Virus record (IMG/VR): IMGVR_UViG_2695420746_000012 | Strand: one strand, 5' to 3' | Length of the DNA stretch: 4,543 nucleotides | Source: a virus | Lineage: Duplodnaviria > Heunggongvirae > Uroviricota > Caudoviricetes | In this document: in pieces, positions 1 to 4,543 of the stretch | Layout: every line of letters starts with the position of its first letter | Numbering within the stretch: the first letter of the stretch is position 1 | The notes under the pieces: generated by a model | What the model saw: the letters and a program-made list of their open reading frames with translations, nothing else | Database searches by the model: none | What the model was told of the DNA's origin: nothing | Translations under genes and position numbers: made by a program

Positions 1-11
1 CGCGTTATTAG

Positions 12-55
12 TTATCTTATTCTCAAATTGTGTTACGATAATCCGAGCGGATAAT
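12..55 (+). promoter_or_regulatory. Candidate telN promoter elements (uncertain)
   Basis: Two GATAAT hexamers (37-42 and 50-55) lie within a GATAATC direct repeat (37-43, 50-56). TTGTGT at 28-33 is a possible -35 for the second one with a 16-bp spacer, but that would start transcription inside the telN Shine-Dalgarno, so the true promoter may lie upstream of the window. Confidence 0.2.
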
Positions 56-68
56 CAGGAGAGGAAAG

Positions 69-1964
69 ATGAGCAAAGTAAAAATCGGTGAATTAATAAA
101 CTCACTTGTTAGCGATGTTGAGTCAATAGATAACTCTGACCGTCCTCAAGGGGAAAAAACAAAAAAAATAAAGGCTGTTGCATTAAAATTTAAAAATGCA
201 TTATTTAATGACAAGCGAAAGTTTAGGGGGAAAGGATTAGAAAAAAGAATTACAGCCAACACATTCAATGCCTATATGAGCAGGGCCAGAAAACGGTTTG
301 ATGATAAACTTCATCATAGCTTTGAAAAAAATATACATCGCCTATCTGAAAAGTATCCTTTATATAATGAGGAGCTATTGTCATGGCTTTCTCTACCTGC
401 TGCCGATATTCGCCAAAGAATGTCAGCTTTACAGACAAAATTAAAATTAATTCTCCCTTTATCAGAAGATTTATCTAATATAAGAATTGGTGATAACAAA
501 AGTCATAATAAGTTATTAAAATTATCAAATAAATATAAAGAGTGGCAATTCGCCATTTCTGATTTAACTAGCGATAACTGGAAAGATAAGCGCGATTATT
601 TATATAAATTACTACAGCAAGGATCTGCCTTACTTGAGGAGTTGAATCAGCTAAAAGTTAACCATGAGATTCTCTATCATCTTCAACTAAGCCCTGCCGA
701 ACGAGCATCTATCCAGCAACGATGGGCGGACGTTCTGCACAATAAGAAACGTAACGTGGTGGTCATTGATTACCCTAAATATATGCAAGCTATTTACGAT
801 ATTATAAATAGCCCTGCTACATTAAATAATCTAAACACTCGTTCAGGTATGGCTCCTTTGGCATTTGCACTTGCTGCATTGTCAGGAAGACGAATGATTG
901 AGATTATGTATCAAGGTACATTTACTGTTTCTGGTAAGTATACCGTTGATTTTTTAGGCCAAGCTAAAAAAAGAACTTCTGATGATATAACCAGAAAAAT
1001 ATATACATTATGCGAAGCAAAAACATTTGTTTATTTAATAAATGTACTTCGCTCATGCCCAGCAGCATCTGATTTTGATGATGTCGTTAAAGGTTATGGA
1101 GATAACGACACACGCTCTGAAAACGGACGTATTAATGCCATATTAGCAAAGGCTTTTAACCCGTGGGTTAAATCATTTTTCAAAGATGACCGCCGTGTTT
1201 ATAAAGATAGTCGTGCTATTTATGCCCGTATTGCGTATGAAATGTTTTTCCGCGTAGATCCTCGTTGGAAAAACGTAGATGAGGATGTTTTCTTTATGGA
1301 AATTTTAGGCCATGACGATGAAAACACTCAATTACACTATAAGCAATTCAAGCTGGCCAACTTCTCAAAGACATGGAGGCCAAATACTGGAAACGAAAAT
1401 ACCAGGCTGGAAGCATTGCAGCAGCTTGATGACAAAATGCCTGGATTCGCCAGAGGAGATGCCGGGGTTCGTCTGCATAACACAGTTAAGCAGCTGGTAG
1501 AGCAGGACCCCTCTATAAAAATCACGAACAGCACTCTAAGAGCATTCAAATTTAGCCCAACAATGATTAGTCGATACCTGGAATTTGCTGCTGATGCTCT
1601 GGGGCAATTTGTTGGCGAAAATGGACAATGGCAGCTGAAAATAGATACTCCAGAAATCGTTATGCCTGACGAAGAAGAGCTGGTAGCAATACCTGAACAG
1701 ACGGATGAATTATCAGAGGATGACGATCTGGATGACGACGAAATTGAGATAGAGGAAGAGGAAGAGGAAGAGAGCGTAGAAGAACAGCAACCGCCCGCGC
1801 CTTCTTCACCTGTATCTAAGCCGGTATTTAAGCCTGTGAGAAATATTGGTGATGGCTCATACGTTGTTGAGTTTCATTATAATGGCCAGAATTATGCTTG
1901 GTCCGGCAGTGCAAACAGCCCTATGTCAGCAATGCAGTTAGCATGGCTGACATATTTCGGATAA
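69..1964 (+). CDS. telN: Protelomerase (telomere resolvase) TelN, N15 family
   Basis: 631-aa ORF with Shine-Dalgarno AGGAGAGGA at 57-65 before the ATG at 69. From memory it matches phage N15 TelN along its whole length, including MSKVKIGELI at the N-terminus, SRAIYARIAYEMFFRVDPRW, and the C-terminal YAWSG motif. Tyr424 (LHYKQF), Arg275, Lys300 and His415 sit at positions I recall as TelN active-site residues. An acidic Glu/Asp-rich linker precedes the C-terminal domain, as in TelN/TelK. Confidence 0.95.
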   Translation: MSKVKIGELINSLVSDVESIDNSDRPQGEKTKKIKAVALKFKNALFNDKRKFRGKGLEKRITANTFNAYMSRARKRFDDKLHHSFEKNIHRLSEKYPLYNEELLSWLSLPAADIRQRMSALQTKLKLILPLSEDLSNIRIGDNKSHNKLLKLSNKYKEWQFAISDLTSDNWKDKRDYLYKLLQQGSALLEELNQLKVNHEILYHLQLSPAERASIQQRWADVLHNKKRNVVVIDYPKYMQAIYDIINSPATLNNLNTRSGMAPLAFALAALSGRRMIEIMYQGTFTVSGKYTVDFLGQAKKRTSDDITRKIYTLCEAKTFVYLINVLRSCPAASDFDDVVKGYGDNDTRSENGRINAILAKAFNPWVKSFFKDDRRVYKDSRAIYARIAYEMFFRVDPRWKNVDEDVFFMEILGHDDENTQLHYKQFKLANFSKTWRPNTGNENTRLEALQQLDDKMPGFARGDAGVRLHNTVKQLVEQDPSIKITNSTLRAFKFSPTMISRYLEFAADALGQFVGENGQWQLKIDTPEIVMPDEEELVAIPEQTDELSEDDDLDDDEIEIEEEEEEESVEEQQPPAPSSPVSKPVFKPVRNIGDGSYVVEFHYNGQNYAWSGSANSPMSAMQLAWLTYFG

Positions 1965-1975
1965 AGCATACGGTA

Positions 1976-2008
1976 AAGGCACCGAATTATCGGTGCCTTG
2001 TTGTGTTG
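1976..2008. terminator. Intrinsic terminator hairpin between convergent telN and the antirepressor remnant
   Basis: Perfect 10-bp inverted repeat AAGGCACCGA (1976-1985) / TCGGTGCCTT (1990-1999) with loop ATTA, followed on the + strand by the T-rich GTTGTGTTG (2000-2008). It starts 12 bp after the telN stop; on the - strand it is followed by the weaker TTTACCGTATGCTTTAT. Confidence 0.6.
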
Positions 2009-2009
2009 C

Positions 2010-2174
2010 CTACCTCGCCTGCCCCTTTTCGTCCTCATCAAACTTTCTGATGGCCGTAGAATCAATACCCGACGCCATACACACATCAGATGCAACAAAC
2101 CACGGTTCGCCGTTAATCATCACTACACGAACCTGATGCTCTTCCGGAAAGGAAAAGACTGCTAACGCGCTCAT
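2010..2174 (-). pseudogene. Truncated phage antirepressor, BRO-N/Ant N-terminal domain fragment (54 aa)
   Basis: My own translation of the - strand (below the ORF track's length cutoff): MSALAVFSFPEEHQVRVVMINGEPWFVASDVCMASGIDSTAIRKFDEDEKGQAR. It carries the BRO-N hallmark (FxF...R-hydrophobic-I-[DN]-GEPWFVA-DV...DDEKG) and has a strong Shine-Dalgarno AAGGAGG (2180-2186, - strand) 5 nt before the ATG at 2174. It stops at 2010-2012, right against the telN terminator hairpin, whereas full antirepressors are roughly 200-300 aa. Confidence 0.6.
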
Positions 2175-2404
2175 TCAGCCTCCTTATCGTGCAGCAATTG
2201 CGACGAGAGCGATGCTGAATACCCCTGTGCTTCGTGTGTTAGCTCACACGCAATTTGAAGGAGTTTCCCTGCTTCTGAGAGATAAATCGACGCCTCACAA
2301 CTGGAGATTGTCCGATGGGCTGATGATACGAGCGCATAGACCTGAGCCAGACGTTCATCCAACGATTCCAGCAGGCCAACAGTGTTCATTTTTACCTGAT
2401 TCAT
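2171..2404 (-). CDS. Hypothetical 77-aa protein, translationally coupled upstream of the antirepressor fragment (Icd-like by position only)
   Basis: ORF with Shine-Dalgarno GAGGTGG about 6 nt before the ATG at 2404. Its TGA stop overlaps the antirepressor ATG (ATGA at 2171-2174). No sequence family recognised; the placement matches icd in P1 immI / N15 immA. Confidence 0.5.
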   Translation of the reverse strand: MNQVKMNTVGLLESLDERLAQVYALVSSAHRTISSCEASIYLSEAGKLLQIACELTHEAQGYSASLSSQLLHDKEAE

Positions 2405-2565
2405 GCAGCCACCTCGCGCACCGGAATACGGGCAGACAATACCAGGACAAACCGGCTGGCGAACTGGCGACGAGCTTCCCGTTCAGATGACGCGATAGTG
2501 GAAAGATGATGGATGTGTGACTTTTTGTCTGTGCGAACGACTGCCGCAAATTTGAATTTGAACAT
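2401..2565 (-). CDS. Small leader ORF (54 aa from ATG 2565), ORFx-like, coupled to the next gene
   Basis: The ORF track starts this frame at a GTG (2613) inside an RNA hairpin; the first ATG is at 2565 with a weak AAGAG Shine-Dalgarno. Its TGA stop overlaps the ATG of the 77-aa ORF (ATGA at 2401-2404). Protein from the ATG: MFKFKFAAVVRTDKKSHIHHLSTIASSEREARRQFASRFVLVLSARIPVREVAA. Whether it is translated is uncertain. Confidence 0.3.
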   Translation of the reverse strand: MFKFKFAAVVRTDKKSHIHHLSTIASSEREARRQFASRFVLVLSARIPVREVAA

Positions 2566-2589
2566 GGTATGCACTCTTGTTTGGAAGAA

Positions 2590-2700
2590 CAGTGCTACCA
2601 CCAGAGTTCTCACGCTCTAAGGGGGTGGTAGCCCAGACGGGGGTGAGAATACCGGCCCAAACGATACCGGCCAGCCTTTCGGCTGCCCCGCCTGAGCCAC
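2590..2700 (-). ncRNA. Candidate structured regulatory RNA / leader (c4/CI/CA-like immunity RNA region); boundaries approximate
   Basis: In - strand sense: a 5-bp hairpin with GAAA tetraloop (CAGCC-GAAA-GGCTG, + coordinates 2672-2685); a 9-bp stem GCTACCACC/GGTGGTAGC (2594-2602 / 2624-2632) enclosing a 4-bp hairpin with loop CGUGAGAA; and a single-stranded UUCUCAC (2643-2649) complementary to that loop. It sits directly upstream of the ORFx-like RBS. Confidence 0.3.
2606..2615 (-). repeat. 10-nt motif GCGTGAGAAC (- sense), copy 2, in a hairpin loop (stem AGAG/CTCT, 2603-2618)
   Basis: Exact 10-mer also present at 2780-2789. Here it lies in the loop of a 4-bp hairpin nested within the 9-bp stem 2594-2632. 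Confidence 0.5.
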
Positions 2701-2730
2701 CATAATTCGGATATGCGCAGGCTTATATAC

Positions 2731-2757
2731 ACACAAAAAAACACGCTGGCGCGTGTT
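2731..2757 (-). terminator. Intrinsic terminator within the leader of the antirepressor operon
   Basis: - strand: 7-bp stem (+ coordinates 2740-2746 / 2751-2757, AACACGC/GCGTGTT), loop of 4 nt, followed by UUUUUGUGU (+ strand A-run 2733-2739). It lies between the two GCGTGAGAAC hairpins. Confidence 0.45.
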
Positions 2758-2776
2758 GTGCGTCGCTTGGGATATT

Positions 2777-2792
2777 CGGGTTCTCACGCCCG
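2777..2792 (-). repeat. 10-nt motif GCGTGAGAAC (- sense), copy 1, in a hairpin loop (stem CGGG/CCCG)
   Basis: Exact 10-mer at 2780-2789, flanked by the 4-bp inverted repeat CGGG (2777-2780) / CCCG (2789-2792). Same loop as copy 2 but a different stem sequence, i.e. compensatory pairing. Confidence 0.5.
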
Positions 2793-2812
2793 GCTGCGGG
2801 ATTTACCGCAGC
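2793..2812. promoter_or_regulatory. Operator-like palindrome GCTGCGG-N6-CCGCAGC
   Basis: 7-bp perfect inverted repeat separated by 6 bp (GATTTA), immediately downstream (- sense) of the candidate promoter. Could be a repressor operator or the 5' hairpin of the leader RNA. Confidence 0.3.
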
Positions 2813-2818
2813 GGAGTA

Positions 2819-2848
2819 ACTTTACCGTCAAAACGACGCACACGTCAA
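2819..2848 (-). promoter_or_regulatory. Candidate sigma70 promoter for the leader / antirepressor operon
   Basis: - strand -35 TTGACG (+ coordinates 2843-2848), 18-bp spacer, -10 TAAAGT (2819-2824). A second TTGACG at 2826-2831 has no good -10. Weak match, inferred mainly from position. Confidence 0.2.
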
Positions 2849-2868
2849 TAATTTGCAAAGACATTTTA

Positions 2869-2900
2869 CCCCGTGACCAGTCACGGGGACAGGTGTTTTT
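2869..2900. terminator. GC-rich hairpin with flanking A/T runs; probable terminator separating the four-gene operon from the antirepressor module
   Basis: Inverted repeat CCCCGTGA(C) / (G)TCACGGGG (2869-2888). On the + strand it is followed by ACAGGTGTTTTTAT; on the - strand it is preceded by an A-run and followed by TAAAATGTCTTTG. It lies 62 nt downstream of the - strand operon stop (2950), so it plausibly ends that operon, but the U-tract is better in + orientation. Confidence 0.4.
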
Positions 2901-2949
2901 ATAGTTTGCTTGAACGAGTGATCAGAAGTTGATCGTTAATCAAAGGCCA

Positions 2950-3237
2950 TTACGGATTAAGAGAGTGGAAATACCTAACTAACTTACCGGCATCATCACA
3001 TTTTTCTTTATCTTCTTCCTTAACATAGCCGCGACAGAAGGCTGAATAAAATTTCGCATTTTCAGAAGCAAAAGCAGCCGTCGAAAGGAGCAGTTCTTTG
3101 CATGATTCTTTTGATGCAGCATCGGGATTATTTTTACATGCAAGCTCCGCTGATGAGTTAATAACAGAAATGCTATCTTCCTGGGCATAAACCGCAGCAG
3201 AAAAGGCAAAACATAAAACCAAAATAAAACTCTTCAC
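2950..3237 (-). CDS. Small secreted protein (95 aa, predicted signal peptide, 4 Cys in mature part), unknown function
   Basis: The ORF track begins this frame at a GTG (3261) with no Shine-Dalgarno. A GTG at 3237 is preceded by a strong AGGAG (3243-3247) with a 5-nt spacer, giving MKSFILVLCFAFSAAVYA|QEDS..., a typical Sec signal peptide. The mature part is Lys/Glu-rich with four cysteines. Last gene of the operon. Confidence 0.55.
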   Translation of the reverse strand: MKSFILVLCFAFSAAVYAQEDSISVINSSAELACKNNPDAASKESCKELLLSTAAFASENAKFYSAFCRGYVKEEDKEKCDDAGKLVRYFHSLNP

Positions 3238-3257
3238 TTTATCTCCTGTAACAGTTA

Positions 3258-3659
3258 TCACAACTCAATCAACTTTTTAGCATCAGCCATACGCTTCAAC
3301 CAGTAATCAACAATCGGTTGCTCATCCACAGAATGTTTACCTGGTATAACTCGCCAGCTGTCTGCCGAAAGGCTACCGTATCTATGCGGGAAAAGGCATT
3401 TCTTTAGCTCCTGCCATGTGCTAGGAAAACCGTCTGCCAAAGTGCCAATTAACAGAAAAGGGACAAAAATCAGGGCTACAAACCATCGGGCAAGAAAGTG
3501 CTCAACAATAACCTCTTCACCGTTATAGTAATACGCATACGTATCCCATATACGAATTTTCCTTACCCTAAAAATGGCCTTATGCTGAGAACGACTTAGC
3601 TTGATGCGAATGTATCCCTTATCCAAGAGGGATTGGTGTTTGTATGATTGAACAGCCAT
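3258..3659 (-). CDS. Hypothetical membrane protein (133 aa from ATG 3659; one central TM helix)
   Basis: The track starts this frame at a GTG (3671) overlapping the upstream gene; the first ATG (3659) is 2 nt after the upstream stop and is preceded by GTGGGG. It has a basic N-terminal region (IRIKLSRSQHKAIFRVRKIRIW) and a hydrophobic segment WFVALIFVPFLLIGTLADGF. No family recognised. Confidence 0.5.
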   Translation of the reverse strand: MAVQSYKHQSLLDKGYIRIKLSRSQHKAIFRVRKIRIWDTYAYYYNGEEVIVEHFLARWFVALIFVPFLLIGTLADGFPSTWQELKKCLFPHRYGSLSADSWRVIPGKHSVDEQPIVDYWLKRMADAKKLIEL

Positions 3660-3661
3660 TT

Positions 3662-3988
3662 TTAACCCCACTCACCATCAGCAAACAAAGCGTTATACTC
3701 TGACAATGGTAGACGGTTGCCCTCGATGTAGAGATTCAGTTCATACTTCGTCTCCGGGTTTTCCTTGTCGGCTCGTTCCCAACGCTCAGCAGCCTTACAC
3801 GCCAATAATTCCACTGCTTTCAGATAATCCTCCGTACGGAACCAGCCAAAGATAAGGCCACGATCTGTTACAGCCCAGGCAACCTTTTTTTCTTCCTCCT
3901 GGATAGCCTTAATGCGTCGATCGCATTCATCCCGGCAAAACTGCAGCTGACGGTAATCAAGTTTGTCCAAAAATGCAGTAGTAGACAT
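3662..3988 (-). CDS. Hypothetical soluble protein (108 aa)
   Basis: ATG at 3988 preceded by Shine-Dalgarno GGGGAG, which lies in the last codons of the upstream gene, 4 nt after its stop. No hydrophobic segment; charged and helical-looking. No family recognised. Confidence 0.55.
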   Translation of the reverse strand: MSTTAFLDKLDYRQLQFCRDECDRRIKAIQEEEKKVAWAVTDRGLIFGWFRTEDYLKAVELLACKAAERWERADKENPETKYELNLYIEGNRLPLSEYNALFADGEWG

Positions 3989-3992
3989 ATTT

Positions 3993-4184
3993 TTACTCCC
4001 CGTTCACCGAAAAATCACGATAGAAACATTTCCACATACGATAAGTCTGCGCGAGTTGTTCACCACGAAACATCGCCTTCCTGGCCTTCATGTTTTCCTT
4101 GTGAGACTTTCGATCTATGAACCAAAACCATTGCTGGAACACACAAAGCAAGAGACACAAAGATAATATCCACTGATTACCCAT
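3993..4184 (-). CDS. Hypothetical small membrane protein (63 aa, N-terminal TM helix)
   Basis: Taking the ATG at 4184: MGNQWILSLCLLLCVFQQWFWFIDRK..., an N-terminal hydrophobic helix followed by a basic tail. The Shine-Dalgarno is weak (AGGG about 9 nt upstream). The same frame stays open upstream across the IS2 boundary, so the true 5' end is uncertain and the gene may be IS-truncated. Confidence 0.4.
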   Translation of the reverse strand: MGNQWILSLCLLLCVFQQWFWFIDRKSHKENMKARKAMFRGEQLAQTYRMWKCFYRDFSVNGE

Positions 4185-4220
4185 AGAAAGCGCCCTGCTC
4201 TTCGTAGCTGCATGGGCTAT

Positions 4221-4261
4221 TAGACTGGCCCCCTGAATCTCCAGACAACCAGTATCACTTA
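4221..4261 (+). repeat. IS2 left terminal inverted repeat (IRL), approximate extent
   Basis: Terminal approximately 41 bp of IS2 beginning TAGACTGGCCCCC; the right-hand copy lies outside the window. Confidence 0.7.
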
Positions 4262-4311
4262 AATAAGTGATAGTCTTAATACTAGTTTTTAGACTAGTCA
4301 TTGGAGTACAG

Positions 4312-4543
4312 ATGATTGATGTCTTAGGGCCGGAGAAACGCAGACGGCGTACCACACAGGAAAAGATCGCAATTGTTCAGCAGAGCTTTGAACCGGGGAT
4401 GACGGTCTCCCTCGTTGCCCGGCAACATGGTGTAGCAGCCAGCCAGTTATTTCTCTGGCGTAAGCAATACCAGGAAGGAAGTCTTACTGCTGTGGCCGCC
4501 GGAGAACAGGTTGTTCCTGCCTCTGAACTTGCTGCCGCCATGA
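4312..4543 (+). CDS. insC: IS2 OrfA (transposase regulatory protein InsC), 5' part only
   Basis: ATG at 4312; translation [77 protein letters not shown]... is the IS2 OrfA N-terminus with its helix-turn-helix. The ORF runs off the window end with no stop, which is why it is absent from the ORF track. Confidence 0.9.

Follow-up and report, generated by a model that had tools for sequence, protein, structure and literature searches.

An outer repeat at a fixed distance from the hairpin tip of N15-type phage-plasmids, a candidate accessory protelomerase-occupancy site

The 68 nucleotides that precede a protelomerase gene at the very edge of a viral contig raise two questions: whether the contig begins at the closed hairpin end of a linear replicon, and whether the arm-like repeat found in this leader belongs to the telomere resolution site. 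The window, that is, the whole stretch of 4543 nt analysed here, is the entire draft WGS contig CXCD01000222.1 of the assembly GCA_001260475.1. Its first gene and the corresponding ribosome-binding site are as follows.

57–64, plus strand: Shine-Dalgarno sequence AGGAGAGG of telN, 4 nt 5' of the ATG at position 69; a conserved purine block in the alignment.
69–1964, plus strand: telN, a protelomerase of 631 aa with the Pfam domains TelK_N, muzzle, ResT-TelK_cat and stirrup (all four protelomerase domains).

At the amino acid level, TelN of the window is 77.8% identical to N15 TelN and 73.1% identical to phiKO2 TelK. The nearest complete record is the E. coli plasmid CP056845.1 (locus L001 in our numbering), with 99.9% identity across window positions 1–4221; the phages PhiR46_1 (96.0%) and YDC107_1 (96.6%) are also close. 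Downstream of telN, the minus strand carries the usual N15-type genes and RNAs. The leader had been described as telomere-proximal and 5' of telN, and it indeed lies in the tos region of an N15-type phage-plasmid: the sequence is what a tos/telN leader should look like in a common N15-like phage-plasmid of E. coli, shortened by draft assembly.

Several observations concern the rest of the window. Two RNAs on the minus strand score above the Rfam gathering score, the C4 antisense RNA (RF01695, 75.2 bits) at 2621–2707 and isrK (RF01394, 67 bits) at 2736–2812. This stretch, with 83% similarity to the P4 cI region, is the secondary-immunity RNA region, 'cA' of N15 and P4 cI-like; in some records it is annotated as an 'ash family protein' ORF. 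The 54-aa ORF at 2010–2174 (minus strand) matches a Bro-N domain over its initial ~40 residues only, and it is a deletion remnant, since YDC107_1 and like relatives carry a full 777-nt gene of a BRO-family antirepressor in its place. The last part of the window, 4221–4543, is the left end of IS2 starting from base 4221, with 97–99% identity to many IS2 copies; the junction is absent from the phage, plasmid and E. coli complete-genome collections searched. In the alignment with PhiR46_1, where window position 4221 corresponds to position 4358 of the record and the primase/RepA CDS occupies 4314–8309 on the minus strand, the insertion point is in repA, ~45 nt from the 3' end of the gene, and IS2 may have truncated the C-terminus of this prophage replication gene.

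The window starts with CGCGT, as stated in the preliminary description, which took CGCG for the right half of a central palindrome in a record starting at the hairpin tip. Base 1 would then be the covalently closed tip and CGCGT the right half of TACGCG/CGCGTA. All that speaks for this is the CGCG at the start and telN close by. In all three close relatives (CP056845.1, PhiR46_1 and YDC107_1; 96–99.9% identical), the sequence runs on beyond window base 1 for 123 nt up to the telO centre, and the 22-bp telO palindrome of these relatives, CCATTATACGC/GCGTATAATGG, is identical to that of N15. Across the dyad centre, CP056845.1 reads ...CCCCATTATACGC/GCGTATAATGGGGAATTATGTGCTGATTTT..., while the PhiR46_1 record begins with an annotated 'telL site', CCATTATACGCGCGTATAATGG, and YDC107_1 is a perfect fold-back about the same centre. 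The first bases of the window, CGCGTTATTAG, are 123 nt from the telO centre, and bases 1–20 do not match the telO half-site GCGTATAATGG. Moreover, the window is a draft WGS contig, an independent assembly stops 4 nt away, and related contigs start 13–245 nt 5' of telN with no fixed end. We therefore reject a hairpin tip at base 1, to which we would give practically no chance: in the relatives, telO is centred 123 nt farther upstream, and the contig ends where it does because of draft assembly. The 123 nt between base 1 and the tip are unassembled. What the contig begins with is the following feature.

1–7, unstranded: CGCGTTA, the contig-end remnant of the 10-bp mini-palindrome TAACGCGTTA; relatives read ...GTTAACGCGTTATTAG... 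here.

According to the alignment, this mini-palindrome is lineage-specific and has no counterpart in N15 or phiKO2. The spacing had also been thought to differ from that of N15, which turned out to be mistaken, the distance from the telO centre to the ATG being 191 nt here vs. 192 nt in N15 and 189–192 nt in most lineages. Within ~300 bp upstream of telN, the relatives do carry a palindrome, of 42–58 bp and 191 nt 5' of the gene.

The independent assembly mentioned above is the Logan assembly of the run ERR025705, which contains the same locus with the telN end 4 nt further in. Thus ERR025705_133 (L079) and the window end 64 and 68 nt 5' of telN, respectively, which suggests that the library lacks reads for the ~125 nt next to the hairpin tip; snap-back and poor sequencing of tip-spanning fragments are one possible cause of the missing reads. 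Among the related IMG/VR contigs, those that extend farther than ~191 nt 5' of telN read through the hairpin and mirror themselves, and the shorter ones are truncated. Mirror-image telN copies from such read-through are present in several public 'complete' phage or viral-contig records, namely L003 (YDC107_1, CP025712.1; 787–2686), L018/L073, L032/L033, L034 and L051/L072, and the read-through records are perfect palindromes of at least 109–111 nt per arm. The annotation of YDC107_1 presents its mirror copy as additional 'protelomerase' and 'protelomerase domain protein' genes. These copies are assembly fold-back artefacts, not biology. Annotators of this group could use a simple rule: the tip is 189–192 nt 5' of the telN ATG, any contig reaching farther is a fold-back artefact, and any that stops short is truncated. 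In the circularised record CP056845.1 (2857–2898), the telRL palindrome is perfect over only 21 nt per arm; its left arm is AACGAAACATAATT, while the mirror of R3 would be TCAGCACATAATT. Judging by these arms, L3 of this lineage is much more degenerate than that of N15, where the 28-nt arms are 93% complementary.

The second question concerns the repeat in the middle of the leader, for which three features are needed.

20–24, plus strand: TTCTC, a moderately conserved block just 5' of the repeat, from the consensus of the 36-arm alignment, where most lineages have TTCT; the 29-nt R1 arm of N15 includes it.
27–41, plus strand: ATTGTGTTACGATAA, located +150 from the telO centre and, on the telR side, the farthest out of the co-oriented tos repeats; 14/14 identical to N15; candidate accessory protelomerase-occupancy site.
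31–39, plus strand: core TGTTACGAT; apart from telO, no 9-mer of the telR arm is better conserved. It can also be read as an extended −10 (TG-n-TACGAT) for telN.

The resemblance of 27–41 to the N15 arms had been proposed on the basis of the N15 arm ATTGTGTGCTGATA, which is correct when compared with the N15 sequence. By itself, this resemblance is only modestly above chance. Positions 27–40 match the N15 R3 arm ATTGTGTGCTGATA at 11 of 14 positions and R3 of their own lineage at 9 of 14. When scored with a PWM of nine R3 arm variants, the site at 27 reaches 9.3, ranking fourth among 9060 window positions, and an equal or better site occurs in 104 of 5000 shuffles of bases 1–68 (p ~0.02). The same PWM gives 14.7, vs. 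9.3 for the site at 27, to TTTGTTTGCTGATG at 3676–3689 (minus strand) in the ORF 3662–3988, which is probably a chance match. The resemblance at 27–41 is convincing because the repeat is orthologous to an N15 repeat in both sequence and position. The alignment with N15 telRL makes it the orthologue of the outermost arm-like repeat of N15: the 14-mer ATTGTGTTACGATA (1453–1466 in N15, L004) is identical, has the same +150 distance to the telO centre in N15 and in the window lineage, and lies 43 nt 5' of the telN ATG in N15 vs. 42 nt here.

In N15 (L004), a 29-nt inverted pair (1125–1153/1444–1472, 86%, 290 nt apart) brackets telRL and holds the motif in its right arm, while a second inverted pair (1197–1213/1364–1380) contains the +69 copy. 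We take these pairs to be L1/R1 and L2/R2, in which case 27–41 would be R1; the labels R1 and R2 are assigned here from the inverted-repeat pairs found in N15. The tos site spans ~310 bp, and a 2025 paper describes its L1/L2 and R1/R2 repeats as degenerate L3/R3 copies through which CTD1 may bring in several TelN molecules (PMC12624138). The tosROC-2 primer, used for N15 tos PCR by the Ravin/Lucigen groups, ends in the reverse complement of GTGTTACGATATCCAGAGAC (PMC2847241), and the motif is therefore inside the operational tos. A mirror partner exists in the left arm of CP056845.1 as well (2712–2726 vs. 3020–3034, 15 nt, 80%); it includes the exact pair AACACAAT/ATTGTGTT, and the PWM places a site at −159.

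Compared with the N15 tos as a whole (telO with L3/R3, flanked by L1/L2 and R1/R2), the window lineage shares the telO 22-mer, the 191 vs. 192 nt spacing, ATTGTGTTACGATA at +150, the co-oriented copies at +15, +69 and +93, and the inverted partner in the left arm. It differs in the R3 arm, ATTATGTGCTGATT here vs. ATTGTGTGCTGATA in N15, and in the DNA outside the conserved blocks, which has diverged to the point that this region has no megablast match to N15. It also adds the dyad TAATCCG-AG-CGGATAA and the mini-palindrome TAACGCGTTA, and the window itself contains the outermost repeat only, without telO. phiKO2 and the Klebsiella N15-like phage-plasmids have the same four-copy layout, with TTTGTGTTATGATG 41 nt 5' of telK and the core at +154, although this core is TGTTATGAT, an extra inverted copy abuts R3 at +29, and TelK is 73% identical to TelN of the window. 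In PY54 telRL, GGGTTACGATAAAG is found 45 nt 5' of tel and GGTTAC-type copies occur on both arms; however, the arm is only 140 nt long, the palindrome is another one, the copy corresponds to +97, and the protelomerase is 43% identical. A part in processing in vivo has been proposed for the flanking 15-bp inverted repeat of PY54 (PMC10612081).

Between the repeat and the start codon, the sequence contains a further element.

39–54, unstranded: imperfect dyad TAATCCG-AG-CGGATAA (6/7 in the arms, 2-nt spacer) between the repeat and the Shine-Dalgarno sequence, holding both GATAATC copies; lineage-specific.

The direct repeat of GATAATC at 37–43 and 50–56, pointed out earlier, is present in the sequence. 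In the alignment, it is lineage-specific, and the dyad is absent from the N15 and phiKO2 lineages. By a rough estimate, the probability of a chance 7-mer repeat within 68 nt is ~1/10. The pair looks like an overlap of two separately conserved blocks, the repeat tail ACGATAAT and the block before the Shine-Dalgarno sequence, GAnAAnCAGGAG, which holds the second GATAATC and is moderately conserved. As the repeat is lineage-specific and plausibly due to chance or to the overlap of conserved blocks, we reject it as a functional unit. In CP056845.1, CGGATAAT pairs with ATTATCCG 80 nt upstream.

The conservation of the arm was assessed on 36 distinct right arms, taken from the telO centre to the start codon in phage records and IMG/VR contigs, with protelomerases 50–99.9% identical; the scan of genome contigs comprised three loci only. 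Conservation figures refer to one representative per lineage in 14 other lineages, with TelN 50–78% identical. Across these lineages, the core TGTTACGAT is 91% conserved, while the rest of the arm is at 48%; only the telO core (93%) surpasses it, and the R3 core TGTGCTGAT is conserved at 80%. At the TTCTC block, the 9-nt stretch TTCTCAAAT reaches 65% vs. the arm mean of 48%. Few non-coding elements of these replicons are as well conserved as the outer tos repeat, whose distance from the hairpin tip is fixed.

In the window, N15 and phiKO2 lineages, arm-like 8-mers occur at +15 (R3), +68/69, +93 and +150, and the repeat cores are co-oriented at about +19, +73, +97 and +154 from the telO centre. 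All these copies point away from the centre, and opposite-orientation 8-mers with that pattern were not found in the window, N15 and phiKO2 arms. The outer core is at +151 to +155 from the telO centre in 12 of the 14 lineages and once at +162; L065 and L068, the two most distant lineages, have no clear +154 copy. From the outer core to the start codon, the distance varies across lineages between about 12 and 39 nt. The outer motif is only 12–15 nt from the start codon in L046, L064 and L067, and in L057/L059 it is 8 nt away, the 3' half of the motif being the Shine-Dalgarno sequence. Because the distance to the centre is fixed while the gap to the start codon varies, the constraint is tied to the telomere and not to the gene start.

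The motif is also enriched in the arms. Leaving out telO and R3, the 14 right arms contain 36 forward sites with at most two mismatches to TGTTACGAT, vs. 6.8 ± 2.5 in shuffled arms (maximum 17 in 2000 shuffles), and seven reverse sites, vs. 3.0 in shuffles. A looser pattern, ATTRTGTKNNGAT, matches only the R3/L3 arms and these repeats in ~46 kb of loci. The R3 arms of distant lineages read TGTGACGAT, TGTTACTAT, TGTGTCGAT or TGTATCGAT, being one or two changes away from the flank core. R3 has 8.31 matches to the +150 copy of its own lineage vs. 7.72 to those of other lineages (237 of 20000 permutations, phylogeny uncorrected), which may be a weak signal of within-lineage covariation. No within-lineage excess of similarity is seen between the +93 and +150 copies, where 6058 of 20000 permutations reach the observed value. 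The outer repeats are orthologous among lineages, conserved in position, enriched and uniformly oriented.

The core has a possible second meaning. TG-T-TACGAT at 31–39 reads as an extended −10 with TG, A-11 and T-7 in place, starting 38 nt 5' of the telN ATG. In lineages with TelN at least 72% identical, TAYGAT is kept (TATGAT in Klebsiella phages), and the core is 37–39 nt 5' of the ATG. The conserved block could thus simply be the extended −10 of telN, with the transcription start near 46–47 and an incidental resemblance to the arms. With no DNA beyond the hairpin tip of a linear prophage, any promoter of telN has to lie in the 191 bp from the tip to the ATG, and this need would explain why the block is conserved. 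In the N15-like clade, the core TGtTACGAT is the only promoter-like element in this interval; as TGtTACGAT or TGtTATGAT it retains TG, A-11 and T-7, and it stands 37–39 nt before the ATG in all lineages with TelN at least 72% identical. No canonical sigma-70 promoter was found on the plus strand in window 1–400, L001 2600–3100 and N15 1050–1530, nor any other sigma-70-like site on that strand. Since there is no DNA upstream of the tip and the core is 37–39 nt from the ATG, a promoter role is plausible in the N15-like clade.

As a complete explanation of the conserved block, the promoter is nevertheless rather unlikely. The promoter scan found no recognisable −35 for the extended −10 at 31–39. 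The same core is repeated in the same orientation at +73 and +97, again at fixed positions, and these inner copies call for no promoter; a mirror copy exists on the telL side, which in N15 forms a 29-nt inverted pair. Finally, in L046, L057/L059, L064 and L067, the motif is 8–15 nt from the start codon or forms the Shine-Dalgarno sequence, and the distance from telO is kept. Where the motif is 12–15 nt from the ATG, the promoter reading is implausible.

The reading that we favour, with a probability of roughly 0.55, is that 27–41 serves as an accessory protelomerase-occupancy site, which in the N15-like clade would overlap the telN promoter and could mediate autoregulation. The accessory-occupancy part of it has already been floated in the literature, where binding of TelN to the outer repeats was called 'conceivable' (PMC12624138); the promoter overlap and autoregulation are what we would add to it. 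We infer that the protelomerase would be the binder and that the core would have promoter activity. Bases 1–68 make up the third of the right (telR) arm that adjoins telN in an N15-type tos, and 27–41, the outermost of four co-oriented arm-like repeats, would be an accessory protelomerase site of low specificity. Binding at 27–41 would probably occur via the stirrup/CTD1 domain, the reader of the R3 arm, and, together with the inner repeats, would help to assemble several TelN molecules into a nucleoprotein cap at the hairpin. TelN occupying the core would, in the N15-like clade, also throttle telN transcription. Half-sites are bound preferentially by TelK monomers (PMC3575837). On the other hand, a strong functional claim is countered by published results: end protection does not depend on CTD1, efficient recombination requires the 56-bp telRL as its recognition site (PMC12624138), and P840, a relative of PY54, can do without the flanking inverted repeat in vivo (PMC10612081).

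It could also be that another factor, such as IHF, Fis or a phage regulator, binds the repeats and bends the telomere-proximal DNA. The region is AT-rich with phased conserved blocks, and the conservation of the flank core at 91%, compared to 80% in R3, fits a host factor better than a co-evolving phage enzyme. Still, we consider this quite improbable, as inspection of the sequence revealed no match to the IHF consensus, and the strict orientation away from the telO centre points to the protelomerase, as do the similarity to R3 (one or two changes in distant lineages) and the weak covariation within lineages.

The layout of the repeats may be of interest beyond this contig. Enterobacterial telomere phages may share a rigid telR layout of four co-oriented TGT(T/G)ACGAT-type sites (~+19, +73, +97 and +154), kept even where the protelomerase is only 50–57% identical to that of the window, with the outermost site tied to the tip and not to the telN start codon. 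Tentatively, and at less than even odds, we propose that this layout supports a conserved ~160-bp multi-protelomerase cap or loop. For specialists, the value of a follow-up lies in this rigid arrangement of four sites measured from the tip, the outermost of which is better conserved than R3. The well-conserved outer repeat at its fixed distance bears on how TelN shields hairpin ends, and the proposed cap, if real, would offer a testable substrate for the 'higher-order structure' that has been invoked to account for protection from SbcCD (PMC12624138), coupled to the autoregulation of telN. The outer repeat is also relevant to the design of minimal TelN/tos vectors (pJAZZ, doggybone-type DNA and tos-YACs), in which often only 56 bp are kept.

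Follow-up and report, generated by a model that had tools for sequence, protein, structure and literature searches.

The window, the whole 4,543-nucleotide stretch of DNA analysed here, most probably encodes a TelN/TelK-type protelomerase that is functional and belongs to an N15-like temperate phage-plasmid in a Shigella sonnei isolate; we put the probability of this reading at about 0.9. An exact-protein match identified the window as the complete 4543-bp contig CXCD01000222.1 of the S. sonnei draft assembly GCA_001260475.1. An independent Logan assembly of run ERR025705 contained a contig identical to window positions 5-4247. Positions 1-4221 showed 99.9% DNA identity to E. coli plasmid pRHBSTW-00124_4 (CP056845.1), 96% to phage PhiR46_1 (PV340565.1), deposited as linear, and 96-99% to about two dozen further plasmids from E. 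coli, Shigella, E. fergusonii and E. albertii. In 16 of the 5426 complete E. coli genomes, 80% or more of the window was present. PhiR46_1, YDC107_1 (CP025712.1), pRHBSTW-00124_4 and the S. sonnei 6207 plasmid NZ_CP061364.1 belong to the same lineage as the window, with TelN identity of 97.8-99.5% and DNA identity over 1-4221 of 96-99.9%; all four share with it the telN-to-repA gene order, a 54-aa truncated anti-repressor (Ant) and a 95-aa secreted protein. A literature search on PhiR46_1 found no paper.

The N15-order maintenance module is sopBA - tel site - telN - anti-repressor operon - repA - cB/cro/Q. The part of it that lies within the window comprises telN, the anti-repressor operon, a gp35 homologue and the 3' end of repA; genes beyond the window were seen in relatives only. 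These relatives carry sopAB, repA, cI/cro/Q and tail genes, tail fibre genes included. An earlier note, made from the sequence alone, had proposed looking for repA, sopAB and cB elsewhere on the replicon. Only the last 14 codons of repA are present in the window, which has neither sopAB nor cB; the relatives supply sopAB and a repA. The note's suggestion of a distinct N15-like phage-plasmid was borne out by the 96-99.9% DNA identity to PhiR46_1 and pRHBSTW-00124_4 combined with a TelN identity to N15 of only 77.8%.

The protelomerase (telomere resolvase) gene extends from 69 to 1964 on the plus strand, starts with ATG and is preceded by a ribosome-binding site, AGGAGAGG, at 57-64. It encodes a 631-aa protein, WP_052981261.1, exactly the reading frame that the earlier note had described as TelN. 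NCBI names this protein 'protelomerase family protein [Shigella sonnei]'; clustering at 90% identity groups it with proteins of E. coli, S. sonnei and E. marmotae, 682 members in all, most of them encoded on contigs of 45-50 kb. Pfam analysis revealed all four phage protelomerase domains in order, at 89-171 bits against gathering cutoffs of 27-28. The N-terminal domain (TelK_N, PF22853, aa 4-78, 2e-41) and the muzzle domain (TelK_muzzle, PF20849, aa 81-198, 8.6e-51) are encoded at 78-662, the catalytic domain (ResT-TelK_cat, PF16684, aa 257-427, 4.4e-25) at 837-1349, and the stirrup DNA-binding domain (TelK_stirrup, PF20818, aa 443-533, 6e-48) at 1395-1667, all on the plus strand. In a search of PDB chains, phiKO2 TelK (2V6E) was the sole close solved relative, matching residues 1-536 with E=5.6e-295. 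Alignment showed that the stirrup is followed by a D/E-rich acidic linker at about aa 536-575 and then, at about aa 584-631, by a small conserved C-terminal domain with the pattern KPxFK...GDG.Y..EF..G..YAWSG...AM..AW; both are encoded at 1674-1961 on the plus strand. N15 TelN needs its C-terminal domain neither for resolution nor for end protection (PMC12624138). Judged from its sequence, whose likeness to protelomerases goes far beyond chance, the 631-codon gene is a genuine, apparently intact TelN/TelK-type phage protelomerase gene.

When the protein was compared with phage genomes by tblastn, identity was 97.8-97.9% to PhiR46_1 and YDC107_1, 77.8% to N15 TelN, 73.1% to TelK, 43.4% to PY54 Tel and 27-33% to the VP882/phiHAP-1 group. 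The N15 TelN, TelK and PY54 Tel values each apply across at least 84% of the length, and that for N15 TelN applies to the full length. The comparison with TelN, TelK and PY54 Tel had been put forward in the earlier note. The four protelomerase domains, the intact catalytic hexad and the lack of any integrase family match place the protein with the TelN/TelK-type enzymes and not with ordinary tyrosine recombinases. N15 TelN (gp29) is likewise 631 aa long and agrees in domain order and catalytic residues; the two telN genes lack megablast-level DNA similarity, in keeping with the description of the protein as close to N15 TelN but not identical. Relative to TelK, identity is nearly continuous over residues 1-536, the crystallised core of muzzle, catalytic and stirrup domains; however, TelK has 640 aa and a longer acidic linker, and comes from another host genus (Klebsiella). 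PY54 Tel, VP882, phiHAP-1, TelA and ResT share with the window protein the catalytic domain and its R...K...(K/Y)xxR...H...Y pattern. Unlike the window protein, the VP882 and phiHAP-1 protelomerases lack most of the muzzle region.

The catalytic hexad R275, K300, K379, R382, H415 and Y424 was invariant in all seven aligned protelomerases. A profile of this seven-protein alignment reached ResT 8VS5 (6e-9) and TelA 4F41 (8e-6) in the catalytic domain only. In the profile alignment the hexad falls on TelA R255, K286, Y363, R366, H394 and Y405, which are the listed active-site residues of TelA (PMC3558466); chain 4F41 is from the R255A crystal, and the R255 position reads Ala there. TelA and ResT have Tyr where the window protein has K379 (PMC3558466). 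The nucleophile Tyr424 lies in QLHYKQFK (codon TAT, 1338-1340) and aligns with Tyr425 of N15 TelN and TelK. The earlier note had thus picked the right residue in LHYKQF; the TelN numbering that it gave for this residue was wrong, because one residue is missing near position 307 relative to N15 TelN and TelK, so that the nucleophile is 424 and not 425. The TelN(Y425F) mutant is catalytically dead (PMC12624138). The window enzyme is expected to be active, given its 73-78% identity to the biochemically characterised TelN and TelK, its intact active site and the identical telO core in its relatives.

Positions 1-68 on the plus strand form the telN upstream region and the right edge of a tos-like region, as seen from the sequence and from a four-way alignment with relatives, N15 and phiKO2. 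The motif TTGTGTTACGAT at 29-40 is nearly invariant in the window lineage, N15 and phiKO2, with T in place of C in phiKO2. It resembles the ATTGTGTT repeats on the flanks of the tel palindrome. In a relative, the repeat copies to the right of the palindrome, on the telN side, read ATTATGTGCT and ATTGTGTTCT (twice) and follow the pattern ATT(G/A)TGT(G/T). TTGTGTTACGAT is the last repeat copy, the innermost flanking repeat-like motif and the sole part of the tel flank kept in the window. A promoter scan gave no convincing consensus sigma-70 call for telN in 1-68 or in the relative's upstream region; the 1-68 region presumably has a promoter function.

No tel palindrome was found within the window: in relatives the site lies 123 nt to the left of the contig's start. 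The telRL-type palindrome that the earlier note had expected is present instead in the 99.9%-identical plasmid CP056845.1, as a perfect 42-bp palindrome, ACATAATTCCCCATTATACGC|GCGTATAATGGGGAATTATGT, centred 123 nt to the left of window position 1. Its 22-bp core, CCATTATACGCGCGTATAATGG, is identical to telO of N15 and phiKO2, and the phiKO2 target shares the CGCGCG centre. The right arm of the relatives' palindrome continues ATTATGTGCTGAT as in phiKO2, whereas the outer left arm differs from N15 L3. The window lineage also resembles N15 in having sopA upstream (in relatives), and the anti-repressor operon, gp35 and repA downstream.

Ends of deposited records point to the same position. The PhiR46_1 record is linear, with an annotated telL at bases 1-22. 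Eight plasmid records stop 30-118 nt upstream of window position 1, none of them past the hairpin position at 123 nt; together with the phage record the range is 30-134 nt, every record ending at the hairpin position or, in the case of the plasmids, before reaching it. Such clustering of record ends near the palindrome would be very unlikely if records started arbitrarily on a 46-kb circle. Three of the four records whose topology was inspected are declared linear, and two of these three are plasmids. Circular deposits also occur among the relatives, e.g. CP056845.1 and NZ_CP061364.1; despite its circular label, the latter starts 11 nt away from the centre of the palindrome. CP088562.1 (75.5 kb, 'circular') contains a 10.8-kb inverted duplication with 98% identity, centred on telO and arranged as repA-telN-tip-telN'-repA'. 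Such a fold-back is expected if the sequence was read past a hairpin tip or through a telLL junction that had not been resolved. The relatives thus provide strong evidence that DNA of this lineage is linear and hairpin-ended. By extension from the relatives, the replicon of this isolate would be complete, linear and replicating. Both assemblies of the isolate stop, free of any IS, 123-127 nt from the expected tip; these stops are consistent with loss of coverage at a physical end, and prove nothing.

TelN, TelK and TelA cut a palindrome on the circularised phage genome or at replicated telomere junctions, and the ends are resealed as hairpins (PMC2847241). By homology with TelK and TelN, a dimer of the window protelomerase would bind the tel palindrome, which would arise when an infecting genome circularises through cos (telRL) or when replication passes through a hairpin end (telLL/telRR). 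Tyr424 of each subunit would form a 3'-phosphotyrosyl nick, the two nicks being staggered by 6 bp across the central CGCGCG. The freed 5'-OH ends would then turn back on themselves, each attacking the opposite phosphotyrosine, and two covalently closed hairpin telomeres would form with no need of a cofactor. End-bound TelN blocks SbcCD, and catalysis is not needed for this (PMC12624138); the bound window protein probably also shields the hairpins from SbcCD. In the proposed arrangement telN would adjoin one telomere, followed by an anti-repressor operon controlled by a C4 RNA, a few small accessory genes and repA.

A G+C-rich hairpin with a 10-bp stem was found by terminator scan at 1976-1999, between the convergent telN and ant' genes. 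It is probably a bidirectional terminator; at the equivalent place, phiKO2 carries a terminator annotated as 'putative bidirectional'. The anti-repressor operon follows on the minus strand. Its last gene (2010-2174) encodes the 54-aa truncated anti-repressor, an N-terminal Bro-N fragment by Pfam and comparison with N15, which corresponds to residues 1-50 of N15 gp30 Ant, a protein of 264 aa. The genes before it in the operon encode an anti-repressor operon protein like N15 gp31 (2171-2404, 65% identity) and an Icd-like cell-division inhibitor homologous to N15 gp32 (2401-2565, 86% identity; NCBIfam NF033153, 9.9e-19). The operon leader at 2621-2825, also on the minus strand, was recognised with Rfam and contains a C4-type antisense RNA (2621-2707; C4, 75.2 bits), an isrK-like element with a terminator (2736-2812; isrK, 67 bits) and an a1/b1-like target (2773-2825; c4-a1b1, 43.3 bits, just under the 46.7 cutoff). 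The leader DNA is similar to the N15 cA region and to the P4 cI region.

Four small genes lie on the minus strand between the anti-repressor operon and repA (2950-4184), as defined from the ORF list and by comparison with N15. They encode a 95-aa secreted protein with four cysteines (2950-3237), a 133-aa protein with a hydrophobic segment (3258-3659), a homologue of N15 gp35 (3662-3988, 64% identity) and a 63-aa hydrophobic ORF (3993-4184). Three of the four, those for the 95-aa, 133-aa and 63-aa products, have no N15 counterpart. Whereas N15 has a full Ant, that of the window is truncated, and the places of N15 gp33, gp34 and gp36 hold unrelated small genes in the window. The earlier view that the region downstream of telN differs from N15 was therefore right for the truncated Ant and the three unmatched genes; it did not hold for the anti-repressor operon and the gp35 homologue, which are syntenic with N15.

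The 95-aa protein is confined to this E. coli/Shigella lineage. Among 5.8 billion proteins it formed only 10 clusters, several of them frameshifted, and among phages no homologue was found other than that of PhiR46_1. The PV340565.1 record labels it 'Spackle', but this label is unsupported: no PDB chain matched its sequence, the best E value being 0.73 for an unrelated chain. A Foldseek search against the PDB gave no match at E<=0.001; the query was a poor single-sequence AlphaFold model with a pLDDT of 61. PADLOC and NCBIfam detected no defence system among the small genes, and the only product named by NCBIfam was the Icd-like protein. The earlier note described such elements as platforms for accessory cargo; the window has small cargo genes, and nothing in it was found to resemble a resistance, virulence or defence gene. 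A separate study reported that Klebsiella telomere phages have a telocin-immunity pair between repA and the protelomerase gene, and that Shigella is among the telomere-phage genera. The small orphan genes of the window occupy the slot of that pair. We regard it as a long shot that the orphan genes at 2950-4184 form a new exclusion or toxin-immunity module.

The right end of the window is formed by an insertion sequence. The last 14 codons and stop of repA, encoding NSPCSYEEQGAFYG*, occupy the minus strand at 4177-4220, as determined by comparison with three repA genes (L001, L002 and L004). IS2 starts exactly at 4221, with the inverted repeat TAGACTGGCCCCCTGAATCTCC..., and runs on the plus strand to 4543, where the contig breaks off within the element; sequence comparison and Pfam showed that this left end of IS2 includes the start of orfA/insC (4312-4543). 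RepA is thus interrupted 14 codons before its stop and loses the residues NSPCSYEEQGAFYG, and the four small genes are parted from the rest of repA. The lost tail has no alignable counterpart at the C-terminus of N15 RepA; a conserved block, ASLY.TEFMD..S, lies upstream of the cut. The insertion is a property of the window and occurs in none of PhiR46_1, YDC107_1, pRHBSTW-00124_4 and NZ_CP061364.1. Extensions of 18 nt past IS2 (H105-H110) were rejected as chance similarity beside an unrelated IS2 copy on an F-type plasmid. Should the IS2-cut plasmid still replicate, the RepA tail would be dispensable, which we consider a speculative proposition.

Because IS2 interrupts repA, the element in this isolate could be damaged. 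On this reading the contig is a relic of a defective or decaying phage-plasmid with an IS2-inactivated repA, possibly captured on another replicon, in which telN is intact but idle. The junction between IS2 and repA was absent from all searched phage, plasmid and complete E. coli collections, the anti-repressor gene is cut to 54 aa, the gene for the 95-aa protein is frameshifted in several relatives, and S. sonnei genomes are rich in IS elements and fragment badly (bioRxiv 10.1101/2025.09.12.675607). However, the ORFs of the window are all intact, with 98-100% identity to their counterparts in complete elements. The truncated Ant is also found in PhiR46_1, which was deposited as a phage genome, and it is therefore a trait of the lineage and not a mark of decay. 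The 14 RepA residues lost to IS2 come from a tail not conserved with N15 RepA, and the conserved block is retained. In addition, the two independent assemblies stop at one IS-free left end near the expected physical end. We therefore consider a relic unlikely.

It could also be argued that a circular element encodes here an ordinary tyrosine recombinase or integrase with no more than a resemblance to TelN, since protelomerases have the same chemistry as tyrosine recombinases and type IB topoisomerases and part of the same catalytic fold (PMC3558466). No integrase family matched the ORF in Pfam at E<=0.01, however, whereas the muzzle and stirrup are among four domains far above threshold, and the best structural relative is TelK. 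Like TelN and TelK, the protein has Lys (K379) where tyrosine recombinases have His, and in the relatives a telO palindrome adjoins the gene. This reading is effectively refuted.

The NCBI protelomerase annotation, the near-identical deposited plasmids and phage, and a 2025 survey together show that the identification is correct and that the element is of an already known kind. That survey covered English gastrointestinal isolates, and S. sonnei accounted for most (84%) of the N15-like phage-plasmids in it; those surveyed had no resistance genes, virulence genes or telocin homologue (bioRxiv 10.1101/2025.09.12.675607). Only two kinds of feature are specific to the isolate: three amino acid substitutions relative to the nearest deposited TelN (T123A, G463R and E564D) and the IS2 insertion. 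The contig ought to be annotated as a piece of an N15-like telomere phage-plasmid and not as a cryptic plasmid or chromosomal fragment; otherwise the finding matters little. The correct label is relevant to surveillance because N15-like elements occur mostly in S. sonnei, whose IS elements fragment short-read assemblies. The lineage represents a natural TelN variant with 78% identity to N15 TelN, in which the telO core is kept and the outer left arm has diverged. For work on target specificity and on species-specific inhibition of SbcCD, this variant could serve as a modest resource.

The plasmid record CP088562.1 (75.5 kb) is labelled circular. In the stretch fetched from it (55500-66500; L013), we found an inverted duplication of 10.8 kb at 98% identity, whose centre is telO, the core of the hairpin-telomere palindrome, near 5372-5393 of L013. 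Gene copies in one arm are frameshifted. The duplication most likely arose from assembly reading through a hairpin telomere; other records of 62-91 kb, each with two places, may be of the same kind. The window is one entire contig. The NCBI assembly and an independent assembly of the same isolate's reads (Logan) both end at window 1-5, 123-127 nt from the hairpin tip of the relatives, and neither has a repeat or IS sequence at this left end. The shared stop may be due to read coverage being lost close to a physical end of the DNA.

Immediately 5′ of the protelomerase gene telN, TTGTGTTACGAT (29-40) is nearly invariant across this lineage, N15 and phiKO2, the phiKO2 copy having T in place of C, and the sequence around it is divergent among the three. 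It may serve in TelN binding or as a promoter element, and it resembles repeats on the flanks of the tel palindrome.

The leader of the icd/gp31/ant anti-repressor operon (2621-2825, minus strand) consists of a C4-type antisense RNA (2621-2707, 75 bits), an isrK-like element and its terminator (2736-2812, 67 bits) and an a1/b1 target match (2773-2825) that scored below threshold, all on the minus strand. It is 78-83% identical to N15 and P4 DNA. This leader is an anti-immunity switch under RNA control, in the style of P1, P4 and N15. The source assembly calls a 56-aa ORF here (2617-2787, minus strand), which has a weak Phage_ASH match and is named "ash family protein" in RefSeq relatives. The C4 and isrK elements underlie the entire ORF, which is probably a miscalled CDS.

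The anti-repressor adjoining telN (2010-2174, minus strand) has 54 aa and comprises the start of a Bro-N domain, whereas N15 gp30 has 264 aa. The truncation is common to phage PhiR46_1 and many plasmids; other relatives, whose alignments fall into three pieces, have a longer Bro-N gene. Thus, two variants are in circulation.

Four small minus-strand genes lie between this operon and repA, three of which are described here. The 95-aa protein (2950-3237) contains four cysteines and a signal peptide. It fell into 10 clusters among 5.8 billion proteins, confined to this E. coli/Shigella lineage, and its gene is frameshifted in several relatives. Its "Spackle" label in PV340565.1 was unsupported by sequence or fold searches, the latter made with a low-confidence model. 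The 133-aa protein (3258-3659), with one hydrophobic segment, has a homologue in Yersinia telomere phage P840 (41%); phages of Proteus, Salmonella, Escherichia and Pseudomonas have others (25-35%). A 63-aa hydrophobic ORF (3993-4184) overlaps the repA stop. These last two occupy the slot that contains telocin-immunity pairs in Klebsiella telomere phages.

The left end of an IS2 (4221-4543), oriented opposite to repA, cuts into the repA 3′ end (4177-4220), 14 codons ahead of the stop. None of the phage, plasmid or complete E. coli records in the collections searched has this junction. N15 RepA shows no conservation with the tail lost to IS2.

G+C content is 34-45% in telN (window 1-2000) but 49-52% in the anti-repressor operon (2000-2750), a contrast that suggests modules of mosaic origin.

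Follow-up and report, generated by a model that had tools for sequence, protein, structure and literature searches.

A 54-codon open reading frame beside telN in an N15-like linear phage-plasmid of Escherichia coli is probably a deletion remnant of the auxiliary antirepressor gene antB

The short open reading frame (ORF) that lies next to telN in the 4,543-nt stretch of DNA analysed here (hereafter the window), which comes from an N15-like (Ravinvirus) linear phage-plasmid of Escherichia coli, is in our judgement a remnant of antB that no longer functions, antB being the auxiliary, third gene of an RNA-controlled anti-immunity (immA) operon, and we put the probability of this at roughly 85%. 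The remnant (the stub) would have its origin in one microhomology-mediated deletion of 738 bp between two GGG triplets, and the resulting allele appears to have arisen once and to have spread widely, partly by recombination. All parts of the immA operon are present and conserved in the window except antB (Table 1).

Table 1. Features of the window in the telN–immA region, with the positions, strand and basis of each assignment.
Feature	Position	Strand	Basis or remark
telN protelomerase	69..1964	+	Pfam TelK_N, muzzle, catalytic and stirrup domains (all four); convergent with the minus-strand operon
Hairpin with 10-bp stem, 6 G-C pairs	1976-1999	both	Terminator scan; between the convergent telN and immA operons
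antB remnant, 54-aa ORF, last gene of the operon	2010..2174	-	ORF, partial Bro-N match, alignment to full-length AntB
Deletion junction	2023..2025		CCC on the + strand = GGG codon of Gly51; 3 bp present at both ends of the missing segment
antA homologue, 77 aa, intact, antirepressor proper	2171..2404	-	tblastn and profile matches (see text)
icd-like cell-division inhibitor gene, 54 aa, intact	2401..2565	-	NCBIfam NF033153, 67 bits against a cutoff of 25
C4-type antisense RNA, RNA repressor of the operon (N15 CA RNA / P1 c4 / P4 CI class)	2621..2707	-	Rfam match (see text)
Leader-end terminator, hairpin and T-run	stem 2757-2740	-	Terminator scan
isrK-like leader RNA	2736..2812	-	Rfam RF01394, 67 bits against a gathering score of 50
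Promoter-like site TTGACG-18-TAAAGT	2819..2848	-	Directly upstream of the leader RNA; candidate operon promoter, counterpart of N15 Pa

The operon has the layout of the P1 immI and N15 immA type, with a C4-family RNA upstream of the coding genes and an icd-like gene followed by an antirepressor gene. The C4-type RNA matches Rfam RF01695 over its full length (1–87) at 75.2 bits against a gathering score of 45, and the region shows DNA similarity to the P4 cI region. The identity of the icd-like gene is also backed by annotations in relatives, and the antA homologue matches N15 gp31 and phiKO2 gp28 in tblastn as well as the anti-repressor profile phrog_10889, and has a pN/pS of ~0.07. One promoter-like site and one hairpin with a T-run are found in the places expected for an RNA-controlled promoter and leader terminator; the promoter consensus scan was at chance level (1 site found against 1.0 expected), and position is the sole argument for this site. 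The icd, antA and stub ORFs are chained by ATGA stop/start overlaps, with the icd stop overlapping the antA ATG and the stub ATG (2174–2172) overlapping the TGA of antA (2173–2171). The initial annotation of this DNA had described the RNA element and the coupled ORFs upstream of the stub as intact, and this is borne out by the presence of the C4-type RNA, the leader, icd and antA.

In the N15 immA, P1 immI and P4 immunity systems, a C4-type RNA processed from the leader transcript makes transcription terminate prematurely, which keeps icd, antA and antB off in the lysogen. We liken the window's operon to this control by a processed antisense RNA, taking the mechanism from the N15, P1 and P4 literature: as in P1 immI (c4-icd-ant1/2) and P4 CI-RNA immunity, the icd and antirepressor genes come after a C4-family RNA, with a putative leader terminator. 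Unlike in P1 immI, the antirepressors are unrelated in size, the operon of the window combining a small AntA with a BRO-type AntB, the latter deleted. We also note that the isrK match, to a Salmonella prophage sRNA family, is full-length and lies directly upstream of the C4-type RNA as the leader of an anti-immunity operon, which suggests that isrK-type RNAs are leader/terminator modules of immI/immA-type operons.

Three further observations concern the rest of the window. An IS2 element starts at position 4222 (and continues to 4543) with the left end TAGACTGGCCCCCTGAATCTCC; its InsC-like orfA begins at 4312 and matches the IS2 TnpA family at 170 bits. The element interrupts the replication gene repA 14 codons ahead of the stop codon, is absent from CP056845.1 and from phage PhiR46_1, and its junction is found in no PLSDB plasmid. 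The ORF at 2950–3261 (minus strand, 103 aa) has a hydrophobic N-terminus and is annotated in PhiR46_1 as 'Spackle exclusion protein'; its matches were confined to PHROG families of unknown function, with none in Pfam or NCBIfam. Finally, positions 1–350 match phage YDC107_1 (CP025712; locus L001, 1–349) in both orientations, and two 'places' for this sequence appear in many plasmid records, which indicates that several database records of linear elements hold inverted telomere duplications or are mis-circularised assemblies.

The stub translates as MSALAVFSFPEEHQVRVVMINGEPWFVASDVCMASGIDSTAIRKFDEDEKGQAR, and an AAGGAGG ribosome-binding site (RBS) lies 4 nt upstream of its ATG. A search with the Pfam Bro-N model (PF02498) gave a match of 26.2 bits (cutoff 25.6, E 1.2e-5), a marginal pass, in which residues 14–50 of the stub correspond to profile positions 1–41 of 96. 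Together with the RBS, this agrees with the original description of the ORF as a BRO-N N-terminus with a good RBS, a description that was to be given up if the model found nothing. The stub does not hold a complete Bro-N domain of ~96 positions, whereas full-length relatives match positions 1–96 at 62–78 bits, and the PHROG anti-repressor families, with profiles 150–480 positions long, align to it over their first ~52 positions only.

These full-length relatives occupy the same slot between antA and telN, where N15 (gp30), phiKO2 (gp27), YDC107_1 and other E. coli plasmids have a gene of 258–264 aa (264 aa for N15 AntB, 260 aa for phiKO2 gp27, and 258 aa for the AntB of the YDC107_1 type, CP025712). 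Our assignment of antA and antB follows the notes of the phiKO2 record, in which gp27 is 'similar to auxiliary anti-repressor N15 AntB', gp28 (76 aa) is 'similar to antirepressor N15 AntA' and gp29 is icd-like. Judged from these sequences and annotations, the truncated gene is antB, the auxiliary antirepressor, and antA, the antirepressor proper, is intact. An auxiliary antirepressor activity of AntB is known only from the N15 literature; PMC4488713 describes the function of AntB as not elucidated and phage PY54 as having no antB, and a PDB sequence search with full-length AntB gave no match.

The stub lies where an AntB orthologue is expected, directly downstream of antA with overlapping stop and start codons and convergent with telN. 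N15 AntB and phiKO2 gp27 are likewise the last genes of icd-antA-antB, with the ATGA overlap with antA and the same hairpin before the convergent telN, and their first 51 residues are homologous to those of the window (26 are invariant across six aligned proteins). In the alignment of full-length AntB proteins, from N15 to the E. coli types, residues 1–27 are near-identical, residues ~28–66 form a hypervariable mosaic and residues ~67–260 are almost invariant. Of these, the window retains the first block and a portion of the variable stretch, but unlike N15 AntB and phiKO2 gp27 it has lost the second half of Bro-N and the whole of the conserved C-terminal region (~190 residues), such that homology is confined to residues 1–51. 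On this comparison the stub is a remnant of antB and not a member of the AntB orthologues in working order.

As an observation in its own right, the hypervariable mosaic cassette sits inside the Bro-N domain (as seen in the alignment with loci L001, L003, L005 and L006, from window position 2092 downward). The DNA similarity of several plasmids to the window ends at 2085–2095, and the 5' endpoints of this deletion and of the two further antB deletions described below (codons 51, 35 and 28) are all in, or at the edge of, the cassette.

The junction was placed by blastn and register alignments with YDC107_1 (L001) as the reference. Window positions 1–2025 align with L001 596–2627 at 98.4% identity and positions 2023–2934 with L001 3363–4270 at 92.7% identity, leaving a segment of 738 bp (L001 2628..3365) that is missing from the window. 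The deletion removed antB codons 52–258, the stop codon, and 110 bp of the 135-bp antB–telN spacer. It follows from the position of the junction that the last residues of the stub and its stop come from this spacer, the ORF being composed of 51 native codons followed by Q-A-R and a TAG read in the old frame. The YDC107_1-type AntB is the closest full-length allele (from the junction, the DNA identity is 98% towards telN and 93% towards antA), and from this similarity YDC107_1 is likely to represent the parental type of the deletion allele. Besides having the additional 738 bp, it differs from the window at codons 21–23 and reads CAG where the window has the spacer TAG.

The stub thus derives by deletion from a longer orthologue and has a defined junction. 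The initial annotation had proposed that the ORF was cut short from a longer BRO-N gene by a deletion or by illegitimate recombination, and had suggested alignment with full-length genes as the means of finding the breakpoint. The 258–264-aa orthologues in the same slot and the two-sided alignment, with its 738-bp gap and 3-bp microhomology, uphold this proposal and place the breakpoint at 2023–2025. Its further suggestion, that an immI-like module had been newly joined to the flank of telN, fails: the operon already adjoins telN in all relatives, so nothing foreign has been joined to telN and the deletion is internal.

In antB of the YDC107_1 type, codons 50–58 contain a perfect 10-bp hairpin (L001 3334–3363, minus strand) with the sequence GGGTCTGCAT-TTA-ATGCAGACCC (as RNA, GGGUCUGCAU-UUA-AUGCAGACCC) and a z of -3.5. 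The 5' breakpoint is exactly at the foot of this hairpin, and it is here, inside the coding sequence, that the upstream of the two GGG triplets lies. The fold predicted at the 3' breakpoint is no better than that of shuffled sequence (z -0.4). From its junction the 738-bp event looks like an ordinary microhomology deletion, and any role of the in-gene hairpin in it is speculation.

We also considered the opposite direction of change, in which the short form would be ancestral, or an artefact of assembly, and the long genes of the relatives would have been produced by insertion. This is refuted by the alignments, by the occurrence of the long form with a conserved C-terminus in N15, phiKO2, and Klebsiella and Enterobacter relatives, by a domain model that is cut mid-way, and by the junction itself, which is reproduced in many independent complete assemblies. 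Nothing was found in favour of this explanation, and we give it next to no weight.

A second hairpin, which lies between the stub and telN in the window, is the telN terminator. Its folding energy is -23 to -25 kcal/mol (z -4.0 to -4.6), whichever strand is folded, and the homologous hairpin of phiKO2 is annotated as 'terminator, putative bidirectional'. The stop codon of the stub (2012–2010) had been described as abutting the stem of this terminator; it is indeed near the stem, but there is a gap of 10 nt and the two do not touch. In the same way the gene is cut near telN, but the truncation is not exactly at the terminator as had been thought, since the junction is in the spacer and 24 nt from the stem.

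Of the 17 complete E. coli genomes with this locus, 13 have the deletion configuration, always on plasmids; it also occurs in ~17 PLSDB records, compared with 9 that have the full-length gene. Phage PhiR46_1 also has the deletion allele (a literature search on this phage found nothing), and the junction is identical in all ten aligned loci and also in L023. Plasmid CP056845.1 is 99.86% identical to the window over positions 1–4221 and 100% identical over a 571-bp query. Within a large protein collection, where contig counts are a redundant sampling of clinical E. coli and not independent observations, the 90% cluster of the stub has 51 members, and at least 1,000 contigs carry the consensus stub (WP_001542490.1), 148 the variant seen in the window (Q10P, A35S, L45F) and 88 other forms. 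With a frameshifted form described below, this gives a total for the deletion junction of more than 1,400 database contigs (at least 1000+148+203+88), and the three clusters of E. coli full-length AntB are together on roughly 1,050, subject to the same redundancy.

The recombination scar postulated in the initial annotation is therefore real as a deletion scar, but it is not private to this element and is instead the majority allele in E. coli. It had also been held that related phages with an equally short ORF at this position would point to a genuine small gene. Such relatives exist, so this holds to the letter, but they share the identical junction by descent and so do not make the stub a genuine small gene.

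Between the two main haplotypes pS is 0.25 in antA, 0.06 in the stub and 0.05 in icd, and one antA allele is common to deletion plasmids and plasmids with full-length antB. The high value in antA and the low values in the stub and icd, with this sharing of an allele, indicate one young junction that has been recombined into diverged backgrounds. We note separately that 25% of the synonymous sites of antA differ between the two haplotypes associated with this one junction, compared with 5–6% in the flanking stub and icd; the divergence of antA is either a patch of localized recombination or a balanced polymorphism of long standing in this antirepressor gene.

The protein search also returned two further short derivatives of AntB in the same slot between antA and telN, on contigs of 14–94 kb. 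Delta2 (P0011; L014–L017, 3001–3186) has 61 aa and is on 89+2 contigs, and a 597-bp in-frame deletion with TTA microhomology joins residue 35 to the native last 26 residues. Delta3 (P0012; L018–L020, 3001–3264) has 87 aa and is on ~41 contigs, and here a 645-bp in-frame deletion with AA microhomology joins residue 28 to the native last 17 residues; the stop codon is lost and the frame reads through the spacer to the TAG used by the window's stub, ending in ...GQAR. Both resemble the deletion in the window (Delta1) in affecting the same locus with 2–3 bp of microhomology and in keeping the N-terminus and losing the body of the gene, but their junctions follow codon 35 and codon 28, respectively, and the reading frame is preserved into the 26 or 17 native C-terminal residues that remain. 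As read from these three junctions, E. coli elements have lost antB through no fewer than three separate deletions.

It should be noted that the search collected candidates by shared words and that the stub query returned only short proteins. Only alleles with a query-like N-terminus could thus be found, which means that the retention of the first 28 or more codons in every case is an ascertainment effect, and the search gives no basis for estimating how often deletions leave a shorter N-terminus. Our literature search, with the primary N15 papers outside its scope, found no paper describing antB truncation or its recurrent loss. The Klebsiella phages Kpn74 and Kpn_R1 were set aside as sources of further antB lesions, as their records are error-prone or unverified and telN is also split in them.

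Three independent deletions at one locus (738, 597 and 645 bp), each with a different junction, would fit an adaptive loss of antB. AntB would then be costly, through leaky toxicity, destabilised lysogeny or recognition by host defences, and deletions would be selected repeatedly and sweep, with the stub remaining because deletions reaching further upstream would damage antA. The greater number of deleted than full-length alleles in E. coli fits with this, as does the occurrence of the Delta1 junction with two diverged antA haplotypes, and the C-terminal part of AntB is very strongly conserved where it is present, so this is not simply a drifting gene. However, the allele counts are confounded by clonal sampling, full-length alleles are still common (~1,000 contigs), and three events among thousands of plasmids could be produced by a neutral deletion bias, with the ascertainment of alleles that keep a query-like N-terminus acting as an additional source of bias. 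We regard adaptive loss as possible but somewhat doubtful, and it competes with only the neutral-decay part of our explanation.

A more specific proposition, that antB is under recurrent selected loss in which the three deletions each take away the conserved body of AntB but leave antA unharmed, and intact antB is now outnumbered by its deleted forms, seems to us unlikely. Were it true, it would imply a cost of AntB in the plasmid-prophage state, for example by destabilising lysogeny or by being sensed by host defences, and the elements would have been tuned toward a quieter, more plasmid-like life. In a weaker variant of this idea, the retained and still-translated 5' stub might be needed in cis for the proper expression of antA.

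The stub itself tolerates further disabling mutations, as a pseudogene would. A 4-bp deletion (window 2127–2130) that changes the product to MSALAVFSFQEEHQV-stop, with the stop at codon 16, is found on at least 203 contigs (244 index blocks), Shigella sonnei included, and was seen in L023 (1501–1611) and in CP088746 (L013). We had considered that the deletion in CP088746 might be a sequencing error, but its presence on so many contigs identifies it as a real and common variant. By contrast, truncated antA variants are found on no more than 3 contigs of more than 2,500. A 51-aa nonsense variant of the stub also occurs in its cluster, and frameshifted forms of 34 and 66 aa are among the search matches. 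The persistence of the 4-bp frameshift implies that the stub peptide is dispensable. The statement in PMC2847241 that N15 vectors without genes 30–32 replicate normally is consistent with dispensability for plasmid maintenance.

Substitutions were few. Since its split from the commonest form, the window lineage has accumulated three nonsynonymous and no synonymous changes in the stub, compared with three nonsynonymous and 14 synonymous differences in antA between haplotypes; three of three nonsynonymous changes would be expected ~1% of the time under an antA-like constraint by our calculation, which is based on small numbers. Between the two main haplotypes the stub has two synonymous and no nonsynonymous differences, and its variable sites among 10 loci (four nonsynonymous and three synonymous) are too few for dN/dS. 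The number of distinct protein variants, 51 over 54 aa for the stub and 83 over 77 aa for antA, is similar per residue, and as a proxy for constraint it does not separate the two. Relaxed constraint on the stub is thus not demonstrated statistically.

Most stub copies keep the start codon, RBS and reading frame, and PGAP annotates the ORF as a normal protein. The retention of the RBS, the ATGA coupling and an open frame in most of the more than 1,400 contigs might be taken to mean that the 54-aa ORF is a genuine small protein under selection, acting as a dominant-negative fragment, a decoy, or a peptide that tunes antA expression or termination at the hairpin, and a ribosome that terminates at the stub's stop codon, 10 nt away from the hairpin, might affect how the hairpin forms. 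We find this very unlikely, as the ORF was born of a deletion and its last residues are encoded by the spacer, only 41 of the 96 Bro-N profile positions are represented, and the frameshift variant persists on at least 203 contigs; moreover, the other deletion alleles have unrelated C-termini and the changes in the window lineage are all nonsynonymous. Taken together, the evidence argues against a function of the stub, and from its pattern of lesions the stub is a decaying gene remnant.

In our preferred explanation, that of a non-functional antB remnant, translation after the deletion would run three codons into the spacer and stop at the TAG located 10 nt before the telN/bidirectional hairpin. 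Since the stub has kept its RBS and ATGA overlap downstream of an intact promoter, leader, C4-type RNA, icd and antA, the 54-aa peptide is probably still made by translation coupled with that of antA when the operon is derepressed. Since less than half of the Bro-N domain is left and the conserved C-terminal 190 residues are entirely missing, the peptide is most likely inactive. Relief of the RNA block allows AntA to counteract the CB repressor (Ravin et al. 1999, as cited in PMC4488713), and in the window anti-immunity would then rest on AntA alone, with the stub as a translated but inert tail of the operon. The wide spread of the allele may have come about because antB is dispensable or costly.

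The stub matters little in itself, being what a deletion left of an already known accessory gene in an already known operon. It does require a correction to annotation, as RefSeq WP_001542490.1 is listed as an ordinary 'BRO-N domain-containing protein' but is really a truncated antB. The wider pattern is that most of the E. coli N15-like elements sampled lack the auxiliary antirepressor but have kept antA, icd and the C4 RNA intact and conserved. The antB+ elements and those with Delta1, Delta2 or Delta3 constitute natural, isogenic-like material for investigating the role of AntB, which would be useful to those working on telomere phages and phage-plasmids.

Follow-up and report, generated by a model that had tools for sequence, protein, structure and literature searches.

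A probable N15-type immA operon with ATGA-linked genes and a truncated antB in a telomere phage-plasmid of Escherichia coli

The window analysed here is a 4,543-nucleotide stretch of viral DNA (IMG/VR record IMGVR_UViG_2695420746_000012), the minus strand of which contains three short overlapping open reading frames (ORFs) encoding 54 aa (2401-2565), 77 aa (2171-2404) and 54 aa (2010-2174). We asked what this chain of genes is, and whether the way in which its members overlap reflects control of one gene through translation of another. An earlier note had read the chain as a mirror of the phage P1 orfX-icd-ant layout and as an analogue of N15 immA. We concluded that the chain is likely the immA operon, for secondary immunity or anti-immunity, of a telomere phage-plasmid of E. 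coli related to N15, and that its expression is probably governed by a C4-type antisense RNA and by coupling between the genes. The immA architecture is already known rather than new, and it opens no new question; it has reportedly been described since the N15 immA work of Ravin et al. in 1999.

Location and gene content of the operon

Direct reading of the sequence confirmed that the three ORFs are chained by ATGA. The plus strand reads TCAT at 2401-2404 and again at 2171-2174; that is, each is an ATGA on the minus strand, in which the TGA stop of one ORF overlaps the ATG start of the next. The translated features and their downstream boundary are as follows.

2401..2565, minus strand: icd (54 aa), Icd-like inhibitor of cell division, the ORF translated first in the operon (assigned by NF033153 and identity to N15 icd)
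2401..2404, minus strand: ATGA junction 1, icd stop and antA start, with a Shine-Dalgarno (SD) sequence GAGGUGG 5-11 nt upstream
2171..2404, minus strand: antA, a 77-aa homologue of N15 AntA (gp31), predicted two-helix hairpin (assigned by BLASTP, phrog and AF2)
2171..2174, minus strand: ATGA junction 2, antA stop and antB' start, with SD AAGGAGG
2010..2174, minus strand: antB', the N-terminal 50 codons of AntB (Bro-N), 4 foreign codons (GQAR) and a stop
2023..2025, no strand: deletion junction with GGG(G) microhomology (from blastn break-points)
1976..1999, no strand: hairpin AAGGCACCGAATTATCGGTGCCTT between the convergent telN and antB', at the position of a 'putative bidirectional' terminator in phiKO2

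The locus lies between telN, whose product contains all four protelomerase domains (TelK domains), and repA, and it is syntenic with N15, phiKO2, KpLi5, YDC107_1, PhiR46_1 and E. coli plasmids of ~46 kb. The proposed analogy with N15 immA was borne out: a homologue of that operon is found at this very site. The immA region of N15 and phiKO2 is an operon of AntA, Icd and AntB (PMC4488713, PMC10612081), and the phiKO2 record notes list icd, antA and antB in the same order as here. One of these papers terms AntA a 'repressor' (PMC4488713), which is loose wording. The hairpin at 1976..1999 is probably a bidirectional terminator that closes the operon.

Assignment of icd and antA

The first ORF had been called OrfX-like in the earlier note; we assigned it to Icd instead. 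Its product, read from an ATG, matched the profile NF033153 (phage_ICD_like) at 67 bits (E 1e-18, cut-off 25) and was 94% identical to N15 icd over 54 aa (tblastn). The record for phiKO2 describes Gp29 as 'similar to N15 icd', and RefSeq names the icd homologue 'Icd-like'. The Icd of P1 matched the same profile at 52.6 bits; BLASTP returned no alignment between P1 Icd and the 54-aa ORF, and the kinship of the two proteins is visible solely through NF033153. An in-frame GTG at 2613 would lengthen the ORF to 70 aa. This start was rejected because the codon is the GUG of C4 target a2 (see below) and the upstream extension is not conserved. It is also disfavoured by the profile match, which begins at residue 2 of the product initiated at ATG-2565, and by the annotations of phiKO2 and RefSeq, both of which give icd a length of 54 aa.

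The 77-aa ORF, previously placed in the Icd position, proved to be a homologue of AntA. BLASTP aligned nothing between it and P1 Icd; the same program found 66% identity to N15 gp31/AntA (E 2e-30). The phiKO2 record calls Gp28 'similar to antirepressor N15 AntA', and the 77-aa protein matched phrog_6301 (125 bits) and phrog_10889, 'anti-repressor' (68 bits), with no match to any NCBIfam or Pfam model, NF033153 and Bro-N included. Its AF2 model (pLDDT 81.7) predicts two helices, 3-32 and 36-76, and a two-helix hairpin of this modelled kind is not diagnostic. The annotation can thus be corrected: Icd is encoded by the upstream ORF, and what RefSeq lists as a 77-aa 'hypothetical protein' is the AntA antirepressor.

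The AntA family is very narrow. An exhaustive HMMER search of 1.84 billion proteins yielded just 8 representative clusters, so that a deep alignment is not buildable. A search for homologous proteins recovered near-identical proteins only, viral contigs contained related loci at identities of at least 96% only, and genome contigs contained no AntA-related loci. Nothing significant emerged from a PDB sequence search or from Foldseek against viral models. Comparisons by hhalign were negative for P4 epsilon (probability 0.1%) and for the 75-aa class of P4-like satellites, and the PY54 gene named antA has no detectable homology to the 77-aa AntA.

RNA elements upstream of icd

The minus strand is laid out in the order promoter, isrK-like leader with targets a1 and b1 and a terminator, C4 RNA, a2, b2, icd, antA and antB'. 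The elements that precede or overlap icd are as follows.

2819..2848, minus strand: promoter-like TTGACG-N18-TAAAGT, candidate operon promoter (Pa equivalent)
2736..2812, minus strand: isrK-like leader RNA (RF01394) ending in an intrinsic terminator (hairpin 2740-2757 and U run)
2781-2787, minus strand: upstream C4 target a1, GUGAGAA, within the isrK-like leader
2763-2771, minus strand: upstream C4 target b1, CCCAAGCGA, within the isrK-like leader
2621..2707, minus strand: C4-family antisense RNA (RF01695), homologue of N15 CA RNA and P4 CI RNA
2656-2666, minus strand: C4 b' loop, UAUCGUUUGGG, recognition element
2643-2649, minus strand: C4 a', UUCUCAC, recognition element
2607..2613, minus strand: target a2, GUGAGAA, complementary to C4 a', in a hairpin loop
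2579..2585, minus strand: target b2, UCCAAAC, pairing partner of the b' loop of C4, ending 12 nt short of the icd AUG
2453..2584, minus strand: C-rich, G-poor stretch over the 5' two-thirds of icd (C/G up to 2.2), candidate Rho-utilisation region

The promoter-like site was the sole sigma-70-like match in 1900-3000. It sits just upstream of the start of the isrK-model match at 2812, and both of its hexamers were conserved in 11/11 aligned leaders. The leader matched Rfam model RF01394 (isrK) over model positions 1-77 at 67 bits (gathering score 50), and it scored 43.3 bits against RF03163 (c4-a1b1), under the gathering score of 46.7. Its terminator was found independently of the isrK model and has counterparts in N15 and phiKO2, where putative terminators are annotated. 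Because this terminator lies between a1/b1 and the C4 RNA, expression of C4 and of the ORFs needs either read-through or an unrecognised promoter. The C4 region matched RF01695 over its full length (75.2 bits, gathering score 45, E 5e-14) and was 83% identical in DNA sequence to the cI region of P4. An isrK-like RNA and a C4 RNA were present upstream in all 20 of the 20 loci scanned. A RefSeq call of an 'ash family protein' (2617-2787) sits atop these RNA genes.

Target a2 is displayed in the loop of a conserved hairpin whose arms are GCUACCACC (2624-2632, which also forms the 3' side of the basal stem of C4) and GGUGGUAGC (2594-2602). This hairpin is present in the minimum free energy fold of the leader (z = -5.1), and its arms covary in phiKO2. 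The a'/a2 pairing was intact in 100% of cells, with covariation at 4/7 pairs and an observed score reached by 0/500 shuffles; the a'/a1 pairing held in 88% of cells, also with 4 covarying pairs. The b' loop pairs with both b1 and b2 in every lineage, and in the window the b1/b' duplex was predicted at -13.6 kcal/mol and the b2/b' duplex at -8.3 kcal/mol (RNAduplex). Across lineages b2 lies 7-12 nt before the icd AUG. In the specificity type of the window it adjoins the icd SD, AAGAG (2574-2578), without covering it, whereas in other types it covers a GGAG SD at 7-8 nt before the AUG.

The C4 elements and their targets co-vary into 8 specificity types. Mean a2+b2 pairing was -18.9 kcal/mol for cognate combinations versus -10.2 kcal/mol for non-cognate ones, and the cognate combination was the best in every row. 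The a' and b' of the window likewise matched their own a1/b1 and a2/b2 best in their rows (-17.5 and -22.8 kcal/mol). Because the C4 elements co-vary with targets both upstream of C4 and before the icd start, these data support P1-like control. The suggestion of a C4-type antisense RNA acting over a linked anti-immunity operon thus gained support from the 75-bit RF01695 match and from covariation in a'/a2 and b'/b2. RNA specificity elements are exchanged as compensating sets, a pattern that helps to predict which E. coli and Klebsiella phage-plasmids are hetero-immune.

Conservation of the ATGA junctions and proposed coupling

A lone ATGA overlap proves nothing, since four-base overlaps are the commonest overlap type in bacterial operons; the real evidence is conservation. 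The earlier note had named conservation of the junctions in homologous loci as a test, and we found both junctions, together with their SDs, to be unchanged in 18/18 N15-like loci even as neighbouring codons varied (the set named for this count comprises N15, phiKO2, KpLi5, YDC107_1, PhiR46_1 and 12 IMG/VR contigs). Junction 2 was invariant in these loci despite differing C-terminal residues of AntA, and the junctions were retained even in relatives in which AntA is just 66% identical. The icd/ant1 overlap of P1 is also ATGA. Among distant Icd-like loci (43-52% identity), the Icd stop overlapped the next start in 30/31, by 4 nt in 21, 8 nt in 7 and 11 nt in 2, and the overlap was preceded by a GGAGGTG-like SD (occasionally GGGGGTG). 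The 31st locus, L024, is a degraded N15-like copy whose match is limited to Icd residues 1-26. The slot downstream of Icd is filled by three unrelated proteins across loci, and the overlap is kept nonetheless. In PY54 the RNAs, icd and the junction (ATGA with its SD) are kept, yet just a 9-codon relic lies downstream of icd.

Two further features of icd bear on coupling. The SD of antA, which like that of antB' sits within the preceding gene, has a predicted pairing partner within icd itself, CGCCAGUUCGC (-28.5 kcal/mol, z = -2.55), and the consensus fold of this masking hairpin showed almost no covariation. In a sliding 78-nt window, a measure of composition only, C/G reached 1.6 or more nowhere in the transcript (2830-2000) except in the stretch over icd. 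Because the antA start lies in the icd stop, its SD is predicted to be paired and the C-rich stretch is confined to icd, synthesis of AntA should need ribosomes that translate icd.

We propose the following mechanism. A C4-type RNA would be produced from the leader of the same transcript, and its a' element and b' loop would pair with a2 and b2 at the icd ribosome-binding site, as the covariation suggests. By analogy with P1, this pairing would block translation of icd. Dependence of antA on icd could then arise from reinitiation or from unmasking of the antA SD, combined with protection from Rho, and antB' would follow icd by coupling or polarity. Upon escape from C4, Icd would halt division and AntA would inactivate the primary repressor (CB), judging from annotation and literature for N15 and phiKO2. 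Our account of the N15 mechanism draws on secondary sources and database notes.

The alternative that best survives is that the ATGA overlaps reflect gene packing: each gene would initiate independently, control would lie wholly in transcription, with the C4/CA RNA promoting premature termination within the leader or soon after the operon begins, as described for P4 immunity, and no coupling would exist. Both internal starts have strong SDs of their own (GAGGUGG and AAGGAGG), so that the downstream genes could initiate by themselves; overlaps of this length are common, as noted; the leader retains a conserved intrinsic terminator; the hairpin that masks the antA SD lacks covariation; and the C4 RNA is nearest to P4 CI, with identical a' and a2. 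We nevertheless consider this explanation unlikely. Packing does not readily account for an overlap kept in 18/18 N15-like and 30/31 distant loci despite three unrelated downstream proteins and a variation of 4-11 nt, nor for the ATGA and SD that PY54 keeps before a mere relic. Moreover, b2 targets the icd ribosome-binding site and not a terminator, the P1 record has icd required for expression of ant, and coupling has been demonstrated at the Gifsy-1 isrK locus (PMC4825925). Dependence of antA on translation of icd remains the preferred reading.

Truncation of antB

The third ORF is a stub of antB. It was 58% identical to residues 1-52 of N15 gp30 (264 aa) and matched Pfam Bro-N (PF02498) at 26.2 bits (cut-off 25.6) over profile positions 1-41 of 96 only. 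It had previously been taken for the antirepressor; the N15 gp30 match and the phiKO2 record, which describes Gp27 as 'auxiliary anti-repressor AntB', identify it as the auxiliary antirepressor and not the main one. Relative to YDC107_1, ~736 bp are absent, from about codon 51 of antB to its end together with ~110 bp downstream. The full-length AntB of an N15-type immA operon (~260 aa, with a Bro-N N-terminus) is thus missing, and because residues 1-50 alone remain, the operon is a truncated allele of the N15-type immA family. With half a Bro-N domain, antB' is probably non-functional.

The identical deletion junction was found in 13 complete E. coli genomes (plasmid prophages), and 4 genomes retain a long antB. 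In IMG/VR locus L015, antB is interrupted by a nonsense codon. The deletion and this nonsense codon, independent of each other, both leave an AntB of ~54-55 residues. Either a short coupled AntB peptide or the loss of full-length AntB could be selected in E. coli plasmid prophages.

The truncation raises the alternative that the plasmid prophage is defective and its whole operon a decaying relic without function, and that the overlaps reflect recent common ancestry. Besides the deletion of antB, the stub of the window carries three private non-synonymous changes, IS2 is inserted in the 3' end of repA at 4222, and in the closest RefSeq relative telN is frameshifted and ISKpn26 has inserted. Against this, icd and antA are intact, the C4 a' and b' of the window still match their own targets at the energies given above, the deposited phage genome PhiR46_1 has the same stub allele, and the junctions are kept in relatives with only 66% identity in AntA. 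We regard decay of the entire operon as improbable.

Comparison with related immunity systems

The immA operon of N15 (CA RNA, icd gene 32, antA gene 31, antB gene 30) and the phiKO2 genes for Gp29-Gp28-Gp27 have the same position and gene order as the operon of the window. N15 immA also shares with it both ATGA junctions, a C4-family RNA and an isrK-like terminated leader. Identity to N15 falls along the operon, from 94% in Icd to 66% in AntA and 58% in the AntB N-terminus, and in the window AntB is cut to 50 native residues by the ~736-bp deletion. The C4 elements differ as well: a' is UUCUCAC in the window and UUGAGAA in N15, and the b' loops are not the same. Because these recognition elements differ, the two phages are expected to be hetero-immune at immA.

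P1 immI (c4, icd, ant1/ant2) resembles the window in several respects. Its C4 RNA is processed out of the leader of the operon and has two sets of targets, a1/b1 upstream and a2/b2 ahead of the ribosome-binding site of icd; the first ORF is Icd-like and overlaps its neighbour by ATGA, and an antirepressor is encoded downstream. In the P1 record, C4 target b2 stands 10 nt ahead of the ATG of icd; the record notes 'repression of icd ant translation', describes icd as 'apparently required for expression of ant', and annotates no separate orfX. No orfX lies upstream of icd in the window either, where b2 directly precedes icd. Given the P1 annotation, P1 is a two-ORF chain (icd-ant1) and the window a three-ORF chain (icd-antA-antB'). 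The P1 'orfx' is presumably the frame later named icd; a full-text literature search for P1 with 'orfX' found nothing usable. The mapping onto P1 as an OrfX-like leader ORF, a 77-aa Icd and then the antirepressor draws on the size order (a small ORF, one of ~75 aa and a Bro-N protein, as with the 73-aa Icd and then Ant of P1) and on the ATGA at both junctions, and it is almost certainly wrong, being already refuted at the sequence level by the Icd-like model, which matches the 54-aa and not the 77-aa ORF (67 bits), by the AntA homology of the 77-aa ORF and its failure to align with P1 Icd in BLASTP, and by a P1 RefSeq record with no orfX between C4 and icd and b2 directly before icd. Of the proposed P1 mirror, the linked ORFs and the C4-type control stood, and the gene labels were shifted by one. 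The window also differs from P1 in that the gene coupled to icd encodes the 77-aa AntA, apparently unrelated to and far shorter than the 347-aa Ant1 (as judged by length and by the absence of Pfam or NCBIfam matches), that its Bro-N protein is third and truncated, that similarity in Icd is undetectable by BLASTP and shared at the profile level only, and that its leader has an intrinsic terminator and an isrK-like fold before C4.

The satellite phage P4 (CI RNA, kil/Icd-like ORF, epsilon) has a C4-family RNA 83% identical in DNA, with a' and a2 identical to those of the window, an isrK-like leader, and an Icd-like ORF (50% identical) whose stop overlaps the start of a small derepressor. There the overlap spans 8 nt (GTGCGTAA) and leads into epsilon (PF25738; helper derepression), which has no AntA similarity, and P4 immunity acts on the replication operon of the satellite. 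N15-like phages, P4 and P4-like satellites thus have in common a module of C4-family RNA, Icd-like ORF and overlapping small derepressor.

At the Gifsy-1 isrK locus of Salmonella, AUGA coupling of orf45 to the antirepressor gene anrP has been proven experimentally (PMC4825925). As described, that locus likewise has an isrK-family RNA with a leaky intrinsic terminator, a leader with alternative structures, and a small ORF whose stop overlaps the antirepressor start through AUGA (PMC4825925). It differs in that orf45 is conserved in nucleotides and not in amino acids, whereas the small ORF of the window encodes the conserved protein Icd, and in that the short IsrK RNA activates translation in trans (PMC4825925). 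We suggest, speculatively, that the isrK-like RNA of the window, which has its own terminator and whose a1/b1 co-vary with C4 in 8 types, may accumulate separately and titrate C4 in trans as an anti-antisense sponge. If so, immA would work as a switch of three RNAs, setting the threshold of Icd and AntA expression, in parallel to trans-activation by IsrK in Gifsy-1.

The three-ORF chain is icd-antA-antB'

This locus is an already known system, the N15-type immA operon, in a common E. coli allele whose antB is truncated. Its novelty is low; what our analysis adds is a deletion map, eight mutually compensating types of RNA specificity, and the finding that the stop/start overlap following Icd is general. 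The earlier note had read the chain as orfX-icd-ant, after P1 immI. That regulatory logic held up, while the labels proved to be off by one gene, and by similarity the three frames are to be read as follows.

2401..2565, minus strand: icd, 54 aa from its ATG (in-frame GTG at 2613)
2171..2404, minus strand: antA, 77 aa
2010..2174, minus strand: antB', 54 aa

The frame taken to be ORFx-like is Icd: it matched NCBIfam NF033153, ‘host cell division inhibitor Icd-like protein’ (67 bits, cut-off 25), and was 94% identical to the matching 54 residues of N15 gene 32. Its 70-aa GTG-start form showed 85% identity to the 96-aa gp32 across 62 residues (BLASTP). Pairwise BLASTP gave no alignment between the 54-aa ORF and P1 Icd, which scored 52.6 bits against the NF033153 model. 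The 77-aa ORF, previously placed at the Icd position, had no similarity to P1 Icd and no match in Pfam or NCBIfam; it was 66% identical to N15 gp31, which is AntA (E 2e-30), and matched phrog_6301 and phrog_10889 ‘anti-repressor’. The 54-aa stub aligned to residues 1-52 of N15 gp30 (264 aa) and covered only positions 1-41 of the 96 in the Bro-N model. The names were settled by the phiKO2 RefSeq annotation, which labels the 54-aa Gp29 as ‘similar to inhibitor of cell division N15 icd’, the 76-aa Gp28 as ‘similar to antirepressor N15 AntA’, and Gp27 as ‘similar to auxiliary anti-repressor N15 AntB’. RefSeq entries on near-identical plasmids annotate the Icd-like and Bro-N ORFs and leave AntA ‘hypothetical’.

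The annotated P1 genome has no orfX; its order is c4, a2, b2, icd, ant1, with ant1 overlapping icd by ATGA. The ‘orfx’ of the 1992 P1 work we take to be the frame later named icd. By analogy with N15, phiKO2 and P1 annotation and literature, Icd would be a division inhibitor and AntA an antirepressor; two papers on N15 and phiKO2 assign AntA, Icd and AntB to a single operon, immA, and leave AntB function open (PMC4488713, PMC10612081). The AlphaFold model of AntA is a two-helix hairpin (pLDDT 81.7). Structure and sequence searches with AntA returned no informative relatives, and its family is tiny (8 representatives among 1.84 billion proteins).

Conservation of the ATGA junctions

The ORF coordinates and ATGA overlaps proposed earlier were exact, with TCAT on the plus strand at 2401-2404 and 2171-2174. 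Both internal starts have a Shine-Dalgarno (SD) sequence within the preceding gene, GAGGUGG and AAGGAGG. Since one ATGA overlap by itself is commonplace, what matters is whether the junctions are conserved. Both junctions and their SDs were invariant in 18 loci (the window, N15, YDC107_1, PhiR46_1, KpLi5, phiKO2 and 12 IMG/VR contigs), and the neighboring codons varied; AntA, for example, ends in ...KEAE, ...GEAQ or ...REAK.

The window and its relatives

The window is the start of the right arm of an N15-like telomere phage-plasmid. Features outside the operon were:

69..1964, plus strand: protelomerase ORF (4/4 protelomerase domains)
~2868-2887: terminator-like hairpin CCCCGTGACTGGTCACGGGG, after the 103-aa ORF and just upstream of the immA promoter
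2950-3261, minus strand: 103-aa ORF with a hydrophobic N-terminus, matching phrog_26765
4222-4543 (junction 4221/4222): IS2 copy starting at its terminal inverted repeat TAGACTGGCCCCCTGAA..., with TnpA from 4312 (NF006928 ‘IS2 repressor TnpA’, 170 bits)

Up to 4221 the window shared 95-99% identity with E. coli plasmid prophages of ~46 kb (best match NZ_LR883007.1, 99.2%) and 96% identity with phage PhiR46_1. Positions 1965-2950 aligned to N15, phiKO2 and their Klebsiella and Enterobacter relatives and, over the small-RNA part, also to the P4 cI region. Homology to PhiR46_1 and every E. coli plasmid relative ends at 4221, ~45 nt ahead of the repA stop codon; thus, the insertion has taken the place of the final ~14 codons of this replication gene.

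In NZ_LR883007.1, recorded as circular, telN is frameshifted and an inserted ISKpn26 separates the Spackle-like gene from the next ORF. Together with the IS2 copy in the window, this suggests that this lineage of phage-plasmids accumulates IS elements. The PhiR46_1 counterpart of the 103-aa ORF is annotated ‘Spackle exclusion protein’. The YDC107_1 record (CP025712.1) carries icd-antA twice (33274-33704 and 39782-40173), the second copy with an Icd identical to the window’s; a duplication or an artefact of assembly could account for this.

Leader RNAs and C4 pairing specificity

Upstream of icd we located these elements:

2848-2819: promoter-like TTGACG-N18-TAAAGT
2773-2825, minus strand: c4-a1b1 element, sub-threshold (Rfam)
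2736-2812, minus strand: isrK RNA (Rfam, 67 bits)
2757-2740: hairpin, with a U run, of the intrinsic terminator at the 3' end of the isrK-like RNA
2621-2707, minus strand: full-length C4 antisense RNA (Rfam, 75 bits)
2656-2666: C4 b' loop UAUCGUUUGGG, pairing with b1 (2763-2771) and b2 (2579-2585)
2643-2649: C4 a', single-stranded, UUCUCAC in the window
2607-2613: a2 target, GUGAGAA

In the N15 and phiKO2 records, too, the 3' end of the isrK-like RNA is marked as a putative terminator. Across an alignment of 11 distinct leaders, a' and a2 were complementary in every one; four of the seven pairs covary, with three pair types, a score reached by none of 500 shuffles. Element a' is also complementary to a1 (2781-2787). 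Site b2 lies 7-12 nt ahead of the icd AUG, covering the GGAG SD in most types and abutting AAGAG in the window’s. The 11 leaders comprised eight specificity types, and mean a2+b2 pairing was −18.9 kcal/mol for cognate versus −10.2 kcal/mol for non-cognate combinations, with the cognate best in each row. Because of this three-way covariation, there is strong sequence evidence that a C4-type RNA recognizes the region where icd translation starts, in agreement with the P1 annotation.

The window’s a'/b' combination was unique among the 11 N15-like leaders. Its a' equals that of P4 and of L015 (IMG/VR UViG_2700989363_000008), and its b' closely resembles the YDC107_1 loop; the combination looks mosaic, with an a' of the L015 type and a b' of the YDC107_1 type. 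The window’s a' and a2 (GUGAGAAC) are identical to those of the P4 CI RNA (L022 1075-1125), and the b' loops differ.

In the minimum-energy fold of the whole leader (z = −5.1), a1/b1 pair with a'/b' in cis, and the 3' strand of the C4 basal stem pairs with a conserved downstream GGUGGUAGC, which places a2 in a loop; the arms of this hairpin covary in phiKO2. The predicted fold is similar to the alternative structures that experiments revealed for isrK of Gifsy-1. A 56-aa ORF (2617-2787, minus strand) lies over the C4 RNA, the terminator and a1/b1; its RefSeq counterpart is an ‘ash family protein’ (2736-2906 in NZ_LR883007.1). KpLi5 has a second ‘Icd-like’ ORF (44 aa, no NF033153 match) at this place. 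Both look like RNA genes called as proteins, a carry-over from the old P4 cI/ash ORF.

Proposed control of icd and antA

Given the gene identities, conserved overlaps and SDs, and covarying RNA-RNA complementarity that the analysis showed, C4 bound at a2/b2 would keep 30S subunits off icd, and with icd free of ribosomes AntA would not be made. Such dependence is suggested by two features within icd. The antA SD is predicted to pair with CGCCAGUUCGC (−28.5 kcal/mol, z = −2.55), a pairing with almost no covariation in the consensus fold, and the transcript’s only C-rich, G-poor stretch (2584-2453, C/G up to 2.2) is compatible with Rho-dependent polarity. Precedents are the P1 record, where icd is ‘apparently required for expression of ant’, and Gifsy-1, where AUGA coupling of orf45 to the antirepressor gene anrP was demonstrated via start- and stop-codon mutations (PMC4825925).

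Truncation of antB

Relative to YDC107_1, ~736 bp are absent at antB. The deletion runs from after codon ~50 (...DEDEK) to ~110 bp 3' of antB, with GGG(G) microhomology at the junction (2023-2025); the frame then runs through four foreign codons (GQAR) to a stop. The identical junction occurred in 13 complete E. coli genomes, plasmid-borne in every case, and in PhiR46_1 and 8/12 IMG/VR loci; four E. coli genomes kept the long antB. Three private non-synonymous changes in the window’s stub, although few, are consistent with relaxed constraint. In L015 (2731-3510) a full-length antB carries a nonsense codon at position 56 (GVT*SYTP; GVTLSYTP in relatives), by its sequence a second, independent AntB truncation of nearly the same predicted length as the 54-aa deletion stub.

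The Icd stop/start overlap in wider loci

We compared 31 further Icd-like loci from genome contigs (mostly 43-52% identity), mostly P4-like satellites of many enterobacterial genera. The Icd stop overlapped the next start in 30 of them, by 4 nt (21 loci), 8 nt (7) or 11 nt (2), with a GGAGGTG-like (occasionally GGGGGTG) SD. In the remaining locus, L024, the match was limited to Icd residues 1-26, and it looks like a degraded N15-like copy. The isrK-like and C4 RNAs were upstream in all 20 loci scanned. Because it is kept with these RNAs across the wider loci, the overlap is a conserved design feature of the RNA-controlled module rather than something peculiar to the window. Three unrelated proteins occupy the downstream slot:

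AntA, 76-77 aa
P4 epsilon (Pfam ‘Derepression’ family PF25738), 93-99 aa
an unannotated class, 75-77 aa

In P4, the Icd-like ORF overlaps the epsilon GTG start by 8 nt. PY54 retains the entire leader, icd, SD and ATGA, and the ORF that follows has only nine codons (MIHDVRQQI; L021 1640-1690), apparently the remnant of a coupled gene that was lost. The PY54 gene named antA gave no tblastn match to N15-type AntA. The 75-77-aa class (MRHTTITARDLECLEHMRNVGQLV...RCNQQWL...) is conserved and fills the slot that would be translationally coupled to Icd. It had no Pfam or NCBIfam match and resembled neither AntA nor P4 epsilon; it may represent a derepressor or antirepressor family not yet described. 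It starts at the Icd stop in L025, L026 and L036-L053, P4-like satellites of Citrobacter, Enterobacter, Kluyvera, Phytobacter, Edwardsiella and other hosts.

Follow-up and report, generated by a model that had tools for sequence, protein, structure and literature searches.

What is the function of a short sequence that occurs twice in the leader of a phage operon, each time in the loop of a hairpin, with its complement lying between the two copies? We addressed this question for a locus on the − strand of a 4,543-nucleotide stretch of viral DNA (hereafter the window), where an initial annotation had recognized such a pattern and had read it as the signature of a c4/CI-type antisense immunity RNA. 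The sequence GCGTGAGAAC is found twice exactly in the window, at 2789–2780 and 2615–2606, and each copy sits in the loop of a 4-bp hairpin, as had been described. With up to one mismatch allowed, 0.22 chance matches are expected, and two or more were obtained in 3 of 200 shuffles. GTGAGAA or its complement, a 7-mer, is found at four places in the window, of which three belong to the locus, against an expectation of 0.45; a count of four was reached in none of 200 shuffled controls. The UUCUCAC element, the GAAA-tetraloop hairpin and the terminator that the initial annotation had placed between the copies are all present, and the second hairpin does lie near a ribosome-binding site, ending 24 nt before the AAGAG (2578–2574) of an open reading frame with its ATG at 2565. 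The span that it had delimited, 2590–2812, takes in the repeats, the RNA and the terminator but leaves out the promoter (2848–2819) and a2 with the Shine–Dalgarno sequence (2585–2574). It had seen one set of recognition elements, b1, b′ and b2, and missed the other, a′, a1 and a2 (Table 1).

To place the locus in a family, we searched the − strand with Rfam covariance models, the check that had been suggested. RF01695 (C4 antisense RNA) matched 2707–2621 over the whole model (positions 1–87 of 87) with 75.2 bits against a threshold of 45 (E 5e-14), and RF01394 (isrK/SeqA-type leader) matched 2812–2736, also over the full model, with 67 bits against a threshold of 50. RF03163 (c4-a1b1) fell below threshold in the window, at 43.3 bits against 46.7 (E 9e-9). 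N15 (42.4), P4 and PY54 also come out just under the threshold of this model (40–44 bits), phiKO2 and Gifsy-1 pass it, and the nucleotides concerned in the window already lie inside the isrK match. The order isrK then C4 is common to N15, phiKO2, PY54, six other phage-plasmids, P4 and Gifsy-1. A C4-like segment is also carried by roughly 1,400 conjugative plasmids. These scores, together with homology and synteny with N15 immA, bear out the call of a c4/CI-type antisense immunity RNA, and we consider it very probable that the locus is the immA-type secondary-immunity (anti-immunity) module of an N15-like linear phage-plasmid of E. coli, belonging to the antisense-RNA family of P1/P7 c4, N15 CA and P4 CI. 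Homology also settles the roles of the parts: the antisense RNA would be the 2707–2621 element, with UUCUCAC in its single-stranded joint, the two hairpin loops would be its targets, and the terminator would belong to a short leader RNA.

Table 1. Predicted elements of the locus and of the adjoining operon in the window.
Feature	Position	Strand	Details
Predicted sigma-70-type promoter	2819–2848	−	TTGACG, 18 nt, TAAAGT; 9/12 matches; position equivalent to N15 immA promoter
First leader hairpin	2793–2812	−	GCUGCGG-UAAAUC-CCGCAGC; first helix of isrK and c4-a1b1 models
Target hairpin 1 (b1; P4 seqA equivalent)	2777–2792	−	Stem CGGG (2792–2789)/CCCG (2780–2777); loop CGUGAGAA (2788–2781); core GUGAGAA (2787–2781)
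a1	2763–2771	−	CCCAAGCGA; 9 bp, one G-U, with loop of second internal hairpin of C4 RNA
Intrinsic terminator	2735–2757	−	AACACGC-GCCA-GCGUGUU and U run; ends short isrK/SeqA-like leader RNA
C4/CA/CI-type antisense RNA	2621–2707	−	RF01695 full-model match
C4 RNA closing stem, 17 bp	2702–2686 with 2642–2626	−	
C4 RNA hairpin I, GAAA loop	2685–2672	−	
C4 RNA hairpin II	2671–2651	−	a′ in loop: UCGUUUGGG, 2664–2656
b′ (UUCUCAC)	2649–2643	−	Single-stranded joint of C4 RNA
Target hairpin 2 (b2; P4 seqC equivalent)	2603–2618	−	Stem AGAG (2618–2615)/CUCU (2606–2603); loop CGUGAGAA (2614–2607); core GUGAGAA (2613–2607)
a2 and Shine–Dalgarno	2574–2585	−	UCCAAAC (2585–2579) directly abuts AAGAG (2578–2574) of icd-like gene
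Alternative long hairpin	2594–2632	−	GCUACCACC (2632–2624) with GGUGGUAGC (2602–2594); encloses target hairpin 2
icd-like gene, 54 aa	2401–2565	−	First ORF of controlled operon; NCBIfam NF033153 phage_ICD_like, 67 bits against 25
antA-like gene, 77 aa	2171–2404	−	66% identical to N15 gp31; start overlaps icd stop (ATGA)
Truncated antB/Bro-N gene, 54 aa	2010–2174	−	Pfam Bro-N, 26.2 bits

The leader is predicted to start from the sole promoter-like site within 1960–3000, whose hexamers are almost invariant in 40 related leaders. As in isrK-type elements, two hairpins are then followed by an intrinsic terminator; its stem (2757–2740), with the T run behind it, was found independently of the isrK match and is almost invariant in relatives. 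Among 37 distinct leaders, the first leader hairpin was paired in 100% of the cells, with two-sided changes in four of its seven pairs. The C4 RNA folds alone as the family consensus (−50.2 kcal/mol, z −4.8, single-sequence minimum free energy (MFE)), and the helices are kept in the same 37 leaders, at 98–100% pairing: the closing stem and hairpin II were 100% paired and hairpin I 99%, with compensatory changes in four of the five pairs of hairpin I. The closing stem is tRNA-like and conserved, and it is followed by ACC (2626–2624), as expected of an RNase P substrate. The mature C4-type RNA is predicted to be about 79 nt long, from 2701 to about 2623.

We then asked whether the proposed pairings between the RNA and its targets are kept when the sequences change. 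In the window, b′ is complementary over 7 bp to both target loops. The initial annotation had staked its reading on conservation of this loop and complement pattern in related phage-plasmids, and the pattern is indeed kept, and covaries, in N15, phiKO2, PY54, several Klebsiella phage-plasmids and IMG/VR contigs; by eye, P4 and Gifsy-1 have the same layout with loop and complement sequences of their own. Across the 37 distinct leaders, b1, b′ and b2 covary three ways and fall into five specificity classes: b′/b2 was 100% paired over seven pairs with two-sided changes in five, b1/b′ was 93% paired with five of seven pairs compensatory, and a1/a′ had two-sided changes in seven of nine column pairs. 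When the partner was slid by one to three columns, a control computed for the whole tested structure, pairing was 35–48%. Covariation is thus strong at b1/b′, b′/b2 and a1/a′ and in two hairpins, the first of the leader and the internal one of the C4 RNA. Duplex energies agree: the b duplexes, including b′/b2, gave about −8 kcal/mol for cognate partners against about −0.5 to −0.4 for non-cognate ones, and the mean for a′/a1 was −12.0 against −7.0 kcal/mol. The a′/a1 duplex of the window itself has −13.6 kcal/mol, and 22 of 5,000 loop shuffles were as good. The difference between the two target stems, CGGG/CCCG and AGAG/CUCU, had initially been taken as covariation. Both stems are paired, but they are two paralogous hairpins of one sequence; across the 37 distinct homologues the two 4-bp stems hardly vary and show no two-sided change, and we regard covariation of these stems as only partly supported in the window and as unsupported across homologues.

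Of the two elements at the downstream target, a2 is the weaker and is the weakest of all those at the locus. In the allele of the window, a′ pairs with a2 over a short stretch, 7 bp including one G-U, that ends at the edge of the Shine–Dalgarno sequence without covering it; in other classes, as read from the allele table, the pairing extends into GGAG. The duplex in the window (−8.3 kcal/mol) was matched by 118 of 5,000 shuffles and is weak alone, but only 3 of 5,000 shuffles were as good for a1 and a2 jointly. By column counting, a′/a2 was paired in 61% of cells in the 37 leaders, as the register of pairing differs from class to class and indels intervene. We therefore scored it by per-sequence duplex energies (−9.9 kcal/mol cognate against −6.4 non-cognate), a substitution that is the reason for treating a2 as the weakest element. 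Target hairpin 2 is moreover enclosed by an alternative long hairpin, whose GCUACCACC arm is the 3′ strand of the C4 closing stem, so that the two structures are mutually exclusive. This hairpin was 100% paired in the 37 leaders, has compensatory changes in phiKO2, and its arms are complementary by eye in P4 (GCUAUCGCC/GGCGAUAGC) and Gifsy-1 (UCACCACC/GGUGGUGA). It appears in the MFE fold of the whole 268-nt leader (z −5.5), which also pairs b1 with b′ and a1 with a′ in cis, and some of the regulation may therefore be intramolecular.

The genes that follow are those of an N15-type immA operon: the leader RNA, icd, antA and antB come in this order next to telN, which is recognized by four protelomerase Pfam domains. 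The homologue of antA in phiKO2 is annotated as similar to N15 AntA. As in other members of the C4 family, a′ and b′ are complementary to one upstream and one downstream site of the same transcript, and the downstream one is found at the ribosome-binding site for the operon's first ORF, with a2 abutting AAGAG and the icd ATG at 2565. Of AntB only the N terminus is left, aligning to residues 1–52 of N15 gp30 (264 aa). With antB truncated to 54 aa, part of the controlled operon has therefore decayed. Escherichia phage PhiR46_1 has the same short antB, and a BRO-family gene stands at the position of antB in the 16 E. coli records with which most of the window is shared. The leader of the window is a divergence hot spot within an otherwise 96%-identical backbone, which is consistent with recombination or with diversifying selection on immunity specificity.

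The stretch that we assign to RNA can also be read as a gene. In the identical plasmid NZ_LR883007.1, PGAP places an ‘ash family protein’ CDS over it and no RNA is annotated, and the translation of the frame concerned (2787–2617, 56 aa; 2787–2620 in the profile search) matches Pfam Phage_ASH (PF10554) with 30.4 bits against 26. The locus would then code for a small ‘Ash family’ protein and the repeats would be incidental to coding, which we hold to be highly improbable. Such an ORF would start within the target-1 loop and cross the intrinsic terminator. Close relatives differ in the frame of the open stretch across the RNA and in where it starts and ends (in L041 the longest is 36 aa), the classes are separated by one-base indels, and substitutions are compensatory in the RNA helices and in the intermolecular pairings. 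Similar ORFs were initially assigned to P4 cI, P1 c4 and N15 cA before their products proved to be RNAs, and GenBank U63086 still has a ‘cA’ CDS. We rejected a coding function despite the Pfam match and the PGAP annotation, since relatives do not conserve the frame and substitutions track RNA pairing; the public annotation, with its Ash call and no RNA, thus illustrates well how a protein gene can be called on top of a structured RNA.

Granted that the product is an RNA, it could act in cis only, with alternative leader structures setting terminator read-through and icd translation and no processed RNA acting in trans. The intramolecular pairings and the conserved, covarying alternative hairpin described above would suit such a mode, and alternative cis structures have been demonstrated at the homologous isrK locus of Gifsy-1 (PMC4825925). 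Stable processed trans-acting RNAs are, however, made by P1/P7 c4, P4 CI and Gifsy-1 STnc1160 (PMC4825925, PMC12197685), the closing stem with its ACC tail is conserved as an RNase P substrate would be, and two identical target loops for one b′ best fit a diffusible regulator. We therefore consider control in cis alone very unlikely; the two modes are compatible, and the mechanism probably includes folding in cis. Another doubt concerns whether the module still works. The RNA and its targets could have been inherited in a decaying remnant that no longer controls a functional anti-repressor system, since antB is reduced to 54 of about 260 aa, an IS2 is located 1.4 kb upstream, and the identical plasmid NZ_LR883007.1 has a frameshifted protelomerase and an ISKpn26 insertion. 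Yet the promoter, the terminator, the RNA, both targets, icd and antA are all intact, and the complementarity of b1, b′ and b2 is perfect. PhiR46_1 was deposited as a phage, which suggests that the short form of antB is tolerated. According to the phiKO2 annotation, AntB is besides only the ‘auxiliary’ anti-repressor, and PMC4488713 describes its function as unresolved. We consider it unlikely that the module is such a remnant.

Taken as an RNA that acts on two sites of its own leader, the locus would work as follows, with processing, action in trans, polarity and phenotype modelled on the characterized relatives. The − strand would be transcribed from the promoter at 2848–2819, and most transcripts would end at the terminator (2757–2735), yielding an isrK/SeqA-like leader RNA of about 77 nt with b1 (GUGAGAA) and a1 (CCCAAGCGA). 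From transcripts that read through, the C4-type RNA (2707–2621) would be excised and remain as a stable product of about 80 nt, RNase P forming its 5′ end by a cut at the tRNA-like closing stem that probably falls between U2702 and G2701. Its a′ (UCGUUUGGG, in the loop of hairpin II) and b′ (UUCUCAC, in the joint) would pair with a2 and b2, site 2, on the read-through mRNA and block translation of icd. Expression of antA (and antB) would be turned off in turn through translational coupling and transcriptional polarity, and the prophage repressor would remain active. Pairing at site 1 may feed back on the synthesis or availability of the C4 RNA: it may enhance termination upstream of the C4 RNA gene, as reported for P4-like phages, or the short leader may serve as a decoy, as does IsrK of Gifsy-1. 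The specificity of immunity would be set by the a and b sequences.

The 40 leaders contain five b classes and at least eight a loops in 17 combinations, and a table of these alleles across the family amounts to clean intermolecular covariation in which three sites change together. The b specificity of the window is identical to that of the satellite phage P4 and also occurs in Klebsiella phage NAR688. Its b′ (UUCUCAC) is nearly complementary to the b′ of the N15 class (UUGAGAA; 6 bp, −6.1 kcal/mol). One reading of these observations, which we offer as a speculation with a small chance of being right, is that a and b form a two-key combinatorial code that reassorts freely among N15-like phage-plasmids. 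Since the b key of the window is that of P4, the code would be partly common to unrelated elements, and since the b′ of the window and that of N15 are nearly complementary, co-resident elements could cross-repress each other's anti-repressor operons or, by RNA–RNA titration, de-repress them. If true, this would be an RNA-level interaction network that links prophages, phage-plasmids and satellites. The allele table yields predictions of cross-reaction, or of its absence, in secondary immunity among N15-like phage-plasmids and P4-like satellites. In the limited literature that we searched, we found no earlier description of specificity classes in N15-like phage-plasmids. As a discovery the locus is of little importance: existing Rfam models recognize the element, and it is a homologue of the N15 CA system, which was characterized in 1999. 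What the analysis shows is its family membership, its structure, the covarying complementarity of two elements to two sites, and its gene context. The locus is an unremarkable representative of a family known since the 1990s. Only the reassorting a/b specificity alleles and the ‘ash family protein’ call placed over the RNA are mildly new.

The closest known system is that of N15, whose immA is summarized in PMC4488713 (citing Ravin 1999) as icd, antA and antB under the control of a small processed RNA. The window is homologous to it and syntenic, with 77.7% DNA identity over 2292–2938, and shares the position next to telN, the promoter, the leader hairpins, the terminator, the C4-type RNA, target hairpin 2 and the order icd-antA-antB. 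The two differ in specificity: N15 has b′ UUGAGAA, the loop UCUCAA and the a′ loop CUUCUUGUA, whereas the window has UUCUCAC, GUGAGAA and the a′ loop CGUUUGGG. They also differ in antB, which is 264 aa long in N15 (gp30) and truncated in the window. P4 CI belongs to the same RNA family, P4 scoring 74.9 bits on the C4 model and 60.8 on the isrK model. The passages of PMC4825925 that deal with P4 describe CI RNA as processed from the leader and pairing with seqA and seqC, with premature transcription termination as the outcome, and IsrK as a structural homologue of SeqA. The b specificity of P4 is identical to that of the window, with CGUGAGAA in the seqA and seqC loops and UUCUCAC in CI, and P4 too has the alternative long hairpin around site 2. 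P4 differs in its a element (CCUGUGAA with UUCACAGG), in a longer spacer between terminator and RNA, and in having the P4 replication-control genes downstream, where the window has icd and ant.

By published descriptions, the window also resembles the immI operons of P1 and P7 (c4-icd-ant1/2), founders of RF01695, in which an icd-ant operon is controlled and heteroimmunity is allelic (PMC12197685, PMC8198154, PMC2190699). There, c4 is an RNA of about 77 nt cut by RNase P from the leader of its own operon (PMC12197685, PMC8198154, PMC2190699); PMC2190699, citing Hartmann 1995, states that the precursor of C4 is a substrate of RNase P. With its a′ and b′ elements, a1 and b1 upstream and a2 and b2 at the icd ribosome-binding site, c4 blocks ant expression by pairing around that site, which is the basis of P1/P7 heteroimmunity (PMC12197685, PMC8198154). 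P1 and P7 belong to another phage lineage and have the repressor C1 in place of CB. Gifsy-1 IsrK/STnc1160 has the same isrK-then-C4 order, and the leader of the window matches isrK with 67 bits. Its own elements, as read from the sequence, are b ACGCCAA with UUGGCGU, plus a elements of its own, and the arrangement of a short terminated leader and a read-through mRNA has been shown experimentally (PMC4825925). In contrast to the window, Gifsy-1 has the anti-repressor gene anrP directly downstream, without icd, and the model published for it puts the emphasis on the short leader as an activator in trans, not on the C4-like RNA as a repressor.

The region 2590–2812, read on the minus strand, had been proposed in the initial annotation to carry a c4/CI-type antisense immunity RNA. 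We found GCGTGAGAAC twice on this strand, each copy in an 8-nt loop closed by a 4-bp stem, together with UUCUCAC, a GAAA hairpin and an intrinsic terminator whose stem is followed by a run of T, all as that annotation had described; the spacing between hairpin 2 and the Shine-Dalgarno AAGAG, put at about 25 nt, is 24 nt. With up to one mismatch allowed, 0.22 matches to GCGTGAGAAC were expected, and at least two arose in 3 of 200 shuffles. Counting both GTGAGAA and its complement, the window has four occurrences against 0.45 expected, and three of these fall in the leader locus; none of 200 shuffles gave as many as four. Just upstream of the −35 hexamer lies a perfect 9-bp inverted repeat, CCCCGUGAC-UG-GUCACGGGG, which is kept in nearly all N15-like leaders and might serve as an operator or as the terminator of the upstream gene.

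Features of the locus and their coordinates
Feature	Position	Strand	Evidence or remark
Protelomerase gene, 631 aa	69–1964	plus	four protelomerase Pfam domains
GC-rich hairpin AAGGCACCGAATTATCGGTGCCTT	1976–1999
AntB/Bro-N, first 52 residues	2174–2010	minus	Bro-N profile; alignment to N15 AntB
AntA homologue	2404–2171	minus	66% identity to N15 gp31
Icd-like gene	2565–2401	minus	NF033153, 67 bits
Shine-Dalgarno AAGAG	2578–2574	minus
a2, UCCAAAC	2585–2579	minus	7 bp with a'
Alternative hairpin arms	2632–2624 with 2602–2594	minus	full-leader fold
Target hairpin 2 (repeat)	2618–2603 (2615–2606)	minus
b', UUCUCAC	2649–2643	minus
a', UCGUUUGGG	2664–2656	minus
GAAA hairpin	2685–2672	minus
C4 antisense RNA (RF01695)	2707–2621	minus	75.2 bits, threshold 45
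Terminator stem	2757–2740	minus
a1, CCCAAGCGA	2771–2763	minus	9 bp with a'
Target hairpin 1 (repeat)	2792–2777 (2789–2780)	minus
isrK (RF01394)	2812–2736	minus	67 bits, threshold 50
c4-a1b1 (RF03163)	2825–2773	minus	43.3 bits, below threshold 46.7
Promoter TTGACG-18-TAAAGT	2848–2819	minus	sequence match
Inverted repeat	2869–2888	minus
103-aa ORF	2950–3261	minus
IS2, left end	4221–4543		95–99% identity to IS2 copies

On the minus strand, Rfam gave overlapping matches to three known families, and those to C4 and isrK, which exceed the threshold, support the antisense RNA reading along with the N15-like immA gene layout. These matches also decide the roles that had been left undecided. The element between the terminator and hairpin 2 is the antisense RNA, with UUCUCAC in its single-stranded joint and the GAAA hairpin as its first internal hairpin; its predicted targets are the two CGUGAGAA loops, and the terminator would form the end of a short leader RNA. 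Folded alone, the C4 match adopted the fold of its family (−50.2 kcal/mol, z −4.8), and all defining features of the C4 family that are testable from sequence were present.

Using the Icd protein as a query, we fetched 48 IMG/VR loci and aligned 40 related leaders, 37 of them distinct. The target loops of hairpins 1 and 2 (b1 and b2) and their complement b' vary jointly, in five classes. Across leaders, the seven b'/b2 pairs were 100% paired, with two-sided changes in five, and b1/b' was 93% paired with five compensatory pairs; with the partner shifted by 1–3 columns, only 35–48% was paired, a figure for the whole tested structure. The mean energy of the b duplex was −8 kcal/mol for cognate and −0.5 kcal/mol for non-cognate partners. 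The order isrK then C4 also holds in N15, phiKO2, PY54, YDC107_1, PhiR46_1, NAR688, 48ST307, 020009, Kpn74, P4 and Gifsy-1.

Classes of the b element
b'	Target loop core	Found in
UUCUCAC	GUGAGAA	window, NAR688, seven IMG/VR leaders
UUGAGAA	UCUCAA	N15, YDC107_1
UUGCGAA	UCGCAA	PhiR46_1, Kpn74
UUCCUAC	GUAGGAA	phiKO2, PY54, 48ST307
GUUCCAA	UUGGAAC	020009

A second recognition element, missed by the initial annotation, is the loop of the second C4 RNA hairpin (a'), which is complementary to a1, just past target hairpin 1, and to a2, which directly adjoins the icd Shine-Dalgarno. Mean energies across the family were −12.0 (cognate) versus −7.0 kcal/mol (non-cognate) for a'/a1 and −9.9 versus −6.4 kcal/mol for a'/a2. 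In the window, both targets were matched as well in only 3 of 5,000 shuffles of the a' loop; a2 on its own is weak in the window allele. The a and b alleles reassort, with 17 combinations in the 40 leaders; the window pairs the a allele of YDC107_1 with the b allele of NAR688. This reassortment accounts for a leader (2560–2860) that is only 78% identical to PhiR46_1 (89% to YDC107_1) in a surrounding backbone of about 96% identity; the leader is a divergence hot spot. In PLSDB, the best match to the leader reached at least 99% in only two records, with NZ_LR883007.1 at 100%.

On the basis of the protelomerase gene and of the identity of the whole stretch to Escherichia phage PhiR46_1 (96% over 1–4221), to YDC107_1 (96.6% over 1–2934), classified in Ravinvirus, the genus of N15, and to the E. 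coli plasmid NZ_LR883007.1 (99%), the window is part of a linear phage-plasmid of the N15 type. DNA identity to N15 itself is 77.7% over 2292–2938, and the leader followed by icd, antA and antB matches the immA layout of N15 (PMC4488713). The antB gene is shortened to 54 aa, whereas the N15 and YDC107_1 versions have 264 and 258 aa; this 165-nt gene is also present in PhiR46_1. A two-piece match to YDC107_1 covers about 740 more bases there than in the window, as would be expected if sequence between antB and telN had been deleted. The genes telN and antB converge, and the GC-rich hairpin separates them, a position that suits a bidirectional terminator. Upstream of the leader, the 103-aa ORF has a signal-peptide-like N terminus and no match in a Pfam search; the counterpart in PhiR46_1 carries the annotation 'Spackle exclusion protein'. 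At 4221 the similarity to PhiR46_1 and other N15-like elements breaks off and the left end of IS2, known from many phages and genomes, begins, so IS2 has inserted upstream of the region with the replication (repA/primase) gene.

By analogy with related systems, the promoter would drive a leader transcript, much of which would end at the terminator as an approximately 77-nt SeqA/IsrK-like RNA carrying site 1, and a C4-type RNA would be excised from the read-through RNA. The a' and b' elements of this RNA would dock on the read-through mRNA at a2 and b2, where the ribosome-binding site borders them, blocking icd translation and, through coupling and polarity, antA expression. Pairing at site 1 would probably give feedback. 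In P4, the terminator upstream works more efficiently when CI pairs with seqA. For P1 and P7 c4, a block of icd translation and downstream expression by this pairing has been described (PMC12197685, PMC8198154), and P4 CI RNA likewise pairs with seqA and seqC (PMC4825925). The closing stem of the C4 RNA is followed by A2626-C-C, like a tRNA acceptor end, and in P1 and P7 the C4 precursor is a substrate of RNase P (PMC2190699); together these predict a product of about 79 nt that starts at G2701. The short IsrK RNA of Gifsy-1 activates downstream genes in trans (PMC4825925), as a decoy would.

In NZ_LR883007.1, the RefSeq/PGAP annotation covers the leader and C4 RNA with a CDS for an 'ash family protein' (window 2617–2787, minus; 2825–2995 in the plasmid record) and has no ncRNA there, and the ORF matches Pfam Phage_ASH at 30.4 bits. 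The frame, however, is not kept among relatives, and the substitutions across it track RNA pairing; we therefore rejected the reading that this stretch encodes a protein. The Phage_ASH family probably contains translations of the C4 RNA gene.

Purely intramolecular riboregulation is possible in part. In the full-leader fold, site 1 pairs in cis with a' and b', and a conserved alternative hairpin joins GCUACCACC, which is the 3' strand of the closing stem in the C4 RNA, to GGUGGUAGC, just past target hairpin 2. This hairpin was 100% paired in the 37 leaders, with compensatory changes in phiKO2, and by eye its arms are complementary in P4 and Gifsy-1 too; it may control processing or the way in which the b2 loop is presented. 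Homologous systems, however, possess processed, trans-acting RNAs. Decay of the module is suggested by the truncated antB and nearby IS elements, but icd, antA and the RNA with its two targets remain intact.

The antisense RNA module is already known in kind, since it has the C4 family features and a homologous system in N15, and Rfam recognizes it directly. Only mildly new are the combinatorial set of a and b alleles, the sharing of the b key with P4 and the erroneous protein annotation; no earlier account of the allele classes turned up in the literature searched, a weak form of negative evidence. A plasmid-collection search with window 2594–2704 found a segment with about 78% identity to the C4 RNA and target hairpin 2 in approximately 1,750 plasmids, mostly from E. 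coli and Salmonella (1,393 predicted conjugative), usually unannotated or labelled 'ash family protein'. Of the known systems, the N15 CA RNA with its immA operon comes closest; it is homologous and syntenic but differs in both alleles. The layout recurs in Gifsy-1 IsrK/STnc1160, with keys of its own. P4 CI belongs to the same RNA family and has an identical b key (seqA loop CGUGAGAA, CI UUCUCAC, seqC loop CGUGAGAA; P4 locus 1240–1500), whereas its a key and downstream genes differ, and partial RNA cross-recognition between P4-like satellites and phage-plasmids of the window class is conceivable.

What the first reader, a model, noticed from the sequence alone, without database searches (positions are those of the whole stretch)
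2950..4184. Compact four-gene operon of small membrane and secreted proteins with no recognisable family: candidate superinfection-exclusion, defence or conversion module
Four tightly packed - strand genes (intergenic gaps 4, 2 and 20 nt, each with its own RBS) encode a 63-aa single-TM protein, a 108-aa soluble protein, a 133-aa protein with a central TM helix, and a 95-aa secreted Cys-containing protein. I recognise none of them as head, tail, lysis, replication or partition functions. They sit in an accessory position between a degraded anti-immunity locus and an IS2 copy, the kind of moron site where phages carry envelope-located exclusion proteins (compare T4 Imm/Sp, lambda RexB), small defence systems or toxin-immunity pairs. 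Function is entirely hypothetical.
Basis: inference. Interest (0 to 1): 0.7.

Follow-up and report, generated by a model that had tools for sequence, protein, structure and literature searches.

The report
Tail of a phage-plasmid repA operon
The four small genes are real, but they are the downstream end of the replication-gene operon of an N15-like linear phage-plasmid, cut from that gene by an IS2 insertion; only the last one, a small exported protein, looks like swappable cargo, and no function is known for any of them.

Summary
Four tightly packed minus-strand genes of 63, 108, 133 and 95 aa lie at 2950..4184, with gaps of 4, 2 and 20 nt. All four are conserved as proteins in related elements.

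The window is an N15-like telomere phage-plasmid. In every uninterrupted relative the four genes directly follow repA, and the repA stop codon overlaps the start of gene A (ATGGGTAA). Here IS2 sits inside repA, 14 codons before its stop, so the IS2 border is an accident of this copy.

The set is not co-conserved:
- **A (63 aa)** accompanies one type of RepA C-terminus.
- **B (108 aa)** is N15 gp35, found in nearly all N15-like elements examined, and a remote paralog of N15 gp34/DUF5448.
- **C (133 aa)** is found in some lineages and, in the loci examined, never together with the N15 gp33-type protein.
- **D (95 aa)** occupies the hypervariable position. Sister elements carry lipoproteins, an acyltransferase or the Klebsiella telocin/immunity pair there.

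D has a signal peptide, four conserved cysteines and a predicted helical fold. Distant relatives occur as single inserted genes in other phages. One GenBank record calls it "Spackle", but only the signal peptides align. None of the four matches any PADLOC defence model, and no confident match to a solved structure was found for B, C or D (A was not searched). D as an envelope-protective factor is an inference. Interest is low to moderate.

The parts
4221..4543 (+). Left end of IS2: terminal repeat TAGACTGGCCCCCTGAATCTCC..., with the insC/orfA start at 4312. It is inserted into repA.
   Evidence: 95-99% identity to annotated IS2 copies (H11-H20). Homology to uninterrupted relatives stops at about 4221.
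4177..4220 (-). 3' remnant of repA: the last 14 codons (...SPCSYEEQGAFYG) plus the TAA stop at 4179..4177. The rest of repA lies beyond IS2, outside the window.
   Evidence: Translation; alignment with pEC21Z151-46K and PhiR46_1; repA annotations.
3993..4184 (-). Gene A, 63 aa, pI 9.5. It has a short N-terminus, one membrane helix and a basic C-terminal domain with the conserved motif G-x3-A-x2-YR-x-W-x3-YR. Its ATG overlaps the repA stop (ATGGGTAA). It is a backbone gene linked to the '...EAFYG' type of RepA.
   Evidence: PGAP does not annotate it; the PhiR46_1 record does.
3662..3988 (-). Gene B, 108 aa, acidic (pI 4.9) and soluble. It is the homolog of N15 gp35 (PHROG 10878) and a backbone gene of N15-like elements. 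The predicted fold is alpha-beta-beta-alpha-alpha-beta-alpha. It is a remote paralog of N15 gp34 and DUF5448.
   Evidence: pLDDT 91.8; hhalign 95%.
3258..3659 (-). Gene C, 133 aa, basic, with one central membrane helix (PHROG 15458). It always lies directly after B where present. In the loci examined it never occurs together with the N15 gp33-type protein.
2950..3237 (-). Gene D, 95 aa (PHROG 26765). It has a Sec-type signal peptide (predicted cleavage AVYA|QE) and a mature part of about 76 aa that is acidic and helical, with four conserved Cys (C34, C46, C68, C80). Its GC content (38.9%) is the lowest of the four genes. It occupies the variable cargo position.
2869..2888 (.). GC-rich hairpin (CCCCGTGA-CCAG-TCACGGGG) 62 nt downstream of D. 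It is a candidate terminator that would insulate the repA operon from the anti-immunity promoter. The U-tail is weak on the minus strand.
   Evidence: Read from the sequence; folding of window:2850-2952:- (z = -2.3). It was not picked up by the simple terminator scan.
2621..2812 (-). Downstream boundary of the slot: the leader of the anti-immunity operon, with isrK (2736..2812) and C4 antisense RNA (2621..2707). A promoter-like site lies at 2848..2819.
   Evidence: Rfam gathering-score matches; promoter scan.

Best explanation
**Shown.** The window comes from an N15-like linear phage-plasmid. Genes A-D are the distal end of the leftward repA transcription unit. They fill the slot between repA and the C4-RNA/icd anti-immunity operon, the same slot that holds genes 33-36 in N15. 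IS2 has inserted into repA 14 codons before its stop. This separates the four genes from the body of repA and from its promoter.

The four genes are a mosaic, not one system:
- A is a small membrane protein whose start overlaps the stop of one RepA type.
- B is N15 gp35, present in nearly all N15-like elements examined, and belongs to a superfamily with N15 gp34/DUF5448.
- C is a lineage-variable single-pass membrane protein.
- D sits in the hypervariable cargo position.

**Inferred.**
- A and B serve the phage-plasmid itself, as early or replication-linked accessory functions. They are not needed for replication as such, because repA alone is a minimal replicon.
- D is exported by Sec, folds in the periplasm into a small helical domain that could be stapled by two disulfides, and binds an envelope or incoming target. 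That would protect the carrier cell, by exclusion of incoming phage or by immunity to an envelope-active toxin or enzyme.
- D would be made at a low level by read-through from the CB-controlled repA promoter and at a higher level after induction.
- In this copy, IS2 probably reduces or abolishes that expression.
For: **Context.**
- telN, the BRO-N remnant, the gp31-like gene, icd and C4 RNA lie to the left. repA lies immediately to the right in PhiR46_1 and pEC21Z151-46K.
- The IS2 junction is at 4220/4221, inside repA.
- N15 has genes 33-36 in the same slot, and only gp35 is homologous.

**Mosaic structure, from 43 IMG/VR loci plus NAR688.**
- The distance from the end of B to icd ranges from 743 to 2655 bp.
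- A occurs only with the '...EAFYG' RepA tail.
- C occurs in the E. coli clade and in L026, L039, L042 and L049.
- Among the IMG/VR loci D occurs only in the E. coli clade; a 45%-identical relative occupies the same slot in another N15-like element (L055). In place of D other elements carry a 270-aa lipoprotein (L012, L013, L018), a related 272-aa lipoprotein (L023), a 138-143-aa lipoprotein (L010, L038), a hexapeptide acyltransferase (L027), an HTH protein (L028) or TelA/ImmA (L029, L030, L043, L044).
- C can be 84% identical while D is 100% identical in the same relative, which points to recombination between them.

**D as mobile single-gene cargo.** Relatives lie in the same slot of another N15-like element (L055), between the gpI-like and gpJ-like tail genes next to a lipoprotein gene (L006), and just upstream of the tape-measure gene (L009, L059). 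The last is the site of the HK97 gp15 exclusion moron (PMC3594210).

**Export.** The signal peptide, an A-x-A-type cleavage site and four Cys are conserved. The model is helical, pLDDT 76 overall and 77-90 over most of the mature part.

**Expression of the slot.** In NAR688 lysogens the cargo proteins TelA and ImmA were detected by proteomics (PMC12042878). CB operators overlap the repA promoter (PMC4488713). No promoter-like site was found on the minus strand between 4220 and 2950.
Against: - No experiment and no confident homology gives a function for any of the four.
- D has no promoter of its own (the gap to C is 20 nt), so it does not meet the classical definition of a moron.
- The NAR688 homologs of A and B (gp48 and gp49) were not among the nine proteins detected in lysogens. 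Read-through expression in lysogens may therefore be negligible, and the genes could act only in lytic growth.
- The structural searches returned nothing significant.
- Sec export and disulfide formation are predictions from sequence.
- The polar effect of IS2 on the four genes was not measured, and the far end of IS2 is outside the window.
Confidence: 0.55

Rival explanations
1. One reading: the four genes form one co-functional module for superinfection exclusion, defence or toxin-immunity, carried as a unit in a moron site.
For: Tight packing with gaps of 4, 2 and 20 nt on one strand. Three predicted envelope proteins. All four occur together in 12 complete E. coli genomes and 17 PLSDB plasmids.
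Against: - A and B occur without C or D in NAR688 and in L010, L027, L030, L037 and L044.
- B occurs alone in N15, and C occurs without D in L012, L013, L018, L026, L042, L039 and L049.
- D relatives occur without A, B or C in tail modules.
- There are no PADLOC hits.
- The unit is the tail of the repA operon, not an inserted cassette.
Confidence: 0.08
2. C and D form a two-gene cargo pair: a membrane protein plus a periplasmic partner, acting either as a two-part exclusion system or as a toxin and its immunity protein.
For: They are adjacent with a 20-nt gap and no promoter between them. Both are predicted envelope proteins. They co-occur throughout the D-bearing E. coli clade.
Against: - C is found without D, and the D family without C.
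- In L015 and L019, C is only 84% identical to the window's C, while D is identical in L015 and about 96% identical in L019. This points to independent histories.
- C sits in the position that the gp33-type protein holds in other elements, next to backbone gene B.
Confidence: 0.1
3. D is a homolog of T4 Spackle (gp61.3), as annotated in GenBank PV340565, and blocks incoming phages by inhibiting their tail lysozyme.
For: The PhiR46_1 record labels the 99%-identical protein 'Spackle exclusion protein'. The gross features are similar: Spackle is a 97-aa precursor whose 75-aa mature form is periplasmic, helical and disulfide-bonded (PMC7677548).
Against: - hhalign of the D family against T4 Spackle aligns only the 16-residue signal peptide, at 38% probability.
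- phmmer and a profile search of PDB sequences do not find Spackle.
- Foldseek against the PDB gives no hit with E below 1, and Spackle is not among the 50 best of 88 hits.
- The cysteine pattern differs: four Cys against two.
Confidence: 0.04
4. All four are early lytic or establishment functions, such as host takeover or anti-defence, with no role in the lysogen. On this view B and its paralogs gp34/DUF5448 are small acidic inhibitor proteins.
For: - They sit in the CB-repressed leftward operon behind repA.
- B is acidic (pI 4.9) and occurs alongside remote paralogs in the same slot.
- The A and B homologs were not detected in the NAR688 lysogen proteome.
Confidence: 0.2

Closest known systems
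Phage N15 genes 33-36 (the slot between repA and the cA/antirepressor operon)
   Same: Same genomic position, strand and packing: four small genes directly behind repA. B is 64% identical to gp35 over its full length. N15 gp33, like C, carries one predicted membrane helix, placed nearer the C-terminus.
   Different: A, C and D have no detectable homolog in N15. hhalign of C against gp33 gives 0.4% probability. N15 has gp36, a soluble 82-aa protein, where this element has A.
Telocin/immunity cargo locus of Klebsiella telomere phages (NAR688 TelA-ImmA; PMC12042878)
   Same: Same locus between repA and the protelomerase gene. It lies directly after the homologs of A (37% identity) and B (64%). 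It differs between closely related phages, and its products were detected in lysogens.
   Different: Neither C nor D aligned to the TelA or ImmA genes when all four proteins were searched by tblastn against the NAR688 locus. A survey of E. coli and Shigella N15-like elements also found no telocin homologs (bioRxiv 10.1101/2025.09.12.675607). TelA is 377 aa and ImmA is a predicted four-helix inner-membrane protein of 181 aa (PMC12042878). D is a 76-aa soluble periplasmic protein.
T4 Spackle (gp61.3), periplasmic inhibitor of the gp5 tail lysozyme
   Same: Similar size, Sec signal peptide, helical and disulfide-bonded periplasmic protein. D may work in a comparable way, by binding an envelope-active target.
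   Different: No homology beyond the signal peptide. No fold match. Four Cys in two C-x11-C pairs against one disulfide (C29-C81) in Spackle. D is carried by a temperate phage-plasmid rather than expressed early by a virulent phage.
Envelope morons of siphophages (HK97 gp15, Cor of N15/phi80/HK022, T5 Llp)
   Same: Small envelope proteins encoded by single inserted genes. D relatives sit between the tail-chaperone and tape-measure genes, which is the HK97 gp15 site (PMC3594210), or between gpI-like and gpJ-like tail genes next to a lipoprotein gene.
   Different: No sequence relationship was tested or found. gp15 is an inner-membrane protein and Cor and Llp are lipoproteins, whereas D is predicted to be soluble in the periplasm. 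In the window D has no promoter of its own.

Membership tests
N15 gp35 family (PHROG 10878) - gene B | Full-length sequence similarity to N15 gp35 | tested here: met
   64% identity over 107 aa, E 1e-52; PHROG 10878 E 9e-52 over the full length.
N15 gp35 family (PHROG 10878) - gene B | Position downstream of repA in a protelomerase-bearing element | tested here: met
   In most of the 43 related IMG/VR loci, B was accompanied by telN and by a repA-like open frame where the flank allowed.
DUF5448 / N15 gp34 superfamily - gene B | Profile-level homology | tested here: met
   hhalign of A2 against A6: probability 95.4%, E 1.8e-8, 89 columns. The 127-aa member matches Pfam DUF5448 at E 7e-19. B itself has no direct Pfam hit, so the relationship is remote.
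T4 Spackle (gp61.3) - gene D | Sequence homology of the mature protein | tested here: not met
   hhalign aligns only residues 1-16, the signal peptide. There is no Spackle hit in PDB sequence searches.
T4 Spackle (gp61.3) - gene D | Fold similar to 6X6O / 6XC0 | tested here: not met
   Foldseek against the PDB gives a best E of 1.8 (14-3-3, Der p 5). Spackle is not among the 50 best hits shown. The model has moderate confidence (pLDDT 76) and included the signal peptide.
T4 Spackle (gp61.3) - gene D | Export to the periplasm through a cleavable signal peptide | tested here: met
   The hydrophobic N-terminus and an A-x-A-type cleavage site are conserved in all relatives. This is a prediction only.
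T4 Spackle (gp61.3) - gene D | Binds and inhibits a phage tail lysozyme | not testable with these tools
   Needs a binding or activity assay.
Telocin-immunity cassette of telomere phages | Location between repA and telN, after the homologs of A and B | tested here: met
   NAR688 locus L005; PMC12042878, Fig. 2B legend.
Telocin-immunity cassette of telomere phages | A pore-forming bacteriocin plus a multi-pass inner-membrane immunity protein | tested here: not met
   C and D did not align to the TelA or ImmA genes in a tblastn search of the NAR688 locus. There are no bacteriocin or immunity Pfam hits. D is soluble and C has a single membrane helix.
Known anti-phage defence systems (PADLOC-DB 2.0) | A match of any of the four proteins to a defence-system model | tested here: not met
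   0 families at E up to 1 for all four.
Classical moron (own promoter and terminator, atypical composition, patchy distribution) - gene D | Patchy distribution and atypical base composition | tested here: met
   Among the 43 IMG/VR loci D occurs only in the E. coli clade, and other genes take its place in sister elements. GC is 38.9% against 47.7% for B.
Classical moron (own promoter and terminator, atypical composition, patchy distribution) - gene D | Own promoter and terminator | tested here: inconclusive
   No promoter-like site, and only 20 nt between C and D. A GC-rich hairpin lies 62 nt downstream, but its U-tail on the minus strand is weak.

The most novel reading that the evidence does not exclude
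The D family is a new kind of periplasmic exclusion or immunity protein: about 76 aa, helical, with two conserved C-x(8-13)-C cysteine pairs that could staple adjacent helices. It would spread as a single-gene cargo, both in the repA-telN slot of telomere phage-plasmids and in the tail modules of siphophages. It would protect lysogens by binding an incoming phage tail component or an envelope-active toxin, working like Spackle without being related to it. A second, independent possibility is that the B/gp34/DUF5448 superfamily is a set of small acidic inhibitors of host defence encoded behind repA.
Probability: 0.2. Interest if true: 0.55.

Novelty: new member of a known kind. Interest (0 to 1): 0.3.

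Why it matters
Telomere phage-plasmids are common in Klebsiella and also occur in Escherichia, Shigella and Salmonella. Their repA-telN slot was recently shown to deliver bacteriocins that shape competition between strains. The E. coli and Shigella elements carry no telocin, so what they carry there instead is an open question.

This analysis separates backbone genes (A, B) from exchangeable cargo (D, perhaps C). That reduces a vague four-gene candidate to one small exported protein that can be tested directly. It also corrects a misleading "Spackle" label in a public record. Finally, it shows that the apparent IS2 boundary is a disruption of repA, which matters for judging whether this copy is still a working replicon.

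Tried and rejected
- **Family libraries.** Pfam, NCBIfam and PADLOC scans of all four proteins gave nothing significant. The only hits were for D: DUF2385 at E 0.089 and TIGR02301 at E 0.066, both over the cysteine-containing region. These are recorded as a lead only.
- **Sequence searches of the PDB.** Single-sequence and profile searches for B, C and D found nothing.
- **Structure of D.** The model has pLDDT 76. Foldseek against the PDB returned only generic helical matches.
- **C against N15 gp33.** Tested as possible divergent homologs and rejected: hhalign probability 0.4%.
- **The 137-aa neighbour of a D relative in L006.** Tested as a possible counterpart of C and rejected. It is an unrelated lipoprotein.
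- **"gp35 detected in NAR688 lysogens".** Rejected as evidence that B is expressed. In that paper's numbering, gp35 is a RelE/ParE toxin.
- **The exact IS2-repA junction in public records.** It was not found in the phage, plasmid or complete E. coli genome collections searched.
- **Genome-contig scan with the B profile.** It returned one locus only.
- **Not done.** There was no structure-prediction quota left for A or C.
Full report
**1. What is in the window**

The window carries, from left to right:
- a 631-aa protelomerase gene (69..1964, +);
- a 54-aa BRO-N remnant, a gp31-like gene and an icd-like gene on the minus strand (2010..2565);
- Rfam-level matches to C4 antisense RNA (2621..2707, -) and isrK (2736..2812, -);
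- the four ORFs of the finding;
- the left end of IS2 (from 4221).

It is 96% identical over 1..4221 to Escherichia phage PhiR46_1. It is 94-99.8% identical over 2900..4221 to about 17 plasmids of 27-92 kb (many about 46 kb) from E. coli and Shigella. The element is therefore an N15-like telomere phage-plasmid.

**2. Check of the observation**

The four minus-strand ORFs are as described: A 3993..4184 (63 aa), B 3662..3988 (108 aa), C 3258..3659 (133 aa) and D 2950..3237 (95 aa, GTG start after AGGAG). The gaps are 4, 2 and 20 nt.

Hydropathy gives an N-terminal helix in A, a central helix in C and a signal-peptide-like N-terminus in D. B is soluble.

All four are conserved as proteins:
- The A family has 25-89% identity and an invariant G-x3-A-x2-YR-x-W-x3-YR motif.
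- B has 72 homologs across Enterobacterales.
- C aligns with homologs at 25-83% identity, and pN/pS is 0.30 over 45 substitutions.
- D has relatives of 32-45% identity that keep the signal peptide, an A-x-A-type cleavage site and all four cysteines.

**3. The true context: the tail of the repA operon, cut by IS2**

In PhiR46_1 and pEC21Z151-46K, a 1331-aa RepA gene (primase / CyRepA1 family) lies immediately upstream on the same strand. In the window the last 14 repA codons (...SPCSYEEQGAFYG) and the TAA stop survive at 4177..4220. The stop overlaps the ATG of A (ATGGGTAA).

Homology to the relatives ends at about 4221. There the IS2 terminal repeat TAGACTGGCCCCC... begins. IS2 is therefore inserted into repA. 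It is not a natural border of a cassette.

No sigma-70-like promoter was found on the minus strand between 4220 and 2950. In N15, the CB repressor binds two OL operators that overlap the predicted repA promoter (PMC4488713).

N15 itself has four small genes, 33-36, in the same slot.

A GC-rich hairpin at 2869..2888 follows D. A promoter-like site for the C4/isrK/icd operon follows at 2848..2819.

**4. The four genes are a mosaic, not a unit**

I fetched 43 IMG/VR loci with a B profile and added NAR688 and N15. I then mapped A, C, D, icd and TelN onto them.

- **B** was the anchor used to fetch the loci, and clear full-length homologs were found across N15-like elements.
- **A** occurs only behind RepA proteins that end in '...EAFYG', and its start always overlaps the repA stop. 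N15-type RepA (ending '...QRQAVAI') is followed by gp36 instead. A third RepA type is followed directly by B.
- **C** always comes directly after B when present. It is found in the E. coli clade and, at 29-49% identity by tblastn, in L026, L042, L039 and L049.
- **The N15 gp33-type membrane protein** is found in many of the other loci, and never in a locus that has C. The two are not detectably homologous.
- **D** is confined to the E. coli clade among these loci.

Where D would be, other elements carry other genes:

| Gene at the cargo position | Loci |
|---|---|
| 270-aa lipoprotein | L012, L013, L018 |
| Related 272-aa lipoprotein | L023 |
| 138-143-aa lipoprotein | L010, L038 |
| Hexapeptide acyltransferase | L027 |
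| HTH protein | L028 |
| TelA/ImmA bacteriocin-immunity pair | L029, L030, L043, L044, NAR688 |

The distance from the end of B to icd ranges from 743 to 2655 bp.

In L015, C is only 84% identical to the window's C while D is 100% identical. This indicates recombination between the two genes.

**5. The slot is a known cargo locus**

PMC12042878 shows that, in Klebsiella telomere phages, the locus between repA and the protelomerase gene carries distinct telocin-immunity cassettes. TelA and ImmA were among only nine phage proteins detected in lysogens.

In NAR688 the gene order is repA, an A homolog (37% identity), a B homolog (64%), ImmA, then TelA on the opposite strand. The "gp35" detected in that study is a RelE/ParE toxin in the authors' own numbering. 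The A and B homologs (gp48 and gp49) were not among the detected proteins.

A survey of E. coli, Shigella and Salmonella N15-like elements reported no telocin, no known AMR or virulence genes and no complete defence system (bioRxiv 10.1101/2025.09.12.675607).

**6. What each protein looks like**

- **A** is basic (pI 9.5). It has a four-residue N-terminus, one membrane helix and a basic 40-aa tail, so the tail probably lies in the cytoplasm. PGAP does not annotate it.
- **C** is basic with one central helix, and no family could be assigned.
- **D** has a mature part of about 76 aa (pI 5.05). The model has three helices beyond the signal peptide (pLDDT 76 overall, 77-90 over most of the mature part). 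The cysteines form two C-x11-C pairs, C34/C46 and C68/C80. Each pair flanks a turn between adjacent helices. This would suit two disulfide staples, but that is an inference.

**7. The "Spackle" label**

The PhiR46_1 record calls the D ortholog "Spackle exclusion protein". T4 Spackle is a 97-aa precursor whose mature form of 75 residues is periplasmic and helical with one disulfide (PMC7677548).

The label does not hold up:
- hhalign of the D family against T4 Spackle aligns only the first 16 residues, the signal peptide.
- Sequence searches of the PDB do not find Spackle.
- Foldseek finds no match with E below 1.

Membership is rejected. A comparable way of working, as a periplasmic binder or inhibitor, remains possible.

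**8. Where D relatives live**

- P0090 (45% identity) lies in another N15-like element just upstream of the C4/icd region, with a partial extra C4-like copy on its other side (L055).
- P0092 lies between the gpI-like and gpJ-like tail genes, next to a lipoprotein gene (L006).
- P0093 and P0094 lie just upstream of the tape-measure gene (L009, L059-L062). This is the site of the HK97 gp15 exclusion moron (PMC3594210).

D is also the most AT-rich of the four genes (38.9% GC). D therefore behaves as mobile single-gene cargo.

**9. Best explanation and rivals**

*Shown:* the operon context, the IS2 disruption, the mosaic structure and the predicted locations of the proteins.

*Inferred:*
- A and B are backbone accessory genes of the replication/early operon. 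They are not needed for replication as such, since the repA gene of the related phage PY54 works alone as a minimal replicon (title of Ziegelin et al. 2005, cited).
- D is an exported protein that protects the envelope of the carrier cell, through exclusion or immunity.
- D is expressed by read-through from the repA promoter, and probably poorly in this IS2-bearing copy.

*Rivals:*
- One four-gene module: low probability, because the set is not co-conserved.
- A C+D pair: low probability, because the two have independent distributions.
- A true Spackle homolog: rejected.
- Purely lytic or anti-defence roles: plausible for A and B, untested.

**10. Verdict**

The genes are already present in public records as hypothetical proteins, and three of them are in PHROGs families of unknown function. 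The slot is a known cargo locus. What is new is the separation of backbone from cargo, recognition of the small A family that the RefSeq (PGAP) annotation of a close relative leaves out, the link of B to gp34/DUF5448, and the removal of the Spackle label.

Interest is low to moderate at 0.3. It would rise if D proved to be a new exclusion or immunity protein.

Noticed in passing
window 4177..4543: IS2 is inserted inside repA, 14 codons before its stop. RepA therefore loses its conserved C-terminal '...SCSYEEQGAFYG' tail, and the downstream genes are cut off from the repA promoter. No record in the phage, plasmid or complete E. coli genome collections searched carries this junction. This copy may be a damaged or recently disrupted replicon.
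   Followed up: partly
window 2621..2812 (-): Matches above the Rfam gathering score to C4 antisense RNA (75 bits) and isrK (67 bits), upstream of icd. The RNA part of the anti-immunity locus looks intact, not degraded. Only the BRO-N antirepressor gene is reduced, to 54 aa here against 264 aa in N15, and it is equally short in the close relatives annotated.
   Followed up: partly
GenBank PV340565 (L001 3086..3373), ortholog of window 2950..3237: The public record annotates this protein as 'Spackle exclusion protein'. Only the signal peptides of the two proteins align, so the label appears to be an annotation artefact that could spread to other records.
   Followed up: yes
L010, L039, L042, L049 (about 4907..4993 in locus coordinates): A further tiny ORF (MPPVKVVIITLLLLGVCQLIARTGFGIW, about 28 aa, one hydrophobic helix) lies between the A and B homologs in several N15-like elements. 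It is absent from the window.
   Followed up: no
L055 3838..3952 and 4335..4840: In another N15-like element the D-like gene is flanked by a partial extra copy of the C4-RNA region (75% identity over 117 nt) and by the complete copy. This hints that cargo is exchanged there by recombination at this repeated sequence.
   Followed up: no
L010, L027, L028, L030, L032, L037, L040, L046 (slot downstream of B): The slot often holds one or more remote paralogs of B: N15 gp34-type proteins, 127-173-aa DUF5448 proteins, and proteins of 75-105 aa. All share the pattern helix, beta-hairpin, helix. This is a small gene family expanded behind repA, of unknown function.
   Followed up: partly
L027 6258..6896 (-): One Enterobacterales N15-like element carries a hexapeptide-repeat acyltransferase at the cargo position. 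This is a candidate gene for surface-polysaccharide modification (lysogenic conversion).
   Followed up: no
window 2950..3237 (-), residues 33-85 of D: Weak matches of similar strength to Pfam DUF2385 (E 0.089) and TIGR02301 (E 0.066), both over the cysteine-containing region. They are below threshold, but could point to a distant family of small exported Cys-containing proteins.
   Followed up: no

Follow-up and report, generated by a model that had tools for sequence, protein, structure and literature searches.

Translation start and predicted export of a four-cysteine cargo protein of an N15-like phage-plasmid

Where does translation begin in the last of four small co-directional minus-strand genes of an N15-like phage-plasmid, and what kind of protein does this gene encode? 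The question was raised by a stretch of viral DNA of 4,543 nucleotides (IMG/VR record IMGVR_UViG_2695420746_000012), referred to here as the window, in which a mechanical list of open reading frames (ORFs) gave the gene a 103-aa product beginning at GTG 3261. The original prediction held that this start is wrong and that GTG 3237 opens the frame of an exported protein. Coordinates of the main features are listed in Table 1, and the gene under study is called the target.

The window belongs to a linear, N15-like phage-plasmid of Escherichia coli. Its closest annotated relatives are plasmid CP056845.1 (99.9%) and Escherichia phage PhiR46_1 (PV340565.1; 96% across window positions 1-4221). A literature search on PhiR46_1 or the target gene found nothing. 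The window start was considered as a hairpin telomere and rejected; telL of PhiR46_1 lies about 180-200 nt upstream of telN, and the window begins 68 nt upstream. The target occupies a cargo interval with repA on one side and the isrK/C4/icd/ant anti-immunity locus on the other; besides the two RNAs, this minus-strand locus holds antirepressor remnants and an icd-like gene. Of the Bro-N antirepressor gene only a 54-aa stub is left (2010-2174, minus strand), as in PhiR46_1 and CP056845.1. Bro-N proteins of 259-266 aa stand at the position of the stub in locus L015 and in NZ_JBVFXE010000005.1, so that the anti-immunity operon is truncated in the lineage of the window. A RefSeq CDS named 'ash family protein', placed in the interval of the isrK/C4 RNA genes (L026 2114-2284; L027 2193-2315), may be a false protein annotation.

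A promoter-like site, TTGACG-18-TAAAGT (2848-2819), was observed upstream of the isrK and C4 RNAs, and a GC-rich hairpin sits between it and the cargo cassette. The hairpin was not flagged in a terminator scan and has no T-run on either strand; it may therefore be a non-canonical terminator, or it may serve as an insulator or for protein binding. Within the small-gene cluster of the window the scan gave no promoter-like site. Hydrophobic segments that look membrane-spanning by eye are present in the 133-aa protein encoded upstream of the target (FLARWFVALIFVPFLLIGTL) and in a 63-aa protein (WILSLCLLLCVFQQWFWF; 3993-4184, minus strand), and judging from these segments most of the cluster may be envelope-associated. 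Neither of the two proteins has been assigned to a functional family.

In the window, an IS2 copy (IS3 family; plus strand, from about 4222 to 4543, with an orfA/InsC-like frame from 4312 carrying HTH_Tnp_1) stands between the small-gene cluster and repA. Colinearity with PhiR46_1 and CP056845.1 ends at 4221, 44 nt short of the repA stop of PhiR46_1, and IS2 is thus inserted in the 3' end of repA. It is oriented away from the small-gene cluster and is absent from all fetched relatives. The insertion may affect both how RepA ends at its C-terminus and how the four genes downstream are transcribed.

Table 1. Features of the window discussed in the text.
Feature	Position	Strand	Description
Protelomerase, 631 aa	69-1964	+	Domains TelK_N, muzzle, catalytic, stirrup
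C4 antisense RNA	2621-2707	-	Anti-immunity locus
isrK RNA	2736-2812	-	Anti-immunity locus
GC-rich hairpin	2869-2888	-	Perfect 8-bp stem, 4-nt loop (CCCCGTGA-CTGG-TCACGGGG); shared conserved backbone
Swappable cargo cassette, 322 nt	2928-3249	-	Shine-Dalgarno sequence, CDS and 22 nt; replaced in seven relatives
True CDS of the target, 95 codons and stop	2950-3237	-	GTG 3237-3235, TAA 2952-2950; the 288-nt CDS of public records
Mature protein, 77 aa (predicted)	2953-3183	-	Cys at mature positions 16, 28, 50 and 62; pI about 5.1; predicted three-helix bundle
Sec-type signal peptide, 18 codons (predicted)	3184-3237	-	MK followed by SFILVLCFAFSAAVYA; predicted cleavage between VYA and Q; rule-based
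Spurious 8-codon extension	3238-3261	-	Without Shine-Dalgarno sequence; partly backbone DNA
Shine-Dalgarno sequence AGGAG	3243-3247	-	5-nt spacer ATAAA (3242-3238) before GTG 3237
Upstream co-directional gene, 133 aa	3258-3659	-	ATG 3659; 402-nt CDS in CP056845.1

The translation start of the target gene

The minus strand reads TTGATTGAGTT, followed by TGA (3267-3265), GTT, GTG (3261-3259), ATA ACT GTT ACA GGA GAT AAA, GTG (3237-3235) and AAG AGT. As had been predicted, GTG 3237 follows AGGAG at a spacing of 5 nt, GTG 3261 has no Shine-Dalgarno sequence, and a start there would place eight extra residues before the hydrophobic core. Pairing with the anti-Shine-Dalgarno 3' end of the 16S rRNA amounts to -7.4 kcal/mol at GTG 3237 versus -2.2 kcal/mol at GTG 3261; the first value is reached by only 4.9% of strand positions in the window and the second by 53%. 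The window holds five matches to AGGAG-N4-8-RTG where 1.2 would be expected, and three of them stand at genuine starts of genes, namely those of telN, the ant stub and the target. On this reading AGGAG directs initiation 5 nt downstream, and GTG 3261 is simply the first codon resembling a start that follows an in-frame stop, in the backbone 3' flank of the neighbouring gene. TTG 3222 was also considered as a start and was rejected; it is without a Shine-Dalgarno sequence (-2.4 kcal/mol), and the n-region of the signal would be lost.

The start region was compared across 23 loci, comprising the window, IMG/VR contigs, plasmids and complete E. coli genomes. AGGAG-ATAAA-GTG is invariant in all of them. 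The extension begins with GTG-ATA at ten loci, GTG-ATG at nine and GCG-ATA at four; given the GCG and an in-frame TGA two codons upstream, GTG 3237 is the sole possible start at those four loci. A point unmentioned in the original prediction is that GTG 3261 and the stop codon TGA of the upstream gene (3260-3258) overlap as GTGA. Start/stop overlaps of this type can support translational coupling. The GTGA overlap is confined to the 4 of the 23 loci whose poly-A run at 3274-3278 is A5 and not A6, and at the A6 loci (19/23) the upstream gene stops 9 nt earlier. By this 1-nt difference the upstream protein ends either in ...AKKVD (131 aa) or in ...AKKLIEL (133 aa), the latter with the GTGA overlap. 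A5 is probably a true allele and not a sequencing error, since it was found in four separate records (the window, CP056845.1, NZ_LR883007.1 and NZ_JBVFXE010000005.1). From the stop of the upstream gene to GTG 3237 there is a gap of 20 nt.

It had been considered that homologs might consistently start at the upstream codon. Distant homologs (29-47% identity) were found to start at the position equivalent to GTG 3237, with M-K/R-K/S immediately before the hydrophobic core. Locus L015 has an ATG start with the Shine-Dalgarno sequence GGGAGG (-11.6 kcal/mol), and a stop codon precedes this start by four codons; the start of L011 is a GTG with GAGGGGGG (-11.8 kcal/mol), and L022 and L023 have ATG starts with pairing of -5.9 kcal/mol. 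Some database gene calls extend further upstream and read "GD(RD)VK...", which looks like the GGAGA and GTG arrangement translated through.

The 95-aa (288-nt) CDS is present in all 13 annotated records examined, including PV340565.1 and CP056845.1, and is annotated even where an upstream in-frame ATG exists. RefSeq proteins with this CDS are WP_001386898.1, WP_044069045.1, WP_001542487.1 and WP_046788843.1. Positions 1-95 of the 95-position profile phrog_26765 match residues 9-103 of the long ORF (E = 2.9e-63). The correction of the start is therefore already public in RefSeq and GenBank, and the start is wrong only in the mechanical longest-ORF track. This list, which takes the first start after a stop, overshoots likewise at the 133-aa gene and at the icd-like gene. 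The 133-aa gene starts at ATG 3659 (-8.2 kcal/mol) and not at GTG 3671 (-3.1 kcal/mol), and phrog_15458 matches it from residue 5 of the long ORF; the icd-like gene (minus strand) is annotated from ATG 2565 (54 aa) and not from GTG 2613.

Five independent lines of evidence agree that translation starts at GTG 3237, and the 103-aa start of the ORF track is wrong, as originally claimed: the strength of the Shine-Dalgarno sequence, the variation among the 23 loci, the breakpoint of the cargo cassette described below, the starts of the distant homologs and the public annotation. Initiation at GTG 3261 by translational coupling, to which the GTGA overlap in the window and a still workable N-terminus (MITVTGDKVK and the hydrophobic core, net charge +1) lend something, is already close to refuted by the missing Shine-Dalgarno sequence (-2.2 kcal/mol), the restriction of the overlap to the four A5 loci, the change to GCG behind a TGA in four loci, the sharing of 3250-3261 as backbone with elements that carry another cargo gene, the stops or lack of a start at that place in distant homologs, and its use by none of the annotated records examined. 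The 103-aa form would have a workable signal peptide of 26 residues and an identical mature protein, so that the product is unaffected by the choice of start; the correction matters only for annotation hygiene.

The predicted exported protein and its family

The precursor from GTG 3237 has 95 aa and reads MKSFILVLCFAFSAAVYA followed by QEDS. By rule-based assessment, it opens with MK and 16 uncharged residues (mean Kyte-Doolittle hydropathy 2.23) and continues with V-Y-A and then Q-E-D. It thereby shows the features of a substrate of the Sec pathway and signal peptidase I: a positive n-region, a hydrophobic h-region, small residues at -3 and -1 and no lipobox. A lipoprotein was considered and rejected; the Cys of LVLC has Leu at -1, which is not a lipobox, and this Cys is not conserved. 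The n/h/AxA layout is kept in 22 homologs with divergent sequence. The signal foreseen in the original prediction (MK, core and AVYA before Q) was thus recovered and is conserved, as was the mature part of about 77 aa with four cysteines, which has exactly 77 aa and cysteines invariant in the 22 homologs. The conservation of both signal layout and cysteines supports an exported product; export and the cleavage site are inferred from the sequence.

Eighteen residues are short for a Gram-negative Sec signal, which weighs against the best explanation. A short signal with a 16-residue uncharged stretch could also be an uncleaved signal anchor, tethering the protein to the inner membrane. We consider this improbable; sixteen residues are short for a membrane span, and a small-x-small motif (VYA, ASA, ANA, SFA, ALA, ATA or ISA) with a polar or acidic residue is conserved in all homologs. 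This pattern after a hydrophobic stretch is typical of signal peptidase I sites. With a cleaved signal peptide, which we prefer, signal peptidase I would cut the 95-aa precursor after VYA, and an acidic, all-helical protein of 77 aa would be released into the periplasm.

The AlphaFold2 model of the mature part has helices at residues 4-16, 22-53 and 56-75, with a pLDDT of 80.7 and a pTM of only 0.54. In this predicted model the two helix-helix turns lie at opposite ends of the bundle, each with a Cys pair on its flanks, so that C16-C28 and C50-C62 would be the only geometrically sensible disulfides. The four invariant cysteines would most likely pair in two disulfides, one stapling each turn between the helices of a three-helix bundle.

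An exhaustive HMMER search and a subsequent profile search identified about 20 full-length relatives of 91-102 aa, all of them named "hypothetical", in Citrobacter, Klebsiella, Salmonella, Pseudescherichia and metagenomes. The four cysteines are invariant in the alignment of 22 sequences (C-x8-11-C ... C-x11-13-C). A profile search of genome contigs with the family alignment gave only three loci. Close relatives differ at 15 of 288 sites, 8 of them synonymous and 7 non-synonymous, which, as a rough reading only, suggests moderate purifying selection. The full-length match phrog_26765 is the target's own family, to which PHROGs gives no assigned function, and the weaker matches phrog_21025 and phrog_27673 are probably distant prophage homologs. 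No fitting Pfam, NCBIfam or PADLOC family was found for the target protein. Weak concordant matches to DUF2385/TIGR02301 (E about 0.06-0.11) were seen in only one of the 22 family members and were discarded as noise, at 13.5-14.4 bits against the Pfam cutoff of 25 and 13.3 bits against the NCBIfam cutoff of 42.55. A small uncharacterised family of predicted exported four-Cys proteins in phage cargo slots is thus delineated.

A replaceable cassette and the genomic slots of homologs

In seven related phage-plasmids (from E. coli, E. fergusonii and E. albertii) another gene fills the slot of the target. Backbone homology to L042, L043 and L044 stops at 3250 and resumes at 2927, indicating that the gene travels as a 322-nt cassette, which begins 2 nt before AGGAG. 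The backbone includes GTG 3261 and the extension's first four codons, and this DNA is likewise found beside the unrelated cargo gene. The alternative cassette encodes a protein of 257-270 aa with the start MRNKKTTALLLSLLLLSGC and a lipoprotein-type signal (L042 2027-2839; also L043 and L044), for which no Pfam, PHROG or PDB match was found; given this signal, both alternative cargoes are predicted envelope proteins. The target gene is rare: among 5,426 complete E. coli genomes 14 have it, in each case on a plasmid of about 46 kb. A discrete insert that is replaced between conserved flanks, with homologs inserted in tail operons, is what is expected of a moron or cargo gene. The target is a self-contained 322-nt cargo cassette in the variable interval between repA and the anti-immunity locus. 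The equivalent interval between RepA and the protelomerase of Klebsiella telomere phages holds lysogen-expressed cargo, including toxin-immunity pairs (PMC12042878).

An ortholog of 44% identity lies in the same interval between repA and the anti-immunity locus of a divergent N15-like element, with other upstream neighbours. More distant homologs are found in prophage tail operons; in three lineages they stand immediately upstream of the tape-measure gene, one lies between tail genes I and J, and a further one, in a decayed prophage, follows a tail chaperone. Terminator-like hairpins stand on both sides of the Klebsiella homolog, and the region upstream of it gave no promoter-like site. Since an exported protein cannot be a virion-assembly factor, the tail-operon homologs are accessory inserts. 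The slot between chaperone and tape-measure genes is that of the HK97 gp15 exclusion moron (PMC3594210).

Other accessory genes were observed in the tail-operon slot (L013 10797-11675; L011 4112-5624; L039 2294-4471). They include a HipA_2-like gene with a 293-aa gene, Arc/Bro-N/ORF6N antirepressor genes and, nearby, a TIR-domain gene, and the region between tail chaperone and tape-measure genes looks like a hotspot for cargo and defence. At L015, in a divergent N15-like element, a second copy of the C4 antisense RNA (3839-3927; 52.5 bits, gathering score 45) was found about 118 nt upstream of the ortholog ATG, in addition to a normal isrK-C4 pair downstream; the window has no second C4 copy. 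A C4-type leader may precede the ortholog of L015 in its transcript or regulate it.

Possible roles at the cell envelope

Taken together, a start at GTG 3237 and an exported four-Cys helical cargo protein of an N15-like phage-plasmid are very probably the correct explanation of this locus. We commit to the reading of the product as a predicted exported periplasmic accessory protein. Its most likely role, proposed tentatively from location, export and analogy, is superinfection exclusion at the level of the envelope. The lysogen would make the protein, which would keep out superinfecting phages at the envelope, for instance by binding to a component of the tail tip or tape measure in transit through the periplasm. 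In prophages the homologs hold accessory slots, usually right upstream of the tape-measure gene. A bolder and rather doubtful extension of this proposal is that the target is the founding member of a family of periplasmic, disulfide-stapled three-helix proteins, carried in swappable cargo slots by temperate phages and phage-plasmids of Enterobacteriaceae, which would block superinfection by siphophages through interception of the tail tip or tape measure. If true, this mechanism of exclusion would have no common descent with Spackle, Imm, Cor/Llp or HK97 gp15. Against the exclusion role, PADLOC gave no match for the target, and no partner gene co-occurs with it in the contexts examined; against expression in the lysogen stand the lack of promoter-like sites in the cluster and, in this window, the IS2 between cluster and repA.

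HK97 gp15 resembles the target in being a small envelope-targeted protein from a single-gene insert. There is no homology between the two: gp15 is a YebO-like inner-membrane protein whose expression from the prophage has been shown, whereas the target is a predicted periplasmic four-Cys protein with a cleaved signal.

The main alternative is an exported periplasmic protein with a purpose other than phage exclusion, serving the host or the element, such as immunity to a toxin aimed at peptidoglycan or envelope (bacteriocin or T6SS effector), colonisation or stress, and we regard it as unlikely. Small helical, disulfide-bonded periplasmic immunity proteins exist, and the alternative cassette is likewise an envelope (lipoprotein-type) gene. 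The presence of toxin-immunity pairs in the equivalent interval of the Klebsiella telomere phages also points in this direction (PMC12042878). However, no accompanying toxin gene was found in any context examined, no structural match to solved immunity proteins was obtained, and the recurrent position beside tail genes fits classical exclusion morons better. The telocin/immunity locus of the Klebsiella phages shares with the target the RepA-protelomerase interval, a variable cargo site and a linear phage-plasmid (PMC12042878). The telocin immunity protein is an inner-membrane protein of four hydrophobic helices paired with a toxin, whereas the target is predicted to be a lone, small, soluble exported protein without a toxin.

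Exclusion by the target has a counterpart in public annotation, as PV340565.1 names the gene product 'Spackle exclusion protein'. T4 Spackle, a periplasmic inhibitor of the gp5 tail lysozyme, has a 97-aa precursor with a 22-residue signal and a compact mature part of 75 aa with five helices and a single pair of cysteines (PMC7650644, PMC7677548). We consider it very unlikely that the target is a Spackle homolog acting on the tail lysozyme of superinfecting T4-like phages. The annotation, the similar sizes (97 vs 95 aa for the precursors, 75 vs 77 aa for the mature proteins) and the combination of a signal peptide with an all-helical, disulfide-bonded periplasmic protein are in line with such a relation (PMC7677548, PMC7650644). 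Membership in the Spackle family was nevertheless rejected by direct sequence, profile and three fold-library tests. A Spackle-like lysozyme inhibitor is the one concrete form of the roles suggested in the original prediction (binding of an envelope receptor or inhibition of an incoming enzyme), and it failed all homology tests; a Spackle-like mode of action without common descent, through periplasmic binding of an incoming phage component, may apply. Using the Spackle (gp61.3) sequence from AF158101, BLASTP against the target gave E = 31, and hhalign of the family profile against Spackle gave a probability of 12%, with the first 14 signal-peptide residues alone aligned. Spackle was not found in sequence and profile searches of the PDB at E <= 10, and three fold searches returned no Spackle chain among the matches listed.

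What the two proteins share is that both are phage-encoded, with a cleavable signal (predicted in the target) and a helical mature part of about 75-77 aa. Only the signal peptides are alike in sequence (MKKFIFATIFALAS vs MKSFILVLCFAFSA), and this likeness may be the origin of the label. In place of the five short helices of Spackle, three long helices are predicted for the target, and four invariant cysteines are found in place of the single Cys29-Cys81 pair. Spackle is the product of an early gene of a lytic phage, whereas the target is cargo of temperate elements, and no sequence, profile or fold similarity connects their mature parts. The label "Spackle exclusion protein" is unsupported and should not be propagated. 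The family recurs in moron slots of prophages as well as in the cargo interval of N15-like phage-plasmids, and the target is therefore a reasonable and cheap candidate for a phage-exclusion or envelope-modifying screen.

Follow-up and report, generated by a model that had tools for sequence, protein, structure and literature searches.

What did an insertion sequence interrupt when it came to lie 36 nt before the first start codon of a row of four small genes: the promoter of those genes, the 5′ part of a longer gene, or another feature? The original prediction favored a displaced native promoter or 5′ region, and allowed both for a first gene truncated by IS2 and for expression of the four genes from the element itself. 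We addressed this question in a 4,543-bp stretch of DNA (hereafter the window, meaning this whole stretch), which constitutes one complete draft contig, CXCD01000222.1 (assembly GCA_001260475.1), and whose positions 5–4247 are also a contig (ERR025705_133) in the independent Logan assembly of run ERR025705. With high confidence we read the locus as part of an N15-like phage-plasmid whose repA has an IS2 inserted in its 3′ end, with the four genes as the distal part of the repA block, the open frame that crosses the junction as a chance occurrence, and the contig as ending at a repeat.

The IS2 terminus and its junction

Aligning window 4221–4543 to the reference IS2 (U82084.1; 1331 bp, delimited by the 5-bp duplication GCCTG, starting TAGACTGG and ending CAAATCCA) revealed 320 identical positions over the first 323 bases of the reference, counted from base 1, and many further IS2 copies align from 4221 at 95–99%, with matches from this position in many phage and plasmid records. 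The segment 4221..4543 (+ strand) corresponds to the first 323 of the 1331 bp of this IS3-family element and ends with the contig. It opens with the left inverted repeat (IRL; 4221..4262, + strand), which is placed by the same alignment and is 42 bp long in IS2 (PMC3299598), and it contains the first 77 codons of orfA (4312..4543, + strand), which encodes an InsC-type HTH protein (Pfam HTH_Tnp_1, E = 4e-17) and runs off the contig end. Because orfA starts at 4312 on the plus strand, the window holds the left end of IS2, and the predicted start of the terminus at 4221 is borne out by the alignment.

Judged from the window sequence, the junction is ambiguous by 1 nt, as IS2 starts with T and a T also follows GCTAT in the relative that lacks the insertion (GCTAT|TCCC); the canonical IS2 boundary puts it at 4220/4221. 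The GCTAT itself (4216..4220, no strand assigned) adjoins the IRL and is present as a single copy at the site in the IS-free relative, and is a candidate 5-bp target-site duplication. Compared with IS2 insertions described in E. coli genes, plasmids and prophages, the window shares the exact IRL terminus, OrfA about 90 nt inside it and 99% identity to the reference, and the site lies within the coding sequence of a mobile element, like the known IS2 copies in SfX int or Stx-phage nleG. What sets it apart is the site, codon 1318 of repA in an N15-like phage-plasmid, which is the only new element of the comparison, and the fact that only 323 bp of the element are visible. The event is an ordinary, strain-private IS2 insertion.

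The junction is on record for one run only, in that a look-up of the 84-aa Logan product spanning it returned ERR025705 alone. Logan contig ERR025705_133, a second independent assembly of that run, crosses it by 27 nt. An assembly chimera, with no IS2 at the site, might be considered given a junction near the end of a short draft contig from a single run, but two different assemblers yield the same junction, and it breaks at the exact first base of the IRL, which is rare for a random misjoin; we regard a chimera as exceedingly improbable.

Megablast against plasmids and complete E. coli genomes returned no record covering the observed junction, exact-pattern scans did not find it in genome, metagenome or viral contigs, and the predicted far junction (IRR + GCTAT + TCCCGG...) was absent from the genome contigs searched, the prediction under simple insertion being GGGGCAAATCCA + GCTAT + TCCCGGTAATGTATT. 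At the protein level, the predicted altered replication protein (RepA′; 1319 aa plus a 28-aa IS2 tail) as query led to a cluster of 1187 members represented by a RepA of the normal 1331 aa, and a query with the junction peptide matched fragments of ordinary RepA proteins as well as unrelated ORFs that extend into IS2, with no fusion among the matches. A search with the neighboring CB repressor gave a cluster representative that was 99%, not 100%, identical.

IS2 is abundant in the species: of 5426 complete E. coli genomes, 4690 contain matches to it (median, 3 places per genome), and the contig stops inside IS2 because short-read assemblies break at multicopy repeats. This bears on a further explanation, namely that this IS2 marks where an IS2-mediated rearrangement joined two sequences, be it a deletion that removed repA and further DNA, an inversion or a cointegrate with another replicon, and that the contig is a repA-less fragment of the phage-plasmid. 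Such an explanation can draw on a contig that stops inside IS2 with the other end unseen, on the absence of both the observed and the predicted far junction from the collections searched, and on several related records that are much longer than about 46 kb. Positive support is missing, however, the IS2 terminus meets its target exactly at IRL base 1, as in ordinary transposition, and assembly breaks at multicopy IS2 are normal with short reads, such that we consider a rearrangement decidedly unlikely. The far IS2 end lies outside the contig, and for the preferred reading we infer a simple insertion, a GCTAT duplication and the RepA′ tail that would follow from them.

The flank of IS2 in IS-free relatives

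Megablast of the window returned 24 plasmid records and phage PhiR46_1 that match positions 1–4221 (plasmids at 95–99.9% identity, covering 1–4221), all of which stop at 4221. The closest IS-free relative, CP056845.1, shows 6 mismatches in 4220 nt. Over 4100–4220 it is 100% identical to the window and then continues ...CATGGGCTAT|TCCCGGTAATG on into a 1331-aa RepA ORF. By identity with this ORF and by RefSeq annotation in relatives, window 4177..4220 (− strand) is assigned to an orphaned repA 3′ end in which 2 nt from codon N1318 precede 13 codons (SPCSYEEQGAFYG) and a TAA stop, and repA thus ends on the minus strand as ...REYITGN SPCSYEEQGAFYG*, with its TAA at window 4179–4177. The stop overlaps the ATG of the 63-aa gene (ATGGGTAA), and in relatives L002 and L003 (RefSeq and PhiR46_1 annotation) the two genes overlap by 8 nt.

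In the IS-free relatives, then, the 36-bp flank reads as repA coding sequence and not as promoter or 5′ region. Since CP056845.1 and the other relatives carry the RepA end here, IS2 is placed inside repA, at codon 1318. Judged by these alignments, the element interrupts the primase-helicase gene, the single replication gene of the plasmid, within codon 1318 of 1331, with the transposase genes antisense to repA. The product is named ‘plasmid replication protein, CyRepA1 family’ in RefSeq, an annotation that 16 complete E. coli plasmids carry over window 3900–4221, and ‘primase’ in the PhiR46_1 record. A representative of the RepA family matches NCBIfam CyRepA1 with 258 bits (cutoff 200) over residues 525–1034, and there is a weak Toprim match at residues 274–383. 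In the 1331-aa form of the relatives, RepA is 75% identical to N15 gp37; only the last 44 nt of repA are inside the window.

The distances given in the original prediction hold, as relatives annotate the same first ATG at 4184 and positions 4185–4220 amount to 36 nt. Its interpretation of those 36 nt as a displaced promoter or 5′ region is contradicted by CP056845.1 and the annotation of the relatives. Comparison with IS-free loci therefore upholds the start of the first gene and puts RepA codons where a promoter region had been expected. What the comparison usefully corrects is the identity of the interrupted feature, which is a replication gene, and of the supposed operon, which is the gene block downstream of repA.

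The open frame across the junction and expression from the IS2 end

A 120-aa ORF (3993..4355, − strand) does cross the IS2 boundary, as had been pointed out; it consists of the frame of the 63-aa gene extended into antisense IS2 and is not a gene. Of the two origins proposed for it, chance or a longer gene truncated by IS2, the comparison with relatives favors the former. Upstream of the ATG, the frame of the 63-aa gene is open for 64 codons in the window versus 40 in three IS-free relatives, with the extra open length derived from antisense IS2 sequence, and the 63-aa gene and repA occupy different minus-strand frames. Because the frame closes 40 codons upstream in relatives, where the gene is annotated from the same ATG, and because it differs from that of repA, the 120-aa ORF is best read as a chance product and not as the remnant of a longer gene.

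Expression of the four genes from the IS2 end was evaluated by a consensus scan, which is crude and could miss weak promoters and which found no minus-strand sigma-70-like promoter in window 2900–4543 at its threshold. Known IS2 fusion promoters use an outward −35 in the IRR plus a −10 in the flank (review, PMC9330008), and PIRL, a promoter in the IRL, points into IS2 (PMC3299598). The fusion promoters of the ampC, acrEF and neoR cases likewise feature an IS2 end a few tens of bp before a start codon. Here, in contrast to those cases, the adjoining end is the IRL rather than the IRR, the genes read away from the element, antisense to the transposase, and a promoter-like match is absent by the consensus scan. 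The earlier suggestion that the genes may be IS-driven finds no backing in the scan of 2900–4543, nor in the placement of the documented outward −35 in the IRR (PMC9330008), as it is the IRL that adjoins them.

These observations together weigh on the view that IS2 displaced the promoter or 5′ region of an independent operon, or truncated its first gene, and that an outward or hybrid IS2 promoter may drive that operon. An IS2 only 36 nt from the first ATG, an ORF open across the junction and the known capacity of IS2 to create fusion promoters (PMC9330008) are what speak for it. Set against these are a flank that consists of repA codons 1318–1331 in all relatives, a first-gene frame that closes 40 codons upstream in relatives and is annotated there from the same ATG, a minus strand on which the scan of 2900–4543 found no promoter-like site, and the opposed placement of the documented promoter parts, with the outward −35 in the IRR and PIRL facing inward. 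The view is largely refuted by the IS-free loci, and we consider it very unlikely.

Four small genes downstream of repA

Reading on from repA along the minus strand, the first of the four genes (3993..4184) encodes a 63-aa small protein with a hydrophobic N-terminus, and its ATG (4184–4182) is annotated in relatives as the start of a 192-nt gene; this protein had no family match in Pfam, PHROGs, PDB sequence or NCBIfam searches. It is followed by a 108-aa gene (3662..3988, − strand), a homologue of N15 gp35 with 64% identity (phrog_10878, E = 9e-52, function unknown), a 133-aa gene (3258..3659, − strand; phrog_15458, E = 2e-77) and, last of the block, a 95-aa gene whose product has a signal-peptide-like N-terminus (2950..3237, − strand; phrog_26765, E = 4e-63), the latter two also annotated in relatives. 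Searches for the functions of the four small proteins in Pfam, PHROGs, PADLOC, NCBIfam and PDB sequences returned unknown-function PHROGs only. The label ‘Spackle exclusion protein’ on the 95-aa homologue in PhiR46_1 (L003 3086–3373) was set aside, being without Pfam, PADLOC, NCBIfam or PDB sequence support.

The block is tightly packed on one strand directly after repA, with intergenic gaps of 4, 2 and 20 nt and with the repA stop overlapping the first ATG. N15 has repA (37) and then genes 36, 35, 34 and 33 on the same strand, and the window likewise has four small genes after repA. The two differ in that three of the four genes are without a detectable N15 counterpart, the 108-aa gp35 homologue being the fourth, and in the spacing between repA and the next gene, an 8-nt overlap here versus an 11-nt gap in N15. 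Because the flank reads as repA coding sequence and the layout is as in N15 (37-36-35-34-33), the four genes are best described as distal members of the repA gene block, and the independent four-gene operon of the original prediction is not retained.

From the gene layout, the overlap and the promoter scan we infer that transcription of repA continues into the four genes, which would form the distal end of its transcription unit, and that translation of the first one is coupled to that of repA. Scanned against the consensus, relative L002 gave no promoter-like site on the minus strand anywhere from the region where repA starts to where the block ends. To the extent that the insertion separates the four genes from upstream transcription, the original prediction agrees with our reading. 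IS2 is classically polar. Because this polarity is combined with 1.3 kb of antisense IS2 placed between the four genes and the transcription and translational coupling coming from repA, their expression would be lowered rather than IS-driven, and reduced expression is the most likely outcome.

Two complete relatives possess insertion sequences within the same block. ISKpn26 in the ETEC plasmid NZ_LR883007.1 (L009, 7470–9094) lies between the 95-aa and 108-aa genes, with the 133-aa gene not annotated there, and an IS2 in E. albertii NZ_CP126913.1 (L010, 9485–10713) separates the 133-aa gene from the final gene of the block. On the evidence of these two relatives, the four-gene block seems to be dispensable and a tolerated landing zone for IS elements. 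If the plasmid is still maintained in the strain, this would suggest that normal expression of the four downstream genes is not required, in agreement with these insertions.

The N15-like phage-plasmid setting

The element carrying the window is assigned to the N15-like linear (telomere) phage-plasmids of E. coli by a TelN with TelK domains, a C4/CI-type immunity RNA, and synteny with N15 genes 29–37. The right arm of N15 comprises telN (29), an antirepressor locus (30–32), genes 33–36 and repA (37), and the window shares this order and its strands. The 631-aa protelomerase gene (69–1964, + strand) has the Pfam TelK_N, muzzle, catalytic and stirrup domains of the TelN/TelK family, and next to it are a truncated Bro-N antirepressor gene, a gp31-like gene and an icd-like gene (2010–2565, − strand), which match N15 gp30, gp31 and gp32, respectively. 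Because gene order and strands are like those of N15 genes 29–37, and given the megablast relatives, the window is placed at the beginning of the right arm of such a phage-plasmid, on the telomere side.

Alignment to PhiR46_1 begins at position 135 of that phage, which has its telL at 1–22, with the telomere outside the contig. By this placement the contig begins 134 bp in from the telL hairpin and ends within IS2. Both contig boundaries are assembly breaks at repeats and not biological ends, because both coincide with repeats. Beyond annotation the significance of the case is small; where a contig ends in an IS, an assembly break is the usual cause.

Several further observations concern this arm. 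The Bro-N antirepressor (AntA/gp30 homologue; window 2010–2174, − strand) is 54 aa long here and in many relatives, whereas its length is 264 aa in N15 and some 260 aa in an E. albertii relative; most of the antirepressor gene beside telN appears to have been deleted in this lineage. An RNA locus for secondary immunity (P1/P4/N15 type) occupies 2621–2825 on the minus strand, with a C4 antisense RNA (2621–2707, 75 bits), an isrK-like element (2736–2812, 67 bits) and a match to the a1/b1 target model that stays below the threshold (2773–2825, 43.3 versus 46.7 bits), all on that strand; window 2594–2703 has 83% identity with the P4 ‘cI’ region. A 56-aa ‘Phage_ASH / ash family’ ORF (2617–2787), which overlies the immunity RNA elements, is probably not a protein gene. 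In the ETEC plasmid NZ_LR883007.1 (L009), three or four proteins (WP_001386898.1, icd-like, WP_159391950.1 and BRO) are annotated twice, inverted, at 712–1939 and 6243–7470, flanking a shortened protelomerase gene; the record is labelled circular, and the inverted duplicate looks like an assembly reading around a hairpin telomere.

Predicted consequences for RepA and replication

Homology of RepA to N15 gp37 stops at residue 1316, RepA C-termini differ among homologues past ...REYITG, and the recognized domains are confined to residues 274–383 and 525–1034, far upstream of the IS2 site. This suggests that the insertion fell in a poorly conserved, dispensable-looking C-terminal tail. Simple insertion with a GCTAT duplication would cost RepA its last 12 residues and add 28 from the right end of IS2, the predicted RepA′ being 1319 aa, ...ITGNS, then the 28-residue WICPYISRHLLSLNPLQARCRRYSRGER before a stop. 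At the end that is visible, IS2 supplies a stop at 4257 in the frame of repA itself. Because the change falls in the variable tail, outside the Toprim and CyRepA1/helicase regions, RepA′ may still work, and it probably retains replication function. If the plasmid is still maintained in the strain, it would be a natural experiment suggesting that the last 12 RepA residues are dispensable.

A more far-reaching proposal is that an IS2-mediated rearrangement or cointegrate left telN, the immunity RNA and the four genes on another replicon without a working repA or, in a milder version, that a RepA with its last 12 residues swapped for 28 IS2-encoded ones still runs the linear plasmid. The proposal is unlikely; the milder version, if true, would map the C-terminal tail of RepA as dispensable in vivo.

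The origin is reportedly situated in the 3′ part of repA in both N15 and PY54, and the 3′ end of PY54 repA is said to be dispensable in trans. In the repA 3′ part of relative L002 (6920–6970), about 240–290 bp from the equivalent of the IS2 site, an AT-rich palindrome (TCCATATATATTGA) lies between the two arms of a 13-nt inverted repeat (TGGATCGCGTTTT / AAATCGCGATCCA), and together they could be a candidate piece of the internal origin. N15 starts its replication inside repA, and the gene also contains a centromere site (PMC2847241); N15 RepA has been reported to act only in cis (PMC3155836).

The last residues of RepA, (A/L)(F/L)YG or FCG, are conserved among homologues (P0001–P0005, P0015, P0017), and the roughly 10 residues preceding them vary. 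The pattern agrees better with a constraint imposed by the start of the next gene, which overlaps this end (TATGGGTAA), than with one imposed by the function of RepA.
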